This document shows, one piece after another, positions 1 to 64,000 of a stretch of 64,000 nucleotides of DNA. Under the pieces are notes generated by a model, which worked only from the letters and a program-made list of their open reading frames with translations, searched no databases and was not told where the DNA came from. The translations under genes were made by a program, and so were the position numbers. Within the stretch, counting starts at the first letter, position 1. Every line of letters starts with the position of its first letter. This DNA is from an uncultured Candidatus Saccharibacteria bacterium. Its GTDB lineage: Bacteria > Patescibacteriota > Minisyncoccia > Phycocordibacterales > G965230995. The stretch covers positions 592,213-656,212 of the forward strand of contig OZ246398.1 in the NCBI GenBank assembly GCA_965230995.1, given 5' to 3'.

Positions 1-1535
1 AGACTGATGGTGTTATAAGAAAAGAAAGCCAAATTAAACATAACGTGGATGTACACGAAAGATGTGGTACGCCTGTAGAATTTCTACCAACAACACAATG
101 GTTTGTTAAGATCCTTGATATGAAGGAAAGAATGTTAGAGGCAGGTAATAAAATAAATTGGCATCCAGAACATATGAAAAAGAGATATGAAGACTGGATA
201 AACGGTCTTAAATGGGATTGGTGTATATCAAGGGAACGTTTTTATGGAATACCAATACCAGTATTTAACTGTGATAAATGTGACCATATTATGGTTCCTA
301 GCATAGATGAGATGCCAATTGACCCCAAAAAAGAAAAAGATTTACAAGTGTGTCCGACTTGTAAAATTGGTAATATGATACCGGAAAAAAGTGTCTTAGA
401 TACATGGTTTACTTCCGCACTATCCACAGAAATTAATAATAGCCACCCTCTTAATGGAAAATTAAATGGTGAGATGTTTCCTATGTCTATGAGACCACAA
501 GCACATGACATTATTAGGACATGGGCTGTTTACTCTATTTTGATGTCTTTATATAAACATAATAATATTCCATGGGAGAATCTTATGATCTCAGGACATA
601 TATTAGTCCAAAAAGGAGAAAAAATTAGTAAAAAGACAGGTGGTGGAAAATACAAACCAGAAGATTTGATTAATCAAAAATCGGCTGATGCAATAAGGTA
701 TGCTATGTCAGGATCTTCTCTCGGGAAAGACACATATTTTGATGAAAAAGAAGTAGAAAAAGGCAAGAAATTAGTAACAAAACTTTACAATGCAGGTAAA
801 TTGATCCTAATCAAATTAAAAGGTTTCGACTCTAAAATAGAATTAAGAAATACCAATCTAGAAGCAATTGACCAGTGGATATTAAACAGATCGGTTGAGA
901 CTGCCCAAAAAATGGCAGTTGCCCTTGAGAAATATGAATATTCTCAAGCCCGTCAAATATTTGAGGATTTTTTCTGGAGAGAGTTTTGTGATAATTATTT
1001 AGAGATAGTAAAGAAGAGATTATCTATTGAATCAGTAGATGATAAATTAAAGATTTCAGCTCAATACGCATGCTACCATAGTTTCCTCAATATTCTAAAA
1101 ATGGCATCTCCTTTTATTCCTCACATAACAGAGGAGATGTTCCATGCAGATATTGTAACCAAAAAAGAAGGTGATAATACCGTAGAATCGGTCAATTCAA
1201 ATAGTAGTTCTGGTTATTTTAGCACATACGAAGGTATAAAAAGTATTCATAATACTTTATGGCCTTCTGTTAAAATAGAATATACTAATGATAAAAATGG
1301 AGAGAACGCAGATTTTGTCTTATCTGTTATCTCCGAAATAAGAAAATATAAGACTGATAATAAAATAAAATTAGGTACACCTGTCTCTGTTCTAAAAATA
1401 AGATGTTCAGAATTACAGAAAACGATGCTAAACGATTTTTTGAATGACATTGCTTCGTTATCTAGAGCAGAAAAAATTGAAATTGAAGTTGATAATTCAG
1501 ATAGTAATCAAATAGGTATTGAAATTACTTTATAG
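1..1535 (+). CDS. valS: Class I aminoacyl-tRNA synthetase, C-terminal portion. Most likely valyl-tRNA synthetase, 5'-truncated by the window edge.
   Basis: The frame is open from nt 3 with no upstream stop. Motifs seen: WDWCISRERFYGIPIP, LDTWFTSAL, and a KMSKS-like 'KISKKTG'. These fit ValRS better than IleRS or LeuRS. Confidence 0.7.
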   Translation, partial: TDGVIRKESQIKHNVDVHERCGTPVEFLPTTQWFVKILDMKERMLEAGNKINWHPEHMKKRYEDWINGLKWDWCISRERFYGIPIPVFNCDKCDHIMVPSIDEMPIDPKKEKDLQVCPTCKIGNMIPEKSVLDTWFTSALSTEINNSHPLNGKLNGEMFPMSMRPQAHDIIRTWAVYSILMSLYKHNNIPWENLMISGHILVQKGEKISKKTGGGKYKPEDLINQKSADAIRYAMSGSSLGKDTYFDEKEVEKGKKLVTKLYNAGKLILIKLKGFDSKIELRNTNLEAIDQWILNRSVETAQKMAVALEKYEYSQARQIFEDFFWREFCDNYLEIVKKRLSIESVDDKLKISAQYACYHSFLNILKMASPFIPHITEEMFHADIVTKKEGDNTVESVNSNSSSGYFSTYEGIKSIHNTLWPSVKIEYTNDKNGENADFVLSVISEIRKYKTDNKIKLGTPVSVLKIRCSELQKTMLNDFLNDIASLSRAEKIEIEVDNSDSNQIGIEITL

Positions 1536-1555
1536 CCTTAAATCATCAAAAATCA

Positions 1556-1585
1556 TTGACAAAATGATATTTTTCGTGCTATAAT
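1556..1585 (+). promoter_or_regulatory. Sigma70-like promoter: TTGACA, 18-nt spacer, TATAAT.
   Basis: Near-consensus -35 (1556-1561) and -10 (1580-1585). A GGAGGTG SD lies at 1620-1626, 5 nt before the ATG at 1632. Confidence 0.6.
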
Positions 1586-1631
1586 ATAAAAGGAAACTAA
1601 ACAGAGCAAGCAAACCTACGGAGGTGGTCAA

Positions 1632-2207
1632 ATGGACCTGACAATTTTGCTTGGTGTAATTGTGGGTGTTGTACACCTTGCTGGGTACTGGTTCTACCAC
1701 AAAGCTCAAAGGAAATCAGGAATCAAACCTGACCAATCGAGCTGGCTGATGTGGGCGGGAGGGAGTATTCTCAATCTGATCTCGTACTCAAAGATGAGTG
1801 GGGATTGGGTGAAGGACATTCTTCCTGCTGTCTGTGCCTTTGCGTGTATCATTTTGTTTGCTGAGCAGTGCTATCTGTTTGGCTTCAAAAAGATACCGCT
1901 CAAGGACATTCCGAGCTTCCTATGTGACCTAGGTGCAACTATGGTCTGGTACATTGCAGGTTCACCGCTCGTCGGTAACATTGCTTATCAGATTGCTACG
2001 GTTGCAACATTTGTACCTATCATTAGGGAGACAAGACGTGAGCCGATGTGCGAGGATCGATTGCCATGGATGACATGGTCAATCGCCTACGGTCTTGATG
2101 TGGTTCTGGTCATAACACGATGGAATCAGTGGGGTGATGTCGTTTATCCGCTGGTCTGTCTCGTGTTGCATATTCTAATGGCTGTCTCTGCAAAAAAAAA
2201 GCAGTAA
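1632..2207 (+). CDS. Polytopic membrane protein of unknown function, in a GC-rich stand-alone cassette.
   Basis: About six hydrophobic segments. Strong SD. GC-richer than its neighbours. Own promoter and terminator. Confidence 0.6.
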   Translation: MDLTILLGVIVGVVHLAGYWFYHKAQRKSGIKPDQSSWLMWAGGSILNLISYSKMSGDWVKDILPAVCAFACIILFAEQCYLFGFKKIPLKDIPSFLCDLGATMVWYIAGSPLVGNIAYQIATVATFVPIIRETRREPMCEDRLPWMTWSIAYGLDVVLVITRWNQWGDVVYPLVCLVLHILMAVSAKKKQ

Positions 2208-2218
2208 CAGAGTTGATG

Positions 2219-2260
2219 CCGGCACGCCCTTGAGAAAGGTGTGCCGTTGTTGTTTTTTTC
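2219..2260 (+). terminator. Rho-independent terminator.
   Basis: ggcacgcc...ggtgtgcc stem followed by a T7 run. Confidence 0.55.
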
Positions 2261-2294
2261 ATCATATCGTTTATAATTTATATACATAACTATC

Positions 2295-2813
2295 ATGCCT
2301 GAAAATTCAGAAAAAGAAACACATATTTATTCAGCTAAAAGTAATATAGCTGGAAAGGGATTATTTACTTCAAAATTTATTAAAAAAAATGAACTTGCTT
2401 TTGTTATGCAAGGACCAATTATTAATTACCACCCAATAAACAAAGAGGAGGCTTGCCAATTACCAAACATTGTTGGTATTGAGAAGGATAAATATATTGA
2501 CCCAATTGAACCGTATGTTTACATTAATCACTCTTGTGAACCAAACCTTGCATATATCGTTGTAGATAAAAAACCACATTTTTATGCTCTTAGAGATATA
2601 GATTTAGGAGAAGAACTTACCTTTGATTACTCTATTTCAGAATATTCAGATTGGGAAATGACATGTAGTTGTGGATCAAAAAAGTGTAGGAAGGTTATTA
2701 AATCTGTAGAAAAGCTTCCTGTCGATTTTTTTGAACAATATTTTCCTTTTATTCCAGAATTTTTTCAAAAGGTCTTTTTTAATAACTATATAAACGCAAA
2801 AGATGAAAAATAA
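2295..2813 (+). CDS. SET-domain protein (putative protein lysine methyltransferase).
   Basis: NHSCEPN and ELTFDY motifs, plus a post-SET CxCGSKKCRK. Confidence 0.75.
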   Translation: MPENSEKETHIYSAKSNIAGKGLFTSKFIKKNELAFVMQGPIINYHPINKEEACQLPNIVGIEKDKYIDPIEPYVYINHSCEPNLAYIVVDKKPHFYALRDIDLGEELTFDYSISEYSDWEMTCSCGSKKCRKVIKSVEKLPVDFFEQYFPFIPEFFQKVFFNNYINAKDEK

Positions 2814-3138
2814 CAAGTGGTTAAAATATACAATCGTCCTCGCGATATTTTTATTGGTATTTTGTCTTTCTTATTATTATCTTTCTCTCAAGAAAGATTT
2901 TTTTGTAATAATGAACGTCCCATGTGAGCAAGGTGATCCAGACGGTAATTGTTTTGTAAATGAAGATGATAACGGAGAAATTTTTCATTATAAGTTATTA
3001 AAAATAAAAGCAAGTGACATGCCAACATGCTCAGGATCTGAATGTGAATTTCCAAAGTGTGATAATGAGACTGCTGACTGTAGTTATGAATATTGTGAAG
3101 CTGGTAATGAGGATGGCTATATTTGCCTAGAAAAATAA
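2803..3138 (+). CDS. Small Cys-rich protein with an N-terminal TM or signal anchor.
   Basis: N-terminal hydrophobic helix followed by about ten Cys in an acidic domain. Sits between two SET genes. Confidence 0.45.
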   Translation: MKNNKWLKYTIVLAIFLLVFCLSYYYLSLKKDFFVIMNVPCEQGDPDGNCFVNEDDNGEIFHYKLLKIKASDMPTCSGSECEFPKCDNETADCSYEYCEAGNEDGYICLEK

Positions 3139-3139
3139 T

Positions 3140-3607
3140 ATGAAAAAGATTTTTTCTTCAAAAAGTAGCATAGATAAAAGCGGAATTTTTGCTGGAGAAA
3201 ATTTTAAAAAAGGGGAATTTGTAGTAAAATTAACTGGAAAATATATTAAATGGAAGTATAATGAAAAGACAGACAGACAAAAATGCGCTAACTGGTTCGG
3301 AATAAAAAAAGACCATTGGATTGATCCAGACTTTCCATTGTCACAGATTAATCATTCATGTGATCCGAACATCGGAATTAAAGGTAGAATTATGTTCTAT
3401 GCTTTGCGCGATATAGGAAAAGGAGAAGAACTAACTTTTGACTATTCTACAGCTGAGGAGGAATCGGATTGGCAGATGAAGTGTAAATGTAAGTCAAAAA
3501 AATGTAGGAAGTTTGTTACCTCAATAATGTTTCTGCCTGATAAGGTTTTTAGATCATATTTACCATTTATACCAACATATTTTAAAAAATTGTATTTTAA
3601 AAAGTAA
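3140..3607 (+). CDS. SET-domain protein, paralog of 2295-2813.
   Basis: NHSCDPN and ELTFDY motifs, plus CKCKSKKCRK. Confidence 0.75.
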   Translation: MKKIFSSKSSIDKSGIFAGENFKKGEFVVKLTGKYIKWKYNEKTDRQKCANWFGIKKDHWIDPDFPLSQINHSCDPNIGIKGRIMFYALRDIGKGEELTFDYSTAEEESDWQMKCKCKSKKCRKFVTSIMFLPDKVFRSYLPFIPTYFKKLYFKK

Positions 3608-3616
3608 ATAACAAAA

Positions 3617-5281
3617 ATGTTTGATTACCTTTCGTGCAATTGGGACAAAGCAAAGTACATGTTTTTTTCTGATAATGTATATGATCCATTAATCTATTAC
3701 TCTCACATTCTTCCGCTTGTTGTTTCGCTCCTTCTTGCTTTTTTTGTTTTTATAAATAACAGAAAAAGTAAAATTAATTTGTCTTTTTTTGTACTAAATA
3801 TATGTTTTTCAATTTGGGTTGGTTTTGATCTAATATTGTGGTCATCAGAAAAACCCGATTTAATAATGTTCTTTTGGTCAATAATTGTTCCAATAGAGTT
3901 ACTAGTCTTTACATTTTCAGTTATATTTAGTCAGGAATTTTTTAATCTAAAATTATTCAAGAAGGTTAATAAATATCTGATTCCGATATTATTTATCCCT
4001 ATATTATTATTTACTCATACTAAATTTAACCTTGTTGCATTTGATTACACGAATTGTGACAGAGGCGCAATAGAAGGTGTGTTAATTACCTATCTTTATG
4101 CTGTAGAAATTTTAATGTTTGTTATGTTGATTATTGATTTTGTATACACATCGTTTCGTAAAAATAATTTTATCGAAAAACGTGTTCATTTTATAGCATC
4201 ATTAGGAATTCTTATATTTTTAGGAATATTTATCGTCGGTAATCTGTCTCTTTTGAGTGACATGGACTGGAGATATGAACAATATAAATTGTTTGGAATG
4301 CCTATATTTCTTGCTGTGATATCTTTTCTTATTGTAAGGTTCAAAGCCTTTAACGTTAAATTGCTTGGTGCACAAGCGCTCGTTGTTGCTCTTGTAATAT
4401 TGATTGGTTCACAATTTTTGTTCATTAGAACAAACATAAATCGTGTACTTACTTCAGTTGCTCTTGTATTTACTGGCGCAATCGGCATAAGCCTCATTCG
4501 TTCTGTTAAAAAAGAAGTAAAGGCACGTGAAGAAATTGAAAAAAGAGAAAAACAGCTGGAGATTGTTAACAAACAGCTCGAAATTGCAAACGAAGGACAA
4601 TCGAATCTTCTTCACTTCATTACTCATCAGGTCAAGGGATATTTTACAAAGAGCCGAAACGTTTTTGCTGAATTAAAAACTGGCGAATACGGAAAGCTAC
4701 CAGATCAGGCAGAGACGATGATTTTTGAAGGCTTTCGTTCTGCGACCGAAGGTGTTGACCTTGTTCAAAATGTTCTAAACGCTGCAAATATTGATAGGGG
4801 AACAATGAAATACAACAAAGAAGATGTGGATTTGAAATCTATTTTAAGGGATGTCATTAGACAAAAAGAAACTTCTGCAACAGAAAAAGGTCTTTCAATT
4901 AAAACAAATATAGGCGATGGGAATTTCAACATTCACGGTGACTCTCTTCAGCTAAAAGAAGTTATGAAGAATTTAATTGAAAACGCAATCAGATATACTC
5001 TAAAGGGTGGTTTGGAAGTTAACTTGAGCATAAACGATCATATGATTTTGTTTTATGTAAAAGACACTGGTGTTGGTGTGTCTGCAGAAGATATGCCAAA
5101 GCTATTTAAAAAAGGTGGACACGGAACTGATTCAACGAAAATCAATCCAGAAAGTACCGGATACGGTCTATATATCGTAAAAGAAATTGTCGAAAAAGCC
5201 CACGGCGGTCGCGTCTGGGTAGAATCCGAAGGAAAAGGCAAGGGTTCAACATTCTTTGTGCAATTGCCAACAGGGAAATAA
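3617..5281 (+). CDS. Sensor histidine kinase with a polytopic N-terminal membrane domain.
   Basis: About 7-8 TM segments. H-box ITHQVKG, N-box LIENAIRYT, G-boxes DTGVGV and GYGLYIVKE. Confidence 0.8.
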   Translation: MFDYLSCNWDKAKYMFFSDNVYDPLIYYSHILPLVVSLLLAFFVFINNRKSKINLSFFVLNICFSIWVGFDLILWSSEKPDLIMFFWSIIVPIELLVFTFSVIFSQEFFNLKLFKKVNKYLIPILFIPILLFTHTKFNLVAFDYTNCDRGAIEGVLITYLYAVEILMFVMLIIDFVYTSFRKNNFIEKRVHFIASLGILIFLGIFIVGNLSLLSDMDWRYEQYKLFGMPIFLAVISFLIVRFKAFNVKLLGAQALVVALVILIGSQFLFIRTNINRVLTSVALVFTGAIGISLIRSVKKEVKAREEIEKREKQLEIVNKQLEIANEGQSNLLHFITHQVKGYFTKSRNVFAELKTGEYGKLPDQAETMIFEGFRSATEGVDLVQNVLNAANIDRGTMKYNKEDVDLKSILRDVIRQKETSATEKGLSIKTNIGDGNFNIHGDSLQLKEVMKNLIENAIRYTLKGGLEVNLSINDHMILFYVKDTGVGVSAEDMPKLFKKGGHGTDSTKINPESTGYGLYIVKEIVEKAHGGRVWVESEGKGKGSTFFVQLPTGK

Positions 5282-5389
5282 AATAGTGAGGAATTTAATC
5301 TTACGTATATGCAATCATTTTTGCTACAAAATATTATTAAATATATAATATAGTAGGCAAGGCTCGTTCGGTGAAAGGAGGTGATCTAG

Positions 5390-5515
5390 ATGGGAAACAA
5401 AACTGGCAATCGCGGAACGCCAGTTCCAGGCACTGGGTCGAAATCGACTAAGAACGTCAACAAGTCGAGCGGCTCCAAACAGTCTGGTACTTCCAGCAAG
5501 TCGGTAAGGAAGTAA
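5390..5515 (+). CDS. Small basic Gly/Ser/Lys-rich peptide (41 aa), paralog of 8295-8444.
   Basis: AGGAGGTG SD 6 nt before the ATG. Peptide is MGNKTGNRGTPVPGTGSKS.... It shares N-x4-N-x-RG-x-PV-x-GTG with the second peptide while the DNA diverges at synonymous sites. It falls below the ORF-track length cut-off. Confidence 0.5.
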   Translation: MGNKTGNRGTPVPGTGSKSTKNVNKSSGSKQSGTSSKSVRK

Positions 5516-5521
5516 CATCCC

Positions 5522-6856
5522 TTGTCAGAGCCGACATACTCCAAGTCTAACCCTTGCTCTGGTGGCACCTTGCCACCAGTCTCTTTAATATCAAACATGA
5601 ATAACGAAGATAGACAATCTTTTAGTCAGACAAAACTAGAGAACGGTATCTCTATCTATTCTCATAGAATGGACATGCCGTTTTTTGAGTTGAGAATTAT
5701 AATCCAAGTTGGTAATGTTCATTCACATTCTAAAAATAAATATGGAGAAAATGGTATTGTACATCTGCTCGAACATTTGGTATTTAATAAATCTAAAAAA
5801 TATCCAGAAAAACACTCGTTTGAAAAAAAATTAGCTCAATATGCGGGCACCTTTAATGCAACTACATATGCTTGGCAAACAGAATTTATAATATACGGAC
5901 CAACAATTTATTTTAACGAACTTGTAGGTGGAGTAATAGACCATATTTTTTTTCCTGTGTTTGACAACGATGATATTCGTCACGAGTCAAAAATAATTTC
6001 AAATGAAAGGAATGAGAGAAAATATTATCCAGGACAAAATAGCATGTCTAAGTATATGTTTACGGAATGGATTAATGACGAATCATACAGCAAAAATCAA
6101 TTATTTGGTTCTGACGAGAATCTCTCTGAAATTGATTCAAGGCAATTATCATCATTTCACAATGAACACTATCTCCAAGATAATACAGAGATAATAATTG
6201 GTGGAAATTTTAATATAGATTTTTTAATTAATCAGCTTCAAAATATTGGAACAAAAAAATCTAATCTTGTAGCAAATTGCAGTCCGACAAAATGGAAGAA
6301 AAAAGAATTTCATACTCATACAGATAAGGATACTGACATGCCACTTTGGGTTATTGGTGGAATTATTGAAAAAAGTAGTCCAAGTGAAAGAGTTTGTTTT
6401 GATGTACTACATAACTATTTAACAAACGAAAAGCACGGCCCAATTTATGATTGGCTTAGAAAAGAAAAAGGTTGGATCTATGGTATGGATTTTGGTTCAA
6501 ATTTTGATGCCAAAAGATTTCTTTGGCACGCAACGATACCTTTTGCTAATCAAAATGACATAGTCATAGCAAGAAAAGATTTTGATAATAAAATTATTGA
6601 TGCAATTTGTGATCAAAACAGAATTGAGATTGAAATCAACAGGCAACTAGCAGAAAGGGTTTTCTTTTATCAGACATTGGGTAGTCGCATGGACACAGCA
6701 TCATATTCTTTGTTTGCAAATAAAAAAATTATTACTGAGTCTGAGTATGTATCTTATATCGAAAGTTGTAGATCAAAAAAAATTTTACTTGATATTTATA
6801 AAAAGTACTTATCACCAGAAGTTAGGAGTGATTTTATCACTATTTCAGAAAAATAA
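5522..6856 (+). CDS. M16-family (pitrilysin/insulinase-like) zinc peptidase.
   Basis: Inverted zinc motif HLLEHLVF (HxxEH) followed by YAGTFNATTYAWQTEF. The real start may be the internal Met near 5597. Confidence 0.75.
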   Translation: MSEPTYSKSNPCSGGTLPPVSLISNMNNEDRQSFSQTKLENGISIYSHRMDMPFFELRIIIQVGNVHSHSKNKYGENGIVHLLEHLVFNKSKKYPEKHSFEKKLAQYAGTFNATTYAWQTEFIIYGPTIYFNELVGGVIDHIFFPVFDNDDIRHESKIISNERNERKYYPGQNSMSKYMFTEWINDESYSKNQLFGSDENLSEIDSRQLSSFHNEHYLQDNTEIIIGGNFNIDFLINQLQNIGTKKSNLVANCSPTKWKKKEFHTHTDKDTDMPLWVIGGIIEKSSPSERVCFDVLHNYLTNEKHGPIYDWLRKEKGWIYGMDFGSNFDAKRFLWHATIPFANQNDIVIARKDFDNKIIDAICDQNRIEIEINRQLAERVFFYQTLGSRMDTASYSLFANKKIITESEYVSYIESCRSKKILLDIYKKYLSPEVRSDFITISEK

Positions 6857-6904
6857 TCCATGTGGATAACCGAGGGGAAATGGGTGTGGTAGAATTCCTC
6901 GGGT

Positions 6905-7768
6905 ATGGAAACAAATATTTTTGGATATTTAGCAGTACTGGCTTTCGTAATGGTAGCAAGTGGCGCATTTTTTAAAAGAAAGATCGTTAGGCTCGAAAAA
7001 GAAGTTCACAATAAAGAAAAAGAATTGGAGTTGGCTTTGGTCAGAGTGAGGGAAGTTGATCAATTAAAAGACGACATTGTTTCTCTTGCGGCACATCAAA
7101 TCAGATCACCGCTTGTCGCCATTAGAGGCTACGCTTCAATGATAGCCGAGGGTGATTTTGGAAATGTTGAAATGAATGTTCAAGACGCAATTCAGAGAAT
7201 TTCTGATTCGAGCAAGAATTTGATGAACATAGCAAATGAATTTCTCGATATTTCTCATATAGAAGAGGGGAGAATAAAATACAATCTAAAAGAATTTGAT
7301 TTAAAGCATACTCTAACTAGAATCTGCGAAAAATATGAAAAGAGGATAAAAGAAAAAGGTCTTGATTTTAGTTTTGATTATGAAAAAAATCTTGATTACA
7401 TGGTTTTTGCAGATAGAGAAAAAATAAAAAGAATAATACAAACAGTTGTTGAAAACGCCATTAGATATACTCGTGAAGGGAAAATAAAAGTCTCGCTATC
7501 CTCTGGTAATGGAAAAGCAATTGTTTCTGTCACTGACACTGGAATTGGTATTAGCAAAAAGGATAGCAATAGGATTTTCCATAGATTTGCAAGGACAAGT
7601 AATGCCAGCAGAATAGATACAACAGGAACTGGAATCGAGCTCTATATCGCAAAAGAGATGCTTCACGCTCAGGGCGGGCATATTTACGCCATATCAGAAG
7701 GTTCAAACAAGGGATCAACATTTGTGATTGAAATAAAGCTTGCAAGTAATATCGGTAGCCAAAAATAG
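6905..7768 (+). CDS. Sensor histidine kinase (single TM, coiled coil, HisKA plus HATPase_c).
   Basis: LAAHQIRSPL H-box, VENAIRYT, DTGIGI, GTGIELYIAKE. Confidence 0.8.
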   Translation: METNIFGYLAVLAFVMVASGAFFKRKIVRLEKEVHNKEKELELALVRVREVDQLKDDIVSLAAHQIRSPLVAIRGYASMIAEGDFGNVEMNVQDAIQRISDSSKNLMNIANEFLDISHIEEGRIKYNLKEFDLKHTLTRICEKYEKRIKEKGLDFSFDYEKNLDYMVFADREKIKRIIQTVVENAIRYTREGKIKVSLSSGNGKAIVSVTDTGIGISKKDSNRIFHRFARTSNASRIDTTGTGIELYIAKEMLHAQGGHIYAISEGSNKGSTFVIEIKLASNIGSQK

Positions 7769-7792
7769 AGTCTTTCTGATATAATTATCCAA

Positions 7793-8233
7793 ATGAAAAA
7801 GGACTATTCGTTTGGAATCATCCCCTTCTGTAAAAAAGAAGAGGAGGCTTTATTTTTAATTGTTAAACATTTTGCGGGTCACTGGGGTTTTCCCAAGGGC
7901 CACAGAGAAGGGAACGAGACTGATATCGAAACAGCAAAAAGGGAATTTTGTGAGGAAACTGGAATATGCGAATTTCAAATAATTTCTGAAAAACCTTTTG
8001 TTACCGAGACATATAAAACACATCATCCGGTATTAAAGGATATGGAGAAAACTGTCTGCTATTACCTAGCAGAAGTTTTTAATGAAAAAGTTTGTTTACC
8101 AGAAGAAGAAATAGTTGATGCAAAATGGTGTGGTGTGTCTATTGCAGAAGAGACTTTGACGCACGAAAGGACTAGAGAAATACTACGCGATGCACACAAA
8201 CACCTTGTTGATAGCGGTGTTATTGATTTATAA
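7793..8233 (+). CDS. NUDIX hydrolase.
   Basis: Nudix box GHWGFPKGHREGNETDIETAKREFCEETG. Confidence 0.75.
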   Translation: MKKDYSFGIIPFCKKEEEALFLIVKHFAGHWGFPKGHREGNETDIETAKREFCEETGICEFQIISEKPFVTETYKTHHPVLKDMEKTVCYYLAEVFNEKVCLPEEEIVDAKWCGVSIAEETLTHERTREILRDAHKHLVDSGVIDL

Positions 8234-8294
8234 TTTATTTGTGGTATATTAAAAAAGGAGTCGACAACAACCAACCCGGAAAGGAGGTAAGAAA

Positions 8295-8444
8295 ATGTCG
8301 AACGTAAAAAGTTCTAATGGCAGGGGTAAACCTGTCGCCGGCACGGGAAGATGTAAACCATCAACCCACGGCAAGAAAAGATACTGGCGAGACCACTGTG
8401 GCCCTTACAAGCCCAGAGCTCCCAAGCATAATCATAATGCTTGA
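8295..8444 (+). CDS. Small basic peptide (49 aa), paralog of 5390-5515.
   Basis: AAGGAGGT SD at 8281-8288. Peptide is MSNVKSSNGRGKPVAGTGRCKPSTHGKKRYWRDHCGPYKPRAPKHNHNA. GC-rich patch. Confidence 0.5.
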   Translation: MSNVKSSNGRGKPVAGTGRCKPSTHGKKRYWRDHCGPYKPRAPKHNHNA

Positions 8445-8499
8445 TATTTGTGCTTATAATGATTGAGTAAGATTTACATCATCATTTCAACATCAACCC

Positions 8500-8519
8500 G
8501 GCGCCGTTTCCACGGCGCC
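8500..8519 (+). promoter_or_regulatory. Perfect 7-bp GC hairpin (ggcgccg-N6-cggcgcc) immediately upstream of the methyltransferase start.
   Basis: Inverted repeat with no following T-run. Possible attenuator or RBS-occluding structure. Confidence 0.3.
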
Positions 8520-8529
8520 ACAACCATAT

Positions 8530-9219
8530 ATGGAGAACCAATTCGACAAATGGGAAAACGAATACAGAAATCCTGTATTCCTCACAAAAGATGAAAAGCC
8601 ACAGTCAGACACTGTAAAATTTTTTCGTTTTCTAAAGAAAAATAAAATTGATTTAAATAATAAAACATTGATGGATATTGGATCCGGTACTGGTAGAAAT
8701 GGTAATTTTTTCGCAGAAAAGGGTGTGATTGTAACCGGAATTGAATTATCGAAAACCGCTGTATCTATTGCAAACGAAAGATCAAGAAATTTTAATTTAA
8801 ACGCAAAATATATTCTCGGAAGTATTGGAGAAACTTTTCCCTTTGAAAATGACAAATTTGATATTGCGCTGGATGTAATGTCTTCTAATTCGCTTTCAGA
8901 ACAAGAAAGAGAAATTTTTGTAAAGGAACTCCTCCGTGTTTTAAAAAAAGATGCTTTTGTATATATAAAAGCACACTCTAAGGATGGAGATAAAAATGCC
9001 AAAGAATTATTAAAGAAATTTCCAGGCAAAGAAAAAGACACCTACACAATGCCTCAGACTGGAATCACAGAAAGAGTTTTTACTGAAAAAGATTTTATAG
9101 ATACATACACAAAAGGATTCAAAATTTTAAAATTGGATAAAAAATCAAACTATTTTGGAATAGGAGATAGAAAATATAAAAGAAACTATTTTGTTTGCTA
9201 TATGCAAAAGATTGGCTAA
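8530..9219 (+). CDS. Class I SAM-dependent methyltransferase.
   Basis: Motif I LMDIGSGTGRNG and a Rossmann-type MTase layout. Confidence 0.7.
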   Translation: MENQFDKWENEYRNPVFLTKDEKPQSDTVKFFRFLKKNKIDLNNKTLMDIGSGTGRNGNFFAEKGVIVTGIELSKTAVSIANERSRNFNLNAKYILGSIGETFPFENDKFDIALDVMSSNSLSEQEREIFVKELLRVLKKDAFVYIKAHSKDGDKNAKELLKKFPGKEKDTYTMPQTGITERVFTEKDFIDTYTKGFKILKLDKKSNYFGIGDRKYKRNYFVCYMQKIG

Positions 9220-9260
9220 TTTCTATGGAAAGACAAAAATAAACCTGCTATTATATAAAT

Positions 9261-10787
9261 ATGAACGAAAAACCAATGCAGGATTTAGACGAAAGAGATG
9301 TACGTGAAAAAGAGGCCGTTGCCCTAAAGAAAGCGGGCAAAATTATCTACAAAGACCGTTTTGATAGAACACACACCTCGCTTCAGGTGGCAAATGATTT
9401 TACCGCAGACAAAACACGCGCTTTTGATGATATTGCAAATGAACCAAAAAAACTTGTTTCTGTATCAGGAAGGGTAATGTCAGTCCGAAGTCATGGAAAA
9501 ATTTCATTTCTAAACATTCAGGATGCCGAAGGACAAGTCCAGATTGCTCTCAAGCAGGATATTCTAGGTGATGAACAATACAAAGAATACACAGAAGGCA
9601 TTCGTGTTGCTGATTTTATTGGTGTGTCTGGTGAACCATTTTTTACAAAACAAAACAAGCTCGCAATTCTTGCGATGGATGTTGTTTTGCTTTCAAAAGC
9701 ACTCCGCCCAATTCCAAAAGAACATTTTGGCATTGAAGATATAGAAACAAAATATCGCCAAAGATATCTGGATTTGATTTTGAACGAAGACACAAGAAAG
9801 AGATTTATAGTTCGTTCAAAAGTCGTTCAATCCTTGCGTCAGTGGCTACTTCAAAATAATTTTATGGAAGTCTCTACACGCTCGCTACATTCTGTGGCTG
9901 GCGGTGCTATGGCGGAAACATTTAATACTCATCATAATGCTTTAGACGAGGATTTTTCTTTGCGTATTTCACCAGAGCTAGATCTCAAAATGTGTGTAGT
10001 GGGTGGATTTGAAAGAGTTTTTGAATTTGCGATTTGCTATAGAAATGAAGGAATGGATCCATCACACGTTCAAGAATTCCAAATGCTTGAATGGTATTGT
10101 GCCTACGAGAATTATGAGGCTGGTATGAAATGGACCGAAGAAATGGTACGCAAGGCAGTACAGGACGCTCTAGGAGGCCTTGTGTTCAATGTTTTTGACA
10201 AGGATGGTGTGGAACACAGCATTGATTTTTCAAAGCCAATTCCAAAGGTAAAATTTGCCGACTTGCTAAAAGAGCATGCAGGAATCGATATGCTCGAAAC
10301 ATCCGATAAGGAATTGGTAAAAAAGGCAGTTTCTCTGGGGATAGACAAAAAAGAAGCCGAGGGACGTTCACGTGGAAACTTGCTTGATGATATTTATAAA
10401 AAGACTGCAAGACCAAAACTAATTCAGCCAGTTTTTGTGACGCATTATCCGGTAGAAATTGTGCCTCTTGCAAGACCGAGCGACGAGGATAGTAGAATTG
10501 CCGAAAGCTATCAGCTACTTATTGGAGGTTGGGAAGTTGTCAAAGCATATTCAGAATTGGTTGATCCTATAATTCAGAGAGAAAAATTTATGGAACAAGC
10601 CAAAGCCAAAGCTGGGGGTGATAAAGAAGCAATGGAATTAAACGAAGAATTTCTCACTGCAATGGAACATGGCATGCCACCTATTACTGGTTGGGGTATG
10701 GGAATTGAAAGATTTGTGACTCTGATCACGGGTCAAAAAAACCTTCGCGACGTTGTGCTATTTCCAACAATGAAGCCGGAGAAATAA
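9261..10787 (+). CDS. lysS: Lysyl-tRNA synthetase (class II).
   Basis: N-terminal OB anticodon domain. Class II motifs FEFAICYRNEG and GMGIERFV. Confidence 0.9.
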   Translation: MNEKPMQDLDERDVREKEAVALKKAGKIIYKDRFDRTHTSLQVANDFTADKTRAFDDIANEPKKLVSVSGRVMSVRSHGKISFLNIQDAEGQVQIALKQDILGDEQYKEYTEGIRVADFIGVSGEPFFTKQNKLAILAMDVVLLSKALRPIPKEHFGIEDIETKYRQRYLDLILNEDTRKRFIVRSKVVQSLRQWLLQNNFMEVSTRSLHSVAGGAMAETFNTHHNALDEDFSLRISPELDLKMCVVGGFERVFEFAICYRNEGMDPSHVQEFQMLEWYCAYENYEAGMKWTEEMVRKAVQDALGGLVFNVFDKDGVEHSIDFSKPIPKVKFADLLKEHAGIDMLETSDKELVKKAVSLGIDKKEAEGRSRGNLLDDIYKKTARPKLIQPVFVTHYPVEIVPLARPSDEDSRIAESYQLLIGGWEVVKAYSELVDPIIQREKFMEQAKAKAGGDKEAMELNEEFLTAMEHGMPPITGWGMGIERFVTLITGQKNLRDVVLFPTMKPEK

Positions 10788-10859
10788 ATATTTTAGGTAA
10801 TGTTTAACCCCGCTCCAGCAACCTGGCGGGCGGGGTCTAGGTTCGTGTTGAACCGGGAA

Positions 10860-11105
10860 TCAGTGGCGGAATGGGGGTTCGTTCTCCCACGTTTGCTGGC
10901 TGCGTTTGAGGTGTTCCGATTGGGCACGGAAGTAGGTCACATTGTCAGTTCCGGCATCGGACTCCTTGGTTGTGGGTTCACCCGTTTTGAGCTCTGTGGC
11001 AGCCTTGACTGCCGCCGCAACAAGCATCTGGTTGAAATCAGGGTCACCTGTGACGAGAACTGTGGTACTCATCGTGTCATCCGTGACGAGGACTGTGGTG
11101 CTCAT
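10860..11105 (-). CDS. Hypothetical small protein (81 aa) with an N-terminal tandem repeat, in a GC-rich patch.
   Basis: AAGGGGGTG SD before the start. MSTTVLVTDDT/MSTTVLVTGDP duplication. A GC-rich bidirectional hairpin follows at 10805-10835. Confidence 0.35.
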   Translation of the reverse strand: MSTTVLVTDDTMSTTVLVTGDPDFNQMLVAAAVKAATELKTGEPTTKESDAGTDNVTYFRAQSEHLKRSQQTWENEPPFRH

Positions 11106-11172
11106 AGTGCCACCCCCTTCTTTTCTTAATACAAATTAGCATAAAAATTGCACATTTGCTAGAATTAGCAAT

Positions 11173-12138
11173 ATGAAAAAATTGATATCGGGCGTCAAGC
11201 CAACAGGGAGGCCTCATATTGGAAATTATTTCGGAGCAATGCGTCAATTTGTGGAAATGCAGGACAAATTTGACTCTACTATTTTTATTGCAGACCTTCA
11301 CGCTCTCACTACTGTACAAAATAGGGAAGAAATGAGTAGTAATATTCTTGATTTGGCGACTGATTATCTTGCAATAGGTTTGGATCCAAAAAAAGTGACT
11401 TTGTTCAAACAATCAGACACTCCAGAAGTCGCCACTCTCGGTTGGATTTTTAACTGCATCACAACGATGCCGTATTTGATGAGGGCACACGCTTTCAAAG
11501 ATGCTGAAGCAAAAAACAAAGAAATAAATGTTGGTATTTTCGATTACCCGTTACTTATGGCAGCGGATATCTTGGTACACGACAGTGAAATTGTGCCAGT
11601 AGGAGAAGACCAAAAACAGCATGTGGAATATGCTCGTGACACAGCAGAAAAATTTAATCGTATTTTTGGCGAGACATTTATTTTGCCAAAGGCTCACATA
11701 CTAGAAGCAGTAAAGGTTGTACCCGGCACAGACGGTCGCAAAATGAGCAAGAGCTACAGCAACACGATTCCTCTTTTTGCTGATTTGGAAACAATAAAAA
11801 AAGCAGTGATGAGCATTCCTACAGATTCTCTCGGTGTATCTCTCCCAAAGCCAGAATACAAAAAGGATAATGTTTTCAAATTGCACGAATTATTTACAAC
11901 AGGTGATGAGTTTTCAAAGATTGAAGAAGGATACAAAAATGGTGGTTTAGGATATGGTGATTCAAAAAAGATTCTCATAAAGAATATTGATGCATTCATT
12001 GCTCCAATGAGAGAGAAAAGAGAGGGAATTGCAAAAGATAAAGATTATGTAATTTCTGTACTCGCAGATGGTGCAAAAAAAGCGCGAAAACAAGTGCAAT
12101 CTAAAATGGAGGAGGTTTATAAAAAGGTGGGCTTTTAG
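11173..12138 (+). CDS. trpS: Tryptophanyl-tRNA synthetase.
   Basis: HIGH-type GRPHIGNYFG and KMSKS; class Ic layout. Confidence 0.9.
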   Translation: MKKLISGVKPTGRPHIGNYFGAMRQFVEMQDKFDSTIFIADLHALTTVQNREEMSSNILDLATDYLAIGLDPKKVTLFKQSDTPEVATLGWIFNCITTMPYLMRAHAFKDAEAKNKEINVGIFDYPLLMAADILVHDSEIVPVGEDQKQHVEYARDTAEKFNRIFGETFILPKAHILEAVKVVPGTDGRKMSKSYSNTIPLFADLETIKKAVMSIPTDSLGVSLPKPEYKKDNVFKLHELFTTGDEFSKIEEGYKNGGLGYGDSKKILIKNIDAFIAPMREKREGIAKDKDYVISVLADGAKKARKQVQSKMEEVYKKVGF

Positions 12139-12178
12139 GTGGATTGCGTAGTATTAAAAATATCAGTAAAAATTAATC

Positions 12179-12871
12179 ATGCTATCAATTTTATTCAAGC
12201 TTCTCTTTACTATTGGGGTCTCTATATTTGTTACAATATTTCTTAATGTAAAAGGTTATTTTAGTGACATGACCACAGTAGTTCTTTCTGCTATAACTGC
12301 CATATTATTATATCTGATCCTTAATAATTCAAATGTTAACGTATTTCTCAGTAAAATTTTTCAGGTTATAAAGAACGGTGCATCGTTAATTCATAAAATT
12401 ATTATCTCTGAAATATTATTGGTAGGAATCATTTATTCATTCGTATGGTTCGATTACACAACCAAATGTGATCAATGTGTTTCAGTATCTGAGTATTTGA
12501 TGCTTGTTTTGTTTTTTGTTATTACTATATCTACACTAATTTTGTTATCGTTAGATGTATATAGGGTTGCTAAGAATAATTACGATAATAACACCTTATT
12601 ATTACTTAATAGGTCAATTATTTTGTCAGCGTTTGGTTGGACAATTACACTGCTTGCTAGTCTTCTAATTTTTTCTTCAACTAGCGAAAGTACTCTGCCT
12701 CTATTTTGTTTTAGTATATCAGGAATTGTCTCGTTGCTAATGAATAGCATAATGCTATTTATAAAATCCAGATTTTTTCATTGTTTTTTAAGCGTCTTAA
12801 TTTTAATTATTTTTACAGGAATAACATTTTCGATTTCCTTTCTTGCAAACATTAGTTCATTTGTATTATAA
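12179..12871 (+). CDS. Polytopic membrane protein of unknown function.
   Basis: About six hydrophobic helices. AT-rich native composition. Confidence 0.5.
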   Translation: MLSILFKLLFTIGVSIFVTIFLNVKGYFSDMTTVVLSAITAILLYLILNNSNVNVFLSKIFQVIKNGASLIHKIIISEILLVGIIYSFVWFDYTTKCDQCVSVSEYLMLVLFFVITISTLILLSLDVYRVAKNNYDNNTLLLLNRSIILSAFGWTITLLASLLIFSSTSESTLPLFCFSISGIVSLLMNSIMLFIKSRFFHCFLSVLILIIFTGITFSISFLANISSFVL

Positions 12872-12899
12872 ATATATAGTCCGAATCTTGAGATTTATA

Positions 12900-13266
12900 A
12901 TAATAAAAGAGTTTGCTTTCGGACTGTGTTAGTGGTATTTTATATACAAAGCAATGAAGCTGAAAACACAGCTGAGCTGAGGGAAGAACCGATACTACTG
13001 TCCGCCCAAGGCGGATTACGAAGTATCGTAATAGACCCCTACGGTAGCGCCCGTCACGCGCATTGGTTCGCCGTAACAGTGATCTGTGTAGGTGACCATT
13101 GGTTCGCCGAAGCATTGCGAAGGCGACCCTGATAAGCTTTGACCGCCTGCGTTATTAAACTTTGGCGAGTCGAGGGAAGCAAGGTGGCACCGCGTCGTAA
13201 AGAACGCCCTTGCACGGAAGCGATTATTCGTTTTTGTGCAAGGGTGTTTTTATTTTATCCTCACAA
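12900..13266 (+). promoter_or_regulatory. T-box riboswitch leader controlling aspS.
   Basis: T-box consensus AAGGUGGCACCGCG at 13181-13194 (UGGC implies a discriminator G). It overlaps an antiterminator/terminator pair, cccttgcac...gtgcaaggg plus U-run, at 13207-13266. The GC-rich structured upstream region contains a GAC triplet in a candidate specifier loop. Confidence 0.7.
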
Positions 13267-13298
13267 AAATTCGCTCCATTATCAGTAATTATAAGAAC

Positions 13299-14699
13299 AT
13301 GCAAAGAACATATATTGGTTCCCTCGGGGAACAAAAAGGACAGGAAGTCACCATCAAGGGATGGGTAGATGTCCGTCGCGATCAAGGAAAATTAATTTTC
13401 TTTGATTTTCGTGATATGACCGGATATGTGCAGGGTGTTGTTTTACCAAAATCTCCGGCAATGGAGAAAGCGGGAGAGCTCCGTCCTGAGTGGGTAGTAG
13501 AGATTAAAGGCAAGGTCAATCCAAGGCCTGAAAAAAATGTTCAAGCCGAAAAACAGAACGGTGATATTGAACTTGAAATATTAGATATAAATGTTTTGAA
13601 CAAATCAGAAGCATTGCCAATAGATATTTACGGCGACGGAAAAGAAATCAATGAAGAAGTCAGATTAAAATACAGGTACTTGGATATGCGACGCCCAAGA
13701 CTTCAGAGAATCTTTAGAAATAGACACAAAATTCAACAAGAGACACGTAATTTCTTTACAAAGGAAGGCTTTGTCGAGGTTGAAACTCCAATGATGACAA
13801 GATCTACTCCGGAAGGATCACGTGACTATGTTGTGCCTTCAAGACTAGAGCAGGGAAAGTTTTATGCTCTCCCACAGTCACCTCAGCAATACAAACAGCT
13901 TCTTATGGCTGGTGGTATGGAAAAATATTTTCAATTCGCGAGATGTTTTCGTGACGAAGATACAAGAGGCGACAGACAGCCAGAATTCACACAGATGGAC
14001 TTGGAAATGAGCTTTGTTGAACAAGAAGACGTGATGGCAATAAACGAAAAGGCGCTCATTCATATAGTAAAGACTCTGTATCCACACAAAAAATTCCAGG
14101 AATTACCTTTTCCAAGAATGACCTACAAGGAAGCAATGGAAAAGTATGGAAGCGACAAGCCAGATATCAGAAAAGACAAAAATGATCCAGACTTGCTCGC
14201 ATTTCTTTGGGTTGTAGATTTTCCTTTCTTTGAAAAGGATGATACTAGTCCTTCAGGTTGGACATTCACACACAACCCATTCTCAAGACCAAAGCCAGAA
14301 CATATGGATATGCTCATGAAAAAAGAAAACATTGGCGATATTTTAACCACTCAATATGACATCACATTGAACGGCTATGAGATTGGTGGGGGAAGTATTA
14401 GAAACCACGAACCAGAAGCTCTGAAAAAAGTTTTTGAAGTTATGGGCTACGAAGACACTCGTATTGAAAACAACTTTGGACATATGCTCAAAGCATTCAA
14501 AATGGGCACACCTCCACACGGTGGAATAGCGTGGGGATTTGATAGATTCCTTATGCTCCTTGAATGTGAGCCAAATATCCGCGAAGTAATTCCATTTGCC
14601 AAAACAGGCGAGGGCAAGGACCCAATGATGGAATCTCCGGCAGATATCAGAGAAGAACAACTGCTCGAATTAGGTATTACAGTTAAAAAGAAGAAATAA
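13299..14699 (+). CDS. aspS: Aspartyl-tRNA synthetase (class II, short form).
   Basis: OB domain. Motifs FQFARCFRDED, QMDLEMSF and GGGSIRNH. Start chosen downstream of the T-box terminator; the ORF-track start at 13236 overlaps the leader. Confidence 0.85.
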   Translation: MQRTYIGSLGEQKGQEVTIKGWVDVRRDQGKLIFFDFRDMTGYVQGVVLPKSPAMEKAGELRPEWVVEIKGKVNPRPEKNVQAEKQNGDIELEILDINVLNKSEALPIDIYGDGKEINEEVRLKYRYLDMRRPRLQRIFRNRHKIQQETRNFFTKEGFVEVETPMMTRSTPEGSRDYVVPSRLEQGKFYALPQSPQQYKQLLMAGGMEKYFQFARCFRDEDTRGDRQPEFTQMDLEMSFVEQEDVMAINEKALIHIVKTLYPHKKFQELPFPRMTYKEAMEKYGSDKPDIRKDKNDPDLLAFLWVVDFPFFEKDDTSPSGWTFTHNPFSRPKPEHMDMLMKKENIGDILTTQYDITLNGYEIGGGSIRNHEPEALKKVFEVMGYEDTRIENNFGHMLKAFKMGTPPHGGIAWGFDRFLMLLECEPNIREVIPFAKTGEGKDPMMESPADIREEQLLELGITVKKKK

Positions 14700-14702
14700 G
14701 GT

Positions 14703-14731
14703 AAAGGCTCCTTCGGGAGCTTTTCCTTTTA
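14703..14731 (+). terminator. Rho-independent terminator.
   Basis: aaggctcc-ttcg-ggagcttt stem plus a T-run. Confidence 0.7.
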
Positions 14732-14760
14732 TAATTCCCTTAAATTGATATTATAGATAT

Positions 14761-15522
14761 ATGCTAGTTGGCAGACCGATTTTTAGTATTAAGACAGAGA
14801 GCTTCGAGGGTCCCCTCGATCTTTTGCTTTCGCTTGTTGAAAAGAGAAAGCTTTTCATCAATGATATTTCGCTTTCAAAAGTGACGGATGATTTTATTGA
14901 ACACATAAACCAAATTACTGAAAACAATCTTGAAAATAGAGCAAATTTTATTGTCGTAGCTTCTACTCTTTTGCTTATAAAATCAAAATCTCTTTTACCA
15001 ACACTTGATTTGACTACCGAAGAACAAGGCGACATATCAGACCTGGAACTGAGATTGAAGTTGCTCTCAAAATACAAAGAAGCATCAGAATTTGTAAAAA
15101 AAATATTTGGTAAAAATATTTCTTTTGAAGGAGTGGGCGAAAGGGAACAGATAAGCGTTTTTGCCCCGCACGAATCAATTACCAAAGACAACATCTATTC
15201 GGCAATTTTGTCTGTTATCGAATCTCTTCCTAAAAAAGAAAAAGTTCCATCAATTCTTGTAAAGAAAGTTGTATCACTTGAAGAAACTATTGATATTCTG
15301 TCCAAAAGAATTGCTTCGAGCCTCAAAATGACTTTCAAAGACTTTTCATCAAAAAACCTTGGCGGTGCTGATATTGCTGAAATAAAAGTAAATGTGATTG
15401 TTAGTTTCCTCGCAATGCTAGAATTAGTAAAACAAGGCATAATTTCTGTTGAGCAGGAAAGTCGTTTTGGAGAAATCAATATGCAATCAAAGACAGTAGA
15501 GGTACCTAGATATGATATATAA
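14761..15522 (+). CDS. scpA: Segregation and condensation protein A.
   Basis: FEGPLDLLLSLVEKRKL signature. Confidence 0.85.
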   Translation: MLVGRPIFSIKTESFEGPLDLLLSLVEKRKLFINDISLSKVTDDFIEHINQITENNLENRANFIVVASTLLLIKSKSLLPTLDLTTEEQGDISDLELRLKLLSKYKEASEFVKKIFGKNISFEGVGEREQISVFAPHESITKDNIYSAILSVIESLPKKEKVPSILVKKVVSLEETIDILSKRIASSLKMTFKDFSSKNLGGADIAEIKVNVIVSFLAMLELVKQGIISVEQESRFGEINMQSKTVEVPRYDI

Positions 15523-15539
15523 AATTAAAAATTTCAAAT

Positions 15540-16076
15540 ATGAATACTGAAAATAAAATTGAAGCAATACTTTTTTACAATGGAGGGAGTATGAAGATTG
15601 CCGAGCTTTCAAAAGTTCTCGGTTTAGGTATAGATGAAATAAAATCATCACTGGAAATTCTTGAAAAAAATATTTCAGGACGTGGAATTGTTCTGGTGAG
15701 AAAAGAAGATGAAGTTATGCTTCGAACACATCCCGAAATTTCAGATTTAATTGAAAAAATTACAAAAGAAGAATTATCAAAAGATTTGGGTAGGGCAGGG
15801 CTTGAAACATTGTCTATCATTTTATACAAAAACCCAATCAGCAAAAAAGAACTAGAATATATTAGAGGTGTAAAATCATCTTTTATTTTAAGAACACTTT
15901 TGATCAGGGGATTAGTAGAGAGAATTTCTGATCCGAAAGATGCAAGGTCACATCTATACAAACCGACACTAGAATTATTTGGTTTTCTCGGAATATCAAA
16001 GATTGAAGACTTACCAGAATACGAAAATATTAAAAAGTCAATAACTGAATTCGAAACCCAAAAAGAACAGGCTTAA
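15540..16076 (+). CDS. scpB: Segregation and condensation protein B.
   Basis: IEAILFYNGGSMKIAELSKVLG winged-helix repeats; adjacent to scpA. Confidence 0.8.
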   Translation: MNTENKIEAILFYNGGSMKIAELSKVLGLGIDEIKSSLEILEKNISGRGIVLVRKEDEVMLRTHPEISDLIEKITKEELSKDLGRAGLETLSIILYKNPISKKELEYIRGVKSSFILRTLLIRGLVERISDPKDARSHLYKPTLELFGFLGISKIEDLPEYENIKKSITEFETQKEQA

Positions 16077-16118
16077 TATTAGTGTTTTTGTTATATTTTG
16101 TGATAATATAATTTTTGT

Positions 16119-17087
16119 ATGAGCAAAGAACAAATAGAAAAAACAAAAATTGCTAGTTTTCTTTTTCTTTCGCTTCTTCTTGCTATCCAGGTAGTTTCAT
16201 CTCTCAAAAATGTAATCGTAAGCAATTTAATACAGAATAAACAAGAAAATATTTCTATTGACGAAAACGCAGTTTTGAGAGCTCTTGCATATGAAGATAT
16301 AAACATAATGGCAAAAAGCGTTGCCGTTTATGACATTAATACAAGCAGATTTATTTTTGAAAAAAATTCAAGCGAGGTAAGACCTATCGCATCTATAACA
16401 AAAGTCGTGTCAGCATTGGTATCGAGTGACGAAATAGGCGAAAATGATAAAATTGCAATTAACAAAGAATCTATTGGTCAAGCAGATGACAACGGACTAC
16501 TTTTGGGTGAAATTTGGCCATTCAAAAAATTGCTCGATTTTTCTTTGCTTGTTTCTTCAAATGACGGCGCGTATGCAATTGCAAACATAGCAGGTTCTAT
16601 TTCAAAAGATAATCTAGAAGAAAAGGAGCAAAATAATCCAATTGATGTTTTTGTTCAAAAAATGAACCAAAAGTCAAAAATGATAGGTCTTGAGAATACA
16701 TTTTTTAATAATCCAAGCGGATTAGACATAGATGAATACGAAGCTGGAGGATATAGTTCTGCAAGAGAAATCGCATTACTGATGTCTTATGTTCTAAGGG
16801 AAAAGCCAACGCTCCTCGAAGCGACTTCGCTTGCAACTGAGGATTTTGTTTCTGATAACAACATTGTGCATAGTGCAAAAAATACTAACGCAGCACTTTC
16901 CTCGATACCAGCTCTGATGGCCTCAAAAACTGGATATACTAAACTTGCGGGTGGAAATCTTGCTGTAATTTATGACGTTGGTGTAGGAAAACCAGTGGTT
17001 GTTGTGGTCCTCGGATCTGGCTACAGCGAAAGATTTTCTGATATGTCAGAAATAGTCAAAGCTACCAACAAATATTTTTCTATTTAA
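16119..17087 (+). CDS. D-alanyl-D-alanine carboxypeptidase (S11, PBP5-like).
   Basis: SITK (SxxK), SSND (SxN) and KTGYT (KTG), with a signal-anchor N-terminus. Confidence 0.75.
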   Translation: MSKEQIEKTKIASFLFLSLLLAIQVVSSLKNVIVSNLIQNKQENISIDENAVLRALAYEDINIMAKSVAVYDINTSRFIFEKNSSEVRPIASITKVVSALVSSDEIGENDKIAINKESIGQADDNGLLLGEIWPFKKLLDFSLLVSSNDGAYAIANIAGSISKDNLEEKEQNNPIDVFVQKMNQKSKMIGLENTFFNNPSGLDIDEYEAGGYSSAREIALLMSYVLREKPTLLEATSLATEDFVSDNNIVHSAKNTNAALSSIPALMASKTGYTKLAGGNLAVIYDVGVGKPVVVVVLGSGYSERFSDMSEIVKATNKYFSI

Positions 17088-17127
17088 TCCTTTGCCGAAG
17101 TACTATTATTGCGTATAATTAATCGAT

Positions 17128-18201
17128 ATGATAATAGACATCGTAAAGGTATTCGTACCATCAGTATTTTCATTTGCTTTTGGAATATTATTCACTCCGA
17201 TACTTACAAACTTTTTATACAAACACCAGATGTGGAAGAAAAAATCTGGCAAAGTAGATATGACGGGAAAAGCAACACCTCTTTTTAATGAACTACATAA
17301 AGAAAAGGAAGTTGGCACACCCCGAATGGGCGGAATTGTCATCTGGTTTTCTAGTTTATCTATCGTTACGGTATTTTGGATTTTATCAAAAGTATTTACA
17401 GGCGAAGTCTTTTCAAAACTAGACTTTTTAAGTCGTGACCAAACTTGGATACCAGTGTTCACGCTTTTTGCTGGAGCAATAATTGGATTGATAGATGATT
17501 ATTTGGAAATAAAAGGAAGCAGGGATCACGTCGCGGGTGGGCTTTCTCTTAAAAAGCGACTTCTCGCTGTCGGCTTAATCGGACTGTTTATTGGATATTG
17601 GTTTTACAGCAAGCTCGATGTTGTTTCTATTGGACTACCTGGAAACGGTGAATTAATTATCGGCTGGCTCATAATTCCGCTTTTTGCTCTCGTAATGACC
17701 TTTATTTATTCCGGTGGAATTATTGATGGAATTGACGGCCTATCTGGTGGAGTATTTGCAACAATTTTTGCCGCATATGCTGGTATTGCATTTTATCAAC
17801 ACCAGATTAACCTAGCGGCATTTTGTACAGTTTTAGTTGGTGGAATTCTTGCGTTTCTATGGTTCAACGTGCCACCGGCAAGATTTTATATGACAGAAAC
17901 CGGAAGCATGGCTCTCACAATTACACTCGCAGTTGTTGCATTTATGACTGATACTTTAGGGGGAGGATATGGTCTGCTTGTTTTGCCAATAATTGCCTTG
18001 CCCCTAGTTGTGACTACCTTATCAAATGTAATTCAAGTTGCATCAAAAAAATTACGAAATGGGAAAAAAGTATTTCTAATTGCTCCTCTACATCATCATT
18101 TCGAGGCGCTTGGCTGGCCATCATATAAAGTCACAATGAGATACTGGATATTCTCTGTTATGCTTGCTGTCTTTGGAATGTCACTTGCTCTCATTGGATA
18201 A
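17128..18201 (+). CDS. mraY: Phospho-N-acetylmuramoyl-pentapeptide transferase.
   Basis: GLIDDY and PLHHHFE motifs; polytopic. Confidence 0.9.
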   Translation: MIIDIVKVFVPSVFSFAFGILFTPILTNFLYKHQMWKKKSGKVDMTGKATPLFNELHKEKEVGTPRMGGIVIWFSSLSIVTVFWILSKVFTGEVFSKLDFLSRDQTWIPVFTLFAGAIIGLIDDYLEIKGSRDHVAGGLSLKKRLLAVGLIGLFIGYWFYSKLDVVSIGLPGNGELIIGWLIIPLFALVMTFIYSGGIIDGIDGLSGGVFATIFAAYAGIAFYQHQINLAAFCTVLVGGILAFLWFNVPPARFYMTETGSMALTITLAVVAFMTDTLGGGYGLLVLPIIALPLVVTTLSNVIQVASKKLRNGKKVFLIAPLHHHFEALGWPSYKVTMRYWIFSVMLAVFGMSLALIG

Positions 18202-18206
18202 TAACA

Positions 18207-19310
18207 ATGATATCGTTTACAAAAATCGATAAGTTATTTCTTGCGATTACAGCACTCTTAGTATTTGCTGGTTTTTTGATTTTTAATTCCGCTTCAATGG
18301 GATTGCTTGCCAAAGCAGGTTCGAATTTTGAAGGCGTTGCAATAAAACAAATAGTAATAGGTTTTATTGGTGGAGGTTTAATGGCTCTTGTATTATCTCA
18401 GGTTCAATATACTTTTTATAAAAAATACGCATTTTATATTTTTTTATTATCGATTATTGCAACATTACTTGTGTTTGTACCCGCATTACAGTTATCTCAT
18501 GGCGGGGCAACTAGATGGATTACTTTATTTGGTTTTTCACTCCAACCAGCTGAAATATTAAAATTTGGTTTTGTTGTTTACGTTGCTGCGTGGTTATCAA
18601 AAAATCAAAAAACAGTAAAAACTTTCAGCGGTGGTTTTGTTCCTTTTTTTATAATCTCATCAATCGTTGCTGTCATACTGTTACTTCAACCAGACACGGA
18701 TACTCTCGCTGTTATATTATTTTCAGGACTTGCAATGTATTTTGTGGCCGGAGCACCCATCAAACATATTTTGCTTTTGGTGTTAATCGGAATAATCGGA
18801 CTAGGTGGCCTTGCGTTTATAAGACCGTATATAAAAGAAAGAATGCTTACTTTGCTCCATCCAACTAGGGACATTTTAGGCTCGGGCTATCAAGTAAACC
18901 AGTCATTAATTGCAATTGGTTCTGGCGGAGTTACAGGTAGGGGGTTTGGTCAAAGCATACAAAAATTTAACTATTTACCGGAGCCAACTAGTGACTCGAT
19001 TTTTGCTGTTGCAGCCGAAGAATTCGGTTTTGTTGGTTCACTTATATTAATAATTTTGTATCTATCATTTGGATTACGTGGCCTAAATATATCAAGCAGA
19101 TCACCAGATATGTTCAGTAGACTACTCGTGCTCGGAATTGTTATAATAATCATAACGCAATCGTTCGTTAATATTTCGGCGATGCTTGCGATAATACCAC
19201 TTTCTGGAATACCGCTCGTTTTTGTAAGTCACGGAGGAACAGCAATGCTTATAGCCCTATCTCTGGTTGGTGTTATTCTTAATATTTCAACGCATTTAGT
19301 AAAAAAATGA
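18207..19310 (+). CDS. ftsW: SEDS-family peptidoglycan glycosyltransferase (FtsW/RodA).
   Basis: 10-TM SEDS fold. Sits between mraY and murG. Confidence 0.8.
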   Translation: MISFTKIDKLFLAITALLVFAGFLIFNSASMGLLAKAGSNFEGVAIKQIVIGFIGGGLMALVLSQVQYTFYKKYAFYIFLLSIIATLLVFVPALQLSHGGATRWITLFGFSLQPAEILKFGFVVYVAAWLSKNQKTVKTFSGGFVPFFIISSIVAVILLLQPDTDTLAVILFSGLAMYFVAGAPIKHILLLVLIGIIGLGGLAFIRPYIKERMLTLLHPTRDILGSGYQVNQSLIAIGSGGVTGRGFGQSIQKFNYLPEPTSDSIFAVAAEEFGFVGSLILIILYLSFGLRGLNISSRSPDMFSRLLVLGIVIIIITQSFVNISAMLAIIPLSGIPLVFVSHGGTAMLIALSLVGVILNISTHLVKK

Positions 19311-19314
19311 CACA

Positions 19315-20436
19315 ATGATAAAAATAGTTCTTACAGGCGGAGGTACTGGTGGTCATTTCTACCCACTAATTGCTGTAGCCGAAAAACTAAAGAAAGTTTT
19401 TTCTGAAAAGGGAGTAAATGATTTCCAAATGTATTTTTTGTCACCTAGCGCCATGGATGAATCATTGCTTTCAAAGAACAATATAATATTCAAAAAAATA
19501 ATCTCTGGAAAAATCAGACTCTATCCATCGATACAAAATATTATTGATATAATAAAAATGCCCTTTGCTATTATTCAGGCTATTTTTGTAATGTTTAAAA
19601 TCTATCCTGATGTTGTTTTCTCTAAGGGGGGGTTTGGCGCTTTTCCAATTGTTTTTGCCTCTAGACTACTTTTTATTCCTGTAGTTATGCATGAATCTGA
19701 TACAGTACCCGGAAAAGTTAATTTATTTACAGGGAAATTTGCAAAAAGAATTGCCGTATCATATCCAGAGACAGGAAAATATTTTCCACTTGAGCGAGTC
19801 GCAAATACAGGACAACCCATAAGAGAAAGCGTACAGGACGGGGAAGGGACACCATCGAGCGAGATTGTTTTGGACGAAAAACTGCCGTTGATTTTTGTGA
19901 TTGGGGGATCACAGGGTTCGCAGATAATAAATGAAAATATATTGGGAGGGTTAGTAGAATTACTCAAAAGATACCAGATAGTACACCAAACCGGCGACCA
20001 AAATTTGAATGATGTAAAAATGATGGCAGACTATTTGCTCAAGGATAATATATTTAAAAATAACTACCACCCAATAGCATTCTTATCTGGTGAAAATCAG
20101 GCTTATTATGGCAAAAAATCTACAGTTGTGATTTCTAGAGCTGGCTCTGCAATTTTTGAAATTGCCGGTTGGGGAGTACCATCTATCATTATCCCCATAA
20201 CAGATTCAAACGGTGATCACCAAAGAAGAAATGCATTTTCATATGCAAGAAAAGGTGGTGCGATTGTTATCGAGGAGCGAAACCTCACATCAAATATTCT
20301 TGTATCAACAATAGATAGAATAATTTCGAATCCAGAAATAAATATCACAATGAAAAAAAGTGCATCATCATCCAGCACACCTGGGGCGTCGCTTTTGATT
20401 GCAAATGAAATAGCTAAAATTGCTTTGTCACATTAA
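19315..20436 (+). CDS. murG: UDP-GlcNAc:lipid I GlcNAc transferase.
   Basis: GGGTGGHFYP N-terminal motif and GT28 layout. Confidence 0.85.
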   Translation: MIKIVLTGGGTGGHFYPLIAVAEKLKKVFSEKGVNDFQMYFLSPSAMDESLLSKNNIIFKKIISGKIRLYPSIQNIIDIIKMPFAIIQAIFVMFKIYPDVVFSKGGFGAFPIVFASRLLFIPVVMHESDTVPGKVNLFTGKFAKRIAVSYPETGKYFPLERVANTGQPIRESVQDGEGTPSSEIVLDEKLPLIFVIGGSQGSQIINENILGGLVELLKRYQIVHQTGDQNLNDVKMMADYLLKDNIFKNNYHPIAFLSGENQAYYGKKSTVVISRAGSAIFEIAGWGVPSIIIPITDSNGDHQRRNAFSYARKGGAIVIEERNLTSNILVSTIDRIISNPEINITMKKSASSSSTPGASLLIANEIAKIALSH

Positions 20437-20438
20437 TT

Positions 20439-21737
20439 ATGATTTTAGAAAAAATAATCAATAAACATAAAGCAGTTTCGATATTAATATCAATATCTGT
20501 AATATTTGGTTTATTTTTTTCCGCCAGTCCAACCGTTAAATCTGAAACCATCGATGAATTACGAAGACAAATAAACGAAACCAATAACGAAAAAGCAAGA
20601 ATCGAAGAAGAGATAGAAAAATACAAAAAGGAATTAAACGAGGTTGGTGCAGAAAAAGACACTTTGGCTAACAAAATTAAGCTCCTTGAAACCACACAAA
20701 AAAAATTAAATGCTGATATTTCTCTAACACAAAACAAAATAAATTCTGCTAGTTTTACTATTGCAGAATTACAAGGTGAAGTAAAAAAGACAGAAAAAAA
20801 AATTGATAACAATAATATGGCGATTGCAAAAACGATCCGCAATATTAATATGATTGAGAATGTCTCTTTTATAGAAATTATCCTTACGAAAGATTCTCGC
20901 GATGTTTGGAACGAGATTGGCTCTCTCGAACAGCTTCAAAATGGATTACGAACGAATGTCTCTGAGTTACAAAATCAAAAAGAACTTTACATAAAACAAA
21001 AAGCAGAACAAGAAGCAAAAAAGAAAGAGCTTCAGGAATTACAAAACGAACTAGGGGACAGAAAACAAATTGTTGATTTAAATAAAAAAGAGCAGAACAC
21101 ATTACTTACAGAAACAGCAAACAAGGAAACTGAGTACAAAAGAATATTAGCTGAAAAAGAATCACTCAGAAAGAAATTTGAGCAAGAATTAGAGGAATAC
21201 GAAAATCAGATTAGTTACATATTAAACCCTTCAAAATTGCCACCGGCAGGCTCTGGTGTTCTTTCATGGCCACTCGACAAGGTCTATATAACACAAAATT
21301 TTGGCGTAACATCAGCATCAGGTAGATTGTACGCATCCGGAAGCCATAATGGTGTAGATTTTAGAGCTCCAATCGGTACCAGAGTCCTTTCTGCAGGTGA
21401 TGGATTTATTGTTGGAACGGGGGATACTGACGTTCAAAAAGGTTGCTATTCTTACGGAAAATGGGTTCTTGTAGAACATCCGAACGGACTTTCTACTGTT
21501 TATGGTCACTTAAGCAGAATTCCAGACAATATAATTCCAGGAAAAAAAGTTAAGGCCGGTGACGTGATAGCATATTCTGGAAGTAGCGGATATTCTACCG
21601 GTCCACATCTCCATTTGTCAGTTTTTGCACCTGGAGGCGTACAGATAGGAAGAAATGTAAATAGTAAATATTGCAAAAACGTTTCCATACCGCTTGCAAG
21701 CACAAAAGCATATTTGGATCCTCTTTTGTATTTATAA
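20439..21737 (+). CDS. M23 peptidoglycan DD-metalloendopeptidase with an N-terminal coiled coil (EnvC-like).
   Basis: HNGVDF, GHLS and GPHLHLSV zinc motifs. Confidence 0.8.
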   Translation: MILEKIINKHKAVSILISISVIFGLFFSASPTVKSETIDELRRQINETNNEKARIEEEIEKYKKELNEVGAEKDTLANKIKLLETTQKKLNADISLTQNKINSASFTIAELQGEVKKTEKKIDNNNMAIAKTIRNINMIENVSFIEIILTKDSRDVWNEIGSLEQLQNGLRTNVSELQNQKELYIKQKAEQEAKKKELQELQNELGDRKQIVDLNKKEQNTLLTETANKETEYKRILAEKESLRKKFEQELEEYENQISYILNPSKLPPAGSGVLSWPLDKVYITQNFGVTSASGRLYASGSHNGVDFRAPIGTRVLSAGDGFIVGTGDTDVQKGCYSYGKWVLVEHPNGLSTVYGHLSRIPDNIIPGKKVKAGDVIAYSGSSGYSTGPHLHLSVFAPGGVQIGRNVNSKYCKNVSIPLASTKAYLDPLLYL

Positions 21738-21761
21738 TATTAAAATTATATAATTCTATAT

Positions 21762-22055
21762 ATGAAAAAAGACCAAAGGGGATTTCTACAAATAATAATC
21801 GTTATAATTATTGCTCTCGCACTTCTCAAATTTGTATTTGATTTTAATATTATAGATTTTATCAAAAAGCCAAAGGTAGCCGAGACTATTAGCTACATCT
21901 GGAACGACATTATTTTATTCCTTTGGAATAACTACATTGAGGGACCGTTTTTCTGGGCATTTAAAAATGTAAAACTTCTTGCAAAAATCGGCTGGGAGAA
22001 TTTTATATTTGTTCTAGATAAAATAAAAGAAATAATAATCGAAATAAAAAAGTAG
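21762..22055 (+). CDS. Small membrane protein (hypothetical).
   Basis: Two hydrophobic segments. Weak call. Confidence 0.3.
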   Translation: MKKDQRGFLQIIIVIIIALALLKFVFDFNIIDFIKKPKVAETISYIWNDIILFLWNNYIEGPFFWAFKNVKLLAKIGWENFIFVLDKIKEIIIEIKK

Positions 22056-22205
22056 TTTTTCAAAATTTTATTTTTAGTAGGGGACAAAAATTTTGCATTT
22101 TAACAGAATACTATCTCTAATCTAGAAAAGAACCTTCGACTAGGCATTTATCATTTATAGCCAAAAAACGAGCTCAAAACTGAGCTAGGACGAATTCAAG
22201 GAAAG

Positions 22206-22237
22206 ACAGATGACTACTTAGTCATCTTCTTTTTATT
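22206..22237 (+). terminator. Rho-independent terminator.
   Basis: agatgacta/tagtcatct stem followed by a T-run. Confidence 0.55.
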
Positions 22238-22442
22238 TAAAAATTCAATTTATTGAATATTTAAAAAATTTTAGAGAAAAATGATTTTGCTAGTCGGATA
22301 GAGAGTGAAGGGAATTAAAATAATTATTTATTTAGATAAATTATTATTTTAATATTAATATTTTTTATTTATTTAATTAGAGGGAATATGTATTTGGCTC
22401 AATATTAATATAAATAATAACCCAGCCATATTCTTTATTTAT

Positions 22443-22471
22443 TGTGTCGCAAAAGATATATTGTGCGACAC
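22443..22471. promoter_or_regulatory. Perfect 9-bp inverted repeat TGTGTCGCA-N11-TGCGACACA in an AT-rich spacer.
   Basis: Isolated palindrome with no coding context. Candidate operator or recombination site. Confidence 0.35.
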
Positions 22472-22599
22472 ATATCTAGTATTCCCCTTTAATAAACTAG
22501 TGAGTGAATTAACGCAAAAATATTTTCTATAAATGGTTACTTATTAATTGTTTATCCCCCAAGTCCTCTGGCTTGGGGGAAATTTGTGCACGATATTGT

Positions 22600-23040
22600 T
22601 TAGTGTTGCAAGCACTTTCTTCCACCTCGAATGTAGCAGTTGTGATTGCCGTCATGACCAGAGACGAGGATCTGTACAACCTCACTCAAGAATGTACAGA
22701 AGCCCTCTGCGGATTGCACCGACTGCCCTCTCCATTCGATAACACCACCCGAAAAGAGCTTGATGTTATCTACCACGATTGAACGTCGAGAAAAGTCACC
22801 AGCATCAGACTCTCTTTCAATCAAGACCTCCTCGACACGGCAAATGCAAAGAGTCATTGATGGCGCATCGAAGATTCCTGGTTCCTCAGTATCACCGAGA
22901 AACCAGTTAAGGTCAGAAAGTGTCTTGCAGTGACGCATCCCATTAGACTCGATCGCCTTCACGATTCGAAGGGTTGAACTGGTCGCACCGACAAGAAGCT
23001 CAAGTGAAGCATCTTTTCTAACGATGTTGATTTCCATCAC
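22600..23040 (-). CDS. Hypothetical protein in a GC-rich island.
   Basis: GGGAG SD before a GTG/ATG start. No recognisable motifs. Confidence 0.45.
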   Translation of the reverse strand: MMEINIVRKDASLELLVGATSSTLRIVKAIESNGMRHCKTLSDLNWFLGDTEEPGIFDAPSMTLCICRVEEVLIERESDAGDFSRRSIVVDNIKLFSGGVIEWRGQSVQSAEGFCTFLSEVVQILVSGHDGNHNCYIRGGRKCLQH

Positions 23041-23256
23041 GTTAATGTCTCCCTTTGGGGGTATGGAGAAGTTTCAAGGTTCAGAACAAGAAGCTAGGAG
23101 ATATCCAAGACCTAATTATACACCCACCAGAATTTTATACAATCAATTAAAAGAATGGGGCTTCCTTCGCAATATATAACAAAACAATAAGGCCCGAGGG
23201 CGGCCTTATTGCCGACACTCGGGTCGTTGGTTGCCAATAGATATTGGCCCCTCTAC

Positions 23257-23589
23257 CTATGCAATCCGACTGCCTCGCTTCCTCGCCCCGAATCTAATAA
23301 CGGGCGGAAGCCCCTTTCTAAGGTCTGTGATGACCTTTCGAGACACGAGTGCCCTGAAAGCACAGTAGCCGACTGCTGTAAGTTGCAAAACAAAAAACAA
23401 GGCACAAATAATACTGATGATGATACCGTCCTCGATCTGAACAAAGACGTAGTACCAGTATCCGATAAAGACGAGTGTCTGTACATCAACGGATACCTCA
23501 GAAAGACGGCGCCGAAAGATAAAAACAAAACAGTACCAAGCCGCCACCGCAAGTGTCACGAAGGGTTGCAGAAGGATGTCGTTCAACAT
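23257..23589 (-). CDS. Small 3-TM membrane protein (holin-like size).
   Basis: AAGGAG SD 8 nt before the ATG (MLNDILL...). Three hydrophobic helices. The opposite-strand ORF 23209-23628 was judged spurious. Confidence 0.5.
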   Translation of the reverse strand: MLNDILLQPFVTLAVAAWYCFVFIFRRRLSEVSVDVQTLVFIGYWYYVFVQIEDGIIISIICALFFVLQLTAVGYCAFRALVSRKVITDLRKGLPPVIRFGARKRGSRIA

Positions 23590-23643
23590 GGCAAGGTTCT
23601 CCTTGGTTACAAAAGTACAATACAATAAATCAAGACAAAAAAC

Positions 23644-23676
23644 AAGACGCCCCGTAAGGGGCGTCTTGTTTTTTAT
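23644..23676. terminator. Bidirectional GC hairpin terminator.
   Basis: aagacgcccc-gtaa-ggggcgtctt, with T-runs on both strands. Confidence 0.65.
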
Positions 23677-24084
23677 TTAGTTAGAAGCAACTTGCAAAGA
23701 CTTTGACCAACACTTTGATGATGCGCTCCATGGCTGGAGACCTTGCTTATCATAAAGATATTTACCATAAGCGAGGTTACCCTCAAGTGTTTCGATATCA
23801 AGACCAAGCTTTTCAGCAGTCTTTCTGTGATAAAATTCGTTGATTTGCATCACTCCAATATCACGATTATCGACTTTTCCTCTTAGAACTTCACCTGAAG
23901 CTGTGAAGTGCGTAAGTGATGACTCACATTTCGCAACCTCAACTAGTACTGGTGTTTCCTTATAATACTGGATTACGATGTCCTTAGTATTTAGAGGAAT
24001 GTCTGTCTTTGTTGTTGATTCTGTCGAAGTGCCTTCTGTTACAGGTGCATTGTCATTTGGCAACGCGTTATTTCCTGTAAACAT
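23677..24084 (-). CDS. Transglycosylase-like (Rpf/lysozyme-like) domain protein without a signal peptide.
   Basis: AKCESS...GVMQIN...W..S.KCW pattern resembling the Rpf/transglycosylase-like catalytic core. No N-terminal hydrophobic segment. Confidence 0.5.
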   Translation of the reverse strand: MFTGNNALPNDNAPVTEGTSTESTTKTDIPLNTKDIVIQYYKETPVLVEVAKCESSLTHFTASGEVLRGKVDNRDIGVMQINEFYHRKTAEKLGLDIETLEGNLAYGKYLYDKQGLQPWSASSKCWSKSLQVASN

Positions 24085-24425
24085 CTGTGCGATACTAATT
24101 AATCCTAGAGCTGTGATGTAAAAAATACATGAAGCTTAGATGATAATTCAGAAAATATAAGGTAATTTGCCAGAGCTCGCGACCACTTTCGTTGTTTAGA
24201 GCCTTGGCAATTAAAAACACCAGCTGTTAACTGATGTACGTATATTGTAGCATACCCTACCCTGTTCTGTCAAGCTATTTTGTGTCTCAATTATATAAAA
24301 TACCTTTATTTATAGCCATATTTATTGTATAATTACCACGCTAAAAATATGCCTTTTTGTCAAAATCCACTAAAAAACACTCTACTTAAAAACTTCAGAG
24401 AAATTAACTGTTCCCTAGTAGTGAT

Positions 24426-24605
24426 TTATATTGCCATTCCAGTAGAAGCTACTGAATCTATACCCTGCGAAGCTATTGATAGCCCCTTTGTGACAATAGT
24501 TAGGAGACTTATGATAATATCCTGCCCTTGTGTAAATACATCTGGAGCAAATGCTCTGATCGCAACTAGCGCGATAATTAGACCGATGACTCGCAAAATA
24601 GGCAT
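24426..24605 (-). CDS. Possible 59-aa two-TM membrane peptide (holin-like).
   Basis: MPILRVIGLIIALVAIRAF...IIISLLTIVTKGLSIA. No clear SD. Competes with the + ORF 24325-24651. Confidence 0.2.
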   Translation of the reverse strand: MPILRVIGLIIALVAIRAFAPDVFTQGQDIIISLLTIVTKGLSIASQGIDSVASTGMAI

Positions 24606-24793
24606 ACTTTTTTGTCGAGGGGTCTTGTTATCGCGTCGACTAAACGCTTAGGGATAAATTCCCATACCCCTCTTCCCTACAAAGAATTATTTCCGTACAC
24701 GGAAGAGGGTCTTGTGCATTTAAATGAACGATTAATACATTATAGCCATCCATTTTTGAATGTCAATAGTTTTATAGCATATATGAGATAATC

Positions 24794-25375
24794 CTAGAAT
24801 CTAATAGGAAATTCCTTGAATTGTGGAAGCAGGTTTTTACCGTAGAGTAGCCTACTAAAAGCTTCTGCTTCGTATAATGCACCCGTTAAAGCGCTTGTGT
24901 GTGGTCTTGGTTCAGCTGGGATACCGACATAAGCCATTATCGAATCACTATCCAGAGCCGAGCGGTTTTTCATTACTGGATATTCTTTGCCTCTATTTGC
25001 AAGGTGCGTGATACAAACAGAATGTAGGTCAATGGTCCTTTTTGCAATTGTATTGTTAATTTTGTATCTCTCACAAGTAGCATTGAGAAAACCCATATCA
25101 AAAGCAGGGTTCTGTCCTGCCAGAGTATGATCTTCGGATTTCATTATGAATTTTAGAAACATAGACACTATTTCTTCGTCTGTAGGTAGGTCTTTGTTTT
25201 CTATATCAGAAAAACCATTGTAATCTAGGGCGTCCTTGTCTACCTTTGCACCCTCAAATAGTCTGCATTTCATATCAAAAGTCCTAGTACAATCAAGGGT
25301 ATCTATTGCCCCAATTGCTAGAATTCCGTGTTGGTATGGGTTTGTACCCGATGTTTCTATATCTACTACTATCAT
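24794..25375 (-). CDS. DEDDh 3'-5' exonuclease (DnaQ/epsilon-like).
   Basis: Exo I VVDIETSG, Exo II, and Exo III HSALTGALYEAEAF motifs. Confidence 0.75.
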   Translation of the reverse strand: MIVVDIETSGTNPYQHGILAIGAIDTLDCTRTFDMKCRLFEGAKVDKDALDYNGFSDIENKDLPTDEEIVSMFLKFIMKSEDHTLAGQNPAFDMGFLNATCERYKINNTIAKRTIDLHSVCITHLANRGKEYPVMKNRSALDSDSIMAYVGIPAEPRPHTSALTGALYEAEAFSRLLYGKNLLPQFKEFPIRF

Positions 25376-25596
25376 ATTTATTGGTTAGTTATTGTAATCG
25401 GCGTCTTTTCTGGTGTTTTGCTTGAAATCGCTGTGATTCTGCCTATTGCAAAGGAAAAAAGACAAAAAGACAGGAAGATTATTCCAATTAGTATTTCCCT
25501 ACTGGGCAGCCTGCTGGGGATATTGCTTTTTTCATCATTATTATGTATACTCATCCCCATACATTTTAACATTATTCAGGAAAGAAACTAGGGACC

Positions 25597-25869
25597 ATGG
25601 CAACAAAAAAATCAGGTGGAACAGTCAAAAACGGCCGAGATTCAAATCCAAAATATTTGGGTATTAAGGTTAATAATGGAGCAAAAGCATCTGCTGGCTC
25701 TATTATAGTTAGACAAAGAGGAACAAAATTCATCGCCGGAAAGAACGTAGAAATGGGAAAGGATAATACTATTTTTGCAGTGAAAGAAGGTATTGTTTCT
25801 ATCACAGACAAGAGAAAGAAACATTTTGACAACACTACTGTCTCGAGAAAATTGGTAGAGGTTAAATAA
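25597..25869 (+). CDS. rpmA: 50S ribosomal protein L27.
   Basis: [21 protein letters not shown]...[10 protein letters not shown]. Confidence 0.9.
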
Positions 25870-25877
25870 ATAAACAC

Positions 25878-25922
25878 AAAAGAAAAATCCCGCTTTTGCG
25901 GGATTTTTCTTTTGTGTTTATT
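25878..25922. terminator. Bidirectional terminator formed by a perfect 20-bp palindrome.
   Basis: acacaaaagaaaaatcccgc/gcgggatttttcttttgtgt, lying between the convergent rpmA and rplI genes. Confidence 0.75.
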
Positions 25923-26361
25923 TTGCTTCTACAATGAGTTTGAATTTTGTCTCTACCTTGCCGGCTTTAACCTCGATTTCGTATTCTCCGACTTCTTTGA
26001 TTGGTTTTTCAAGAATAACGAAATCTGGATCTAGAACTAGGCCTGTCTGCTTTTCAAGTTCTGCAAGCAATTCTGATTTATGTATTCCAGCGAATAAATG
26101 ACCTTTTTCGTTTACTTTGTCTGACATTCTTACGGTAGCTGTTTTTATGTCTTCAACGTTTTTCTCGAGTAAATCTGCTTGAATTTGCTTCTCTGTAACA
26201 TTATTCTTCTTTTCTAGTTCTGCCCACTTTATTTTACCTTCTGTTGCCTGTACTGCCTTTTTCTGTGGAATAAGGAAATTAAGAGCATGTCCGTTTGCCA
26301 CTTCGACTACATCATATTTCTTCCCGATACTTCGTACATCTGCAAGTAATACAACTTTCAT
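25918..26361 (-). CDS. rplI: 50S ribosomal protein L9.
   Basis: MKVVLLADVRSIGKKYDVVEVANGHALNFLIP. Confidence 0.9.
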   Translation of the reverse strand: MKVVLLADVRSIGKKYDVVEVANGHALNFLIPQKKAVQATEGKIKWAELEKKNNVTEKQIQADLLEKNVEDIKTATVRMSDKVNEKGHLFAGIHKSELLAELEKQTGLVLDPDFVILEKPIKEVGEYEIEVKAGKVETKFKLIVEAK

Positions 26362-26401
26362 ATTTTTTCTTATTTATCCTTTATAGTTACTATTTCTACC
26401 A

Positions 26402-27682
26402 TTATTTCTTTAATATTTCAACCGCTTTTTCCATCTGAACATCTTTCTTGTTTTTTATATCTTCGTCTGAAAAATCAACGATATAGTCTGGCGTCAATCC
26501 ACCATCAGAGATAGAAAGACCGTTTGGTGTAAGCCACCTTGCAATGGTTACCTTTAGTGATGTGTCTCTCGTGATATCAACTAATTCCTGCACCGATCCC
26601 TTACCAAATGATTTTGATCCGACCAGTTTTGCAACTCCGTGTTCAGATAGTGCCCCAGCCAAAATTTCGCTTGCGGATGCAGAACCTTCATTTATAAGAA
26701 TAACAGTTTTGTAAATGTCTTTTTTAAATAGATTATATCCCCTGCTTCTGTATATTTCTTCTTTTCCGTTACCAAAATCCTCTCTTAGGACAACTTCACC
26801 TTCTGGTAGAAACCAGCTTGCCATATCAACTGCAGCCTCGAGATAACCACCAGGATTGCCTCGTAAATCTATTATCAAATTTCGCTCTTTTGATTTTGCA
26901 AATTCCATAAGAGCCTCTTTGAATTTTGTTGCAGAGTTTTCAGAAAAACTATAGAGACTGATTACAAACACACCATCTTTTGTTTTGTGTTCTGTTTTTA
27001 TTACTGGAACCTCTATGTTATCTCGGATTATTTTTATATCGATTATTTCAGATTCCTTTCTGGCAACAGAAAGAACTACAGTAGTACCTCTTTCACCACG
27101 TATTTTTGTAATTGCGGATTCTACGGAAAGTCCTTGGGCGCTTTTGCCGTCAATTGAAACGATAATATCTTCTGGTAAAAGTCCTGCCTTTTCTGCTGGG
27201 GAATTTTTTAGTGGACTCACGACGACAATACTTCCATCTTTTGCAGAAAGTTCTGCTCCAATACCACTAAAACTACCGCTGATTTCTTCAGAAAAAGCCT
27301 TGGCATCTTCTGGAGGAAAGAAAACAGTATGTGGATCTCCAAGAGAAGCCGTCATTCCTTTTATTGCACCCCAAACTCTGTCTTGATCAGAAATATTTTG
27401 AGTCGATGATGATGTTGCTATAAATTTTTCATCTAGCACGTTCCACGCTTTCCAGAAAGGAGCAAAATCAATTGCGTTTGGAGAAATATTTTTTGCTTCA
27501 GTATTTTTTAAAGTTGGAACAGAAAATTCTTTATATGTATTGTGTGTCCCGAGAGAATATCCTCCAAAAAAAGAAATTCCGATCACAATAATGACCAAAA
27601 AAGAAATTATGGAATATTTTGTTGTTAGATCATTATCGTTCATTTGTTTTGCTATTATCTCAAAGTATAAGCCGACGGTCAA
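26402..27682 (-). CDS. ctpA: Carboxyl-terminal processing protease (S41) with a PDZ domain.
   Basis: GNPGGYL motif, PDZ domain and a TM anchor. Confidence 0.8.
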   Translation of the reverse strand: MTVGLYFEIIAKQMNDNDLTTKYSIISFLVIIVIGISFFGGYSLGTHNTYKEFSVPTLKNTEAKNISPNAIDFAPFWKAWNVLDEKFIATSSSTQNISDQDRVWGAIKGMTASLGDPHTVFFPPEDAKAFSEEISGSFSGIGAELSAKDGSIVVVSPLKNSPAEKAGLLPEDIIVSIDGKSAQGLSVESAITKIRGERGTTVVLSVARKESEIIDIKIIRDNIEVPVIKTEHKTKDGVFVISLYSFSENSATKFKEALMEFAKSKERNLIIDLRGNPGGYLEAAVDMASWFLPEGEVVLREDFGNGKEEIYRSRGYNLFKKDIYKTVILINEGSASASEILAGALSEHGVAKLVGSKSFGKGSVQELVDITRDTSLKVTIARWLTPNGLSISDGGLTPDYIVDFSDEDIKNKKDVQMEKAVEILKK

Positions 27683-27730
27683 ACAAATATTTTCTCTTCT
27701 TTAAATTTTGGAAACTGCTATAATCTCAAT

Positions 27731-29128
27731 ATGTCAATATATTTCTGGAATACATTAACAAAAAGAAAAGACGAACTAAAACCTGTTAAAAAAGGCGTAG
27801 TTTCAATGTATCATTGCGGGCCAACTGTATACAATTATGCTCATATTGGAAATATAATCTCATATATTTTTGCGGATACAATAAGGCGTGTTGCTGAATA
27901 CAATGGCTATAAAGTAAATCAGGTTATAAACATAACCGATTTTGGCCATATTGTGAGCGATGCTGATTCAGGAGAAGACAAAATGATGACTGGATTAAAG
28001 AGAGAAGGCTTACCTGTTTCTATGGAAGGGCTAAAAATCTTGTCTTCAAAATACACAGATGCATTCGTAAATGATCTAAAATCACTCAATATAAAATTGC
28101 CGACACATATGCCTCTCGCAACCGAGCATATTAATGAATATATCAAACTGATAGAAAAACTTTTTGAAAAAAGTCTAGCCTACGATACCGAAACGGCAAT
28201 ATATTTTGACACAGAAAAAATTGATGATTACGGAAGACTTGGTGGACTTTCACCAGTAATGCAGAGTAGGCTTGATGATAAAGAAAAAAAGAGATCACCT
28301 CGAGATTTTGCACTGTGGAAAAAGAGTAACGAATTTGGCTGGAAAAGCCCTTGGGGACAAGGCTTTCCAGGCTGGCATATAGAATGTTCAGCAATGTCGA
28401 TGAAATATCTCGGCGATACATTTGATATTCACACTGGTGGAATTGATCATATTCCAGTTCATCACAATAACGAAATAGCGCAATCCGAGCACGCAACAGG
28501 AAAACCATTTGCAAATATTTGGATGCACAAAGCATTCGTAACGCTAAACAGCCAAAAAATTGCAAAATCAACCGGAAATACTTTTTTTGTGAAAGATTTA
28601 ACAAAAAGCAATGTCCATCCCCTATCACTACGATATTGGACGCTACTTTCTCATTACAAAACAGAAACAGATTTTACCATCGAAGCAGTAAAATCAGTAC
28701 AAACTGCATTTGAAAATCTTGTCCAAGAATTAATTGGTGTACCGAACACTGGAAATATTTCTGTTTCTGCAAAAGAAAAATTCCTCCAAGCAGTAAACGA
28801 TGATTTAAATACTCCAGAAGCAATTGCTATAATGTGGAATCTTTTGAAAGACAATTCAATTTCAATCGAAGACAAGAAAGCAACCATTTTTGATTTCGAT
28901 CAGGTTCTCGGACTTGGCATAAAAGAAATTGTTGAAAAAAATGAAAACGAATTATCAAAAATAAACACTCACATTTCTAATTTGCTCGAAAGAAGAAAAA
29001 TTGCTCGCGAGAGACAGGACTGGGCTGAATCTGACCAAATAAGAGATTTGCTAAAAGACCATGGTTTTGTTGTTAGAGACACAAATGAGGGTCAAAAAAT
29101 CCTTTTATCAAGGCCTCTTTTTGCGTAA
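27731..29128 (+). CDS. cysS: Cysteinyl-tRNA synthetase.
   Basis: HCGPTVYNYAHIGN (HIGH) and KIAKSTGN (KMSKS). Confidence 0.9.
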   Translation: MSIYFWNTLTKRKDELKPVKKGVVSMYHCGPTVYNYAHIGNIISYIFADTIRRVAEYNGYKVNQVINITDFGHIVSDADSGEDKMMTGLKREGLPVSMEGLKILSSKYTDAFVNDLKSLNIKLPTHMPLATEHINEYIKLIEKLFEKSLAYDTETAIYFDTEKIDDYGRLGGLSPVMQSRLDDKEKKRSPRDFALWKKSNEFGWKSPWGQGFPGWHIECSAMSMKYLGDTFDIHTGGIDHIPVHHNNEIAQSEHATGKPFANIWMHKAFVTLNSQKIAKSTGNTFFVKDLTKSNVHPLSLRYWTLLSHYKTETDFTIEAVKSVQTAFENLVQELIGVPNTGNISVSAKEKFLQAVNDDLNTPEAIAIMWNLLKDNSISIEDKKATIFDFDQVLGLGIKEIVEKNENELSKINTHISNLLERRKIARERQDWAESDQIRDLLKDHGFVVRDTNEGQKILLSRPLFA

Positions 29129-29205
29129 TTATCGTCCACAGGATATACACCTGTTGTTCTATTATTTTGCTTTTTGTAGCCTTGCCTCTGTGTTAGTATT
29201 TCTCT

Positions 29206-30591
29206 ATGGAAAAGAAAAACTTGCGAATACCTCCGCACAATAAAGAGGCAGAAATGGCACTTTTGGGTTCTATAATGCTTAGGCCGGATGCCATTCATGA
29301 AATAAACGATATTATATCTGCCGATTCTTTTTATTTCGACAAACACAAAACAATTTTTAATCATATGATGGAGCTTATGAAAAAAACAGCTCCTATCGAT
29401 TTGCTTTCCCTATCTGCCAGATTAAAAGAAACTGGCGACCTCGAAAAAGTTGGCGGACAAACATATCTCGTTGAACTTACAGAAATCGTTCCGTCTGCTG
29501 CAAACGTAAAGCACTATGCAGAAATAGTATTAAAGAAATATATGATGAGAAATCTCATCGAAGCTTCCGAATATATTTCAAATCTAGGATACGATGAAAA
29601 CACATCTGAACTCGAAGAGATTTTAGATAAAGCAGAGAAAAAAGTTTACGATGTAACCAACTTTTCTACTACACACAAATTTATCGAACTCAAAGAAGAA
29701 TTAAACGAGGCATGGGAGAGATTCGACAGACTACACAATTCGACCGAAGCAATGCGTGGTGTACCTTCTGGATTTAGGGATATAGACAATTTTCTCGCTG
29801 GTTTTCAGCCATCAGACCTCATTATTCTCGCTGCGAGACCTTCTATGGGAAAGACTGCCCTTGCTCTAGACTTTGCTCGAAATGCAGCTATTCAACATAA
29901 TAAAAAAGTAGGAATATTTTCTCTTGAAATGAGCTCGCAACAGCTTGTTGATAGAATGCTCGCCGCCCAAGCAAACGTAGACGCATGGAAAATGCGAACT
30001 GGTAAAATAACAGCCGAAGATGACTTTGGTGCAATCAGAGCAGCTCTCGATTCCCTATCGTCCGCACCGATATTTATCGATGATCAACCTGGAAATAACA
30101 TTCTCAAAATGAGATCTGTTGCAAGAAGACTTCAGCGAGAAAAAGGCCTTGATTTGATTCTTGTTGACTATCTCCAACTTATGACCCCAATCGGAAATTT
30201 TAAAAGCGATTCCACAGTTCAACAAGTGACAGAAATTTCTAGATCATTAAAAAATCTAGCAAGAGACCTGAAAGTTCCAGTGATTGCCCTGTCACAGCTT
30301 TCCCGAGCTGTCGAAGCGCGCGGTGGTAGACCGAGACTTTCAGACCTGCGAGACTCTGGTTCTATCGAACAAGATGCCGATGTTGTTATGTTCATACACA
30401 GAGAAAAAGACGAGACTGGCGAGAAAGCAAGAGAAAACAATGCCGAAATATTAATCGAAAAGCACAGAAACGGTGCCACAGGAACAGTAAAGCTATATTT
30501 CAACGACAAGAAAGCAACATTCCAAACAGTCGAAAAAGCCGAATTTGGAGCGGATTTTGGCCCACAAGCAGATGGTTTGGAGGATTTCTAA
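29206..30591 (+). CDS. dnaB: Replicative DNA helicase.
   Basis: ARPSMGKTALALDFA Walker A; DnaB N- and C-terminal layout. Confidence 0.9.
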   Translation: MEKKNLRIPPHNKEAEMALLGSIMLRPDAIHEINDIISADSFYFDKHKTIFNHMMELMKKTAPIDLLSLSARLKETGDLEKVGGQTYLVELTEIVPSAANVKHYAEIVLKKYMMRNLIEASEYISNLGYDENTSELEEILDKAEKKVYDVTNFSTTHKFIELKEELNEAWERFDRLHNSTEAMRGVPSGFRDIDNFLAGFQPSDLIILAARPSMGKTALALDFARNAAIQHNKKVGIFSLEMSSQQLVDRMLAAQANVDAWKMRTGKITAEDDFGAIRAALDSLSSAPIFIDDQPGNNILKMRSVARRLQREKGLDLILVDYLQLMTPIGNFKSDSTVQQVTEISRSLKNLARDLKVPVIALSQLSRAVEARGGRPRLSDLRDSGSIEQDADVVMFIHREKDETGEKARENNAEILIEKHRNGATGTVKLYFNDKKATFQTVEKAEFGADFGPQADGLEDF

Positions 30592-30594
30592 TAT

Positions 30595-31212
30595 ATGAAC
30601 GAAATACACAATTTAGCTGAATATTTAAGAGAATTGCCCGGAATAGGCCCGAGACAGGCAAAACGTCTCGCCTATTATCTCGTAAGAAGACAAGATGATT
30701 TAGCATTGAAATTATCAGAAGCAATTAGGAAAGCTAGATCAAGCACGATTATTTGTGGAAAATGCCAAAGATTACACACAAAAACTAGCGCTCAGTTTTG
30801 TGATATCTGTTCTGGCAAAAGAGACAGCACACTGCTAATTTTACCAACAGATACTGACCTAGATCATGTAGAAAAAACCGGTGCGTATAGTGGATACTAT
30901 TTTGTGTTGGGTGGAACCGTCCCAATCCTTGAAAAAGAACCGGAGAAAAAAATAAGGGTTAGAAAATTATTTTCTTTACTTGAATCAGAAACATATCCTA
31001 ATCTAAATGAAATTATTTTGGCGTTTAATGCAAATCCCGAGGGTGACAATACTGTCGATTATCTAAAAGAAAAACTTGCGCCTTTGTGTGAAAAAAAGAA
31101 TATTACAATATCAACTTTAGCGAGAGGTCTATCTACAGGATCAGAACTAGAATATTCTGACAAAAACACACTAGACAACGCCCTAAAATACCGCATCCAC
31201 GATATTATTTAA
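30595..31212 (+). CDS. recR: Recombination protein RecR.
   Basis: HhH LPGIGPRQAKRLAYYL, a C4 zinc finger and a Toprim domain. Confidence 0.9.
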   Translation: MNEIHNLAEYLRELPGIGPRQAKRLAYYLVRRQDDLALKLSEAIRKARSSTIICGKCQRLHTKTSAQFCDICSGKRDSTLLILPTDTDLDHVEKTGAYSGYYFVLGGTVPILEKEPEKKIRVRKLFSLLESETYPNLNEIILAFNANPEGDNTVDYLKEKLAPLCEKKNITISTLARGLSTGSELEYSDKNTLDNALKYRIHDII

Positions 31213-31215
31213 CAA

Positions 31216-31250
31216 AGCAAAACCGCCTGAAATTTGGCGGTTTTGTTTTG
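31216..31250. terminator. Bidirectional terminator.
   Basis: aaaccgcc-tgaaattt-ggcggtttt. Confidence 0.7.
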
Positions 31251-31251
31251 A

Positions 31252-31569
31252 TTATTTAAGAGAATCAATTTTGACTTTGAAATATTCTTGTCTGTGTCCG
31301 TTGATTTTTAGTCTGTTGCTCTTTGCTTTGTATCGAAATACTCGGACTTTTTTGTTTCGGTCTATTCTTTCGATAGTTCCAGAAACCTTTGCTCCTTTTA
31401 CTTCTGGCTCACCAATTACGGTATCCTTTCCATCAAAAGCAAGGAGGACTCGGTCAAAGACAATTTTGTCTCCAGCCTTGTATTCACCTTTTATTTTCTC
31501 TATTTTTATTGATTGTCCAGGAGAAACTTTGTACTGCTTTCCTCCGGTTTTTATTACTGAAAATTCCAT
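31252..31569 (-). CDS. rplU: 50S ribosomal protein L21.
   Basis: MEFSVIKTGGKQYKVSPGQ. Confidence 0.9.
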   Translation of the reverse strand: MEFSVIKTGGKQYKVSPGQSIKIEKIKGEYKAGDKIVFDRVLLAFDGKDTVIGEPEVKGAKVSGTIERIDRNKKVRVFRYKAKSNRLKINGHRQEYFKVKIDSLK

Positions 31570-31649
31570 AGTCGCTATACTTTAAACTACTTTTCGAAAA
31601 AAAGCAAGGGTAAAAAGCCTCAAAAACAGTCAATTTTATGGCTATAAAT

Positions 31650-32729
31650 CTACTCTTCTGACGGCTTCTCGATTGTTCCACTCTCTATACCTACTGAATC
31701 CCCTGTTATTTTATATACATCTTTGTCGATTTTTTTGAATTCTTTTGTCGAATTATTGTAATGGTTTACAACAGTTCCGAGCGACGTTCCTAGTTTTGTA
31801 TGTAATTCCTCGTATCGATCCAAATGTCTTTTCAGTTCTGCCACTTGTTTACCGATTAATTTTGCTGATTCTTCAATTTTAAATGCTTTAAAGCCATACA
31901 GGACAGAGTGAAGATATGCTGAAAAAGTCGTTGGCGAAACTATGATGACTTTTTTGTCGTTATAAGCATAATCAATGAGGCTTCTTGAATTTACCGTCAC
32001 GCCTACTTCGTTTACTATCAAATCATAGTAGATTCCTTCGGCAGGTATAAACATAAAAGCAAATGGTAGTGTCCCCTCTTCTGGTCTAATATATTTTGCT
32101 GTTTCGTCAATTCTCTTTTTTAGGTCGTTTGCAAATTCTTTCTGCAAGGCTTCTTTTCTTTCTGCATCATCTTCGTTTATAAACCTACTGTAGTTATCAA
32201 GAGAAAATTTTGCATCAACTGGAATTATTCCATCTTTTGTTTTGATTACTGCATCGGCTTTGTCGCTGTTTTTAAACAAATATTGTAGTTCGTATGATTC
32301 AGGAGGAAGCATATTGGACAATATTAATTCAAGACCTGCTTCACCGAGGTTTCCTCTTTGTTTTTGATTTTTCAAAACTTTTTCAAGTGAATGTAGCTGT
32401 TCTGCAATCTTGACGACTTGTTTGCTTGATTCGTTGGTTTGAGTGATTTCCTTTGTGACACTCATCAAATGTTTGGTGACTTCGTTGTTTATGTCTCTCA
32501 TCAACATCTGAGATTGAGACATCTGATTTTGCATCGAATTCTGAACCATTTTTGTGGTTTCGCCAATTTTGGAATCGACCGTTCTAGATAGTTCGTTTAT
32601 CTGCGACAAAAGCAAATTCACAGCTCCATCGTCTTTTTTTTGCTCGGTTGTTTTTTTGAGCAAAATAATAATGTACGCAAACAATGCAATTACAACCAAA
32701 ATCCCTACAAAAATTAAAGTTTCTAACAT
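31650..32729 (-). CDS. rmuC: DNA recombination protein RmuC.
   Basis: N-terminal TM, long coiled coil, and a RmuC C-terminal nuclease-like domain. Confidence 0.75.
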   Translation of the reverse strand: MLETLIFVGILVVIALFAYIIILLKKTTEQKKDDGAVNLLLSQINELSRTVDSKIGETTKMVQNSMQNQMSQSQMLMRDINNEVTKHLMSVTKEITQTNESSKQVVKIAEQLHSLEKVLKNQKQRGNLGEAGLELILSNMLPPESYELQYLFKNSDKADAVIKTKDGIIPVDAKFSLDNYSRFINEDDAERKEALQKEFANDLKKRIDETAKYIRPEEGTLPFAFMFIPAEGIYYDLIVNEVGVTVNSRSLIDYAYNDKKVIIVSPTTFSAYLHSVLYGFKAFKIEESAKLIGKQVAELKRHLDRYEELHTKLGTSLGTVVNHYNNSTKEFKKIDKDVYKITGDSVGIESGTIEKPSEE

Positions 32730-32795
32730 ATCTAAAGTATATCAAGTAACAGGTTTTCGTGATACTATGTGAATATACACAAATAATATATTTTT

Positions 32796-33251
32796 ATGAC
32801 AATAGCAGAAAATATAAAGAAATTGACAATAGAAGCGATGAAGGCCAAAGATCCTCTACGAACAGACACGCTTCGTGGATTAACTGCTGGTTTTGTTAGC
32901 GAGCTCACTTCACAAAAGAGACCTCCTAATGATCCTGTGACTGACGAAATTGCTTTGGCAGTAATCAAAAGACAAGTAAAGCAAAGAAAGGATTCTATCG
33001 AACAATTTACAAAAGGTGGTAGACCAGAATTGGCAGATAAAGAAAAATTGGAGCTTACGATACTCGAAAGTTTTCTCCCAGCACAAATGAGCGAAGAGGA
33101 AATTGAAAAAATTGTGAGCGCCAAAATGACAGAGCTCGGTGTAACAGATAAAAGCGGTATGGGAAAACTAATGGGAGCAGTAATGAAAGAAACGGGCGGA
33201 AATGCAGACGGAGCAATTGTAAAGAAAATAATAGAATCAAAGTTTAATTAA
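32796..33251 (+). CDS. GatB/YqeY-domain protein.
   Basis: YqeY-like helical repeats; typical size. Confidence 0.7.
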   Translation: MTIAENIKKLTIEAMKAKDPLRTDTLRGLTAGFVSELTSQKRPPNDPVTDEIALAVIKRQVKQRKDSIEQFTKGGRPELADKEKLELTILESFLPAQMSEEEIEKIVSAKMTELGVTDKSGMGKLMGAVMKETGGNADGAIVKKIIESKFN

Positions 33252-33258
33252 AAAATTC

Positions 33259-33297
33259 CACCCGCCGAAGGCTCTGCCTTCGGCGGGTTTCGTTTCT
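33259..33297. terminator. Bidirectional GC hairpin terminator.
   Basis: cccgccgaagg-ctct-gccttcggcggg followed by ttt. Confidence 0.7.
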
Positions 33298-33299
33298 GC

Positions 33300-33560
33300 T
33301 CAGTTGAGGTGTTTGGAATCGTAGATCTCCTTGCTTTTAGCGAGAAAGAGATTCCTCAAATCACCCAGAACTGCCAGAAACTTGGGGTAGGCTTCGGGAT
33401 GACGAGGCGAGATGTAAACAGAGACGTTTACACCAACACCGTTGCGAGAGAGTTCGAACCGAAGACCTTCGATTCGAAGATTCTTCATCACCATCTCGAC
33501 AGCACACAAAGAGACCATCTCCTCGACAGAAAACACGTGATCAGCATTGCGAGTACACAT
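33300..33560 (-). CDS. Hypothetical small protein (86 aa) in a GC-rich island.
   Basis: GGAGGGGG SD 6 nt before the ATG (MCTRNADHVF...). A TTTCCA-aagc-TGGAAA palindrome lies upstream. Confidence 0.4.
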   Translation of the reverse strand: MCTRNADHVFSVEEMVSLCAVEMVMKNLRIEGLRFELSRNGVGVNVSVYISPRHPEAYPKFLAVLGDLRNLFLAKSKEIYDSKHLN

Positions 33561-33812
33561 CTCGGCCCCCTCCGTTAAAGAACTAGTTTCCAGAATCACC
33601 ATGACTCTGGAAACTAGGAGCAAATATTGCGCATAATTTCCAAAGCTGGAAACAGAAAGTCCCCTTTCGGGGACTTTCTTTACGCAATTAACGATTTTTA
33701 GACTATTTCAGTTTTTGCATACAAAGAAAGCTCCCGAAGGGGATTCCCAGCAGCAGACCCAAAACTGAAATATTTAACTTCATAAATTAATAATATCAAC
33801 TAAATGTTTGCT

Positions 33813-33846
33813 GTCAAACAAAAAGGGTGCGCGCAAGGCACACCCA
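33813..33846 (-). terminator. Rho-independent terminator on the minus strand.
   Basis: gggtgtgc-cttgc-gcgcaccc followed by a T5 run on the minus strand. Confidence 0.55.
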
Positions 33847-33856
33847 CACAAAAGGA

Positions 33857-34051
33857 TCAGGGCTGACGGAGTGAAAAAGTGCCATCGGGCAACTTCACCA
33901 CACCAGCCTTCTCCATACCCAAATTGAACCACCTCCTCGCAAGCTGTTGGTCCTCCGCAGGCATTTTCGGAATGGAAGGACCATTTTGAAATGCCAAGAA
34001 AATCCGATTAGGATCAGGAGAACCGACTTGCACTACAGTTTGTTCGCTCAT
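33857..34051 (-). CDS. Hypothetical small protein (64 aa), co-regulated with the PDT-like gene.
   Basis: GTGGAGG SD 6 nt before ATG (MSEQTVVQ...). GC-rich. Own copy of the conserved upstream operator. Confidence 0.45.
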   Translation of the reverse strand: MSEQTVVQVGSPDPNRIFLAFQNGPSIPKMPAEDQQLARRWFNLGMEKAGVVKLPDGTFSLRQP

Positions 34052-34081
34052 ACCAAACCTCCACACAATGTTGTTGACGTT

Positions 34082-34158
34082 AAAGAACTATTGGTACAAC
34101 ATTTTGTACCAAAATGTAGCTACGTAAATACATAACGACATTTTGATAAAAAACAAAA
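34082..34158 (-). promoter_or_regulatory. Promoter/operator region, copy A. Contains the palindrome GGTACAAC-ATTT-TGTACC.
   Basis: About 75 nt, near-identical to 35081-35157. Both lie upstream of minus-strand genes. Confidence 0.55.
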
Positions 34159-34210
34159 TTAATTTTGGGCTGGGCTGTCGTTTCTCTCCGACAGCCCTTC
34201 CCAATTTGAC

Positions 34211-35062
34211 TCAGTCCCTCACCTCAAAGGGACCAAAGATTTGGTTTTTTGTCACACACAAAGAGAAGAGCTTGCGAGCAATACGAAACCTCCACAGAGC
34301 ACTCCGCTTCATCTCGACTTCGACGCCGAAATGATACGTGCCGTTCTCGATATGAACAGAATGAATCTGCGTCATATTAATCCCGAGAAGCACAAGCGGA
34401 GTGAGAGCAAGCCACAGAGCCCCAGGTATGTTGTGTACCTGGAACGTGAGCACTGCTCTGTTCGTCTTGCCCACCGCCCCAGACACACCACCCGGTGCAA
34501 GCAGGTAGAATGTCGTGACGGCCGGTTCGTCTTCGAATCCCTCGATGAGGACATCGAGACCATAGACCTGGGCGTTCGCAACCGGCCCGAGACAAGCCCA
34601 GTTCTGGTAGCTTTCGTCCTCGGCTACCAATCTCGATGCTTCGCCATTGCTCGGAACCTCCATCGTTTTGACTTGAAGACTACCGACCTTCGCCTTGCAT
34701 GCACCAAAGGACTTTTGATGCCCGATGATGCCAGCGACCTGCTCGATACTCATACCCTTCCTCGCCATCAAGGCAAAAGTAATGGGCATTTTGTATCCAG
34801 CAACGATCGCAGGTACACTGCCCGTGCGAAGAAGAGCGATAAGCGCATCGAGAGACTCGGTCACGCGACCCTGAGCCAGAGTCTCGACAGCAAGAGCGCC
34901 CCAAGCCGATTTCGTCATCACCACAGACACAACATCACCATTTCTGGCAGTCGGAATGTAGTTTCGATCGGAAACAGCAGGAGCCCCAAAGTTCTGGACG
35001 AAGTACTCATATGCTACATGAGTAAACGTAGAACCAAACGGCCCGAGATAAGTAACATTCAT
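34211..35062 (-). CDS. pheA: Prephenate dehydratase-like protein (PDT domain plus C-terminal ACT domain).
   Basis: N-terminal VTYLGPFGSTFTHVAY, a TTF motif corresponding to the catalytic TRF, and an ACT-like C-terminus with the ESRP motif diverged. GC-rich. Confidence 0.6.
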   Translation of the reverse strand: MNVTYLGPFGSTFTHVAYEYFVQNFGAPAVSDRNYIPTARNGDVVSVVMTKSAWGALAVETLAQGRVTESLDALIALLRTGSVPAIVAGYKMPITFALMARKGMSIEQVAGIIGHQKSFGACKAKVGSLQVKTMEVPSNGEASRLVAEDESYQNWACLGPVANAQVYGLDVLIEGFEDEPAVTTFYLLAPGGVSGAVGKTNRAVLTFQVHNIPGALWLALTPLVLLGINMTQIHSVHIENGTYHFGVEVEMKRSALWRFRIARKLFSLCVTKNQIFGPFEVRD

Positions 35063-35080
35063 CGTAGATCCCTCTCTTTA

Positions 35081-35157
35081 GTGTGATTGTAAAGAACTCT
35101 CGGTACAACGTTTTGTACCAAAGTGTTGCTGTGTAATACATAGCGACATTTTGATAC
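35081..35157 (-). promoter_or_regulatory. Promoter/operator region, copy B. Contains the palindrome GGTACAAC-GTTT-TGTACC.
   Basis: Direct-repeat copy of 34082-34158. Confidence 0.55.
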
Positions 35158-35180
35158 AAAACAAAAGCCCCGCTTACGCG
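35154..35180. terminator. GC hairpin terminator, with a degenerate second copy at 35218-35245.
   Basis: aaaagccccgc-ttac-gcggggctttt. Confidence 0.6.
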
Positions 35181-35314
35181 GGGCTTTTGCTGTAGTTTCA
35201 TTTCTCTTTTTTAAATACTAGCAAAATTCCCCGCTACGCGGTTATATGCAAAAAAGAAAAATGAAAACCAATTTGACTTCATATTTAAATACTATCAGTT
35301 TAGAGTATTTTTTG

Positions 35315-36385
35315 TCAAATACCCTTTTCTATTCTCTTACAGATATCAGAAATGATATGCGGGCCTTCGTATATCATCCCAGTAATCAATTGCACCAAGT
35401 CTGCGCCGGCATTAATTTTTTCTATCGCATCATCGGCACTCATAATTCCACCACAACCGATAATGGTCATTTTGTTTCCGACTTTTGATCTGGTTTTTTT
35501 AATTAATTTTGTCGACAATTCTCTGCATGGATCACCAGACATTCCACCTCTCGCCTTTCCGCTTGCTTCTTCGGGATGTTTTAGACAAGATATTTCTTTG
35601 TTTAGATTTCCAATCACATATCCTTTTACAAAAGGAAATTTAAGCGACACATCAATTAATTTTGAAAAATCTTCCCATTCGAGATTTATTGGCATTTTCA
35701 AATATACAGGTTTATCTGTTTTAATTTTAGCCAATTGCACAAGGAGCATTTGGAGAGCGTGCGGTGTTGCATATGCTTCGCCACAATATGAATTTGGGCA
35801 AGAAATATTTATGGTGTAATAGTCGCCTATTTTTTCTTTGTTCAGTCTTTCAAAAGAATATACATAATCCTCTACCCCACCCTCGAGAGTTTTACACAAG
35901 ACATCATTCGTTCTTGCTATGCTCACACCAATAACAAAATCCTTCGGTATATGTGATTTTTTAATTCTACGAATTACAGTATCAACTCCATCGTTTCGGA
36001 GACCTTTTCTCACGATAATACTTCCTGATTTTTTGAGCCTAATTAAACGAGGCTTTCTATTCCCTTCACAAGCTCTCGCTGTGACAGAGCCGATTTCTTC
36101 ACCACCAAAACCGAGCGAAGCAAGTATCCCTGTAAGTTTTCCATTGTAATCAAAACCAGCAGAAAGCAGGACTGGCGTTTTGTATTTTATTCCATCAATT
36201 GTTTTTGAAATGTCTTTGCCATGATACCCATACAACAAAGAAATAATTTTTCTACTGATAGAAAAATACCCAAGTAATCTTCCTTTTGCAATGAAAATAT
36301 TATGAACAAATTCCGGATCAAAGATAAACAGAAATGGTTTTAGGATATAGCGGTATAAAAATTTCATATAGGCATTATATATCAA
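35315..36385 (-). CDS. pyrD: Dihydroorotate dehydrogenase (class 2-like).
   Basis: TIM-barrel motifs NISCPNS and IGCGGI, with an N-terminal membrane-association helix. Confidence 0.75.
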   Translation of the reverse strand: MIYNAYMKFLYRYILKPFLFIFDPEFVHNIFIAKGRLLGYFSISRKIISLLYGYHGKDISKTIDGIKYKTPVLLSAGFDYNGKLTGILASLGFGGEEIGSVTARACEGNRKPRLIRLKKSGSIIVRKGLRNDGVDTVIRRIKKSHIPKDFVIGVSIARTNDVLCKTLEGGVEDYVYSFERLNKEKIGDYYTINISCPNSYCGEAYATPHALQMLLVQLAKIKTDKPVYLKMPINLEWEDFSKLIDVSLKFPFVKGYVIGNLNKEISCLKHPEEASGKARGGMSGDPCRELSTKLIKKTRSKVGNKMTIIGCGGIMSADDAIEKINAGADLVQLITGMIYEGPHIISDICKRIEKGI

Positions 36386-36389
36386 AGAA

Positions 36390-36404
36390 TATGGAAAAAA
36401 TAGC
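36390..36404. repeat. 15-bp perfect direct repeat tatggaaaaaatagc, left copy.
   Basis: Identical copy at 36838-36852. Together they bracket the GC-rich element. Confidence 0.7.
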
Positions 36405-36837
36405 TAATATAAAGTATGATTTACACGGGTTCCAACACCAACGACGAAAGGAGGATACATGCACAGCCCGAATGCCTGACGAATCTCATTTCTGTATAAT
36501 GGGCCAACCACCAAAACCGACCCCACAGGCTAATTTGGGGCACGGCTACAGGGTCATGGTGGACATGTTCTTCGGAGCAAGCCTTCGCACCGGATGCCTA
36601 CCAAGTGAGTTAGGAAAAGAAGGGCGAAGTTTGTGGGTTTGCTCAATGGGAATATGCTGTTGTTCCCCCAAGGACGTACAACCCGATCAACCACGAAGTG
36701 GTAAACAACAGGTGGTAGTGATACCACGGTGTCTGGTAGACACACCCAGATGAAGTGGCTTTGCCCACATACTCTACCAAATTCCGGTGCGTCAGCAATG
36801 ACGCACCAATTTATTTATCGAGAAATAATGATTTTAA
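36405..36837 (+). ncRNA. Unclassified GC-rich structured non-coding element ending in a hairpin plus U-tract terminator.
   Basis: No credible ORF on either strand. Multiple GC stems. Terminator ggtgcgtca-gcaa-tgacgcacc plus a T-run at 36786-36818. Flanked by 15-bp direct repeats. Confidence 0.4.
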
Positions 36838-36852
36838 TATGGAAAAAATAGC
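36838..36852. repeat. 15-bp perfect direct repeat tatggaaaaaatagc, right copy.
   Basis: See the left copy at 36390-36404. Confidence 0.7.
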
Positions 36853-36981
36853 AGTTTGTGCTATATTATGAAAGTTCTAAATAGAACAATGGCCTTATCG
36901 TTAAATGAAGAAAGGAGCGATAGCGACTATTCTGAATTTATGCCAGAGCCAAAAATATAGAGACATAATTGAATATAAATT

Positions 36982-37054
36982 GGCCTTATCGTCTAACGGT
37001 TAGGACGAAGCCTTCTCAAGGCTTAAATCGGGGTTCGATTCCCCGTAAGGTCAC
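36982..37054 (+). tRNA. tRNA-Glu (anticodon CUC), no encoded CCA.
   Basis: Cloverleaf folded by hand. Acceptor GGCCTTA/TAAGGTC. Anticodon stem AAGCC/GGCTT with loop TTCTCAA. T-arm CGGGG-TTCGATT-CCCCG. Confidence 0.8.
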
Positions 37055-37056
37055 AT

Positions 37057-37104
37057 AAAACAGTTAGTCCGGATGCGAATAGCATTCGGGCTTTACTGTT
37101 TTAC
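37057..37104 (+). terminator. Structured terminator after the tRNA.
   Basis: aaaacagt...actgtttt outer stem enclosing ccggatgc/gcattcgg. Confidence 0.5.
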
Positions 37105-37410
37105 TGAACATATGGGAATCGAAAGACGGAGCCGGTATACAAGATTTTACGAAATGAAATGGAGTAAAATACTTGTCGGCGAGTCGGGGTCGCGACCTTC
37201 GTTGCGGAGATTTATCGAAGCAGAAGAGTTGTGACCGATTCCCCGTTTGAAGTGATAGCGAACAATTATACTTAGTGACTCGTGATCACAGCAATTAAAT
37301 AAATAGGAAACCTATACTGTCCATGTAATGGAAGATTTCCCGTAGGGATACATCTCCCATAACTTTAAATATGGCATTTTGGAATAATACGCAATGGAAT
37401 ATTATTATAT

Positions 37411-37638
37411 ATGCATATGCCAAGAGCAATTTATAATGATGAACATAAGGAAATTATTGAACGCTTAAAACAGGCTCGTCTTGAAGCTGATCTCGGTCAA
37501 ATTGAAGTAGCTGAAAAACTCGGCAGAACTCAGTCATATGTCTCAAAAATAGAATCGGGACAGAGACGCCTTGACGTTTTGCAACTTAAAGAGTTTGCAA
37601 AACTTTATAAAAAATCGCTAGATTTTTTCGTTAAATAA
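37411..37638 (+). CDS. XRE-family HTH regulator; probable controller (C) protein of an R-M system.
   Basis: 75-aa HTH_3 domain (QIEVAEKLGRTQSYVSKIESG). Its stop lies 2 nt before the downstream gene, the classic C-R arrangement. Confidence 0.6.
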   Translation: MHMPRAIYNDEHKEIIERLKQARLEADLGQIEVAEKLGRTQSYVSKIESGQRRLDVLQLKEFAKLYKKSLDFFVK

Positions 37639-37640
37639 TT

Positions 37641-38213
37641 ATGAAAATTTTAGAACATAAAGCAAAAGTATTTGGTCAAGAATGTAAGCTTGAACTTATG
37701 CATTTTAATAAAAATGATGGAAAGGAATGGAAAAGAATTTTTGATATTTGGAAAGAGTTAAAGCTTGGTTTGAGAGGTTATAAATCCCGTGAACCAAATA
37801 TGCCTGAGGGCTTATCAGAAGTCGCCTTTTGTCTTTGGTCGGGTTCTGCGAGATATATAAAATTAAAAGGCGCCAAGAAAGGAATAGCTGGTTCATTTGA
37901 TACTTTTAATTTAAAGTCAAACAAGGCTCAACAAATAAAAGCTTGTAGTATTGAAGATGATCTAACTTCCTTTGGACCAAAATCAAAATGGGACGATTTG
38001 TATTTTGTGGATTTTTATAACGGCGGTAAAATTGATGGTAAATTTGATATCTATTTAATTCCTAATAAATACATCAAAAATCAATCATTGAATAAGAAAG
38101 AATCTTTTACAGATCAGCAGGCACAAAAAAGACGACCTCGTTTTGGAATTAAAAAACAAATTATTACAAAATATAAAATCAAACCTCTAGCTAGTAAGGT
38201 AAAAGTTTGGTAA
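37641..38213 (+). CDS. Putative type II restriction endonuclease (hypothetical).
   Basis: Position follows the C gene and is convergent with the MTase. No clear family match. Possible degenerate D...(E/Q)xK. Confidence 0.35.
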   Translation: MKILEHKAKVFGQECKLELMHFNKNDGKEWKRIFDIWKELKLGLRGYKSREPNMPEGLSEVAFCLWSGSARYIKLKGAKKGIAGSFDTFNLKSNKAQQIKACSIEDDLTSFGPKSKWDDLYFVDFYNGGKIDGKFDIYLIPNKYIKNQSLNKKESFTDQQAQKRRPRFGIKKQIITKYKIKPLASKVKVW

Positions 38214-39791
38214 TTACTCCATTGCTTTCATCATTTGTTTTGCTACAGCTTCAACGACAGGTACACTCACAGAATTTCCAGCTTGTTTGTATAGTGCTGA
38301 GTCAGATATTTTTGGTAAAATATAATCTTTTGGAAAACCCTGTATCCTAAAGCATTCTAATGGTGTCAGCTTTCGGATGCCTTTCTTGTCCTTAATAATT
38401 GGAACATTGTGCCCACCTGTACCCATGTTTGCGGTTAATGTCGGACAAACTCCACTTTTATTTTCCCTTACATATTGCCTTCTCCATTGATAAACTTTAC
38501 CTTCCTCTTTTACTACATTTTTAAGTTTCTCAAACAATGGTTTACCGTTGTAATAATATTTTTCTGAGACATTACTCTCTAATAAATCAGTTATTTTTGT
38601 TGTTAATTTAATTGGGCTTGGAAACTCAAACCTATCTAAATATATTTTGTTCTTAAAACCAACAATATAAATTCTTTCACGATTTTGAGGAATATTTCCG
38701 TATTCCATTGTGTTTAGGACTTTTACTTTTACATGATAACCCAGGTCTTTTAATGCATCCTCAATAATTTTAAAAGTTTTTCCACCATCATGACTTTTTA
38801 GATTCTTAACATTTTCTAAAAGAAAACCTTCTGGTTTTCTTGCTTCCAAAATACGAGCAATATCAAAAAATAAGTTTCCTCTACCCTTCTCATCATTAAA
38901 CCCCTGTCTATATCCCGCAATAGAAAATGCCTGGCAAGGAAAACCACCTAAAAGAAAATCGAACTTTGGGAGATCATCTATTCCAATTTTTCTTATATCC
39001 TCGACAACCAATTTTGAATCTCTAAAATTCAGATCATAAGTATCCTTACATCGTGTTTCAAAATCGTTTGCAAAAACAGTTTTAAACCCTGCGTTTTCAA
39101 AGCCCAAGCGAATACCACCAACTCCAGCAAATAAATCTATTGTTTTAAACCCATGTTTTGTTTTCTTTTGCTCAAATTCTTTAGGTTCATTATTTGGGTT
39201 ACTAATAACCTGAATTACAACACCCCGAACCTCTACGAACTCTCTAAAAAGAGATTTCATATTTGGGTTCCTTGGTTCAAGTCTGAACCTATCTTTTTCT
39301 TTATAAAGTCTTTTAAGAGTTGCTTCATTTTCGTCAATAATTGCAACAACGGTTTGTCCATTTTCTGCAACAGATTGCTGTTTTATAACAACAATATCGC
39401 CATCAAAAATTCCGTCATCAATCATAGAATCACCCACAACACGGAGGGCATAATATCCTTCGGCTGTTTTAATTTGAGGATTGATTACAGAAACAGAGCC
39501 ATCTCTTTCTTCAATTGCTGGAAGTGGATATCCGGCTTTTATACTTCCAATTATTGGAATTTCTACAATTGACCTTATTTCTTTTTTAGGAGCTAAACTT
39601 CTAGCGGAATTTTCTGATTTTGAAAGATATCCCTTTGTCTTTAGTGAATTGATATGTTCGTGAACTGTAGATACTGCTTTTAGTTTTAGTTTTTTTCTTA
39701 TTTCCTCGATAGTGGGAGCTATACCATTTTCACCAATATATAGATTTATAAAGTCAAAGACTTGTTTTTGTTTTTTTGTAAGGCTTGGCAT
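38214..39791 (-). CDS. LexA (HTH plus S24 autoprotease) fused to a DNA cytosine-5 methyltransferase.
   Basis: LexA part, aa 1-~200: LexA DNA-binding domain, cleavage site IKAG, catalytic GDSM Ser and TLKRL Lys. MTase part, aa ~205-525: motif I DLFAGVGG, motif IV GFPCQAFS, ENV, QNRERIYIVG, RKLTPLECFRIQGFP. Single uninterrupted ORF with no internal start. Confidence 0.75.
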   Translation of the reverse strand: MPSLTKKQKQVFDFINLYIGENGIAPTIEEIRKKLKLKAVSTVHEHINSLKTKGYLSKSENSARSLAPKKEIRSIVEIPIIGSIKAGYPLPAIEERDGSVSVINPQIKTAEGYYALRVVGDSMIDDGIFDGDIVVIKQQSVAENGQTVVAIIDENEATLKRLYKEKDRFRLEPRNPNMKSLFREFVEVRGVVIQVISNPNNEPKEFEQKKTKHGFKTIDLFAGVGGIRLGFENAGFKTVFANDFETRCKDTYDLNFRDSKLVVEDIRKIGIDDLPKFDFLLGGFPCQAFSIAGYRQGFNDEKGRGNLFFDIARILEARKPEGFLLENVKNLKSHDGGKTFKIIEDALKDLGYHVKVKVLNTMEYGNIPQNRERIYIVGFKNKIYLDRFEFPSPIKLTTKITDLLESNVSEKYYYNGKPLFEKLKNVVKEEGKVYQWRRQYVRENKSGVCPTLTANMGTGGHNVPIIKDKKGIRKLTPLECFRIQGFPKDYILPKISDSALYKQAGNSVSVPVVEAVAKQMMKAME

Positions 39792-39881
39792 ATTGTATTT
39801 AAAATACTATTGAGCTACAATTATATTATAACCGAACAAAAACCGAAAAGTAAGGCTACTTATCCACAATCAAGTAAGTAT

Positions 39882-40460
39882 ATGATTTCAGAAAAAGAAT
39901 TTAAAGAAAAATTAATCACCAAATTAAATTTTATTAATTCTGGTTGGAGAGATGGTGATCTAGATTTATTTTTAGGGCCAAAGTCGGATATTATCAATGA
40001 TCAGTTAAAAGTCGCCATAGAAATTAAGGATGACACAAAATTTAATAGGAGAATGCCGACAACCTCTGGAGAAATAGTATTGAATGGAACGAATCTTTCA
40101 GAAAAAAATAGACAGTTCAAAGATGACATTAAAAGTGCCAACAAAAAATTTAAGAGTTATATTGGATACAAAACAATATTATTATTAAGAACAGAGATGA
40201 TAGATTTCTTTTCTGATATTGTAAATTACACAATTGATGGACCAAGATCATTTGCAAAGATTAATGGAGAACTAGTCTGTGCTGGTAGACCTAGCACATT
40301 TTGGTCTGGTCACGATAAAAGCACAGCAGAAGTGGGGGGAATATTATTTTGGGGAAACAGATGCACTTATAGGATAAATGAAAATCCAAATATAAATAAG
40401 AAAAGAATTATTGATAAAATTGATTTGGAAAAAATGATGAATATTAGTATTGATCTATAG
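39882..40460 (+). CDS. Hypothetical protein (possible PD-(D/E)xK nuclease) at the island edge.
   Basis: GDLDLF...(20)...AIEIKDD resembles D...ExK. Start chosen at the internal Met because the ORF-track start overlaps the MTase start. Confidence 0.35.
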   Translation: MISEKEFKEKLITKLNFINSGWRDGDLDLFLGPKSDIINDQLKVAIEIKDDTKFNRRMPTTSGEIVLNGTNLSEKNRQFKDDIKSANKKFKSYIGYKTILLLRTEMIDFFSDIVNYTIDGPRSFAKINGELVCAGRPSTFWSGHDKSTAEVGGILFWGNRCTYRINENPNINKKRIIDKIDLEKMMNISIDL

Positions 40461-40478
40461 ATTTATTATAAAACATAA

Positions 40479-41777
40479 TCACCTCCTCCCCCACTCTTCC
40501 TCCTGCCTCACAAGAAGGCTTTCGGCAAGCTGTGGCTCTGCCATTATTTCAAGCACCGCCTTTTCCATTCGAATTGATTGAGACCCCTTTATCAAAACTG
40601 TATCGTATGGATCGACAATTCCTTCGAGGAATTTTCCTGCAATTTGTGAATCTTCGAATTGATATAATTTCTTTTCACTAAAACCGTTTTCTAGAGCGCC
40701 CTCGGCAATCTTTCTCGCACGTACACCGACTGTAACCAAAACATCGGCGACTTCGGCACATATCTTGCCTATTTCTTTGTGCTCTTCGACTGAATATTGT
40801 CCCAATTCCATCATATCCCCTAGCACAGCAATTTTCTTTTGTTCAGTCTGTTCTTTAATCTGTCTCAAAGTCTCTAATGCTTCTCTCATTGCAATTGGTG
40901 AGGCATTGTATGTATCGTCAATGATCAAAGAATGTTTGATACCGGAAATGAGTCTCATTCTTCCTGGTGGTGTTATGTGCTCCATCATTACTGAAGACAA
41001 TTCGACACCATTTATTCCAAAGACCTTTGCTACTCCTATAGCACCAAGGATTGGATAAATATGTTGTTTTCCTATTGCCCCGATTAGGTTAAATGGAACA
41101 CTGTTTCCTTCGTAATCTATACGAAAATTAATTCCAGTTGGTCTGTCTGAATTATCGTAAGAGATTTCATAATTTGAAGCTTTAAAATATGAGCCATCTC
41201 CCAATCCAAAAGAATATCTTTTTGCCTTTGTTTTTTCTTTTGCAAGGTGAGCCTTTTCGTCGTCTTCGATATATATTAGTGTACCTGTTTCTTTTAGAGC
41301 AGAAACTAGATATGATTTTTCTTTTACTAATTCATCACTGTCTTTAAAATATTCCACGTGAACTGGAGTTTTGCCGATTGCGGTAAATACGACAACATCT
41401 GGCTTTATCCATTTTGAAACTCTACGAATATCCCCCGGCCTGTCTGCACCTATTTCGAGGACAAGTATTTCCGGATATTTTGATCTAAATATTATTAAAA
41501 GAAAGCCTTCGATAAAATTCCTAATCCACAAAAATGGATTCGCCCATCCATTTTCACAATTTAAAATAGTGAGAGGTATTCCTATTTCGCTATTAAAACT
41601 CTTTTGGCTTTTTCTTGTATTAAATTTATCTTTGAGTGCTGTATATATTGCATCCTTTGTCGATGTTTTTCCTACACTACCGGTTATGGCAACGATCTTT
41701 GGTTTGTATTTTGCGAGAACTAGTCTGGCTTCTAAAATTAGTACGCTTTGGATAACCGATTTTAAAAATGATTTCAT
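40479..41777 (-). CDS. murF: UDP-MurNAc-tripeptide--D-Ala-D-Ala ligase.
   Basis: GSVGKTSTKD P-loop; Mur ligase domains. Confidence 0.85.
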   Translation of the reverse strand: MKSFLKSVIQSVLILEARLVLAKYKPKIVAITGSVGKTSTKDAIYTALKDKFNTRKSQKSFNSEIGIPLTILNCENGWANPFLWIRNFIEGFLLIIFRSKYPEILVLEIGADRPGDIRRVSKWIKPDVVVFTAIGKTPVHVEYFKDSDELVKEKSYLVSALKETGTLIYIEDDEKAHLAKEKTKAKRYSFGLGDGSYFKASNYEISYDNSDRPTGINFRIDYEGNSVPFNLIGAIGKQHIYPILGAIGVAKVFGINGVELSSVMMEHITPPGRMRLISGIKHSLIIDDTYNASPIAMREALETLRQIKEQTEQKKIAVLGDMMELGQYSVEEHKEIGKICAEVADVLVTVGVRARKIAEGALENGFSEKKLYQFEDSQIAGKFLEGIVDPYDTVLIKGSQSIRMEKAVLEIMAEPQLAESLLVRQEEEWGRR

Positions 41778-43492
41778 ATTTTATTTTGCCTGTCAGGCAC
41801 TATCTCATAATAATGCAAAAGAAACTTCGCAATGTCCATAAAGCTAGCTGTTAATGTGTCGGAAGCGTACTGGACACCTTTTGGTTCTACTGTAAACAGA
41901 AAGACTATGAATTCTGGGTTTCGAGCTGGAAAATATCCAAAAAATGAGTGGAGGAATTTGTCAGCATAATATCCGCCGTTCTTTGCATCAGCAATCTGTG
42001 CTGTTCCGGTCTTTGCAGCAACGGTGTAATTATCAATTTTCGATTTTCCGCTATTTAATGCTTCGTCTACGGCTTTGATTAGCATATTCGTAACAGATTG
42101 GGCGGTTTCTTTTTTCATTACTTGGACCGGAGCTGGGTATTCTATTTTCTTTGAAATTCCTGATTTATTTTTGATTGATACACCTATATGTGGTGTCACC
42201 ATTTTACCTTCGTTTGCAAGACTTGATAGTGATTTTATTAGCGACATCGGAGAGAGCGCAATTCCCTGCCCAAAAGATGCCGTCGCCAGCTCTATCATTC
42301 TGTTGCTATCTAGGTTTTTTGTAAGGCCTGATGATTCGTTTGGCAAATCAATTCCAGATTTTTGACCAATTCCAAATGATTTAAAATATGTAGGAAATTT
42401 TTCTGTTCCAACACTTTCTGCGATAAATGAAGCTCCGACGTTTAGAGAATGACTGAGGATATCTTGGATTGTTGATAAACCTCGTGATAATTTGTCGTGG
42501 TTGGAAATAGTCTTTCCATTATAGGTAACGCTTCCTTTGTCTATGTATGTTGTTTGTTCTGTAATTGCTCCAGAATCAAGCCCAACTGCAACTGTTAGGG
42601 GTTTAATAACAGAACCCATTTCGTAGACATTTTCTGTTAGAGGGTTACTAAAAACAGAAACGTCTTTTACAGAACCAAAATTGTTTGGATCAAATGATGG
42701 GTAGCTTCCGAGAGCAAGTATCTCGCCTGTTTTTGGATCCATAATAATTCCACCTGTAATTTTTGAACTATATGTTTTTTGTACTTTGTTTATTACACCA
42801 TCTAAATAACCCTGGACTGATGGTTCAATACTGGTGACCAAATCACCTTTCTGTTCTGAATCAAAAATATTTTCTTTTAAGTTTAGAAAAACATCCGCAA
42901 AAAAATTAACTTTCGAAGAACTGCCGTCTCGTGATAGCAAATCTTCGTAATATCTTTCGAGTCCGTAACGACCAGATAGAGATTCTGTTTTGTCATCATA
43001 ACCGACAAAGCCAACTGTCTGAGACGCCAATTCTGCAAATGGATAATATCGCCATTTGTCTTTGTACAACCGAACACCCTTTTGTCCTAGTGAAGCAATT
43101 CTTGAGGCTTGTTCACTGGTTAGATTTTTTGCTACTTCTTCGAATGGATCATCTTTCTTTTGGGCCTTCTTCATAAAATCTACCTCGTTTAGGGTCACTA
43201 CAGAAGAAAGGAGATTGAACAAATCTTCTGGTTCTGTAATTTCTTTTGGCACAATTGCCATATAATATCCTGATTGTAGTGTTGCCCCCGAGACAACTGT
43301 GCCGTCTTTTGTGGTAAAGAAAATAGAGCCTCTTTCAAAGGTTTTTGAAGGTGCTGATACATATTGTCTATCGGCTTGTTCCCTAAAGCTTTCGCCTTGG
43401 ACTATTTGCAGGCTATAAAGCCTGTACACCAAAACAGTAGTAAGTAGGACTAAAATTCCGGATATAAGTCTTATTCTGCTCTTAAACGACAT
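41774..43492 (-). CDS. ftsI: Class B penicillin-binding protein (division transpeptidase).
   Basis: N-terminal TM. SVIKP (SxxK), SHSLN and KTGTA motifs. Confidence 0.85.
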   Translation of the reverse strand: MSFKSRIRLISGILVLLTTVLVYRLYSLQIVQGESFREQADRQYVSAPSKTFERGSIFFTTKDGTVVSGATLQSGYYMAIVPKEITEPEDLFNLLSSVVTLNEVDFMKKAQKKDDPFEEVAKNLTSEQASRIASLGQKGVRLYKDKWRYYPFAELASQTVGFVGYDDKTESLSGRYGLERYYEDLLSRDGSSSKVNFFADVFLNLKENIFDSEQKGDLVTSIEPSVQGYLDGVINKVQKTYSSKITGGIIMDPKTGEILALGSYPSFDPNNFGSVKDVSVFSNPLTENVYEMGSVIKPLTVAVGLDSGAITEQTTYIDKGSVTYNGKTISNHDKLSRGLSTIQDILSHSLNVGASFIAESVGTEKFPTYFKSFGIGQKSGIDLPNESSGLTKNLDSNRMIELATASFGQGIALSPMSLIKSLSSLANEGKMVTPHIGVSIKNKSGISKKIEYPAPVQVMKKETAQSVTNMLIKAVDEALNSGKSKIDNYTVAAKTGTAQIADAKNGGYYADKFLHSFFGYFPARNPEFIVFLFTVEPKGVQYASDTLTASFMDIAKFLLHYYEIVPDRQNKI

Positions 43493-43494
43493 AA

Positions 43495-43797
43495 TTAATT
43501 TGAACGAGATACTGAAGATGTCAAACCTGCGTATGTATAGGTGTTGTTTTTCATATCAACGAAGCCAAGTTCGTTTACTAGGTTGCTATCTATTTTTGAA
43601 TCGAGTTTGATGAATTTTGATTCTAGAACAGATAATTCTCCTCGCATACCAGCCATTTTTGATTCTGCTTCTTTTAATGATACAGCATTAAATACGCTAC
43701 TTGAGACGAGTATAAAATATAGAGCAACAAGAAAGACAGCAATTAAAGAAACGAACCAAAATGTTTTTCTATATTCAGATGTTAGTATTTTTATCAT
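43495..43797 (-). CDS. ftsL: Cell division protein FtsL-like (single TM plus coiled coil).
   Basis: Size, topology and position between rsmH and ftsI. Confidence 0.6.
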   Translation of the reverse strand: MIKILTSEYRKTFWFVSLIAVFLVALYFILVSSSVFNAVSLKEAESKMAGMRGELSVLESKFIKLDSKIDSNLVNELGFVDMKNNTYTYAGLTSSVSRSN

Positions 43798-43798
43798 T

Positions 43799-44689
43799 TT
43801 AGTTTTTTATAAAGGTTCTTAATTTTGCACTTCTTGATCTTGGGTTTTCTTTTATTTCTTCTTCGGTTGCTATTTGTGGTTTTTTTGTAAGTGACTCTCC
43901 CAGTTCTTGTTTTTTCCATTCTCTGAATTGATCTTTGACTATTCTGTCCTCGAGACTATGGAAGGAAATTATCGATATTCTTCCGCCGGTATTTAATAAT
44001 GAAATTGATTTTGATAAGAGTTCTTTTAGAGCGGATAGTTCATCGTTGACTGCTATTCTGATTGCTTGGAAGGTTCTGGTTGCAGGATGGATTCTGCCTC
44101 TTTTGTACATTGCTGGAACGGCTGATTCAATTATCGAAACAAGTCTTGCCGTGGTTTCAATCGGAGCCTCGGTTCTCGCTTCTACGATTGCTCTTGAAAT
44201 TCTCTTTGCATATCTTTCTTCGCCGTAATATTTGATGATTGTAAAAATGTTTTCTTCGTCCCAAGTGTTGACCAGCTCTCTCGCGGTTAAATCATTCTCT
44301 TCTACCGGAGATTTCATATTCATAAGAAGTGGTTCGTCACGAAGAAATGAAAAACCTCTTTTTGATTCATCCATTTGGTCTGAAGAGAATCCTAGATCTG
44401 CAAGTATTCTGTCTGCTTTTTCAATTCCGTTTTGTGCGAGGGCTTTTTCTATTTCTCTGAAATTACTTGCGACTGGGATAATTTTGTTTTTTGTATCTGC
44501 TATGTCTTTGATTGCTGTTTCAAGGCTTGTTTTATCTTGATCCATTGCAATCAAAGTGGCATTAGAGATTGTCTGTAGAATTGCCCTAGAGTGTCCGCCA
44601 GCCCCGAATGTGCAATCAACAATTACATTGCCATCTTTGGCTGAAATTCCTTGTATTACTTCATTTAAAAGAACTGGCTTGTGAATCAT
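43799..44689 (-). CDS. rsmH: 16S rRNA m4C1402 methyltransferase.
   Basis: VDCTFGAGGHS motif. Confidence 0.9.
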   Translation of the reverse strand: MIHKPVLLNEVIQGISAKDGNVIVDCTFGAGGHSRAILQTISNATLIAMDQDKTSLETAIKDIADTKNKIIPVASNFREIEKALAQNGIEKADRILADLGFSSDQMDESKRGFSFLRDEPLLMNMKSPVEENDLTARELVNTWDEENIFTIIKYYGEERYAKRISRAIVEARTEAPIETTARLVSIIESAVPAMYKRGRIHPATRTFQAIRIAVNDELSALKELLSKSISLLNTGGRISIISFHSLEDRIVKDQFREWKKQELGESLTKKPQIATEEEIKENPRSRSAKLRTFIKN

Positions 44690-44693
44690 TGTT

Positions 44694-45128
44694 TTATATC
44701 ATTCCTATATCTCCGAGCTTTTCTGCCATCTCACCTGCATCTTTCTGAATTTTTGTCTTGTATGAATTCCATTTATCTTCGTTCCAAATTTCAATTCTGT
44801 TTGCGACTCCGGCAAAGACGACTTTTGTTGCAAGACCAGCAAAGTTTCGCAAAAAGTCTGGGATGAGAATTCTACCGAGAGAGTCAACATCGATTTCAGT
44901 TGCACCAGCGAGCATAAATCTTGCGAAGCCTCGAGTATCTGCCTGACCCATTCCGAGCGATGAAATCTTTTGAGATATTTTTTTCCATTCTGATATCGGA
45001 TATATAAACAGACAGTTATCGAGACCATGTGTGACGACAATTTTTTTACCCATTTCCTTTCTGAATTTTGAAGGAAGCGAGATTCTTTTTTTATCATCAA
45101 CTGTGTGTGTATATTCTCCGATTAGCAT
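44694..45128 (-). CDS. mraZ: Transcriptional regulator MraZ.
   Basis: MLIGEYTHTVDDKKRISLPSKFR; tandem DUF-like halves. Confidence 0.9.
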   Translation of the reverse strand: MLIGEYTHTVDDKKRISLPSKFRKEMGKKIVVTHGLDNCLFIYPISEWKKISQKISSLGMGQADTRGFARFMLAGATEIDVDSLGRILIPDFLRNFAGLATKVVFAGVANRIEIWNEDKWNSYKTKIQKDAGEMAEKLGDIGMI

Positions 45129-45149
45129 TTTTTTCTTTGTATTCCACTT

Positions 45150-45222
45150 TATCCCACTTGATATATATTGTATTACATTTCATCCCACTTTACAAAACAT
45201 GTTATCCACATTTGCCCACAAA
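45150..45222 (-). promoter_or_regulatory. MraZ-box array: five direct repeats of (A)AGTGG(G/A)A on the mraZ strand, phased at about 10-21 bp.
   Basis: Plus-strand CCAC/CCCAC cores at 45154, 45163, 45184, 45206 and 45215. They lie 25-95 bp upstream of the mraZ start. Confidence 0.6.
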
Positions 45223-45294
45223 AATATGGCTCTGTTTAGCAACAAAAAACAGCTCCATTTTTTTGGAGCTGTTTTTTGTTTTAAATTTATTTTG

Positions 45295-45756
45295 TTACTT
45301 TAAAGCTGTAATTTTGTATTCAATTTTTCCGTTTGGAGTTTCTACAAAAAAGCTATCGCCTTTCTTTTTTCCAACGACTCCAATACCAAATGGAGACTTT
45401 ACGGATATCTTGCCCTGGCTCATATCTGCTTCTTCGGAACCAACAATTGTGTAGACCAATTTCTTTCCTTTAAATTCTACAGTTACAACAGAGCCGACAG
45501 AAACTGCATTGCCTTCGTTTTTAGAAACGATAACAGCATGCTTGATTAATTTTTCAAGTCTGCCAATTCTATCTTCGAGATTTGCTTGAGCATCTCTTGC
45601 TTCGTGATATTCTGCATTTTCTGACAAGTCTCCGAGAGATTTTGCATATTCAAGCTGATCTGCTACTTCTTTTCTTTTTTCAGATCGAAGAAGCATGAGT
45701 TCTGCTTTTATCTCATCGTATTTTTCTTGTGTTAAATATTCAATTTCTTCTGGCAT
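45295..45756 (-). CDS. greA: Transcription elongation factor GreA.
   Basis: N-terminal coiled coil with acidic tip; C-terminal FKBP-like domain. Confidence 0.85.
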   Translation of the reverse strand: MPEEIEYLTQEKYDEIKAELMLLRSEKRKEVADQLEYAKSLGDLSENAEYHEARDAQANLEDRIGRLEKLIKHAVIVSKNEGNAVSVGSVVTVEFKGKKLVYTIVGSEEADMSQGKISVKSPFGIGVVGKKKGDSFFVETPNGKIEYKITALK

Positions 45757-45903
45757 ATTTTTTATTATTTACTAATCTCCCGCGTGGTATTTCTGAAAGT
45801 TAGAATTTCATCAATTTGAGAGCCACAGTATATTATCAAATGTAGTGTAAAAGTCAATTTTTCTATATTTTGAGCCATTTTTTAGATATTTACAGATAGT
45901 ATT

Positions 45904-47598
45904 TTATCTAACATATTCTGGCCTATTTTCGTTCATCCAAAGGAATAATTCATTGGTTACATACACTGAACCGATGGTATTTGTCTTTAGTCCTCTCTCC
46001 ATCATAATTGCGAATGCATATTTGGGATTATCATAAGGGAAAAATCCCGTTATCCAAGAGTTAATATTTTCTTTTGTAACACCCAATTCGGCAGTTCCGG
46101 TCTTTGCTCCTATCTTGAAAGGAAGTGAAGATAGATTATGCGCTGTCCCACCATTGTACACAGCACGATACATTCCTTCTTTTACCACATCATAATATTT
46201 TTCTTCGAAGTCTAATTTTTCAAATTTTGGCTCTTCGTCTTCTACCAGCGATGGCGTGTAAAGATTTCCATTATTTACAATTGCCGTCGTTCCACGGAGA
46301 ATTTGGATGAGTGTAGCAAGTGATCCATACTGACCAATCGAAGTCAAAAATGTATCTCCAAGCCTCCAACTATCACCATCAAAATTTTGTTTTTTCCATT
46401 CTGGATCTGGGACAACTCCCGAGGCCTCATTTGGAAGATTCAACCCAGTTTTATTTCCAAAACCAAACATTCTAAAATAGTTTACTATTTTTTCTATACC
46501 AATTCCTTTTTGACCATCAAAACCTCCGCCAACGTGAAAGAAATATATGTTAGAAGAAAATGACAGCGCGTCTCTCATATCAACCCATCCAAGGGGTTTC
46601 CAGTCTCTAAAAGTGGTACCAGTACCCGGAGAGTATGGGTTCGGAACTGTAATTGAACCTTTACTTTCAATTTTTTTGTTTGGGTCTATAACACCTTCTT
46701 TTTGGACACCCATAGCAAGAAAAATTTTCATAACAGAACCCGGTGCATACAATCCAGATATCGCCCTATTCAAATAGACATTTCTTTTGTCGGTAATATA
46801 CGAACTGATGACTTCCTTGTTTGTTCCATCAGTTAGAATTTGAGAATTGTATTCAGGAAAACTTGTCAGTGCAATTAATTTTCCTGTCTTTATATCCATT
46901 ATCGCACCAGCGCCACCACTGTATCCTGCTTTGCTAGCAAGAGATTCTATTTCTGTAAATAGTTTGTCCTGCAACTCTGAGTCAATTGAAAGTTTTAGAT
47001 TCTTTCCATTAATTGGTGGATCGATAACACTGTATGTTGCGATTTCACCACCAGCGTCCACTTCAATAATTCTCAAACCATTTTTGCCGGTAAGATAATC
47101 GTTGTAGGTTTTTTCTACTCCGTCTACACCAGTGAATTCTGTTTGATAGTAATATCCATTTTTGTCTTTCTGTGGATATTTTAGATAACCAAGAATATGT
47201 GCTAACCCCTTTAAATCTGTATATCTTCTCAATGAGAAATCTCCGCCTTCTTTTGCTGGGACATTTGTTGCGAGAATCTTGTCGTTTCTGTCTAGAATTG
47301 ACCCCCTTTCTGAAAAAATCGATGTTTTTATAAGGCTATTTCTAGCGCTTCTTTCAGCCAATTTCTCTCCTTGTACAATCTGAAGCCCCCAGACTTTCCA
47401 AGAAAAAATTAGTGTGACTAAAATAAAAAAAGAAAGTGTGAGAATAGGGACAACACGAGAAAATGGTTTTTCAATTCTTCCCTCAAATTGGTCTTTGTCA
47501 AAATTAGGCAAATTGCTTGAATCAAGAAAAATTTCATCAGGATTTATTTCTACCCTATCACCTCCCAATATTGAATTTAGGAATCTCTTTATTCGCAT
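45904..47598 (-). CDS. mrdA: Class B PBP (elongasome PBP2).
   Basis: SVMKI, SSN and KTGTAE motifs. Downstream of mreBCD. Confidence 0.8.
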   Translation of the reverse strand: MRIKRFLNSILGGDRVEINPDEIFLDSSNLPNFDKDQFEGRIEKPFSRVVPILTLSFFILVTLIFSWKVWGLQIVQGEKLAERSARNSLIKTSIFSERGSILDRNDKILATNVPAKEGGDFSLRRYTDLKGLAHILGYLKYPQKDKNGYYYQTEFTGVDGVEKTYNDYLTGKNGLRIIEVDAGGEIATYSVIDPPINGKNLKLSIDSELQDKLFTEIESLASKAGYSGGAGAIMDIKTGKLIALTSFPEYNSQILTDGTNKEVISSYITDKRNVYLNRAISGLYAPGSVMKIFLAMGVQKEGVIDPNKKIESKGSITVPNPYSPGTGTTFRDWKPLGWVDMRDALSFSSNIYFFHVGGGFDGQKGIGIEKIVNYFRMFGFGNKTGLNLPNEASGVVPDPEWKKQNFDGDSWRLGDTFLTSIGQYGSLATLIQILRGTTAIVNNGNLYTPSLVEDEEPKFEKLDFEEKYYDVVKEGMYRAVYNGGTAHNLSSLPFKIGAKTGTAELGVTKENINSWITGFFPYDNPKYAFAIMMERGLKTNTIGSVYVTNELFLWMNENRPEYVR

Positions 47599-47606
47599 TT
47601 ATAAAA

Positions 47607-47900
47607 TTATACACGATCACGTCCAAACACAAGAAGCCTTTTTGATACGAGAATAAAAATTAAATATATTGCAATAGAAATAATAGTAAAAATATGCCCC
47701 GAAAAAGAAAATGAATTACCTCCATATAACGAATCAAAAAGTGCTCCAAAAAGAATTATCTCTACAAAAGATGGAATTAAGATGAGCAGAACAACTGCAA
47801 TTATTGAAAATAGCCACCAAGGTAATACAAAAAATGCCACGAGCAATGCCGAATCAATCGCAAGTCTTGAAAAAAAAGTATTACTGAATGATTTCTTCAT
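47607..47900 (-). CDS. mreD: Rod shape-determining protein MreD-like.
   Basis: Small polytopic membrane protein following mreC. Confidence 0.5.
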   Translation of the reverse strand: MKKSFSNTFFSRLAIDSALLVAFFVLPWWLFSIIAVVLLILIPSFVEIILFGALFDSLYGGNSFSFSGHIFTIISIAIYLIFILVSKRLLVFGRDRV

Positions 47901-48675
47901 TTGTTTCTTTGTGAACAGTTACTCTTGAAATAGAATAGACCGAAGATGGCGATACCGCATAAACAAATAGAAATGGGCTACTTTCTCTCGTTTCGATTTC
48001 TCCAATTTTTGCAACAACATAAACACCGCTGGCTTTTCTGATTATCATCACGTCGTCTTTCCTTATGTCTGTATCTTTTGGAACGGAAATTAGAAAATTG
48101 TTTGTTCCCTTTCCGGTCATTTCGTATCTCTCGGCCGTTCTTGAATTTTCAACAGTCAAAATATTTCCTCCATTTGAAGCAAGCAAGACTTTTGCAAGCG
48201 ATCCGTGTTTTTCTGAAATTGTGCCTAAAAATATATCTGATACAGATGTAACAGTGTCACCGACAGAAGCTTTTTCGGAACCAGTAATTACCATCATAGA
48301 AAATGGAGATTGGGGTGGAGTGGCTATAACATCTGCAATGTATTCATCTGCTGTGACATTAATTGATTTTAGTTTTAGATTTTCTTGTTTCAAAAAATCG
48401 TTCTGCAATCTATAACCACCAAGCTCATCTACAAGCTCTCTGAGTTTTTCATTTTGAATCGCCATCCTTGTCTGTCCAGAAAAATACGAAGTCACGATTT
48501 CATATCCAGACACTACCGTTGCCTTTACGGATAAAGAGCCTTTTGCAAAAAATGCTCCGATTGTAAAAAAGAAACCCGGAAATATAATCGTCACCAAAAT
48601 AACAGTCGCAACTGCAATAATTGCAATTCTCTTGCCCCCTCTATATGTTCTGTTACTTTTTAGGTGGTAAGGCAT
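47881..48675 (-). CDS. mreC: Rod shape-determining protein MreC.
   Basis: TM, coiled coil and beta-rich domain. Sits between mreB and mreD. Confidence 0.7.
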   Translation of the reverse strand: MPYHLKSNRTYRGGKRIAIIAVATVILVTIIFPGFFFTIGAFFAKGSLSVKATVVSGYEIVTSYFSGQTRMAIQNEKLRELVDELGGYRLQNDFLKQENLKLKSINVTADEYIADVIATPPQSPFSMMVITGSEKASVGDTVTSVSDIFLGTISEKHGSLAKVLLASNGGNILTVENSRTAERYEMTGKGTNNFLISVPKDTDIRKDDVMIIRKASGVYVVAKIGEIETRESSPFLFVYAVSPSSVYSISRVTVHKETNEEIIQ

Positions 48676-49732
48676 CTTCGTTTTGTATTAATACGTCTTG
48701 ATATTCCTCGAGATTTTCAAGAATAATTCCACAACCTCTTGCTACTGCCGTGAGAGGATCATTTGCTATATGTACTGGAATTTTTGCATTTTCTGCAATC
48801 AATGTATCTAGCCCTCGAATGAGTGCCCCGCCACCGATTAGATGCACCCCACGATGCATAACATCACCAAGAATTTCTGGTGGAGTCATTTCGAGAACTT
48901 CTTTTGTTGATTCAACAAGGTTATCTATCGAATGTGAAATTGCTTCTCTTATGTCGGAATCAGTAATAATAACTTCACGAGGAAGACCCGAGATCAAATC
49001 ACGACCTTTGATTGTAGCTTCTAGTGGTTCTTCGAGAGGAAGCACAGCCCCAATTGCAATCTTAATGTTTTCTGCTGTTTTTTCTCCGATTAAAATTTTG
49101 AATTCTGAACGAATGTAACTGATGATATCGTTGTTGAATTTATCGCCAGCAATTCGAAGGCTCTTTGAAGCAACTACACCCCCGAGAGAAATAACAGCAA
49201 TATCCGAAGTGCCACCACCAATATCTATAACCATATTTCCTACTGGTTCGTTAACAGGAAGCCTAATACCTATTGCACCAGCCATTGGTTCTTCGACAAT
49301 GAAAACCTCTCTCGCTCCAGCGTTTTTTGTAGCATCTCTAACAGCTCTGATTTCTACATTAGTAATTCCAGAAGGTACGCCGACAACTACACGTGGTCCA
49401 AAAATCTTTTTGCCTGTTTGTTGTGATTTGTTTAGCAAATAAGCAACCATTTCTTCTGTAATCTCAAAATCAGAAATGACACCGTCGACAACCGGCTTTA
49501 CAGCAGTAATATGTGCTGGAGTTCTACCGAGCATTTGTTTTGCCTGGATTCCAACCGCAACTACTTGCCCAGTCTTTTGGTTGACCGCAACAACAGATGG
49601 TTCGTTCATAACAATTCCACGACCCCTAACATACACAAGAGTATTTGCGGTACCAAGATCAATACCTATGTCATTGGATAGCAACCCCATCCATTTTTCT
49701 GGTGAGAATGTATTCTTTAAAAAGTCATTCAT
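48653..49732 (-). CDS. mreB: Actin-like MreB.
   Basis: IGIDLGTANTLVYV and actin-fold phosphate motifs. Confidence 0.9.
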   Translation of the reverse strand: MNDFLKNTFSPEKWMGLLSNDIGIDLGTANTLVYVRGRGIVMNEPSVVAVNQKTGQVVAVGIQAKQMLGRTPAHITAVKPVVDGVISDFEITEEMVAYLLNKSQQTGKKIFGPRVVVGVPSGITNVEIRAVRDATKNAGAREVFIVEEPMAGAIGIRLPVNEPVGNMVIDIGGGTSDIAVISLGGVVASKSLRIAGDKFNNDIISYIRSEFKILIGEKTAENIKIAIGAVLPLEEPLEATIKGRDLISGLPREVIITDSDIREAISHSIDNLVESTKEVLEMTPPEILGDVMHRGVHLIGGGALIRGLDTLIAENAKIPVHIANDPLTAVARGCGIILENLEEYQDVLIQNEDALPPKK

Positions 49733-49734
49733 AA

Positions 49735-50985
49735 TTATTTCAAGGCGGACAAAACGTCCTCTATGGCAATTTTCTTTATTTCTCCTGTCGCTCTGTCTTT
49801 CATTTCTACCTCGTTTCCTTCTAGAGTTTTTTCACTGACAATTAGTCTTGTTGGTATTCCGATTAAATCGCTGTCTGCAAATTTTTCTCCAGGTCTCGCA
49901 TTTCTGTCATCCCACAATACAGAGATACCTGCCTGCCATAATTTTTTGTATATATTATCACTTTCTTTCAAGACTTTTTCGCTGTCGCCAATACTGATTA
50001 GATGAACGAGGAACGGAGCAACACCTTTTGGCCAGATTATTCCATTTTCGTCGTGTGAGGCTTCTACTACTGTCCCAATCAATCTGCTTAGGCCTATACC
50101 ATAACATCCCATATAGACTTCTTTTTGGTTACTTTTTTCGTCTTTAAACATATATTCAAAAGGAGCAGAATATTTTGTTTTGAGTTTAAAAATATTTCCA
50201 ACCTCGACAGCTTTTTCTTCGATTAAATCCTCGCGTTTAACACCAATTTCTGATAGGACTTCGTCGTTTAAGGCTTCTTTGTTTATAGCTATCCCCTTCT
50301 TTTTGTCTATGTAAATTAAATCTTCACCAGCAGAGGTAAGGGTCTGAAATTCGTGTGAATATTTACTAAATGAACCGCCCAAAGCAAAGGTCAGATATGT
50401 TTTTTCTCCTATACCAATTCGATTAAATATTTTTCTGTAGGCTCCAGATACTGTTTCGTAATATTTGTCCATATCAGGAATCTCTGTATGGAAAGAATAC
50501 ATATCCTTCATTATGAATTCCCTACCTCGAAGTATTCCTGATTTTGCGCGCATTTCCATTCGGAATTTAGTCTGAAATTGATACGCAGAAAAAGGCAGAT
50601 CTTTGTATGACAAACCAAATTCTTTTGCGATTGGGACAATTAATTCTTCGTGTGTTGGACCGAGAGCAACTTCTCTTCCTGAACTATCCGAGACTTTGTA
50701 CAGATCATCCATTGTTTCCCATCTACCTGTTTTTAGCCAATTTTCTTTTGGCTGAAATGATGTCATAAGTATTTCCTGCCCTCCGATTGCATTCATTTCC
50801 TCGCGTATGATGTTTTCTATTTTTTTATACACAAGTAGACCAAGCGGAAGCAAAGAATATACACCTGCCATTTCTTTGTGAATAAAGCCAGCCCTAATAA
50901 GGAGGCTCGCATTAATAGAGACCTCGTCTTTTGGCGCCTCTCTTCTTGTTTTTGTAAATAGTTTTGACTGAAGCATATATGCCAA
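49735..50985 (-). CDS. proS: Prolyl-tRNA synthetase (short form without the INS editing domain).
   Basis: Close match to the bacterial ProRS N-terminus and class II motifs (FRMEMRAKSGILRGREF). Confidence 0.8.
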   Translation of the reverse strand: MAYMLQSKLFTKTRREAPKDEVSINASLLIRAGFIHKEMAGVYSLLPLGLLVYKKIENIIREEMNAIGGQEILMTSFQPKENWLKTGRWETMDDLYKVSDSSGREVALGPTHEELIVPIAKEFGLSYKDLPFSAYQFQTKFRMEMRAKSGILRGREFIMKDMYSFHTEIPDMDKYYETVSGAYRKIFNRIGIGEKTYLTFALGGSFSKYSHEFQTLTSAGEDLIYIDKKKGIAINKEALNDEVLSEIGVKREDLIEEKAVEVGNIFKLKTKYSAPFEYMFKDEKSNQKEVYMGCYGIGLSRLIGTVVEASHDENGIIWPKGVAPFLVHLISIGDSEKVLKESDNIYKKLWQAGISVLWDDRNARPGEKFADSDLIGIPTRLIVSEKTLEGNEVEMKDRATGEIKKIAIEDVLSALK

Positions 50986-51053
50986 TATTACCGCAAAACA
51001 AAAAACGGGTCAAAAAAGCATTATTTTATAACACACCTTTAGAAAATGGCTAT

Positions 51054-52151
51054 TTAAAAGAATTTTAGGATGTCGCTAAAGGTAACCACGATCATAAGCA
51101 AAATCAAGGCTGAAAATCCTGCCATATTTATCCATGAAATTATCTTTGGAGAAATCGGTTTTCTCATAACAGCTTCAATCAATACAAAGACTATTTGACC
51201 ACCGTCTAGAGCTGGAAATGGAATTAGGTTAAGCACCGCCAAGTTCACAGAGATGATTGCGATAAATGTTACCAGATAAGAAATGCCGAGTTTTGAAGCG
51301 TCCCCCACCATATTTGCAATACCAACTGGACCGCTCACCTGCGAGAGGGCTCCGTCTTTACCTGTAAACAAATCGCCGAAAAAGTTCCACATAGAAACCA
51401 CTGTCATTTTTGTTATATCCACCGTTGTCATATATCCTTCAGCGAGGGCTTTGTGTATTGGCAATGACACATTAATCAAATCACTAAAAGCAATACCGAC
51501 AGCTTTTTTGTCTGGAATTATTCCATCTTTTGGTGTGACTTGTATTTGGATATTTTCCTCGCCTCTCTTTATATCAAAAACAATTGGGCTGTTTTGATTT
51601 TCAGAAATAAATTCAGTTAATTTGTCTGAATCCATTTGTGTCAAAGTATTATTTCCAGATTTTACAGACAATACAACATCCCCCGCACCTATACCCATCT
51701 CTTGTGCTGGGCTATTTTGAGAAACCATCGTGACAGTTGTAAGTCCTTTGTCTGTTCTACCAAGAAAGCCCTCAGGAGCAGAAACTCCGAGCATATATAC
51801 AAAAGAAAAACAAAGCCAAGCAAAAATGAAATTAAACAATACACCCGCAACCAGAACAGCTAATCTTGATAGTTTTGGTTTGTTTAAAAAGCTATCATTT
51901 TTGTCATAGTTTTGATTATCTAGACTTTCTACATCTGATGCTGTTTCCCCAAATATTTTTACAAAACCTCCAAGCGGTACAATGTTTATAGAATACAGTG
52001 TCTCACCAATTTTTTTCGAAAATATTTTTGGCGGGAAACCAATTGCAAATTCAAGCACCTTCATTTTTGTTGCCTTTGCAACCAAAAAATGCCCTAGCTC
52101 GTGTACAAAAACGAGTAGACCTAGAACTAAAATAAATAAAATGACTGTCAT
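51054..52151 (-). CDS. rseP: Site-2 protease RseP (M50) with a PDZ domain.
   Basis: HELGHFLVAK (HExxH), PDZ domain and C-terminal LDGG. Confidence 0.85.
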   Translation of the reverse strand: MTVILFILVLGLLVFVHELGHFLVAKATKMKVLEFAIGFPPKIFSKKIGETLYSINIVPLGGFVKIFGETASDVESLDNQNYDKNDSFLNKPKLSRLAVLVAGVLFNFIFAWLCFSFVYMLGVSAPEGFLGRTDKGLTTVTMVSQNSPAQEMGIGAGDVVLSVKSGNNTLTQMDSDKLTEFISENQNSPIVFDIKRGEENIQIQVTPKDGIIPDKKAVGIAFSDLINVSLPIHKALAEGYMTTVDITKMTVVSMWNFFGDLFTGKDGALSQVSGPVGIANMVGDASKLGISYLVTFIAIISVNLAVLNLIPFPALDGGQIVFVLIEAVMRKPISPKIISWINMAGFSALILLMIVVTFSDILKFF

Positions 52152-52703
52152 TTAATTTTGTATTTCTTCTTCCTTTTTTGCTAAATGTTCTTCAAATTTT
52201 TTGTTAGCTTCATCAACAAATTTTTGCATTTCTTCTTTGCTTCTGAATTTTTCGTCTTCGTTCATAAGACCGTCTTTTTCTTTCTTTTGTATGTCGCTCC
52301 AAACATTTTCTCTGTGCATACGGAGAGACACTCTGGCGTCTTCTAGTTTTTGTTTTGAAAGTTTTATCAATTGTGTCCTTCTCTCACCTGTAAGTTCTGG
52401 AAAAATAACACGAAGAGATTTTCCATCTGAATTTACAGACAAGCCAAGATCTGCAGATATGATTGCTTTTTCTACCGCAGAAACAATAGAAGTATCCCAA
52501 GGGGTGACTTTTAGTGTTCTGGCGTCTTCAGATGCGATATTAGCAACATTTTTAACCGGCATAAAAGAACCGTATGATTCAACCATTACTTTGTCCAAGA
52601 TGAGCGGTGTCGCCCTGCCAGTTCTAACCAGAGAAAATTCTGATATAAGCCAGTTTTCTACCTCCTGTATTTTGTTTTTGAAGTCGTTAAAATTGTATAC
52701 CAT
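52152..52703 (-). CDS. frr: Ribosome recycling factor.
   Basis: RRF family pattern across the full length. Confidence 0.85.
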   Translation of the reverse strand: MVYNFNDFKNKIQEVENWLISEFSLVRTGRATPLILDKVMVESYGSFMPVKNVANIASEDARTLKVTPWDTSIVSAVEKAIISADLGLSVNSDGKSLRVIFPELTGERRTQLIKLSKQKLEDARVSLRMHRENVWSDIQKKEKDGLMNEDEKFRSKEEMQKFVDEANKKFEEHLAKKEEEIQN

Positions 52704-52730
52704 ATTTTTGTTTTATTTATGTTTAGATTA

Positions 52731-53225
52731 TCAGATGAGAGCGACCGCGACAATTGCTATAGCCCAAATCCCTACTTGCATAACAATACCAATTCCAGGC
52801 CTGCCATCAAATCTCTTTTTTGAATGAACTAAATTATGGAATTTAATATACCAGCCTAGCCATTTAGCTTTTGTCTTGAAAAATAGAAACTGAAAAAAGT
52901 CAGGTAATATCGCAAACACCGCACCAAGCAAAGCAATATACAGATGATTTCCAACAAGCAAAAACATTATTACCAGAGGAAGAGATAGCCCGAGTAAGCC
53001 ATCAAATGCCACCCTACACATATCAGGATACAAATGATGATTTCTGATAATTTTTGTAAGCAGTGGATCTTTTTGTGATTCTAGAGATTTTAGCTCGTAG
53101 TCCCAGTGAGGAATTGCATCGAGCAAAAAATGACTTGCAAAAGCAAGAACCGCACCGAGCACAGGTGAATTCGGCATAGACAGCGCTATCGAGGCTCCAA
53201 CAATTCCGTGTGTAACTAATATCAT
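52731..53225 (-). CDS. Membrane-bound metal-dependent hydrolase-like protein (DUF457/YdjM-like).
   Basis: His-rich polytopic membrane protein (HFLLDAIPHW). Confidence 0.4.
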   Translation of the reverse strand: MILVTHGIVGASIALSMPNSPVLGAVLAFASHFLLDAIPHWDYELKSLESQKDPLLTKIIRNHHLYPDMCRVAFDGLLGLSLPLVIMFLLVGNHLYIALLGAVFAILPDFFQFLFFKTKAKWLGWYIKFHNLVHSKKRFDGRPGIGIVMQVGIWAIAIVAVALI

Positions 53226-53881
53226 TTTTTTTGTAATGGCAAAATTAAAGCAATATGTTCAAGTGTCATTTTGATTGGCGATGTCGGTTTGCCTATTTCT
53301 CTTGATGCTGTAAGCAAACATCTCGCCAAATCTTCTACCAGTATACCTTTATTTTTAGAAAAAGCATAAATATTTCTCACGTATGTCATCGCTTTTTTTC
53401 TATCTTTGTCTTTGTTAATCTTTTCTGCAATTTTCAAACGTTCTAGAATTGTTCCAAAAATAAAATCATCTGCAATATTTTCTTCGTGATCATCCTTCAA
53501 ATCGATCTCAACAACCCGAGATATAATTGTTGGTAATGCAAAACCTTTGCTTTGTGTTAAAAAGAAAAAATGTGTTCCAAGATCTGGTTCCTCTATTAAT
53601 TTTAAAAGTGCATTTTGAGCTTCGTGAAGTATAGAATTAAATTCTACTAAAAATATTCTTTTTTCAGAAAAAGATTTTCTGGAGCTCGCATATAATATTT
53701 CGTGGGCAACATCAATTGATATATTGTCACAAACATAATTAAAGAAATCTGGATTGTTTTCTTTTTTTACATTACATTTCTCGGATAAATATCTAATGAC
53801 TAATTCTCTAGACATATCCAAATCGCCATAGATTATATAGGCATGGTGTAGATTCTCTGGATTTGGAAAAATATCCGTCAT
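53222..53881 (-). CDS. holB: DNA polymerase III delta'-like clamp-loader subunit.
   Basis: HHAYIIYG and NALLKLIEEP box; no intact P-loop. Start taken at the internal Met to avoid a 100-nt overlap. Confidence 0.55.
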   Translation of the reverse strand: MTDIFPNPENLHHAYIIYGDLDMSRELVIRYLSEKCNVKKENNPDFFNYVCDNISIDVAHEILYASSRKSFSEKRIFLVEFNSILHEAQNALLKLIEEPDLGTHFFFLTQSKGFALPTIISRVVEIDLKDDHEENIADDFIFGTILERLKIAEKINKDKDRKKAMTYVRNIYAFSKNKGILVEDLARCLLTASREIGKPTSPIKMTLEHIALILPLQKK

Positions 53882-54912
53882 CTTTTTGAAATAACGCTTT
53901 TTTTGTATGTATCCAAGTGATCGAGGGCAATACCAGTTCCTCTTGCAACACAATACAGAGGGTCTTTTGCAGTGGCACATTTTACTCCAGTTCGTCTGAA
54001 TACGAGTTCAGGCAAATTTCGAAGCTGGGACGATCCACCGGTCATAATTATTCCTTTATCGATAATATCAGAAGACAATTCTGGAGGAGTTTCTTGCAAG
54101 ACATCTTTTATAGCTTTTATCATTTCCCTTAGTTCTTTTGTAATTGCTTTTACTATTTCGTTGGTTTTAATTTCAACCGATCTTGGTAGACCAGAAATAA
54201 AATCTCTTCCTCTTATCACCATCGACAATTCTTCTTCGAGGGGTATCGCCGAGCCAATAGCAATTTTGATGTCTTCTGCCATTTTATCTCCGATTGCGAG
54301 GTTAAAGGTTTTCTTTATATAGTCAGCAATAGCATGATCCATTTTATTTCCAGCAACCTTTACTGAAGTCGAAGCCACAATTCCTCCAAGAGAAATCACA
54401 GCAACGTCTGTTGTGCCACCCCCTATATCAACGATCATATGGCCCACGGCCTCTTGGATTGGAATACCAGCACCGATTGCTGCGAGAATTGGCTCTTTTA
54501 CTATGTATGCATTTTTTGCACCGGCTTTTATGACAGCTTCAATGACAGCTCTGCGTTCAGTAGAAGTCACACCAGCAGGAACAGACACGAGCACGTCGGG
54601 TCTAAACAAAGTAAATTTTCCGAGAGCCTTGTCGATATAATATCTAAGCATTGCTTCGGTGACCCTATAATCAGCTATCACCCCGTCTTTTAGTGGTCTG
54701 TACGCAATTATATTTTCTGGAGTTCTACCAATCATTTCTTTTGCATCATTTCCGATAGCTAAAATTTTGTTGTCTTCCTCGGAAACAGCAACAACAGAAG
54801 GTTCGTTTAAAACAATCCCCTTTCCTTTTACGTAAACCAAGGTATTTGCAGTACCTAAATCAATCCCAAGTTTTGTTCCGAAAATTCCCATATAGTCCCT
54901 ATAATAGTACAA
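53878..54912 (-). CDS. Second MreB-family actin homolog (Mbl-like paralog).
   Basis: LGIDLGTANTLVYVKG; paralog of 48653-49732. Confidence 0.85.
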   Translation of the reverse strand: MYYYRDYMGIFGTKLGIDLGTANTLVYVKGKGIVLNEPSVVAVSEEDNKILAIGNDAKEMIGRTPENIIAYRPLKDGVIADYRVTEAMLRYYIDKALGKFTLFRPDVLVSVPAGVTSTERRAVIEAVIKAGAKNAYIVKEPILAAIGAGIPIQEAVGHMIVDIGGGTTDVAVISLGGIVASTSVKVAGNKMDHAIADYIKKTFNLAIGDKMAEDIKIAIGSAIPLEEELSMVIRGRDFISGLPRSVEIKTNEIVKAITKELREMIKAIKDVLQETPPELSSDIIDKGIIMTGGSSQLRNLPELVFRRTGVKCATAKDPLYCVARGTGIALDHLDTYKKSVISKR

Positions 54913-55001
54913 AATCAGGAAAGCTCAAATAAGGGGAGTTTTAAATGTTATCCACTTTTAATTTATATCATATATGATATAATGCTTGGAAACATAAAAA
55001 T

Positions 55002-56534
55002 ATGAAAAACGACACAACAAAACAAATCCAGAAGGCTCTCGGCTCTCTTGTTCGTAACATAAGAGAAGAAAAAAATATTACCCAAGCAGATTTTGCAAAG
55101 AAACTTGGCACAACACAGAGCGCCGTTGCACGTATGGAAAATGGCGAACAAAACCTCAGCACTGCAATGCTCGAGAAAATAAGTGAGACTCTAAAAAGAG
55201 ACCTCGTTCACATATCAGACGGTGCCCTAAATATAAAAATCGAGGGCGGACATCCATTGTCTGGTGAAATTACAACCAAAACCTCAAAAAATGGTGCAAT
55301 GGGACTTTTGGCTGCTTCCCTATTAAATAAAGGCACAACCATATTAAAAAACGTTCCAAAAATAGAAGAAGTAAACCGAATGGTAGAAGTCTTCGAAAGT
55401 ATTGGCATTTCAATGAAATGGCGAGGAAATGATTTGGAAATAAATCCACCAGAAAAACTTTCTTTGGAAAAATTGAACAAAGACTCTGCTTCCAAAACAA
55501 GAAGCATAGTTATGTTGATCGGACCATTAATCCACCACCTAAATAATTTCTCTCTTCCAGAACCAGGTGGATGCAAATTAGGTTCGAGAACTGTGAGACC
55601 ACATTTCTATGCCCTTGAAAATCTCGGAGTAGATATTAAAGCCACATCAAATAGCTATGAAATTTCATACAAAAAATTAAAACCAGCAGAAATCATTCTC
55701 TATGAATCTGGTGATACAGTAACAGAAAACGCGATAATTGCTGCCGCTGGTATTCCAGGAAAAACAGTCATCAAATACGCTTCTGCCAACTATATGGGGC
55801 AAGAGGTCTGCCATTTTCTCGAGGAGCTCGGAGTAAAAATCGAAGGAATTGGTACGACAACAATTACAGTCCACGGTCAAAGTGACATAAACAAATCTGT
55901 TACATATTCCCTTTCCGAAGACCCAATTGAATCTATGTTCTTTATTGCAGTAGCAATAGTCACAAATTCAAATATCACAATAAAAAGATGCCCCATTGAT
56001 TTTCTCGAGATTGAACTTCTCAAATTAGAAAAAATGGGATTCAAATACAAGAAATCAAAAAGATACAAAGCAAACAACGGTAAAACAGATTTGGTTGACA
56101 TAGAAACTTTCCCTTCGAAACTAAAAGCTCTCGAAGAAAAAATTCACCCGAATGTCTATCCGGGACTAAATATGGACAACCTTCCGTTCTTTACTGTAAT
56201 AGCCACCCAAGCAAAAGGTATGACTCTGATACACGACTGGGTATATGAAAAAAGAGCAATATATTTCAAGGATCTAGAAAAACTTGGAGCAGACATACTT
56301 CTCGCCGACCAACACAGATTGTTTATAAAAGGACCAACAGAATTAAAACCAGCCGAAGTAATCTGTCCGCCTGCCCTAAGACCAGGTGCCGTAATCCTAA
56401 TAGGAATGCTCGGAGCCAAAGGAACATCAATACTTCGAAACATCTACAGCATAAACAGAGGTTATGAGGATATAGTCGAGAGATTGAACAGTATAGGTGC
56501 AAAAATACGCATATTAAGAGAAATAGAAAGATAG
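55002..56534 (+). CDS. murA: XRE-type HTH domain fused to UDP-GlcNAc 1-carboxyvinyltransferase (MurA).
   Basis: N-terminal ~70 aa HTH_3 (ITQADFAKKLGTTQSAVARMENG). EPT-fold body with GGHPLSGEITTKTSKNGAMGLLAASLL and active-site loop GGCKLGSRTVRPH (Cys conserved). Confidence 0.75.
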   Translation: MKNDTTKQIQKALGSLVRNIREEKNITQADFAKKLGTTQSAVARMENGEQNLSTAMLEKISETLKRDLVHISDGALNIKIEGGHPLSGEITTKTSKNGAMGLLAASLLNKGTTILKNVPKIEEVNRMVEVFESIGISMKWRGNDLEINPPEKLSLEKLNKDSASKTRSIVMLIGPLIHHLNNFSLPEPGGCKLGSRTVRPHFYALENLGVDIKATSNSYEISYKKLKPAEIILYESGDTVTENAIIAAAGIPGKTVIKYASANYMGQEVCHFLEELGVKIEGIGTTTITVHGQSDINKSVTYSLSEDPIESMFFIAVAIVTNSNITIKRCPIDFLEIELLKLEKMGFKYKKSKRYKANNGKTDLVDIETFPSKLKALEEKIHPNVYPGLNMDNLPFFTVIATQAKGMTLIHDWVYEKRAIYFKDLEKLGADILLADQHRLFIKGPTELKPAEVICPPALRPGAVILIGMLGAKGTSILRNIYSINRGYEDIVERLNSIGAKIRILREIER

Positions 56535-56572
56535 TCGTTGCCAATTAAATAAATTTTTGTAGTATTAACGAT

Positions 56573-57361
56573 ATGAAAATCAGAAAAGCCCACATCTACA
56601 GCATAGTGTCAGGAATAATCCTCGCTCTTGTAATAATATTCTTTGGATCAGGATATAGAATTGAAGATTTCAAAGTCGTCAGAGCAGGATCAATCGAACT
56701 CTCAATACCACATAAGGGTTCTGTTATTTACCTAAACAACAAAGAATACAAGACAACCAAAATCGACAATCAGACAGTAAAAATTTCTGGATTGCCAAAA
56801 CGTACACAATCAATAATTGTTGCCAAACAAGGAAAGTGGCCTTGGGCAAAAGAAGTCTATACAAACAGAAACTACAAACACGAATTTTCTGTATGGAATA
56901 TAGACGAAGTTTCTTCAATGGAAATTGTAAACAAAGATACTGCTTTATATGCAGAAAAATCATCTTTGATTGCTTCACAAAAATTACCTAGCGAAGAACT
57001 GCCACTTTATTCAAGTGACAGAAAGATGTCTCTATATGTAAAAAATTCGACCGTATATGTAACATGGTATGGCGACGCACAATCTGTCCCATCATTATTC
57101 TGTGATGAAAAAATGGCATGTAAAAGAACTGTTTCTTTAATATCTCTTGCAAAAAATGTCTCTGGAATATTCTTCTATCCAAACACAAATGACAGAATAA
57201 TCATTTCATCCGAAGGTTATGTGAGTGCTCTCGAAATCGCAAAAGAAGGAAATCAGAATTTCCAATACATAACACTTAGTCCGAACCCAACAATCACTCT
57301 AGACGAAAATACCCTATACATAAAAGACGGAGAAGCAATGGGCAAATTAGTGCTACAATAG
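56573..57361 (+). CDS. Membrane-anchored hypothetical protein.
   Basis: N-terminal TM followed by a beta-rich extracytoplasmic domain. Confidence 0.45.
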   Translation: MKIRKAHIYSIVSGIILALVIIFFGSGYRIEDFKVVRAGSIELSIPHKGSVIYLNNKEYKTTKIDNQTVKISGLPKRTQSIIVAKQGKWPWAKEVYTNRNYKHEFSVWNIDEVSSMEIVNKDTALYAEKSSLIASQKLPSEELPLYSSDRKMSLYVKNSTVYVTWYGDAQSVPSLFCDEKMACKRTVSLISLAKNVSGIFFYPNTNDRIIISSEGYVSALEIAKEGNQNFQYITLSPNPTITLDENTLYIKDGEAMGKLVLQ

Positions 57362-57365
57362 AAAT

Positions 57366-59276
57366 ATGGATAAACAGGAAGAAAGAGATCTAGTGATTAT
57401 AGATGTCTTTCCTATAGACAAAGGAACAACCCTTTCTTCCCTCTCCTTTTTTACTAGTGAAAAGACAGATATTGGCGATACTGTTACTGTACCCATCAGA
57501 GGCAAAAGCACACACGCAATAGTCACATCCATAAGACACATAAAAGATGCAAAGTCTGAATTAAAAAAAGCGAGCTTTTCCCTAAAAAAGGCAAGTGGTC
57601 TAAAACCAAAAAAAATACTGAGCGAAGATTTTATTCTTGCAGTCAAAGACACTGCGGAATATTTTGGTACAACAGCGGGCGCCGTTATATCTCTCTTGGT
57701 ACCAAAAGCGATACTCCAAACAAAACCACTCAAAGTAGAGAAAAATGATTTGCCATCCCAAGACAGATTTGAAAACTTTGTAATTCAAACAGACGAAAAA
57801 GAACGCTATGCAAATTACAGAGGTTTGATTAGAGAAGAATTTGCAAAATCTTGCTCTGTATTCTTTTGTGTTCCTACCATTGCGGATGCAAAAAATGCCG
57901 AAGCCAATCTTTCAAAAGGAATTGAAAAATACACTTTTGTCCTCCATGGAAATTTGAGCAAAGAAGAATTTGAAAAAAATCTAAAAGAAGCGATATCCTG
58001 CAATCATCCAGTCGTGATTATTGGCACAGCAGGAAACATTTCTATTCAGAGGTATGATATCCGAACTATAATTGTCGAAAAAGAAAGCAGTTCTGCATAC
58101 AAAACAATACAAAGACCATTTCTAGATATAAGAACCGCAATGATATTCATTGCCAAAAGGATGAAAGCCAGAATTGTTTTTGGTGATGATTTGCTTCGAA
58201 TAGAAACCATTTGGAAACAAAAACAAGGAGAATATATAGAAAGCTCCCCTCTAAAATTTAGATCACTTACAACTGCTTCATACAAAATTATCAGCCCAGA
58301 AAAACCGAAAGAGAATGAAGAAAAAAAAGAATTTAGTGTTTTCTTTGGTGATGCATTAGATGTAATCAAACAAGCCAGAATCGCTAGTGAAAGAACTTTG
58401 GTTATTTGTACCAGAAAAGGCCTAGCTCCAATAACAGTTTGTGATGATTGCGGTACTTCAGTAAATTGCAAATCTTGTGGTGCTCCGGTCACCTTGCATG
58501 AAAATCCGAAAGGTAATTTTTTCTTATGCCACAGATGCGGTGAAAGAAGCGAACCAGAGATTTCTTGCGTACAGTGTGGTAGCTGGAGGCTTTCTACATT
58601 GGGTATCGGAACTGATTTGATTGTAAAAAAACTTGAACAAGAACTGCCGAGTGCAAAAATAATCAAAGTAGACGGGACTTCGGTAAAGACTGAAAAACAA
58701 AAGGAGAGAAAATTCCAAGATTTTTATTCTTCTCCGGGTTCGATTATGGTCGGAACTGAAATGGCGCTCAGAAATTTGAGAGAGCCAATTGAACATATTG
58801 TCGTTGCTTCTATTGATTCCCTATTTGCAATGCCAGATTTTAGAGTGTACGAGAGGATTATACATATGATTCTCAACATAAAAGAAAAGGCAACAAAAAC
58901 AATTACAATACAAACCAGAAATAGTGATAAAAAAATATTAGAATACGCACTATCTGGAAACCTGCTCGATTTCTACAAAGAAGACATAGAAGATAGAAAA
59001 AAAATGTTTTATCCGCCATTTTCGGTCTTGGTCAAAATCACACTGACCGGAGAAAAGAAAAAAATAATATCCCAAATGCAGGAACTACAAGATTCAGTCG
59101 GCAAGGAAACTATAGATGTCTTCCCTGCCTTTGTATCCAAAAAAAACAACAAAGTAAGTATGCATGCCCTTCTCAGATTTGATTCAAAAAGGTGGCCAGA
59201 TAAAGAAATTTTGGAAAAACTAAGACTACTTCCGCCAAGCGCCGAAATAGACGTCGAACCAGAGACAATACTGTAA
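57366..59276 (+). CDS. priA: PriA-like primosomal protein with degenerate ATPase motifs.
   Basis: PriA-type N-terminal 3'-binding domain and paired CxxC zinc ribbons (CDDCG...CKSCG...CHRCG...CVQCG). EKERYANY replaces Walker A GxGKT. Confidence 0.55.
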   Translation: MDKQEERDLVIIDVFPIDKGTTLSSLSFFTSEKTDIGDTVTVPIRGKSTHAIVTSIRHIKDAKSELKKASFSLKKASGLKPKKILSEDFILAVKDTAEYFGTTAGAVISLLVPKAILQTKPLKVEKNDLPSQDRFENFVIQTDEKERYANYRGLIREEFAKSCSVFFCVPTIADAKNAEANLSKGIEKYTFVLHGNLSKEEFEKNLKEAISCNHPVVIIGTAGNISIQRYDIRTIIVEKESSSAYKTIQRPFLDIRTAMIFIAKRMKARIVFGDDLLRIETIWKQKQGEYIESSPLKFRSLTTASYKIISPEKPKENEEKKEFSVFFGDALDVIKQARIASERTLVICTRKGLAPITVCDDCGTSVNCKSCGAPVTLHENPKGNFFLCHRCGERSEPEISCVQCGSWRLSTLGIGTDLIVKKLEQELPSAKIIKVDGTSVKTEKQKERKFQDFYSSPGSIMVGTEMALRNLREPIEHIVVASIDSLFAMPDFRVYERIIHMILNIKEKATKTITIQTRNSDKKILEYALSGNLLDFYKEDIEDRKKMFYPPFSVLVKITLTGEKKKIISQMQELQDSVGKETIDVFPAFVSKKNNKVSMHALLRFDSKRWPDKEILEKLRLLPPSAEIDVEPETIL

Positions 59277-59313
59277 ATCTTCCATTTTTCATAAAAAAAG
59301 CTATAGTTAACCT

Positions 59314-59802
59314 ATGAACGAGATTGTCCAGGTCGGAAATGAAGTCCTAAGGGAAAAAGCAAAACACATTCTTGTGTCTGAAATTACCTCTGAAAAAATT
59401 CAGAAAATAGTCGACAGAATGAAAAAAGCATTGGCTTCACAAGATGACGGTGTGGCAATTGCTGCCCCACAAATAGGCGAACCGCTTAGAATTTTTGTCG
59501 TCGCTGGAAAAGTTTGGAAAACAGACGGCGAACCAGTACCAGAAGACAAAACATACATAAACCCTGTGATATTGAAGAGATCTCGCAAAAAGAGCTCGAT
59601 GGAAGAAGGTTGTCTTTCAGTACGAGGTCTATTTGGTCAAATAAAAAGACATGAAAAGGTAACAATCGAAGCCTACGATGAAACTGGGACAAAATTTACA
59701 CAAGGTGCCTCTGGCTTACTTGCCCAAATTTTTCAACACGAAACTGACCATCTAGAGGGCAAACTTTTTATCGATGAAGCAACACACCTAGTCGATGCAT
59801 AA
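59314..59802 (+). CDS. def: Peptide deformylase.
   Basis: GVAIAAPQIG, EGCLS and QHETDHLEG motifs. Confidence 0.9.
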   Translation: MNEIVQVGNEVLREKAKHILVSEITSEKIQKIVDRMKKALASQDDGVAIAAPQIGEPLRIFVVAGKVWKTDGEPVPEDKTYINPVILKRSRKKSSMEEGCLSVRGLFGQIKRHEKVTIEAYDETGTKFTQGASGLLAQIFQHETDHLEGKLFIDEATHLVDA

Positions 59803-60673
59803 TATGAACAAATCATTTGTATTTTGGGGTAGTGATGAATTTTCTGTAAAAGTTCTTGAAGTAATAATTTCAAGTAGTTTTATGCCTACAGCAATAATTA
59901 CAGTGCCACCAAAACCAGTTGGCAGAAAAAAGATTATAACCCCTACCCCAATTGCTCTATTTGCAAAAGAAAAAAATATTAGACTGATAGAAGAGGAAAA
60001 TATAAAAAGTGATTCATTTGCAAATGAATATAAAGGTATTAATCCCGATATTGCAATTGTCGCTTCATACGGAAAAATAATTCCAACTGAAATTCTAAAT
60101 ACTCCAAAATATAAAACTTTTAATGTTCACCCTTCACTATTACCAAAATGGCGAGGGGCAACACCTATTGAGCACACAATAATGCATGATGATATTGCAG
60201 GAGTAACAATTATTGAATTGGATGAAAAAATGGATCATGGCCCTATTGTCTTTCAAAAGGAAATCTCAATGAAAGATCCGGATTCAAACCCACTTTATTA
60301 TTCAGAATTGAGAGATATTCTTGCACAAAATGGAGGGCAGATGATTGTAGAGCTTTTACAAACAGTACCAGAAATAGAAAAAACACCACAAAATCATTCC
60401 GAGGCGACTTTTACAAAATTACTTTCAAAAGGTGATGGAAAAATAGACTTGATGGATAACCCATATTTGAATATCAGAAAAATCAGAGCGCTATCTAATT
60501 GGCCAGAAACATATTTTTTACACAAAAACGGCGACAAGGAAATAAGAGTCATAATTAAAGAAGCGCAAATCGAAAACAACACGCTTGTTTTGAAGCGTGT
60601 TATTCCAGAGGGTAAAAAAGAAATGGATTTTGAATCTTTTAAAAGGGGCTATTTAGAAAGAAAGTCCTCTTAA
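59795..60673 (+). CDS. fmt: Methionyl-tRNA formyltransferase.
   Basis: HPSLLPKWRGATPI motif. Overlaps the def stop. Confidence 0.85.
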   Translation: MHNMNKSFVFWGSDEFSVKVLEVIISSSFMPTAIITVPPKPVGRKKIITPTPIALFAKEKNIRLIEEENIKSDSFANEYKGINPDIAIVASYGKIIPTEILNTPKYKTFNVHPSLLPKWRGATPIEHTIMHDDIAGVTIIELDEKMDHGPIVFQKEISMKDPDSNPLYYSELRDILAQNGGQMIVELLQTVPEIEKTPQNHSEATFTKLLSKGDGKIDLMDNPYLNIRKIRALSNWPETYFLHKNGDKEIRVIIKEAQIENNTLVLKRVIPEGKKEMDFESFKRGYLERKSS

Positions 60674-61015
60674 CATCTTTTTTATTGATTGCTTTCCTTT
60701 TTTCCAAACTGTATCTTTTTTCTCTTTTCTATTTTTAAGGACACTCACTAGTTCGTCTTTTGCAATATCAATTCCAGCAAAAAGACTTTCTTGTTCTGTC
60801 TTTGCAAAGAAAGTCTGACCATCTGATACCAAATTAATTTCTACTGCGTAGACCTCACCATTCTTATGGTGATTTGTGTCTCTACCGAGTTTTACATCGG
60901 CGAGAGCTGACATGCTATTTTTTAGCAATTTTTCAACTGACCCCAGTCTCTTTTCTAGATAAGAATTTATCTCTGGTGTTAGTTCTATGTTATTTGCTGT
61001 TGTTTGTATTTTCAT
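60653..61015 (-). CDS. hpf: Ribosome hibernation promoting factor (HPF/RaiA short form).
   Basis: MKIQTTANNIELTPEINSYLEKRL. Confidence 0.8.
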   Translation of the reverse strand: MKIQTTANNIELTPEINSYLEKRLGSVEKLLKNSMSALADVKLGRDTNHHKNGEVYAVEINLVSDGQTFFAKTEQESLFAGIDIAKDELVSVLKNRKEKKDTVWKKGKQSIKKMLRGLSF

Positions 61016-61138
61016 TTCTGAAAAATTATTTTTTAATCTCCGTAGACAAATCTAACGAGTTTTCTCGCTTTAAAATTTGTTTTTTACGGAACCTCTTTGT
61101 ATATATAATATCACAAAACGACACAGTAAACATCTTCC

Positions 61139-61387
61139 CTATTTTTCATTTTTGATGTCTATACTGAGCATTTTTTTGGGGCTGTGATGACCGCTTATTA
61201 TTCTAACAGCCGATACCGGTACAGACATAGTTTTTGACATAATCTCTCTTATGCGGTTGTTTGCTAGATTCTGCTTTGCTTTTTCTTTTACAGATATACA
61301 AAAAGAGCTGTCGCTAGTTTTTTCGACTTTTTCTTTTTTACTTCCTGCTGTAACTGACACCTTTATATACATATTTATATTATACAC
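61139..61387 (-). CDS. DUF167/YggU-family protein.
   Basis: Pattern V.V.V..AK...........L.V..........AN..L...LA..L.V....V.II.G..S..K. Confidence 0.5.
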   Translation of the reverse strand: MYNINMYIKVSVTAGSKKEKVEKTSDSSFCISVKEKAKQNLANNRIREIMSKTMSVPVSAVRIISGHHSPKKMLSIDIKNEK

Positions 61388-61434
61388 ACAAAAACGACCC
61401 TTGCGGGTCGTTTTTGTTTTGTAGATAGCGAGGA

Positions 61435-61641
61435 TTAAGCCTCAACTTTTTCTACGTTCACAGCGTTAGGTCCTTTCTCTCCCTGTGCAACTTCGAAAGT
61501 AACGGCATCTCCTTCTCTAAGAGAATTGAATGGTACGTTCTTTACTTCGTTTGCATGGAAGAAAAGATCCTTCTGCTCTCCTTCACGAGATATGAAGCCG
61601 AAGCCTCGATCTGTGATTCGAACAATAGTTCCTTTCTGCAT
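61435..61641 (-). CDS. cspA: Cold-shock protein (CSD).
   Basis: MQKGTIVRITDRGFGFI with RNP1/RNP2 motifs. Confidence 0.9.
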   Translation of the reverse strand: MQKGTIVRITDRGFGFISREGEQKDLFFHANEVKNVPFNSLREGDAVTFEVAQGEKGPNAVNVEKVEA

Positions 61642-61771
61642 TTGAAGAAATATAACTAATTCTACTAAATCAAACGCTCTCCGTACGAAATACTCAACCT
61701 TTTATTTCTTCAAAGACAGCTATTTGATGGAGATATGATACCACTTATTGAGATTTTACGCAATAGCTATT

Positions 61772-62524
61772 TTAGCCCTTTTTGTAGCCATCGAAAGCCT
61801 TGAGGATCTCGAGTGGCACGGCAAAGACAACAGTATTAGACTGGTCTGATGATATGTCATTTATCGACTGGAGTGTCCTCAAATGCAAAGCCCCAGGCGT
61901 TTTACTGAGCGTTTCTGCTGCCATTGCAATATTCTGTGACGCTGCCAATTCCCCTTCGGAATTAATTATGACGGCTCTTTTTTCTCTTTCTGCTTCTGCT
62001 TGTTTTGCAATCGTTCTTGCCATACTCTCTGGTAAAGATACATCTTTTAATTCAACGTTGTTTACCTTGAGTCCCCAAGCATCAGTTTCTTTGTCAACAA
62101 TTAATCTTATCTTGTCAGCAATTTTGTCACGGCTAGATAGGAGTTCGTCGAGAGTGACTTCACCAACAATATTTCTCATCGTCGTCTGTGCATATTGAGA
62201 TATTGCATATTCAAAATCTTCGACAACGATAATTGCCTTTTCTGCAGACGAAACAAAGTAATAAATAACCGCATTAACTTTGACCGAGACGTTGTCCTTT
62301 GTAATTGCATCTTGATCTGGAACATCTACTGCTTTTACTCGCATATCAACTTTTTGGAAAGATTGGAATATTGGTATTACAATTCTCCAACCTGGTTCCA
62401 TAATTCCAGAATATCTACCCAAGGTGAACCTAACACCCCTTTCGTACTGGTTTATCTGTTTTATTGAGATTACAACCACAACAAAAACAAACACCCAAAT
62501 AGGAAAAGTTTCTATTGAAAACAT
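61772..62524 (-). CDS. SPFH/band-7 (stomatin/HflC-like) protein.
   Basis: N-terminal TM, SPFH domain and C-terminal coiled coil. Confidence 0.8.
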   Translation of the reverse strand: MFSIETFPIWVFVFVVVVISIKQINQYERGVRFTLGRYSGIMEPGWRIVIPIFQSFQKVDMRVKAVDVPDQDAITKDNVSVKVNAVIYYFVSSAEKAIIVVEDFEYAISQYAQTTMRNIVGEVTLDELLSSRDKIADKIRLIVDKETDAWGLKVNNVELKDVSLPESMARTIAKQAEAEREKRAVIINSEGELAASQNIAMAAETLSKTPGALHLRTLQSINDISSDQSNTVVFAVPLEILKAFDGYKKG

Positions 62525-62558
62525 ATAAATTTTATTATCTAGTAATAGCTATATTATA

Positions 62559-62732
62559 CTACCAATCAAGGGTGTGTATATAGAAAAGGAGACCCGGAAC
62601 GAGAGAAATTACTAGAATAAAATTCCAGCTGAAGGTGCCGTAATCAAGGATATGTGTTACCAGATATGTAATTCCAGCCAAGATTCCGACCGAATATACA
62701 TAACCGGCCATTCCAAATACTATCTGTACCAT
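62559..62732 (-). CDS. 57-aa two-TM membrane peptide immediately upstream of the SPFH gene.
   Basis: MVQIVFGMAGYVYSVGILAGITYLVTHILDYGTFSWNFILVISLVPGLLFYIHTLDW. Below the ORF-track cut-off. Position recalls NfeD-like partners of stomatins. Confidence 0.3.
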   Translation of the reverse strand: MVQIVFGMAGYVYSVGILAGITYLVTHILDYGTFSWNFILVISLVPGLLFYIHTLDW

Positions 62733-62822
62733 AAAATAAAATTATAGAACTCTGGAGCAAAAAATCAACAGGAACAAAAAAATGGCTTTCGCCATTTTTT
62801 TGTTCAAAATATTTTAACCTAT

Positions 62823-63491
62823 TTATTTTGTAGCAACCAAATCAAATGCAACTGTAAAATTGTCATCGATTACATTATTTTTTAGGTTATCAAAGAATGA
62901 TCCGGAACCGTAAATTATTCCCCACTTTGTTCTATCTATTACCGCCACCCCTTTTATACGAAGCTCACCGTTTTCCATATACATTTGTGCCGGAAACAGC
63001 ACCTCACCCTTTTTTCCTTTTACCTCAAGATCACCTGCAATATATCTTCCATCTTCTATAGGTGGAATCTTTAATTCAAATGTCGATGTCGGGTATGTTG
63101 CAACATCAAAAAAATCTTTTGATTTTAGGTGTCTTGTAAGATTTTCTGCTCCAACACCAGTACCTGTTTTAACTGCCATAATACTATCCATATCCATTAC
63201 AACCTTTCCTCCTGACACTCTACCTTCGGAAACTACAATTGTGCCCGACTTAACTTTAATTGTTCCTTCATCTTTGTAACCATCAATCAAAGTCTTTTTT
63301 CCTTCCCAAAGACCGGTTGTTCTCTCTATAGAAACAGTATATGTACCTTCGGGTAACATTTCACTTTCTCTAACAGAAATATCATTTTGTAATTGCGAAA
63401 TAGCAGTATCTTTTTTACCACCAAGGAAAATAACGAGACCCACAATCACTACCACCAGAATTACAACAGCTACTATATATTTTGAATTCAT
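62823..63491 (-). CDS. YceI-like polyisoprenoid-binding protein (membrane-anchored).
   Basis: LTRHLKSKDFFDVATYPTSTFE matches the YceI core. N-terminal TM. Confidence 0.65.
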   Translation of the reverse strand: MNSKYIVAVVILVVVIVGLVIFLGGKKDTAISQLQNDISVRESEMLPEGTYTVSIERTTGLWEGKKTLIDGYKDEGTIKVKSGTIVVSEGRVSGGKVVMDMDSIMAVKTGTGVGAENLTRHLKSKDFFDVATYPTSTFELKIPPIEDGRYIAGDLEVKGKKGEVLFPAQMYMENGELRIKGVAVIDRTKWGIIYGSGSFFDNLKNNVIDDNFTVAFDLVATK

Positions 63492-63587
63492 ACCTATAAT
63501 ATTAATTTGTATATCTGCATTATAGCAATATAAAAACAGGCTGTGGGTTTAAAAAACTACACACAATTTTTTATGGATTTTGTCTAT

Positions 63588-64000
63588 CTACTGCAGAATA
63601 TAGTACCAAGCAAGAACAATCAGCAATACTGCATAAATATAATCAGAACCAAAATATCTTAGAAAATTTAGAACCTTTATTAGAAAATAAAAAGGATAAG
63701 CAAAAATATGCCAAACAGCCAAATGTTCTCTAATCTGTCTTCTGCTGTAATCTAGAACCACACCCGCATCAGCATCGCTCGGGAAGCTGTGGCTTCCAAA
63801 AGAAAACGCTACCCACAATAGTATCGCTTTTTTTAATTCAAATATGTTTCCATCCATAGAAAAAGCAATTCCCGCCAACAGAAAACAAAAGAAGGTATTT
63901 ACAAAAATTGGTCCAGTAGAAATTAAAAAGGTATCAAAAAAACTTTGAGCTGGTTCATGCAAAACATATCCTGCTTCCCTTCCTCTAAATTGCAAATATT
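63588..64000 (-). CDS. Polytopic membrane protein, possibly 5'-truncated by the window edge.
   Basis: Hydrophobic helices. ORF start lies within 5 nt of the window end. Confidence 0.35.
   Translation of the reverse strand, partial: YLQFRGREAGYVLHEPAQSFFDTFLISTGPIFVNTFFCFLLAGIAFSMDGNIFELKKAILLWVAFSFGSHSFPSDADAGVVLDYSRRQIREHLAVWHIFAYPFYFLIKVLNFLRYFGSDYIYAVLLIVLAWYYILQ

Follow-up and report, generated by a model that had tools for sequence, protein, structure and literature searches.

Lineage-specific orphan sRNA genes and acquired intergenic inserts are recognized by their foreign base composition, by their presence in one lineage, by a promoter and a Rho-independent terminator of their own, and by their linkage to tRNA hotspots. 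Insertion sequences (IS) and MITEs are discrete segments between perfect direct repeats of local sequence, and integrases that target tRNA genes normally use the tRNA 3' end. Large RNAs such as ROOL, GOLLD, HEARO/omega RNA and OLE, like RNase P RNA and tmRNA, are several hundred nucleotides long. Finally, Campbell-type integration and cassette capture leave a GC-rich cargo within a duplication of upstream or promoter sequence, with both the cargo and the displaced gene keeping promoters.

Here we analyze a 431-bp segment (36405-36835, + strand) that resembles each of these systems in part. It was found in a 64-kb stretch of AT-rich DNA (hereafter the window; GC content 0.365), where it is placed between pyrD and a tRNA-Glu gene. 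It has the foreign composition, the single lineage, the putative promoter and terminator and the tRNA-linked hotspot of orphan sRNA genes and acquired inserts, but it is located toward the promoter of the tRNA gene, not at the 3' end, and comes with no integrase or mobility gene. As in IS elements and MITEs, it is bounded by perfect direct repeats of local sequence; unlike them, it has a repeat of 17 bp, more than is usual for the target duplication of a transposase, and no terminal inverted repeats, transposase or second copy. Its size, its high GC in an AT-rich genome, its tRNA neighbor and its terminator recall the large RNAs named above, but it matches no covariance model, has no conserved homologs and, taken as a whole, folds no better than shuffled sequences. 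In contrast to tRNA-targeting integrative elements, its repeat lies in the promoter upstream of the tRNA and includes no part of the tRNA. The likeness to Campbell-type integration or cassette capture extends to a neighbor in the window, a prephenate dehydratase cassette (34081-35166) that consists of a 1009-bp GC-rich unit between 78-bp, 87%-identical copies of upstream sequence. Unlike in that cassette, the duplication around the insert is only 17 bp long and the cargo holds no recognizable gene, and both mechanisms are putative. Save for the flanking direct repeat, the segment thus lacks what defines the named RNA families, IS elements and MITEs, and integrase-type islands.

The reading that we favor, with a probability of about 0.55, is that of an orphan insertion organized as an insulated transcription unit, with a borrowed -35 element, a -10 element and a terminator of its own, and with a ncRNA of ~390 nt as its probable product. 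The 431 bp would be foreign or orphan DNA that entered a short divergent promoter region, originally, in this lineage of Patescibacteria-like bacteria, separating pyrD from tRNA-Glu, which seems to be rearranged repeatedly in relatives.

The insert, its repeats and putative promoters

The left neighbor of the insert, pyrD (35315-36367, - strand), encodes a quinone-type dihydroorotate dehydrogenase (Pfam DHO_dh, E 6e-59). Its nearest homologs are in Patescibacteria MAGs, including Zambryskibacteria, Paceibacterota and other Parcubacteria-type genomes, with identities of at most 61% among GTDB species representatives and 74% in a large protein collection. A TATAAT box lies 6 nt before its ATG at 36367, and its mRNA looks leaderless. 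The same arrangement recurs in the window, where a TATAAT-like box precedes the ATG of many genes by 6-8 nt and a Shine-Dalgarno-like sequence is seen in only 9 of 49; most of the genes appear to give leaderless mRNAs, which would then be common in this host. To the right, the gene for tRNA-Glu (anticodon CUC; 36982-37054, + strand) was identified by ARAGORN and by the Rfam tRNA model (62.8 bits).

An earlier account of this locus, made without database searches (the sequence-only reading), had described a GC-rich, structured, non-coding element bracketed by direct repeats of 15 bp. The difference in composition is clear: the GC content is about 0.49 in the insert as delimited here, and 0.49-0.54 for the segment between the repeats against 0.27-0.35 in the flanks. 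Such a segment has not drifted toward the AT-rich composition of the genome, which could reflect either a recent arrival or functional constraint. The repeat is also perfect, but it is 17 nt long (AATATGGAAAAAATAGC), with copies at 36388-36404 (DR1) and 36836-36852 (DR2), both on the + strand. When up to two mismatches were allowed, the 15-mer occurred four times in the window against 0.6 expected, a number reached by no shuffle. The downstream copy belongs natively to the tRNA-Glu promoter, as its -35 region, and 15 of the 17 nt, including TGGAAAAAATAGC, are kept at the orthologous promoter of the relative L057/L058. The upstream copy is, as a whole, identical to this -35 region, and its first 8 nt, by comparison with L057, are ancestral sequence of the pyrD side.

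Each copy of the 17-mer provides a -35-like TGGAAA with a -10 box 16-17 nt downstream. At the tRNA gene (36840-36867, + strand), TGGAAA is followed after 16 nt by TG-n-TATATT, in a match to the consensus of which both TGGAAAAAATAGC and GCTATATT are kept at the tRNA promoter of L057. At the insert (36392-36420, + strand), TGGAAA is followed after 17 nt by TATGAT (36415-36420), and the promoter-like site matches 9 of 12 consensus positions; matches of this type are not enriched in the region (6 found, 4.0 expected). DR1 also overlaps, on the opposite strand, the upstream part of the apparently leaderless pyrD promoter. At the other end of the insert lies the canonical intrinsic terminator that had been read by eye (36786-36817, + strand). 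It was recovered by a scan and has a 9-bp stem (36786-36807) with 6 G-C pairs, a GCAA loop and a T-rich tail. A sigma-70-type promoter and an intrinsic terminator, both as consensus matches only, are found on the same strand, as in an independent transcription unit.

These elements suggest how the insertion may have been tolerated. The event would have duplicated 17 bp of local sequence, which form the -35 region of the tRNA-Glu promoter, and both flanking genes would for this reason keep their promoters. Since the repeat is that -35 region, the insert itself stands behind a promoter copy and before its own terminator, so that pyrD, the insert and the tRNA each keep promoter sequence. The retention of promoters by all three units could explain why an event of this kind alone survived. 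The insert would combine the -35 copy of the tRNA promoter with its own -10 (TATGAT) just inside the inserted DNA. Transcription, with a start predicted at about 36425-36428, would begin near 36427 and stop at the terminator of the insert, which would also hold read-through off the tRNA promoter. The product would be an orphan transcript of about 390 nt, most likely non-coding. Transcription of the insert is plausible on these grounds.

No recombinase was found, no inverted repeat pairs the two ends of the insert, and there is no second copy of it in the window, in the 81 loci that we fetched or in the public collections searched. Judged by eye, homology with L057 on the pyrD side may run ~10 nt past DR1 (TAATATAAAG vs AAATATAAAAAG), and the perfection of the 17-mer could therefore stem from gene conversion between older similar sequences.

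A second repeat had been included among the target-site-like duplications. The 12-mer TGGCCTTATCGT does occur twice, at 36890-36901 (and not, as first given, at 36893-36904) and at 36981-36992. The downstream copy is not the first 12 nt of the tRNA, which starts at 36982, but the base at -1 followed by the first 11 nt of tRNA-Glu. The upstream copy belongs to a decayed duplicate of the 5' half of tRNA-Glu in the tRNA leader (36890-36936, + strand): a local alignment of leader and tRNA covers ~40 nt of the 5' half with a score of 31, which 0.1% of shuffles attain. In the leader of L057 and L058 this relic recurs with 2 mismatches, and longer pseudo-tRNA-Glu copies stand upstream of the real tRNA in L070 and L078. 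By this comparison, the 12-nt repeat has nothing to do with the insert but is what is left of an older pseudo-tRNA-Glu, and the description as a target-site-like duplication holds for the 17-mer, a conserved element of the tRNA-Glu promoter, but not for this older repeat.

The tRNA-Glu locus carries further scars of recombination, in that 11-23 nt of the tRNA 3' end are repeated downstream of the gene, where contigs also break. A tRNA-like structured element (37114-37246) lies downstream of tRNA-Glu as well. It may be more interesting than the insert; when it was aligned across loci, its outer helix was poorly resolved by MAFFT and RNAalifold.

A variable site between pyrD and tRNA-Glu

Among 55 GTDB loci around pyrD, none has tRNA-Glu nearby and none shows sequence similar to the insert. 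Contigs of closer relatives were obtained via pyrD homologs in a large protein set. In L057 and L058, in which PyrD is 74% identical, the tRNA-Glu is identical and its promoter (TGGAAAAAATAGC ... GCTATATT) and leader are kept. BLAST homology between these loci and the window ends at 36395 on the pyrD side and restarts at 36829 on the tRNA side, so that both breaks fall at or near the two 17-mers and the boundaries of the insert coincide with the repeats. In place of the insert, L057 has 1.9 kb with an 84-aa ORF, RadC and a 57%-GC gene for an MGS-domain protein, a block flanked by AAAGTATGGA toward pyrD and by AAAGTGTGGA toward the tRNA. We considered that the insert might be a remnant of these genes, but it has no similarity to the MGS-domain gene, to RadC or to the 84-aa ORF. 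If the block of each lineage is removed together with one copy of its repeat, both loci give the same inferred junction (...CATTATATATCAAA[A/G]A[G/A]TATGGAAAAAATAGC...). The predicted empty junction before the insertion reads ...TATATATCAAAGAATATGGAAAAAATAGCAGTTTGTGCTATATT....

In a more distant relative, L073/L076 (PyrD identity of 55% at the amino acid level), the divergent pyrD and tRNA-Glu are direct neighbors, at a distance of only 108 nt. Other relatives have yet different content upstream of pyrD. In L066, for instance, a 299-aa reverse transcriptase is found there, preceded by two GC-rich, non-coding units that end in terminators; the DNA obtained for this locus showed no tRNA-Glu. Kinship between these units and the insert was also considered and rejected: local alignment gives a score just at the mean of the shuffles, and alignment with MAFFT is not convincing. 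A scan of metagenomes with the tRNA core gave 12 tRNA-Glu loci among the matches listed, and the insert is absent from these 12 as from the other fetched loci of relatives. Four Logan samples of the community from which the DNA came (SRR14271367, SRR14271372-74) have this locus with 100% identity.

The insert is thus present in a single lineage, absent at the corresponding site of all relatives examined, and homology with the nearest of them breaks at its ends. These comparisons support a lineage-specific insertion at a variable spot; the sequence-only reading had already taken the element for an inserted one. An arrangement with nothing between the two genes does exist in a relative (L073/L076), but the mobility that had been envisaged along with it is not borne out by any copy of the insert elsewhere in the collections searched. 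The ancestor might also have carried other genes at this site, later replaced, instead of an empty site.

What the insert may encode

Searches for known RNAs were negative. With Rfam 15 at gathering score, the tRNA alone was matched in the whole window, and a permissive search (E<=10) of 36200-37400 gave nothing overlapping 36405-36835. The models covered bacterial RNase P (A and B), tmRNA, SRP, 6S, T-box, ROOL, GOLLD, HEARO, OLE and all others of release 15. These negatives carry weight because the same kind of search detects a divergent T-box and a Phe leader in the window. ARAGORN found only tRNA-Glu over the 64 kb, and no tmRNA. The universal CR-I motif of RNase P RNA is GGAAAGUCC; neither this motif nor the P4 pairing was seen when the insert was inspected by eye, and an attempt to thread it by eye as RNase P RNA (AGAUGAA, CR-I, P4) failed. 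Collections of phages, plasmids, E. coli and IMG/VR hold nothing matching the insert, no DNA homolog was detected across the collections searched, and a literature search on ncRNAs of Patescibacteria gave nothing relevant. By these searches, the insert is not RNase P RNA, tmRNA, SRP RNA, 6S RNA or a member of another Rfam family; the sequence-only reading had found no confident match by eye to the first four of these.

The same reading had found no believable ORF. It overlooked a stop-free frame of 120 codons (36391-36753, + strand; 139 codons if counted from ATG 36334) that begins inside DR1 and spans the GC-rich part, but our tests give the coding status of this frame no support. Frames of this length or longer occur in 6.7% of dinucleotide shuffles of the segment (p = 0.067). 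Purine and GC contents are flat across codon positions: first positions are purines with a frequency of 0.54, while those Pfam-supported genes that were tested, among them the GC-rich prephenate dehydratase, have 0.65-0.78. The translated frame matched nothing in Pfam or PHROG. Among 5.8 billion protein clusters its sole match was itself, from two Logan contigs, and an exhaustive phmmer search of 1.84 billion representatives returned the frame itself and two weak, multi-stretch matches. A scan of metagenomes with the back-translated pattern gave nothing. AF2, run on the single sequence, gave a mean pLDDT of 37 and no confident fold, a result that is uninformative without an alignment. The remaining frames were equally silent: fragments of five frames gave nothing against Pfam, the + strand ORF frame and three - strand frames gave nothing against PHROGs, and the other five frames, joined into one chimeric query, had no match at E<=0.01 among 5.8 billion proteins. 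Since the five remaining frames are without homolog, a recognizable pseudogene fragment is excluded as far as these searches reach. We conclude that coding is not supported and that the frame is probably fortuitous.

Nor does the insert appear structured overall, as had been proposed. For the minimum free energy of the whole element, the + strand has a z-score of -1.2 and the - strand one of -0.3, and the body without the terminator (36427-36785) reaches +0.5, with a 5' half that folds worse than shuffles (positive z). Of the sliding windows (120 nt, 30-nt steps), only the one with the terminator folds better than shuffles (z -3.4). One of the stems quoted earlier, ggtgtct-ggt-agacacc, reads ggtgtct-ggt-agacacacc in the sequence and has 6 clean pairs. 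A candidate folded domain of 236 nt (36535-36770, + strand), closed by GGGGCACGGCUAC and GUGGCUUUGCCC and with hairpins capped by UUCG and GUGA, has a z-score of -2.7 on the + strand and -0.2 on the - strand, but the region was picked after the fold had been seen, and its stability is suggestive only. Finally, 14 nt of the insert (36507-36520) are the exact antisense of pyrD codons at 36101-36114, a match with a p-value of about 0.002 if pyrD alone is the search space and of 0.18 if it is the whole window.

Four other explanations deserve to be weighed against an insulated orphan insertion. A functional, structured, trans-acting ncRNA gene, new and lineage-specific, driven by a tRNA-type promoter and perhaps pairing with targets such as the pyrD mRNA, would fit the architecture of promoter and terminator. 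It would also fit the GC enrichment, which is typical of structured RNAs in this AT-rich genome, such as the T-box at 12945-13214. The 236-nt domain, stable on one strand only and with UUCG and GNRA loops, leaves room for such an RNA, and so does the antisense match when it is judged against pyrD alone. We nevertheless consider this explanation rather unlikely: the body as a whole does not fold better than shuffles, the domain was chosen post hoc, the antisense match loses its significance when the whole window is taken as the search space, covariation has no homologs to draw upon (the copies in the four samples are 100% identical), and the absence from relatives indicates that the clade does not need the element. 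A divergent housekeeping RNA, be it RNase P RNA, tmRNA, SRP RNA or 6S RNA, with a promoter that merely resembles that of a tRNA, is extremely unlikely, although a GC-rich unit of ~390 nt with a tRNA-type promoter and a tRNA neighbor would suit RNase P RNA or tmRNA, and although no such RNA was found elsewhere in the window, which is only 64 kb long. Against it stand the silence of Rfam at E<=10 over 1.2 kb in a window where divergent leaders are detected, the negative ARAGORN result, the lack by eye of CR-I and P4, and the absence of the element from the locus in relatives. A back-translated pattern scan of JGI metagenomes also found no relative, though contigs of relatives were recovered from those metagenomes in other ways. 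The possibility that the repeats were a coincidental duplication beside a housekeeping RNA, raised by the sequence-only reading itself, thus found no support.

A small orphan protein, of 120 aa from ATG 36391 or 94 aa from ATG 36472, followed by the terminator, might be thought to account for a stop-free frame that runs across the GC-rich part to a point 33 nt short of the terminator. Leaderless mRNAs are common in this host, and gene callers did annotate the frame in two Logan assemblies. We regard this as quite unlikely given the frequency of such frames in shuffles and the flat codon positions, which are unlike those of every Pfam-supported gene tested. The product would contain about 6% Cys and has neither a Pfam or PHROG match nor a homolog in the two protein collections (5.8 G clusters and 1.84 G representatives); AF2 adds only weak evidence. 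The first ATG, moreover, is upstream of the predicted transcription start and has no proper -10 at leaderless distance. The segment might instead be inert DNA, left by the decay of a larger integrated island or cassette that had recombined through the 17 bp as an att-like core. A perfect 17-bp direct repeat around DNA of foreign composition beside a tRNA gene would be expected of such a remnant, different cargo occupies the same site in L057 between AAAGTATGGA and AAAGTGTGGA, there are other recombination scars at the tRNA-Glu locus, and the neighboring prephenate dehydratase cassette is bracketed by its 78-bp upstream duplication. But no integrase, integrase fragment or protein similarity was detected in any frame, the site is at the promoter and not at the 3' end of the tRNA, where such integrases normally act, and a good pair of promoter and terminator is retained, so that an island remnant seems improbable.

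The insulated orphan insertion is therefore the reading that we retain. It can be extended, at its boldest, to a small mobile RNA gene, self-contained and of a new kind, that would insert into promoter DNA with a 17-bp target duplication, borrow the -35 of a strong tRNA promoter, fold its RNA into the 236-nt domain and act on the pyrD mRNA through the 14-nt complementarity, but we hold this extension to be very improbable. Nothing shows the insert to be a known, conserved or folded RNA, and its function is at most putative. A young, neutral or selfish passenger is more likely than a functional RNA.

GC-rich islands and the recombination hotspot

The window holds other GC-rich sequences that help to place the insert. 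A divergent T-box leader upstream of AspRS (12945-13214), itself a GC-rich island, is matched at E 2.4e-5 with 32 bits, where the gathering score is 93; a Phe leader (pheL-type attenuator, 35158-35283) is near threshold, with 53.3 bits for a gathering score of 55. Both may merit more attention than the insert. The motifs that the insert has in common with the other GC-rich islands of the window are 9-11-mers at chance level. GC-rich islands in such AT-rich genomes are a mixture of structured RNAs (the T-box, the Phe attenuator), acquired genes and orphans. Because they are mixed, a screen for GC content alone does not identify ncRNAs.

Overall, we regard the segment as a probable lineage-specific orphan insert and a candidate sRNA gene, of an already known kind and a modest curiosity as such. 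What is documented more solidly is a recombination hotspot between pyrD and tRNA-Glu, at which different lineages have nothing (L073 and L076), the insert (the window) or a GC-rich MGS-domain gene with RadC (L057 and L058). To our knowledge, the ncRNAs of Patescibacteria are hardly known. Should the insert prove to be both transcribed and functional, a Patescibacteria-type genome would offer a case of a young RNA gene that arose when DNA was inserted behind a second copy of a tRNA promoter.

The region downstream of tRNA-Glu

Directly after the terminator of the tRNA-Glu gene, about 130 nt (37114-37246, plus strand) form a structured element that resembles a tRNA, with a folding z of -4.1. Its outer helix pairs GGGAATCG with CGATTCCC, the latter being a repeat of the 3' part of the tRNA T-loop/T-stem, and encloses two hairpins, one of them bracketed by GGGGTCGCGA...GTGACC. 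Among the related metagenome loci having enough downstream sequence, most show the same architecture 3' of their tRNA-Glu gene (L069/L071/L077, L070, L072, L073/L076 and L075). Across these loci the hairpins are variable, and the changes in the outer helix are apparently compensatory. Rfam gave no match for this element in a search of 36200-37400 (E<=10). It could be the remnant of an att site, a hairpin for the recombination of single-stranded DNA, or a tRNA-like ncRNA.

The sequence CGATTCCCCGT of the tRNA T-arm (37036-37046) has a second copy 200 nt downstream (37236-37246). Several Logan contigs of the same organism, obtained from other samples, end exactly at 37046 (L056/L080, L079 and L081, from SRR14271373, SRR14271367 and SRR14271374), and another ends at 37237 (L062, from SRR14271372). 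Since both break points of these independent assemblies coincide with the two copies of the repeat, our results suggest variation within the population, either of the 200-bp segment or of whatever follows tRNA-Glu. A restriction-modification island also adjoins the tRNA gene (37411-39791). Its products are an HTH_3 protein (37411-37638) and an endonuclease of the Bsp6I-like type (37641-38213), together with a fusion protein of 525 aa, encoded on the minus strand (38214-39791), in which a LexA DNA-binding domain and a Peptidase_S24 domain are joined to a C-5 cytosine methyltransferase.

pyrD and the prephenate dehydratase cassette

A stretch of 14 nt in the GC-rich insert between pyrD and tRNA-Glu (ACCACCAAAACCGA, 36507-36520) is the exact antisense of pyrD codons in the region of the GFGG motif (36101-36114), so that an RNA made from the insert could, judging from this complementarity, pair with the pyrD mRNA. 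The probability of such a match arising by chance is about 0.002 when the insert is compared with pyrD alone, and 0.18 when it is compared with the whole window.

The GC-rich prephenate dehydratase gene (34211-35062) is preceded by a Phe-attenuator of the classic type (35158-35283, minus strand), which scores 53.3 bits with the Rfam Phe_leader model, against a gathering score of 55. Its leader peptide, MKSNWFSFFFFAYNRVAGNFASI, is leaderless (35211-35282, minus strand), is preceded by the promoter TTGACA-17-TAGTAT-6-ATG, and is followed by a terminator. A Phe-attenuator is unexpected in a Patescibacteria-like genome, which suggests acquisition from another phylum. The prephenate dehydratase gene is flanked by a direct repeat of 78 bp, whose copies are 87% identical and 1009 bp apart (34081-34158 and 35090-35166). 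This repeat duplicates the upstream region, and thus both the gene in the cassette and the next gene retain one. The order of pyrD and the prephenate dehydratase gene is also found in L066, a locus of a relative.

Other GC-rich islands and a T-box leader in the window

The window has 36% GC and contains further islands with GC contents of 0.45-0.58 (5290-5520, 10800-11130, 22550-23600 and 33251-34100), for which Pfam and Rfam gave no identity. In the island at 5290-5520 there is an ORF for a basic protein of 41 aa as well as a perfect Shine-Dalgarno sequence (GAAAGGAGGTGATCTAGATG), in an organism whose genes are mostly leaderless. The one at 10800-11130 has, on the minus strand, an 81-aa ORF whose coding statistics are good and which contains MSTTVLVT(D/G)D as a tandem repeat. 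Elsewhere, a divergent T-box leader (12945-13214, plus strand) precedes the AspRS gene (13236-14699). It covers the Rfam model in full and carries the motif AAGGUGGCACCGCG; its score of 32 bits (E 2.4e-5), against a gathering score of 93, is not reported at the default threshold of Rfam.

Cargo and tRNA-Glu copies in relatives

In L066, whose pyrD is 63% identical, the region upstream of pyrD (560-2151) includes the gene for a 299-aa RVT_1 reverse transcriptase. Lying 5' of this gene are two non-coding units, both GC-rich and about 300 nt long; each closes in a terminator-like hairpin, and they have in common the motifs CACAAAAAC..CAACAACC and GACCTTCCC. Rfam gave no match in these units. Together with the reverse transcriptase, they may form a retron- or DRT-like system. 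Adjoining pyrD in another relative (L057, 5222-5905) is an MGS-domain gene with its own terminator and 57% GC, in a genome of 37-40% GC, which is a further GC-rich acquisition at the pyrD/tRNA-Glu hot spot.

Two other related loci have a pseudo-tRNA-Glu upstream of the real gene, about 90-320 nt upstream of it in L070 and at 4603-4790 in L078. The copies are interrupted by GC-rich modules of 95-190 nt, in the D-loop in L070 and in the T-loop in L078, and both modules contain GGGACCCAA..GGCCGGACTGAGC..GGCGAAGGAGG.GGGGTCGCG-hairpin-CGTGAC. These pseudo-tRNA copies look like the footprints of something that repeatedly targets the tRNA-Glu gene.

Follow-up and report, generated by a model that had tools for sequence, protein, structure and literature searches.

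A mobile type II restriction-modification cassette of Patescibacteria encoding a complete LexA repressor fused to an m5C methyltransferase

Several described systems resemble parts of the locus reported here. One established class consists of autoregulating methyltransferases whose N-terminus binds DNA; in SsoII, Ecl18kI, EcoRII and MspI a short helix-turn-helix precedes the m5C methyltransferase. Bsp6I, from Bacillus sp. RFL6, cuts GC^NGC and is a PD-(D/E)XK enzyme related to PvuII. Type I restriction is alleviated after DNA damage, in EcoKI through ClpXP-dependent loss of HsdR. In the C-controlled type II systems (PvuII, AhdI, Esp1396I and BclI) the endonuclease gene is immediately preceded by a small Xre-type gene in the same orientation; in PvuII, whose regulatory circuit is described in PMC2175313, the pvuIIC transcript is leaderless. 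In the literature we found no paper that describes a restriction-modification methyltransferase fused to a complete self-cleaving LexA with its own operator.

Positions 37369–39868 of the 64-kb window (the whole stretch of DNA analysed, in whose positions all coordinates are given) are a 2.5-kb mobile type II restriction-modification cassette of the Patescibacteria, which are ultra-small bacteria. It contains a candidate C operator, the C (controller) gene, an endonuclease gene, and a convergent gene for a LexA-m5C methyltransferase fusion together with its promoter. The cassette ends are sharp across dozens of genomes: on the left, at least 20 loci share the DNA, and in nearly all of them the similarity starts at 37369; on the right, about 55 loci remain similar up to 39868 and no further, at the edge of the element TGTGGATAA (39860–39868, minus strand). 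An earlier note on this DNA had proposed a type II system with a C-R operon convergent on a LexA-bearing m5C methyltransferase, carried on accessory, horizontally moving DNA; both proposals are supported, the cassette being found in many unrelated contexts and the closest murF relatives (MurF identity 74–80%) carrying different genes after murF, and all of the genes it named are present where it had placed them or close by.

The flanks are native. A tRNA-Glu gene (anticodon CUC, 36982–37054, plus strand; ARAGORN, and 62.8 bits against Rfam tRNA) is followed immediately 3′ by a terminator-like hairpin (37056–37103, plus strand; inverted repeat I22, with 18-nt arms that are 78% complementary), and 315 bp separate the tRNA from the start of the conserved cassette. 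To the right are ORF192 (39882–40460, plus strand), starting 14 bp past the cassette end, and murF (40479–41777, minus strand; Pfam Mur_ligase_M and Mur_ligase_C), the final gene of the native mraZ-rsmH-ftsL-ftsI-murF block, whose synteny is seen in L001 and 30 related loci. The earlier note described the region 36982–40478 as an island beside tRNA-Glu, perhaps degraded, in which one or both small ORFs may be novel endonucleases. A degraded tRNA-targeting island with two such candidates, ORF190 and ORF192, would be consistent with the accessory character of the region, the drop in GC to 28–33% across it and a stretch of 11 nt at 37237 that repeats the 3′ arm of the tRNA. However, murF followed directly by tRNA-Glu is the common order in at least 15 related genomes, with the tRNA 40–800 bp after murF; the adjacency is ancestral synteny, and neither an integrase, whose absence had already been remarked upon, nor a flanking repeat pair was found around the cassette. 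A role for tRNA-Glu as an integration site is thus not supported.

ORF192 was similarly proposed as a member of the system. The gene is present, with 192 rather than 193 codons when the ATG is taken as its start; beginning instead at a TTG (39762) would lengthen the product to 232 residues but make the gene overlap the methyltransferase start. It has no match in Pfam, NCBIfam or PADLOC, and its 28 homologues share an invariant D36 and E47-I-K49. An AF2 model (pLDDT 91.4) has an alpha-beta-beta-beta-alpha-beta core with weak fold matches only, to XisH, Vsr and Hjc. The D…E-x-K motif and the confident nuclease-like model favor the island, but ORF192 is missing from all 80 related fusion loci, and of the four homologue contexts examined, three lack a neighbouring DNA methyltransferase and the fourth has one about 2 kb away. 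ORF192 is an unrelated, solitary PD-(D/E)xK-like gene outside the system. With the conserved unit leaving out both ORF192 and the tRNA, and ORF190 belonging to a known family (see below), we consider the island model improbable.

The C gene (37417–37638, plus strand) encodes a protein of the Xre/HTH_3 family that matches Pfam HTH_3 (E 2.6e-12), PADLOC Control_protein (E 5e-4) and, in the PDB, C.BclI (E 0.005), the last reflecting weak similarity to solved C proteins. The start was previously placed at 37411, giving 75 residues; the second ATG at 37417, giving 73, is most likely the true one, because the alignment with homologues begins at residue 2 or 3, and most of the related loci compared have no start codon at the place of the first ATG. 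The left end of the cassette (37369–37416, plus strand), recognized by DNA homology, carries a candidate C promoter and operator, TATATGGCATTTTGGAATAATACGCAATGGAATATTATTATAT, with three TGG(A/C)AAT-like direct repeats. A 42-nt block is kept here before C genes regardless of which restriction gene comes next, and the C protein itself occurs with five different restriction-gene families. As in PvuII, AhdI, Esp1396I and BclI, there is a conserved operator block before a C gene that directly precedes a co-oriented endonuclease gene, and the C start codon lies nearly at the promoter, as for the leaderless pvuIIC. The direct repeats depart from the canonical palindromic C-box, the inverted repeat usual in C-controlled systems, and the methyltransferase has a separate regulator of its own.

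Two nucleotides after the C stop codon, as previously reported, is ORF190 (37641–38213, plus strand; 190 residues). It had been said to have no recognizable family, which does not hold: its sequence identifies it as a type II restriction endonuclease of the Bsp6I family, scoring 40.6 bits against Pfam PF09504 (RE_Bsp6I; cut-off 25, E 2.8e-10) and matching PADLOC REase_II (E 1.4e-24), and part of its 429 homologues are named Bsp6I family by NCBI. E56, E60, D87, Q98 and K100 are invariant, and an AF2 model (pLDDT 91.8) gives weak fold matches, all of them to PD-(D/E)XK nucleases. Like Bsp6I it is paired with an m5C methyltransferase and GCNGC is scarce in the host DNA, whereas the family match is a distant one, the central acidic motif residue is Gln98, a C protein is present and the methyltransferase has a 210-residue LexA extension. 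A GCNGC specificity is predicted for ORF190, and the methyltransferase is probably GCNGC-specific as well. In the window GCNGC occurs at 0.35 of its expected frequency, although CATG, CTNAG and TTAA are as depleted or more so; the ratio is 0.63 in 980 kb around fusion genes versus 1.01 for related murF loci (273 kb), a comparison in which CCNGG also differs.

The fusion gene (38214–39791, minus strand; 525 residues) abuts ORF190 tail-to-tail with the 0-nt gap described earlier. In other genomes, every related locus whose sequence continues past the gene has a convergent ORF after the fusion, at 0–9 nt in most and 74 nt at maximum, so the arrangement is not due to chance. These ORFs belong to at least eight unrelated families, including Bsp6I-like, NgoFVII-like B3-domain and PDDEXK_5 proteins. 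The cassette has two conserved arms, one made up of the methyltransferase and its promoter, the other of C and its operator, and endonuclease genes of unrelated families replace one another between them. The target-recognition region of the methyltransferase has a conservation of 0.8–0.97, so that its specificity is probably constant, and the swapped endonucleases presumably recognize one common site.

The LexA part had been noted only in passing, and that it is the unusual component was overlooked. By its Pfam and NCBIfam matches the protein is a complete LexA repressor fused to a complete M.HhaI-like m5C methyltransferase: it scores 172 bits against TIGR00498 lexA, above the equivalog cut-off of 111, and 344 bits against dcm, and matches LexA and M.HhaI chains over their full lengths. 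The LexA winged-helix domain (residues 1–65, 39597–39791) is followed by the Ala86-Gly87 cleavage site (39531–39536), the S24 peptidase with Ser122 and Lys160 (residues 79–193, 39213–39557), a variable linker (residues 196–210) and the methyltransferase with Cys286 and Glu326 (residues 215–521, 38229–39149). Homologues of the fusion are encoded in 487 species genomes. The same LexA module is found on at least four other classes of methyltransferase as well (N6/N4, Dam-like, Eco57I-type and MmeI-type), and all fusion classes keep a recognition helix S-T-x-H-x-H, which we take to be the type found in Gram-positive LexA. The Gram-positive LexA half-site is GTTCG.

The methyltransferase promoter has a -10 hexamer TATAAT (39825–39830, minus strand), read off the sequence and kept in an upstream alignment of 80 loci. 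A candidate LexA-domain operator, TTCGG-N6-TTCGG (39832–39847, minus strand), fills the -35/-10 spacer with an 11-bp period, and is the single perfect copy in the window. In about 1.1 Mb of loci there are 84 perfect copies, and 83 of these immediately precede LexA-methyltransferase genes that span three methyltransferase classes; the repeat thereby also stands before LexA fusions to N6/N4 and Eco57I-type enzymes, in which the LexA parts are just 47–54% identical. In one locus (L092) the repeat is inverted and shifted to the 5′ leader, and it is therefore not merely a promoter element. We infer that the LexA domain binds this repeat. The 11-bp direct-repeat geometry, which like the helix type speaks for this reading, presumably equals that of the alphaproteobacterial LexA box GTTC-N7-GTTC; direct-repeat operators are unusual for LexA outside the Alphaproteobacteria, which counts against the proposed operator. 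The element TGTGGATAA, which on the complementary strand reads as the DnaA-box consensus TTATCCACA, is nearly invariant in the same alignment and also occurs before mraZ at an equal 29-nt distance from a -10 box; equally conserved, it could be the true binding site instead of the repeat, or a second one.

An operator that is essentially restricted to the promoter of the fusion itself, with recA not seen in the window, also fits a LexA part that is a mere DNA-binding and dimerization module autoregulating the methyltransferase, as in the SsoII/Ecl18kI class, with self-cleavage and SOS playing no role. The likeness to SsoII, Ecl18kI, EcoRII and MspI extends to the N-terminal DNA-binding domain and the candidate operator in the methyltransferase gene's own promoter. 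Here, however, a whole LexA replaces the short helix-turn-helix, its S24 peptidase adds a possible damage-signal input, and the module is shared with other methyltransferase classes. All 79 close homologues keep the Ala-Gly pair, the Ser/Lys dyad and both methyltransferase residues, Cys and Glu, except for one Gly87 to Ser change, and Ala-Gly, Ser and Lys do not vary either in 47 distant fusions of five methyltransferase classes sharing just 32–57% identity. This invariance is hard to explain without use of proteolysis; a plain helix-turn-helix would be enough for autorepression. We hold autoregulation alone to be a possible but doubtful account.

Could the fusion instead be the host SOS master regulator, a conserved core gene with incidental nuclease neighbours? 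NCBI names it 'transcriptional repressor LexA', no other lexA was seen in the window, the best 80 of the 487 relatives are 72–94% identical compared with 46–53% for MurF in the same genome pairs, and the murF/tRNA-Glu site holds the fusion in three further loci (L005, L006 and L034). Against this, its context differs in most loci, with two copies on one contig; a restriction-type gene always abuts it; and third-codon identity is 0.48–0.63 for the fusion versus 0.36–0.39 for murF in the same genome pairs, its less diverged synonymous sites pointing to horizontal transfer. Unlike a classical LexA, which it otherwise resembles in its helix and self-operator, it has an attached methyltransferase and an operator confined to its own promoter, with no regulon detected in the loci, and stand-alone LexA genes occur near it in two loci (L065 and L074), with a different helix and without the TTCGG-N6-TTCGG operator. 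These two cases point to a fusion insulated from host LexA, which counts for the mechanism proposed below, and a core SOS role is unlikely.

We favor, with a probability of roughly 0.55, a cassette in which a C-driven Bsp6I-family endonuclease is paired with a LexA-fused protective methyltransferase whose autorepressor is cleaved upon damage, raising methylation. The C protein, with its own conserved operator, would drive the endonuclease, while the LexA part, dimerized via the S24 domain, would bind TTCGG-N6-TTCGG and keep methyltransferase synthesis at a set point. RecA filaments arising from DNA damage, including breaks by the cassette's endonuclease at under-methylated sites, would trigger self-cleavage at Ala86-Gly87, detaching the DNA-binding domain and derepressing the promoter; with no recA seen in the window, this RecA input is assumed. 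The resulting rise in methylation would correspond, in a type II system, to restriction alleviation, a functional analogy only: as in EcoKI, damage would shift the balance toward protection of the chromosome, but through more methyltransferase following repressor self-cleavage rather than proteolysis of a restriction subunit.

Cleavage could instead inactivate or destabilize the methyltransferase and reverse this logic. RecA activation by damage or phage might then act as a suicide or abortive switch, the endonuclease killing the infected or cassette-losing cell, and the sequence evidence for cleavage competence applies equally. LexA fragments are degraded after cleavage in E. coli, which counts in favor of such a switch. 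The addiction-module behaviour known for restriction-modification systems (PMC3874152) does so too. Cleavage, however, takes off the first 86 residues only, the S24 and methyltransferase domains staying whole, and the operator position predicts derepression, hence more enzyme rather than less; we give the switch little credence. On the favored reading, the LexA-methyltransferase design of these mobile cassettes probably couples self-protection to a DNA-damage signal.

The tRNA-Glu(CUC) gene (36982–37054, + strand) and murF (40479–41777, − strand), the latter at the end of the mraZ-rsmH-ftsL-ftsI-murF block, enclose a short group of genes. A 75-aa HTH_3 protein, here the C protein (37411–37638, +), is followed by ORF190 (37641–38213, +), which starts 2 nt past the preceding stop, and the ORF190 stop codon abuts that of a convergent gene encoding a 525-aa LexA-methyltransferase fusion (38214–39791, −); the 192-aa ORF192 (39882–40460, +) lies between the fusion gene and murF. 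This order of tRNA-Glu, C, ORF190, convergent fusion, small ORF and murF had been set out in the earlier note, and every annotated feature in it is real. GC content drops to 28–33% across 37250–40250. An identical copy of the region is present on a 36-kb contig from a public sequencing run (L001), and the related sequences are all from Patescibacteria, mostly Paceibacteria lineages.

ORF190, previously thought to have no recognisable family, belongs by profile match to the Bsp6I family of type II restriction endonucleases. It matches Pfam PF09504 RE_Bsp6I over residues 9–176 of 190 with 40.6 bits (cut-off 25) and PADLOC REase_II with an E value of 1.4e-24, and some of its 429 homologues carry the NCBI name 'Bsp6I family type II restriction endonuclease'. 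Residues E56, E60, D87 and Q98-x-K100 are invariant across 28 homologues. The AlphaFold model is confident (pLDDT 91.8); a Foldseek search with it returned no significant match, and the weak ones are all PD-(D/E)XK nucleases (DpnI, influenza PA endonuclease and RecU). Bsp6I is itself counted among the PD-(D/E)XK enzymes with support from mutagenesis (PMC2441816, PMC3424549), and its family is described as cutting GC^NGC.

That the cassette is a C-controlled Bsp6I-type system is well supported. The C gene is directly upstream of the endonuclease gene and co-oriented with it, its stop 2 nt before the endonuclease start, and at least 13 loci share this arrangement. Altogether the C gene is present in about 25 loci, alongside five different endonuclease families, and a 42-nt block upstream of it (TATATGGCATTTTGGAATAATACGCAATGGAATATT... 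in the window) is kept in about 25 loci whichever endonuclease family follows. This block is a candidate C operator, composed of direct repeats as opposed to the canonical inverted repeats of C-boxes. The protein matches HTH_3 (E 2.6e-12), PADLOC Control_protein (E 5e-4) and C.BclI (E 0.005), with generic Xre proteins scoring better. Its likely start is at 37417, almost at the promoter, in which it resembles leaderless C transcripts. In several loci (L047, L008, L023, L044 and L022) the DNA 60–140 nt ahead of the C gene, immediately beyond the left cassette end, includes a G-rich low-complexity stretch (e.g. CGGCGGGGGGTGTGGGGGGAGCCGGCAAAAAATGGAAAGGAAA) that the window does not have.

Judged by its sequence, the fusion is a complete LexA joined to a complete m5C enzyme. 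Residues 1–198 can be aligned over their whole length with residues 1–198 of E. coli LexA, and residues 210–518 with M.HhaI (E 2e-59); the protein scores 172 bits against TIGR00498, the NCBI LexA equivalog (cut-off 111), 344 bits against the dcm model, and matches PF00145 (E 7.5e-93) over profile positions 1–323 of 324. It contains a winged-helix DNA-binding domain, an S24 peptidase with an Ala-Gly site and Ser/Lys dyad, and the full set of C5 cytosine methyltransferase motifs including the catalytic Pro-Cys and Glu-Asn-Val. In 79 homologues A86, S122 and K160 are invariant and G87 is present in 78 (one Gly87 is replaced by Ser); Ala86-Gly87 is the equivalent of the LexA cleavage site and Ser122 and Lys160 of the catalytic dyad. 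The methyltransferase residues Cys286 and Glu326 are likewise invariant in this set, and the least conserved part is the linker, residues 196–210. We considered whether the fusion could be an artefact of gene calling and rejected this, as it is a single frame of 524–529 aa in most of the best 120 protein clusters, all of which contain the three domains, and in nearly all of 80 genomes. Relatives occur in 487 species-representative genomes, the best 80 being 72–94% identical, and their genomic surroundings vary between loci. One 85.7-kb contig (CAIRHC010000009.1; loci L014 and L038) carries two copies, each 83% identical to that of the window; the partner of one is a Bsp6I-like endonuclease, and that of the other an unrelated protein of 300 aa.

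Nearly all loci share a conserved stretch of 80 nt ahead of the fusion gene, with the elements in the order TGTGGATAA(C), a TTGnnT −35 box, a direct repeat TTCGG-N6-TTCGG, TATAAT and a conserved leader; in the window TGTGGATAA is at 39860–39868, the repeat at 39832–39847 and the −10 box at 39825–39830. The repeat is the candidate operator. First, the fusion promoter holds the single perfect copy in the 64-kb window, and 83 of the 84 perfect copies in about 1.1 Mb of loci lie directly upstream of LexA-methyltransferase genes. Secondly, it precedes fusions of other kinds: in L083 (563–2791) a LexA-N6/N4 methyltransferase whose LexA part is only 47% identical, and which is convergent with a TaqI-like endonuclease, and in L090 (4001–8800) a LexA-Eco57I-type methyltransferase in an Alw26I-type system that comprises a second C5 methyltransferase and the Alw26I-type endonuclease; in both a TGTGGATAAC box is also found upstream. 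Thirdly, in L092, from the closed genome CP179892.1, the repeat is inverted, lies between the −10 box and the start codon, and is not accompanied by TGTGGATAA, and thus it travels with the LexA domain and not with the promoter hexamers. The 11-bp period of the repeat places both half-sites on one helix face; the alphaproteobacterial LexA box, GTTC-N7-GTTC, is a direct repeat with the same period. The recognition helix S-T-x-H-x-H is kept in the fusions, and is of the type found in Gram-positive LexA proteins, whose half-sites are GTTCG.

Another conserved element, TGTGGATAA, was set aside as a LexA operator, since it also precedes mraZ and another gene of the window, occurs 34 times elsewhere in the loci, and is missing from L092, where the TTCGG repeat persists. 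It corresponds to the DnaA-box consensus. Its perfect sites in the window (6861–6869, +; 39860–39868, −; 45202–45210, −) all fall between genes, each ahead of a gene on its own strand; that before mraZ is separated from a TACAAT box by 29 nt, a distance also seen in the methyltransferase promoter, and in several related loci the 9-mer is found again close to the beginning of the cell-division cluster. We take TGTGGATAA to be a host-factor site or a promoter element.

The operator evidence strongly suggests that the methyltransferase represses its own promoter via the fused LexA domain. Plain autoregulation without cleavage would be compatible with this evidence, and what speaks against it is the invariance of the cleavage machinery, from which we infer that repression could be released by RecA-stimulated self-cleavage upon DNA damage, with a rise in methylation. 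A second alternative, that a protein with so complete a LexA acts as a master regulator of the host SOS response, would call for DNA-repair genes sharing the operator, and no such regulon was found in the 64-kb window or in the ~1.1 Mb of loci, the repeat being confined to fusion promoters as counted above. Moreover, the stand-alone LexA genes near the fusion in L065 and L074 encode a different helix and have no such repeat upstream, so that the circuit seems to be insulated from the regulon of the host. A suicide switch would also make use of a damage-cleavable domain; here the candidate operator is in the promoter of the methyltransferase itself, where release would increase modification.

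A search of 1.84 billion representative proteins with the LexA part of the fusion indicates a larger family. The closest ~65 clusters are mostly proteins of 300–890 aa with LexA at the N-terminus; LexA_DNA_bind and Peptidase_S24 are present in 47 of 47 clusters tested, and the Ala-Gly, Ser and Lys residues are invariant across these 47. The attached methyltransferases, counted such that one protein may match several families, match N6_N4_Mtase in 29 of the 47, Eco57I-type in seven, D12/Dam-like and N6_Mtase in five each, MmeI-type in four and C5 in three. Six kbp from the LexA-methyltransferase gene of L055 is a 699-aa frame (1054–3150) with a P-loop domain (GKPGTGKT motif) and a C-terminal region similar to the LexA S24 peptidase, another fusion of a self-cleaving peptidase in a defence-like protein.

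There is substantial diversity in the genes on the other side of the fusion. Wherever a locus extends past the fusion gene, the fusion stop is followed by a convergent ORF, at a gap of 0–9 nt in most and no more than 74 nt, and these partners belong to at least eight unrelated families. Bsp6I-like proteins, 45–93% identical to ORF190, are found in 29 loci; the other families include one with an NgoFVII C-terminal B3-like domain, one matching PDDEXK_5, and five with no annotation. For the seven non-Bsp6I families NCBIfam gave no match to any and Pfam no match to five. Conservation of the fusion methyltransferase is even along its length and extends to the target-recognition region (major-residue frequency 0.8–0.97), and thus the cassettes probably have one specificity and interchangeable endonucleases. 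DNA homology between the window and other loci defines the unit sharply, ending exactly at 39868 in ~55 loci and starting at 37369 in nearly all loci with the C gene. In loci with a different endonuclease family it is reduced to two arms, from 37369 to ~37640 (operator and C) and from ~38211 to 39868 (methyltransferase and promoter), showing that replacement of the endonuclease gene runs exactly from the C stop to the M stop. The cassette also offers an example from nature of what are probably isospecific endonucleases exchanged next to a constant methyltransferase, and its partners comprise several uncharacterised endonuclease families that may be GCNGC-type cutters.

GCNGC is the predicted specificity, for which the evidence is supportive and short of proof. 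The window contains 31 GCNGC sites compared to ~87 expected (ratio 0.35), one of the three lowest ratios of any short palindrome. In the 980 kb surrounding fusion genes the observed/expected value is 0.63, versus 1.01 in the 273 kb surrounding murF in related genomes. The controls GGNCC and CTNAG are the same in the two locus sets, although CCNGG does differ. NgoFVII, whose C-terminal domain type is found in one of the partner families, recognizes GCSGC. We note that TTAA, CATG, CTNAG and GATC are also strongly under-represented in the whole window, with ratios of 0.35–0.62 relative to dinucleotide-preserving shuffles, which may be a trace of other restriction systems in the genome.

How the cassette reached its location bears on the proposal of the earlier note that this is a tRNA-Glu-targeted island with two novel nucleases. 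The arrangement of murF and then tRNA-Glu within 40–800 bp is common, being present in at least 15 related genomes; in these the tRNA is on the murF strand and in the window it is on the opposite one, as it is in all occupied loci with the strand determined (the window, L006, L101 and L102). In the closest murF relatives (74–80% identity), murF is followed by membrane-protein and acetyltransferase genes; ORF192 and the cassette are both missing from this position, and the contigs stop before a tRNA is reached. The cassette lies between murF and tRNA-Glu in the window, L005, L006 and L034, and other cargo occupies the site in L101 and L102. The earlier note had reported no integrase, and indeed none is present among the window ORFs; nor was a flanking repeat pair found at the cassette, and the conserved unit begins 315 bp from the tRNA, all of which argues against targeting of tRNA-Glu. 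Apart from an 11-nt copy (CGATTCCCCGT) of the tRNA-Glu 3′ arm at 37237–37247, no tRNA-derived repeat is present; this copy lies 190 bp downstream of the tRNA, not at the far border, and may be left over from an earlier integration or be due to chance. Compared pairwise between genomes with this shared site, the fusion proteins are 80–90% identical and their third codon positions 0.48–0.63, as compared to 48–53% and 0.36–0.39 for MurF, and therefore the cassette is younger than the genomes, reflecting horizontal transfer, and is under strong purifying selection. Phage carriage was ruled out from phage records, none of which reaches a coverage of 80% of the fusion; the lone viral contig matches the methyltransferase part only. 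We infer homologous recombination via conserved arms as the route.

ORF192, which had been put forward as a second restriction candidate of the island, starts 14 bp past the right-hand cassette end. None of the 80 related fusion loci has it, and it shows no conserved linkage to methyltransferases; its homologues adjoin unrelated genes (a macro-domain gene, an integrase, Mrr and glycosyltransferases), with an R-M pair nearby (~2 kb) in one context only. A Vsr-like role in repair of deaminated m5C was rejected for want of linkage to m5C methyltransferases. The protein has no match in Pfam, NCBIfam or PADLOC. Its 28 homologues share an invariant D36...E47-I-K49, and the AF2 model (pLDDT 91.4) has the element order alpha-beta-beta-beta-alpha-beta, as in the PD-(D/E)XK core; Foldseek gave no significant match, the weak ones being XisH, Vsr and Hjc. 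We treat ORF192 as a solitary nuclease-like gene, next to the cassette by chance.

Further features lie to the left of the tRNA. The 2-kb segment at 33250–35280 has a GC content of 45–55% compared to ~35% for the genome and looks foreign, with no match in E. coli genomes; it contains a prephenate-dehydratase-like ORF (34211–35062, −), just upstream of which is a near-threshold match to the Rfam Phe_leader (35158–35283, −; 53.3 bits, cut-off 55). Between pyrD and the tRNA is a non-coding stretch (36425–36815) of 43–44% GC, ending in a strong hairpin (~36785–36806) followed by a T-run; it has no Rfam match, and its folding energy is ordinary (z −1.05). An exact 17-nt repeat, AATATGGAAAAAATAGC, is located at 36388–36404 and 36836–36852, each copy ~10 nt before a TATA-rich box, one preceding this GC-rich stretch and the other tRNA-Glu; these may be twin promoters.

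A central question for R-M systems is how the endonuclease is kept from killing its own host, at entry into a new cell, during DNA repair, or under replication stress. The known type II safeguards are C proteins, self-repressing methyltransferases and antisense RNAs; a damage-linked safeguard, restriction alleviation, is to our knowledge known for type I systems only. We found no description of LexA-methyltransferase fusions in the literature searched, and a 2026 preprint on the methyltransferases of these bacteria does not mention LexA; the restriction system itself is thus ordinary and the LexA-based control is the new part. The most far-reaching interpretation, to which we assign a probability of about 0.4, is that these fusions constitute a widespread and apparently undescribed layer of R-M control in the Patescibacteria, in which a portable LexA with a private operator has been placed on at least five classes of methyltransferase, as an anti-autoimmunity circuit insulated from the host SOS regulon. 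DNA damage sensed by RecA, including that from self-restriction, would lead to cleavage of the repressor and a boost in methylation, and control by the fused LexA may be what allows endonucleases to be swapped freely beside a fixed methyltransferase.

If true, a methyltransferase fused to a cleavable LexA would link the DNA-damage signal directly to type II modification, and would provide a compact damage-responsive repressor/operator pair orthogonal to the host LexA. The Patescibacteria are described as mostly lacking CRISPR and thought to rely on restriction systems (PMC4742961). The fusions are present in hundreds of species of the phylum, and because several methyltransferase classes are involved, this control would be a general design principle and not a curiosity.

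Follow-up and report, generated by a model that had tools for sequence, protein, structure and literature searches.

A LexA repressor fused to a C5 cytosine methyltransferase in a type II restriction-modification cassette of Patescibacteria, and its possible relief by DNA damage

Introduction

Why would a cytosine DNA methyltransferase (MTase) carry a complete LexA repressor at its N-terminus? The question is raised by a single open reading frame in an uncultured Candidatus Saccharibacteria bacterium (GenBank assembly GCA_965230995.1, contig OZ246398.1), located within the 64,000-nucleotide stretch of DNA analyzed here (contig positions 592,213 to 656,212; hereafter the window, in whose numbering all coordinates are given). 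In restriction-modification (R-M) systems, methylation has to stay ahead of restriction, and we know of no mechanism by which type II systems cope with the unmodified sites that repair generates; damage-linked relief has, to our knowledge, been described for type I enzymes only. Patescibacteria are mostly uncultured; as far as we know, CRISPR is largely absent from them and their defense leans on R-M. The first-pass annotation of the window, made from the letters alone, held the LexA-MTase architecture to be undescribed. The literature searched agrees, although absence there is not proof: no description of this architecture was found, a 2025 R-M review mentions neither LexA nor S24, and a 2026 preprint on CPR methyltransferases mentions neither the fusion nor a repressor.

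Results

The fusion gene and its domains

The gene and the parts of its product map to the window as follows.

38214-39791, minus strand: LexA-S24-C5 methyltransferase fusion, the M gene of the cassette (525 aa, single ORF, ATG start)
39600-39791, minus strand: LexA winged-helix-turn-helix (wHTH) DNA-binding domain, aa 1-64 (PF01726 and AF2 model)
39531-39536, minus strand: codons of Ala86-Gly87, the predicted LexA-type self-cleavage bond (ortholog conservation)
39213-39557, minus strand: S24 autopeptidase and dimerization domain, aa 79-193, with Ser122 and Lys160 (PF00717)
39156-39203, minus strand: variable interdomain linker, aa 197-212 (low column conservation, dN/dS, pLDDT)
38229-39149, minus strand: C5 cytosine DNA methyltransferase domain, aa 215-521, of putative GCNGC specificity (PF00145, TIGR00675)

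Profile searches of both halves, as the first-pass annotation had proposed, matched LexA_DNA_bind (PF01726, aa 1-64, 2.8e-16), Peptidase_S24 (PF00717, aa 79-193, 5.1e-28) and DNA_methylase (PF00145, aa 215-521, 7.5e-93) in Pfam. Amongst the NCBIfam models, TIGR00498 (lexA equivalog) matches aa 1-198 with 172 bits (curated equivalog cut-off, 110.95 bits) and TIGR00675 (dcm) matches the MTase half with 344 bits; this half also shows similarity to M.HhaI (2e-59). The translation contains the LexA cleavage site (IKA86-G87YP) and both catalytic residues (GDS122M and ATLK160RL) in its first half, and FAGVGG, PCQ, ENV, QNRER and GNSVS in its second, placing C5 MTase motifs I (FxGxG), IV (PCQ), VI (ENV), VIII (QxRxR) and X (GNSV) in the correct order. 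These matches and residues point to a complete LexA, presumably intact in its catalysis, in frame with a C5 MTase, as had been read from the letters. An AF2 model reached a pLDDT of 38 from the single sequence and 65 with a 57-sequence alignment; the latter places the wHTH helices (6-22, 28-35 and 40-52, with the wing at 56-68; the recognition helix, aa 40-52, is VSTVHEHINSLKT) and a disordered linker (pLDDT below 50 at aa 201-212), and is too poor for the geometry of the cleavage loop.

The claim that the frame is continuous and the MTase not separately made is borne out by the 525-aa translation, which has no in-frame ATG between Met178 and Met362, leaving the MTase without an ATG start of its own. 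The expected outcome of self-cleavage, namely that a DNA-binding and dimerization module would be severed from the MTase, stands in part. The predicted cut at Ala86-Gly87 would release the wHTH (aa 1-86), but the S24 domain, which provides dimerization and protease activity, would stay with the MTase, so that the severed part would be the winged HTH only.

Conservation and distribution

A search for the same fusion elsewhere, suggested by the earlier annotation, found relatives encoded in 487 species-representative genomes, and the same three Pfam domains recur, in ~525 aa, in at least 120 sequence clusters (90% identity; from NCBI, JGI, ENA and Logan assemblies). All 78 independent full-length orthologs are uninterrupted and fused, rather than split into the two separate genes that the annotation had considered for the homologs. 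The fusion is a real gene that is widespread in Patescibacteria. Amongst the 78 orthologs, Ser122, Lys160 and the catalytic MTase motifs are invariant, Ala86 is present in all, and Gly87 in 77; in 60 representatives of the wider LexA clade described below, the cleavage-site Ala is found in 59 and the Gly in 60, with Ala-Gly, Ser and Lys kept in 59-60. Estimates of dN/dS, for which dS is saturated, stand at 0.05 in the MTase domain, 0.08 in the wHTH, 0.10 in S24, 0.17 in the hinge/cleavage segment and 0.39 in the linker; by these estimates, every domain of the fusion is under purifying selection. The fusion is 80-90% identical between loci, compared with 46-53% for the adjacent murF and PBP, and two fusion cassettes (L012 and L036) are present on one contig. 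A phage origin was rejected, as IMG/VR contains no fusion, only an MTase that is unfused and 53% identical.

The restriction-modification cassette

The fusion is the M gene of a compact (~2.5 kb) type II R-M cassette, whose other members are encoded on the opposite strand.

37641-38213, plus strand: Bsp6I-family restriction endonuclease (R), 190 aa (PF09504, 2.8e-10, 40.6 bits)
37411-37638, plus strand: C (controller) protein, a 75-aa HTH_3 protein, directly upstream of R (PF01381, 2.6e-12)
37380-37401, plus strand: TGGAATA-N8-TGGAATA direct repeat shortly before the C gene, a candidate C-box (conserved block)

The R gene, identified with a model (RE_Bsp6I, PF09504) whose cut-off is 25 bits, is convergent with the M gene and abuts its stop codon. 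A Bsp6I-family endonuclease occupies the same position in 28 of 73 loci, and all 73 loci with sufficient downstream DNA have a convergent ORF directly against the MTase stop. These ORFs belong to at least eight unrelated families (including Bsp6I, NgoFVII_C and PD-(D/E)XK), such that the same MTase, 79-96% identical over its domain, is paired with at least eight unrelated endonuclease families. The C gene is kept together with R in ~25 loci. The block TATATGGCAATTTGGAATAATACACAATGGAATA upstream of it is conserved in 22 loci, with similarity ending just upstream of the block, and the left edge of the cassette lies at ~37361, at the candidate C-box, which appears to be a direct repeat and not a canonical inverted-repeat C-box. 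A simple scan listed no terminator-like sites on the strand of M (minus); the plus-strand sites fall within the coding region of M or follow a tRNA, none being at the M/R junction. Convergent read-through at this junction is possible. The link to R-M balance that the first-pass annotation had raised is made plausible by the position of the fusion in a cassette of C, R and M.

From the frequencies of candidate sites, we infer GCNGC as the specificity of this C5 MTase. Amongst all 16 XYNY'X' palindromes, GCNGC shows the strongest depletion in the window (31 observed versus 87-91 expected; O/E 0.34-0.36), and it is also the most depleted in 0.89 Mb of flanks of fusion-bearing genomes (O/E 0.59, order-3 model); in control loci, O/E is 1.21 under the first-order model (not depleted) and 0.81 under order 3. 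This avoidance, like the Bsp6I-family endonuclease, fits Bsp6I and Fnu4HI (GCNGC), and an NgoFVII-type DNA-binding domain (NgoFVII, GCSGC) occurs in other orthologous cassettes; unlike those enzymes, the specificity is here a putative one and the MTase has its eight or more endonuclease partners. There are no GCNGC sites between 33754 and 42015, so the fusion promoter is not a methylation target, and methylation-sensitive autoregulation was ruled out for this GCNGC-free promoter region.

Promoter, candidate operator and other upstream elements

Four elements were delimited upstream of the fusion.

39825-39853, minus strand: putative sigma-70-type promoter of the fusion (-35 TTACTT at 39848-39853, -10 TATAAT at 39825-39830)
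39832-39847, minus strand: 11-bp-period direct repeat TTCGG-N6-TTCGG, the LexA module's candidate operator (conservation)
39860-39868, minus strand: TGTGGATAA box, the reverse complement of the DnaA-box consensus TTATCCACA (exact match)
39795-39807, minus strand: palindrome GTATTT-T-AAATAC in the 5' UTR, noted earlier (in the window, not conserved)

The 17-nt promoter spacer consists of the candidate operator plus a T. A consensus promoter scan missed this promoter because the -35 of the window (TTACTT) is weak; orthologous loci keep a TATAAT/TATACT -10 and a -35 resembling TTGnnn. The succession of TTCGG-N6-TTCGG, T and TATAAT, with an invariant spacer, is found in 78 of 79 loci. The layout is not universal, as the operator faces a divergent gene in L080 and lies downstream of the -10 in L085. 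The window contains a single exact copy of the repeat, and 86 of the 88 copies in the 1.2 Mb scanned (~10 kb either side of the cassettes) lie upstream of genes of the fusion's LexA clade. This repeat scan of 1.2 Mb detected no regulon beyond the fusion's own promoter, no recA or uvr genes occur in the window or the ~10 kb cassette flanks, and no second lexA was found in the window. The palindrome, which had been proposed as the self-operator, exists but is missing from 71 orthologous upstream regions, and it is probably not an operator. The TGTGGATAA box marks where the conserved cassette ends on the right, lies upstream of most fusion promoters regardless of MTase class, and is present in 93 copies, compared with 12.9 +/- 7.9 for shuffled 9-mers.

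A wider clade of LexA modules

Rather than being an isolated case, the architecture belongs to a large LexA clade that is joined to every DNA-MTase class (C5, N6_N4, D12 (Dam-type) and Eco57I/N6_Mtase/TaqI_C). In most loci of the other classes, the LexA-M gene is followed by a convergent R gene (e.g., of the Tsp45I, Alw26I, EcoRII-C or HindIII families), and a C gene is present in some. Most promoters of the clade carry an 11-bp-period direct repeat abutting the -10. Residue 45 of the recognition helix varies together with the repeat over 14 promoters that are not phylogenetically independent, being E or Q in 10/10 cases with TCGG repeats and F or Y in 4/4 cases with TTTC[T/C/G]A repeats. The LexA module of the clade appears occasionally to stand alone, ahead of a DpnI-type enzyme, and one possible unfused case was seen in another MTase class.

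Discussion

Comparison with known systems

In the type II enzymes M.SsoII, M.Ecl18kI and M.EcoRII, an N-terminal repressor region is joined to a C5 MTase (PMC3978073, PMC2760811, PMC12707154). The fusion resembles this family in its working, with a DNA-binding region at the N-terminus of a C5 MTase, an operator (here a candidate) in its own promoter and feedback by the methylase (here predicted), but it is not a member. The SsoII-type region is an HTH of ~70 aa without a protease, whereas the fusion has a LexA of ~200 aa with an intact self-cleavage site; the repeat is direct, has an 11-bp period and lies within the -35/-10 spacer; R and M are convergent here (divergent in SsoII) and accompanied by a C protein; and the LexA module is also found on N4/N6, Dam-type and gamma-class MTases.

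The LexA of Alphaproteobacteria binds the direct repeat GTTC-N7-GTTC. The repeat of the fusion has the same 11-bp period and TTC core, and the copy in L087 reads exactly GTTC-N7-GTTC. Like LexA itself, the fusion has the full set of domains, the cleavage bond, the catalytic dyad and a promoter predicted to be autoregulated. It differs in being covalently joined to an enzyme, in having a repeat with no detected regulon past its own promoter (1.2 Mb), in residing in an R-M cassette of varying genomic context rather than at a housekeeping locus, and in coexisting with another LexA-like gene in some genomes. The candidate operator of the fusion may cross-talk with the housekeeping SOS regulon of its hosts. 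The LexA motif of Patescibacteria was reportedly defined by Sanchez-Osuna et al. in 2017. Direct-repeat LexA boxes are treated as an accepted phenomenon in PMC7739468, which cites the Patescibacteria study; LexA proteins of this group thus also count among those that bind direct repeats.

Amongst mobile elements, lambda and SXT encode cleavable S24-type repressors (CI and SetR, respectively). Defense systems have DNA-damage-responsive regulators of the WYL/BrxR type (PMC9122589). These share with the fusion a selfish or defense cassette that has its own damage-sensing repressor, independent of the host regulon. Theirs are separate proteins controlling lysis, transfer or whole defense operons, whereas the sensor here would lie within the modification enzyme and apparently controls that gene only.

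Proposed mechanism

We favor, as moderately likely, an SsoII-like autorepression that RecA* could relieve, resulting in DNA-damage-inducible modification; the methylase probably represses its own promoter, and DNA damage would lift the repression. As conservation and covariation suggest, the LexA module would dimerize via S24 and bind TTCGG-N6-TTCGG, and since this operator takes up the entire -35/-10 spacer of 17 bp, the concentration of the methylase would set its own transcription. The logic would match that of the repressor-bearing MTases of SsoII, Ecl18kI and EcoRII, with a different repressor fold. The winged HTH (aa 1-86) would then be cut off under the action of RecA-ssDNA filaments, or of some other factor that induces the cleavable conformation, a step suggested by the invariant catalytic residues together with established LexA biochemistry. 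The remaining S24-MTase fragment should be catalytically competent and unable to repress, the promoter would open, and methylation capacity would rise for as long as the damage persists. No recA gene lies in the window or the loci, and the presence of RecA in Patescibacteria hosts is therefore taken from published general knowledge. The fragments of E. coli LexA are degraded after cleavage, so the predicted effect could also be reversed.

The payoff of such a switch, more speculatively, would be a type II form of 'restriction alleviation' that guards unmethylated GCNGC sites arising from repair, and a closed feedback loop in which breaks from self-restriction raise the antidote; stronger convergent transcription of M into the abutting R gene might damp R as well. 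In type I systems, restriction is alleviated after DNA damage by ClpXP degrading HsdR (PMC12707154, PMC11109961). The proposed purpose is the same, i.e., no self-restriction at unmodified sites born of repair, but the proposed means is up-regulation of M through self-cleavage of a repressor and not proteolysis of R.

Alternative explanations

The strongest alternative is plain SsoII-type autoregulation, in which LexA acts as a dimeric DNA-binding unit and cleavage has no role, or one in turnover only, with no coupling to damage. Autoregulation alone accounts for the position of the operator, which fills the spacer, and for the distribution of the repeat, which occurs almost only upstream of LexA-clade genes; direct repeats need a dimer, which S24 supplies, and the window and loci have no RecA or SOS gene nearby. 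We still regard this alternative as unlikely, though worth keeping in view, since a domain retained for dimerization only would be free to lose its catalytic residues, whereas Ala-Gly, Ser and Lys are essentially invariant (77-78 of 78 orthologs and 59-60 of 60 clade representatives) and the hinge/cleavage segment has a dN/dS of 0.17 (dS saturated).

Cleavage could also work in the opposite direction, as a damage-triggered suicide switch that destabilizes the methylase 'antitoxin', such that, upon heavy DNA damage or a phage attack, modification falls and the endonuclease kills the cell (abortive infection or post-segregational killing). The proteolysis of E. coli LexA fragments after cleavage would agree with this, and the cleaved N-terminal domain is predicted to end in -AA, resembling a ClpX tag, in 55 of 78 orthologs. 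R-M pairs are known to act as toxin-antitoxin modules that lead to SOS when unbalanced (PMC3874152). The -AA end, however, sits on the released DNA-binding fragment and not on the MTase, cleavage would also derepress the promoter and thus increase synthesis, and methyl groups already placed outlast the enzyme, all of which make a suicide switch decidedly improbable.

There is very little probability that the fusion is the general SOS repressor of its host, with the MTase as a passenger domain. Its LexA half passes the NCBIfam lexA equivalog cut-off, and databases label the fusion 'transcriptional repressor LexA', but the operator repeat is nearly confined to LexA-clade promoters over 1.2 Mb and a restriction gene always accompanies the fusion. 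Separate LexA-like (HTH plus S24) genes lie less than 10 kb away in L040, L063 and L072 (the one in L040 being a full-length 205-aa protein with another recognition helix and upstream sequence), a longer S24-domain protein lies less than 10 kb from the fusion in L053, L012 and L036 are two fusion cassettes on one contig, and the 80-90% identity of the fusion contrasts with the 46-53% of its murF and PBP neighbors. An assembly or frameshift artifact merging two genes, which the first-pass annotation had wished to see excluded, has in its favor nothing beyond the general risk of artificial fusions in MAGs and is practically eliminated by the 78 intact orthologs and the recurrence of the architecture in at least 120 clusters (NCBI, JGI, ENA and Logan) and 487 species-level genomes.

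Implications

Damage-relievable autorepression, the reading favored here for the fusion, might be one instance of a general modular wiring of R-M to DNA damage in Patescibacteria, which we put forward tentatively and at somewhat less than an even chance. A clade of self-cleaving LexA modules fused to MTases would act on 11-bp-period repeats of its own; a residue-45 code, with E/Q45 reading TCGG and F/Y45 reading TTTC[T/C/G]A, would keep co-resident systems insulated; and cleavage with RecA*, arising from repair or from the system's own endonuclease cutting under-methylated DNA, would boost methylation. If true, this wiring would constitute a self-restriction sensor and the first type II 'restriction alleviation' mechanism.

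At the level of the single gene, an SOS sensor built into a methylase would, if true, tie DNA damage, self-restriction and modification together directly. The clade also offers a natural family of compact repressor/operator pairs, predicted to be autoregulated and maybe orthogonal, that come with a simple candidate specificity code. Finally, the fusion exposes an annotation problem, in that many database entries for such proteins are labeled just 'LexA' or just 'methylase'.

The LexA-methyltransferase fusion

The first-pass annotation had read one ORF of the window as a complete LexA repressor joined in frame to a cytosine-5 (C5) DNA methyltransferase, and the continuous ORF, the Pfam matches in both halves, the NCBIfam models and the motifs all bear this out.

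38214-39791 (-): LexA-methyltransferase fusion gene, a single ORF of 525 aa with an ATG start
aa 1-64 of the fusion: LexA_DNA_bind (Pfam, 2.8e-16)
aa 79-193 of the fusion: Peptidase_S24 (Pfam, 5.1e-28)
aa 215-521 of the fusion: DNA_methylase (Pfam, 7.5e-93)

Among the NCBIfam models, the lexA equivalog gives 172 bits for aa 1-198 (cut-off 111) and dcm gives 344 bits. The nearest solved structures are M.HhaI (2e-59, aa 210-518), Thermotoga LexA (9e-29), and E. coli LexA (about 1e-25, full length). The scissile Ala86-Gly87 bond, Ser122, Lys160 and the full set of C5 methyltransferase motifs are present, and the translation contains no in-frame ATG between Met178 and Met362. An AlphaFold model built from the alignment (pLDDT 65) places three helices of the winged helix-turn-helix (wHTH), with aa 40-52 as the recognition helix, and leaves the interdomain linker disordered.

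A collection of 5.8 billion proteins was searched with the fusion, and the best 120 clusters listed, drawn from independent assembly sources (NCBI, JGI, ENA, and Logan), share 79-93% identity, a length of about 525 aa, and all three domains. Relatives are encoded by 487 genomes (GTDB species representatives); the titles of 80 loci fetched from these are nearly all Patescibacteria (e.g., Nomura-, Vogel-, Giovannoni-, Moran-, Falkow-, Uhr-, Zambryskii-, Taylor-, and Staskawicz-bacteria, Paceibacterota, and many with the generic label Saccharibacteria), while three name other phyla. Across the 78 full-length orthologs, Ala86, Ser122, and Lys160 are invariant (78/78 each), Gly87 is retained in 77, every methyltransferase catalytic motif is invariant, and drift is limited to the linker (aa about 197-212). 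Pairwise dN/dS, calculated with saturated dS, is 0.08 for the wHTH, 0.17 for the hinge and cleavage region, 0.10 for S24, 0.39 for the linker, and 0.05 for the methyltransferase. The 120 listed clusters, 487 genomes, and 78 full-length orthologs rule out an artefact: the fusion is a genuine gene under selection.

The restriction-modification cassette

The fusion is the methyltransferase (M) gene of a compact restriction-modification (R-M) cassette with two further genes.

Adjoining the methyltransferase stop, convergent: Bsp6I-family endonuclease (R), 190 aa (PF09504, 40.6 bits)
Preceding the endonuclease gene: controller (C) protein, HTH_3, 75 aa

DNA similarity to other loci spans about 37350 to about 39875 and ends sharply on each side, at a conserved block upstream of the C gene with the repeat TGGAATA-N8-TGGAATA on the left and at a TGTGGATAA box on the right. 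GCNGC, the Bsp6I/Fnu4HI site, occurs 31 times in the window, where 86-91 would be expected. First-order and third-order models both place it lowest among the 16 XYNY'X' palindromes, and depletion extends to each of the four central bases. It is again lowest in the flanks of fusion-bearing genomes (0.89 Mb; O/E 0.59, third-order model); loci with other fusion classes give 1.21 under the first-order model (not depleted) and 0.81 at order 3.

A convergent ORF lies within 80 nt of the methyltransferase stop in all 73 loci with sufficient downstream DNA. These ORFs, putative endonucleases, fall into at least eight mutually unrelated families (Bsp6I-like in 28 loci, NgoFVII_C-containing, PD-(D/E)XK, and five without a Pfam match), all paired with one methyltransferase (79-96% identity over its domain), so that the methylase appears to be the constant part of the cassette while the endonuclease gene next to it is swapped. 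Such sequence comparisons suggest that R is often replaced behind a fixed M. Very close orthologs differ in R (Bsp6I type in L011 versus a 361-aa unknown type in L002). The four loci with murF and the PBP gene adjacent (L003, L004, L024, and L032) carry fusions 80-90% identical to the window copy, and their murF and PBP genes are 46-53% identical to those of the window. The Vogelbacteria contig CAIRHC010000009.1 holds two C5 fusion cassettes (L012 and L036) with different endonuclease families and TTCGG operators at both, so the copies could cross-regulate.

About 300 nt left of the cassette lies tRNA-Glu(CTC) (36982-37054 (+)); 11 nt of its 3' end (CGATTCCCCGT) are repeated at about 37238 (37234-37250), perhaps a scar left when an element integrated at this tRNA in the past. 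A non-coding stretch of about 400 nt (about 36400-36810 (+); GC 0.46-0.49 versus 0.36 for the window) terminates in the hairpin GGTGCGTCAGCAATGACGCACC. Rfam gives no match even at E <= 0.1 and ARAGORN no tmRNA; the stretch probably corresponds to a structured RNA outside the known classes. Neither Pfam nor NCBIfam matches the ORF of about 190-230 aa that separates the cassette from murF (39882-40460 (+)), and the other loci contain no relatives; its N-terminal tblastn "homology" stems solely from the antisense strand of the conserved promoter of the fusion.

Promoter and candidate operator

A near-palindrome (39795-39807) annotated initially as a candidate self-operator is not conserved in orthologous promoters. 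The layout found in nearly all orthologs is TGTGGATAAC, a TTGnnn-like -35, TTCGG-N6-TTCGG, T, and TATAAT/TATACT, with the direct repeat about 40 nt upstream of the ATG and its 6-nt spacer invariant in 78 of 79 loci.

39832-39847: candidate operator TTCGG-N6-TTCGG, exactly filling the 17-nt spacer from TTACTT to TATAAT

This is the sole exact copy in the 64 kb. Across the fetched loci (1.22 Mb), T[TA]CGG-N6-T[TA]CGG occurs 88 times, and in 86 of these cases the gene immediately downstream belongs to this LexA clade. Direct-repeat LexA boxes are an accepted phenomenon, reported for Patescibacteria (PMC7739468). Only one ortholog, in L080 (9860-10000), lacks the repeat in its usual orientation; there the operator and the TGTGGATAA box point towards a divergent gene of 229 aa without assigned function.

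Read on the opposite strand, the TGTGGATAA(C) box matches the DnaA-box consensus TTATCCACA exactly. In fusion promoters of all methyltransferase classes it precedes the -35 by a few nt. Copies occur in the window (39860-39868 (-), 45202-45210 (-), and 6861-6869 (+)) and elsewhere (L024 906; L055 2886; L027 5030; L087 around 1040-1113, in both orientations), including upstream of mraZ in two genomes and of several other promoter-like sites. Loci and window together hold 93 copies versus 12.9 +/- 7.9 for shuffled 9-mers, an excess stemming mostly from fusion promoters; the sole Omnitrophota example lacks the box. Possible roles are those of a DnaA site, a lineage-specific promoter element, or a cassette boundary. 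Repeated AGTGGGAT / AGTGGAAT units (45130-45200 (-)), upstream of a 144-aa gene (44694-45128) that is the first of the PBP-murF (cell-wall synthesis) cluster, look like MraZ-type operator repeats.

LexA fusions to other methyltransferases

When the LexA part alone was searched against 1.84 billion 50%-identity representatives, 50 of the best 62 matches (E <= 1e-40) were longer than free LexA, 37 of them having at least 400 aa; below this set, ordinary LexAs of about 200 aa predominate. The extensions are DNA methyltransferases of every class: N6_N4_Mtase (the largest group, 30 representatives), Eco57I/N6_Mtase/TaqI_C, D12 (Dam-type), C5, and one C5 plus Eco57I double enzyme. By these domain matches, the LexA-methyltransferase fusion is a general pattern beyond the C5 class. 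In most retrieved contigs the fusion, sometimes followed by a second methyltransferase, is convergent with a restriction gene (Tsp45I, Alw26I, EcoRII-C, HindIII family, or without a family match), often with an HTH_3 C gene as well. Organisms, where the source gives one, are Patescibacteria and one Omnitrophota, and database labels read "transcriptional repressor LexA", "DNA adenine methylase", or "hypothetical protein".

Of 60 clade representatives, 59-60 retain the cleavage bond and the dyad. Most promoters carry a direct repeat of 11-bp period abutting the -10, and its sequence covaries with recognition-helix residue 45: TCGG repeats accompany E or Q (10/10 promoters, from four methyltransferase classes and from standalone genes), and TTTC[T/C/G]A repeats accompany F or Y (4/4).

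A standalone clade LexA (213 aa, 49% identical to the window LexA half) precedes a methyl-dependent endonuclease of the DpnI family by 15 nt (L087 1125-2551, L088 743-2169), the LexA promoter carrying GTTCGGT-N4-GTTCGGT and two TTATCCACA boxes. As an ImmR/ImmA-like or CapH/CapP-like pair, an XRE-type HTH gene and a Peptidase_M78 gene in L081 (1978-2800), divergent from the adjoining LexA-N6_N4 fusion, represent a further type of damage-responsive regulator. Three NCBI MAGs contribute members annotated as "DNA adenine methylase" of 338 aa to the cluster of one LexA-Dam-type fusion (P0130; >=90% identity); these members, either late start calls or genuine LexA-less versions, bear on the frequency of LexA-module loss.

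Regulation by the LexA module

The best supported reading is autorepression of the fusion promoter by the LexA module, which would make the methylase level self-limiting. The SsoII/Ecl18kI/EcoRII repressor-methyltransferases of the R-M literature are a functional match to this proposed autorepression; relative to the SsoII type, the fusion adds a repressor predicted to be self-cleaving, with catalytic residues all under selection. By analogy with LexA, activated RecA (RecA*) would cut off the wHTH (aa 1-86). The earlier proposal that cleavage severs the DNA-binding/dimerisation module from the methyltransferase would thus hold for the wHTH, but the S24 domain would remain joined to the enzyme. 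Without the wHTH the promoter would be released from repression, and methylation would increase while the DNA is damaged. A type II system would thereby gain a form of restriction alleviation, as well as feedback from self-restriction breaks.

Autoregulation alone, in which cleavage of this conserved bond has no physiological role, seems unlikely, and a damage-triggered loss of the methylase as antidote is quite improbable. That the fusion is the host's general LexA is disfavoured to the point of being very improbable, because the operator is, in the 1.22 Mb of fetched loci, almost confined to promoters of this LexA clade's genes, two cassettes can occupy one contig, and within 10 kb there are separate LexA-like genes in L040 (with a different helix and different upstream sequence), L063, and L072, and a longer S24-domain protein in L053.

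Relation to known systems

Repressor-methyltransferases, cleavable S24 repressors of mobile elements, and direct-repeat LexA boxes are known already; their combination, and its breadth, appear undescribed. Full-text literature searches found no description of a LexA/S24-methyltransferase fusion, a 2025 R-M review covering "dual function MTase repressors" does not mention LexA or S24, and a 2026 preprint on CPR methyltransferases is silent on both fusion and repressor. The hypothesis of a damage-responsive methylase lends itself readily to testing and would close a real gap in what is known of R-M biology.
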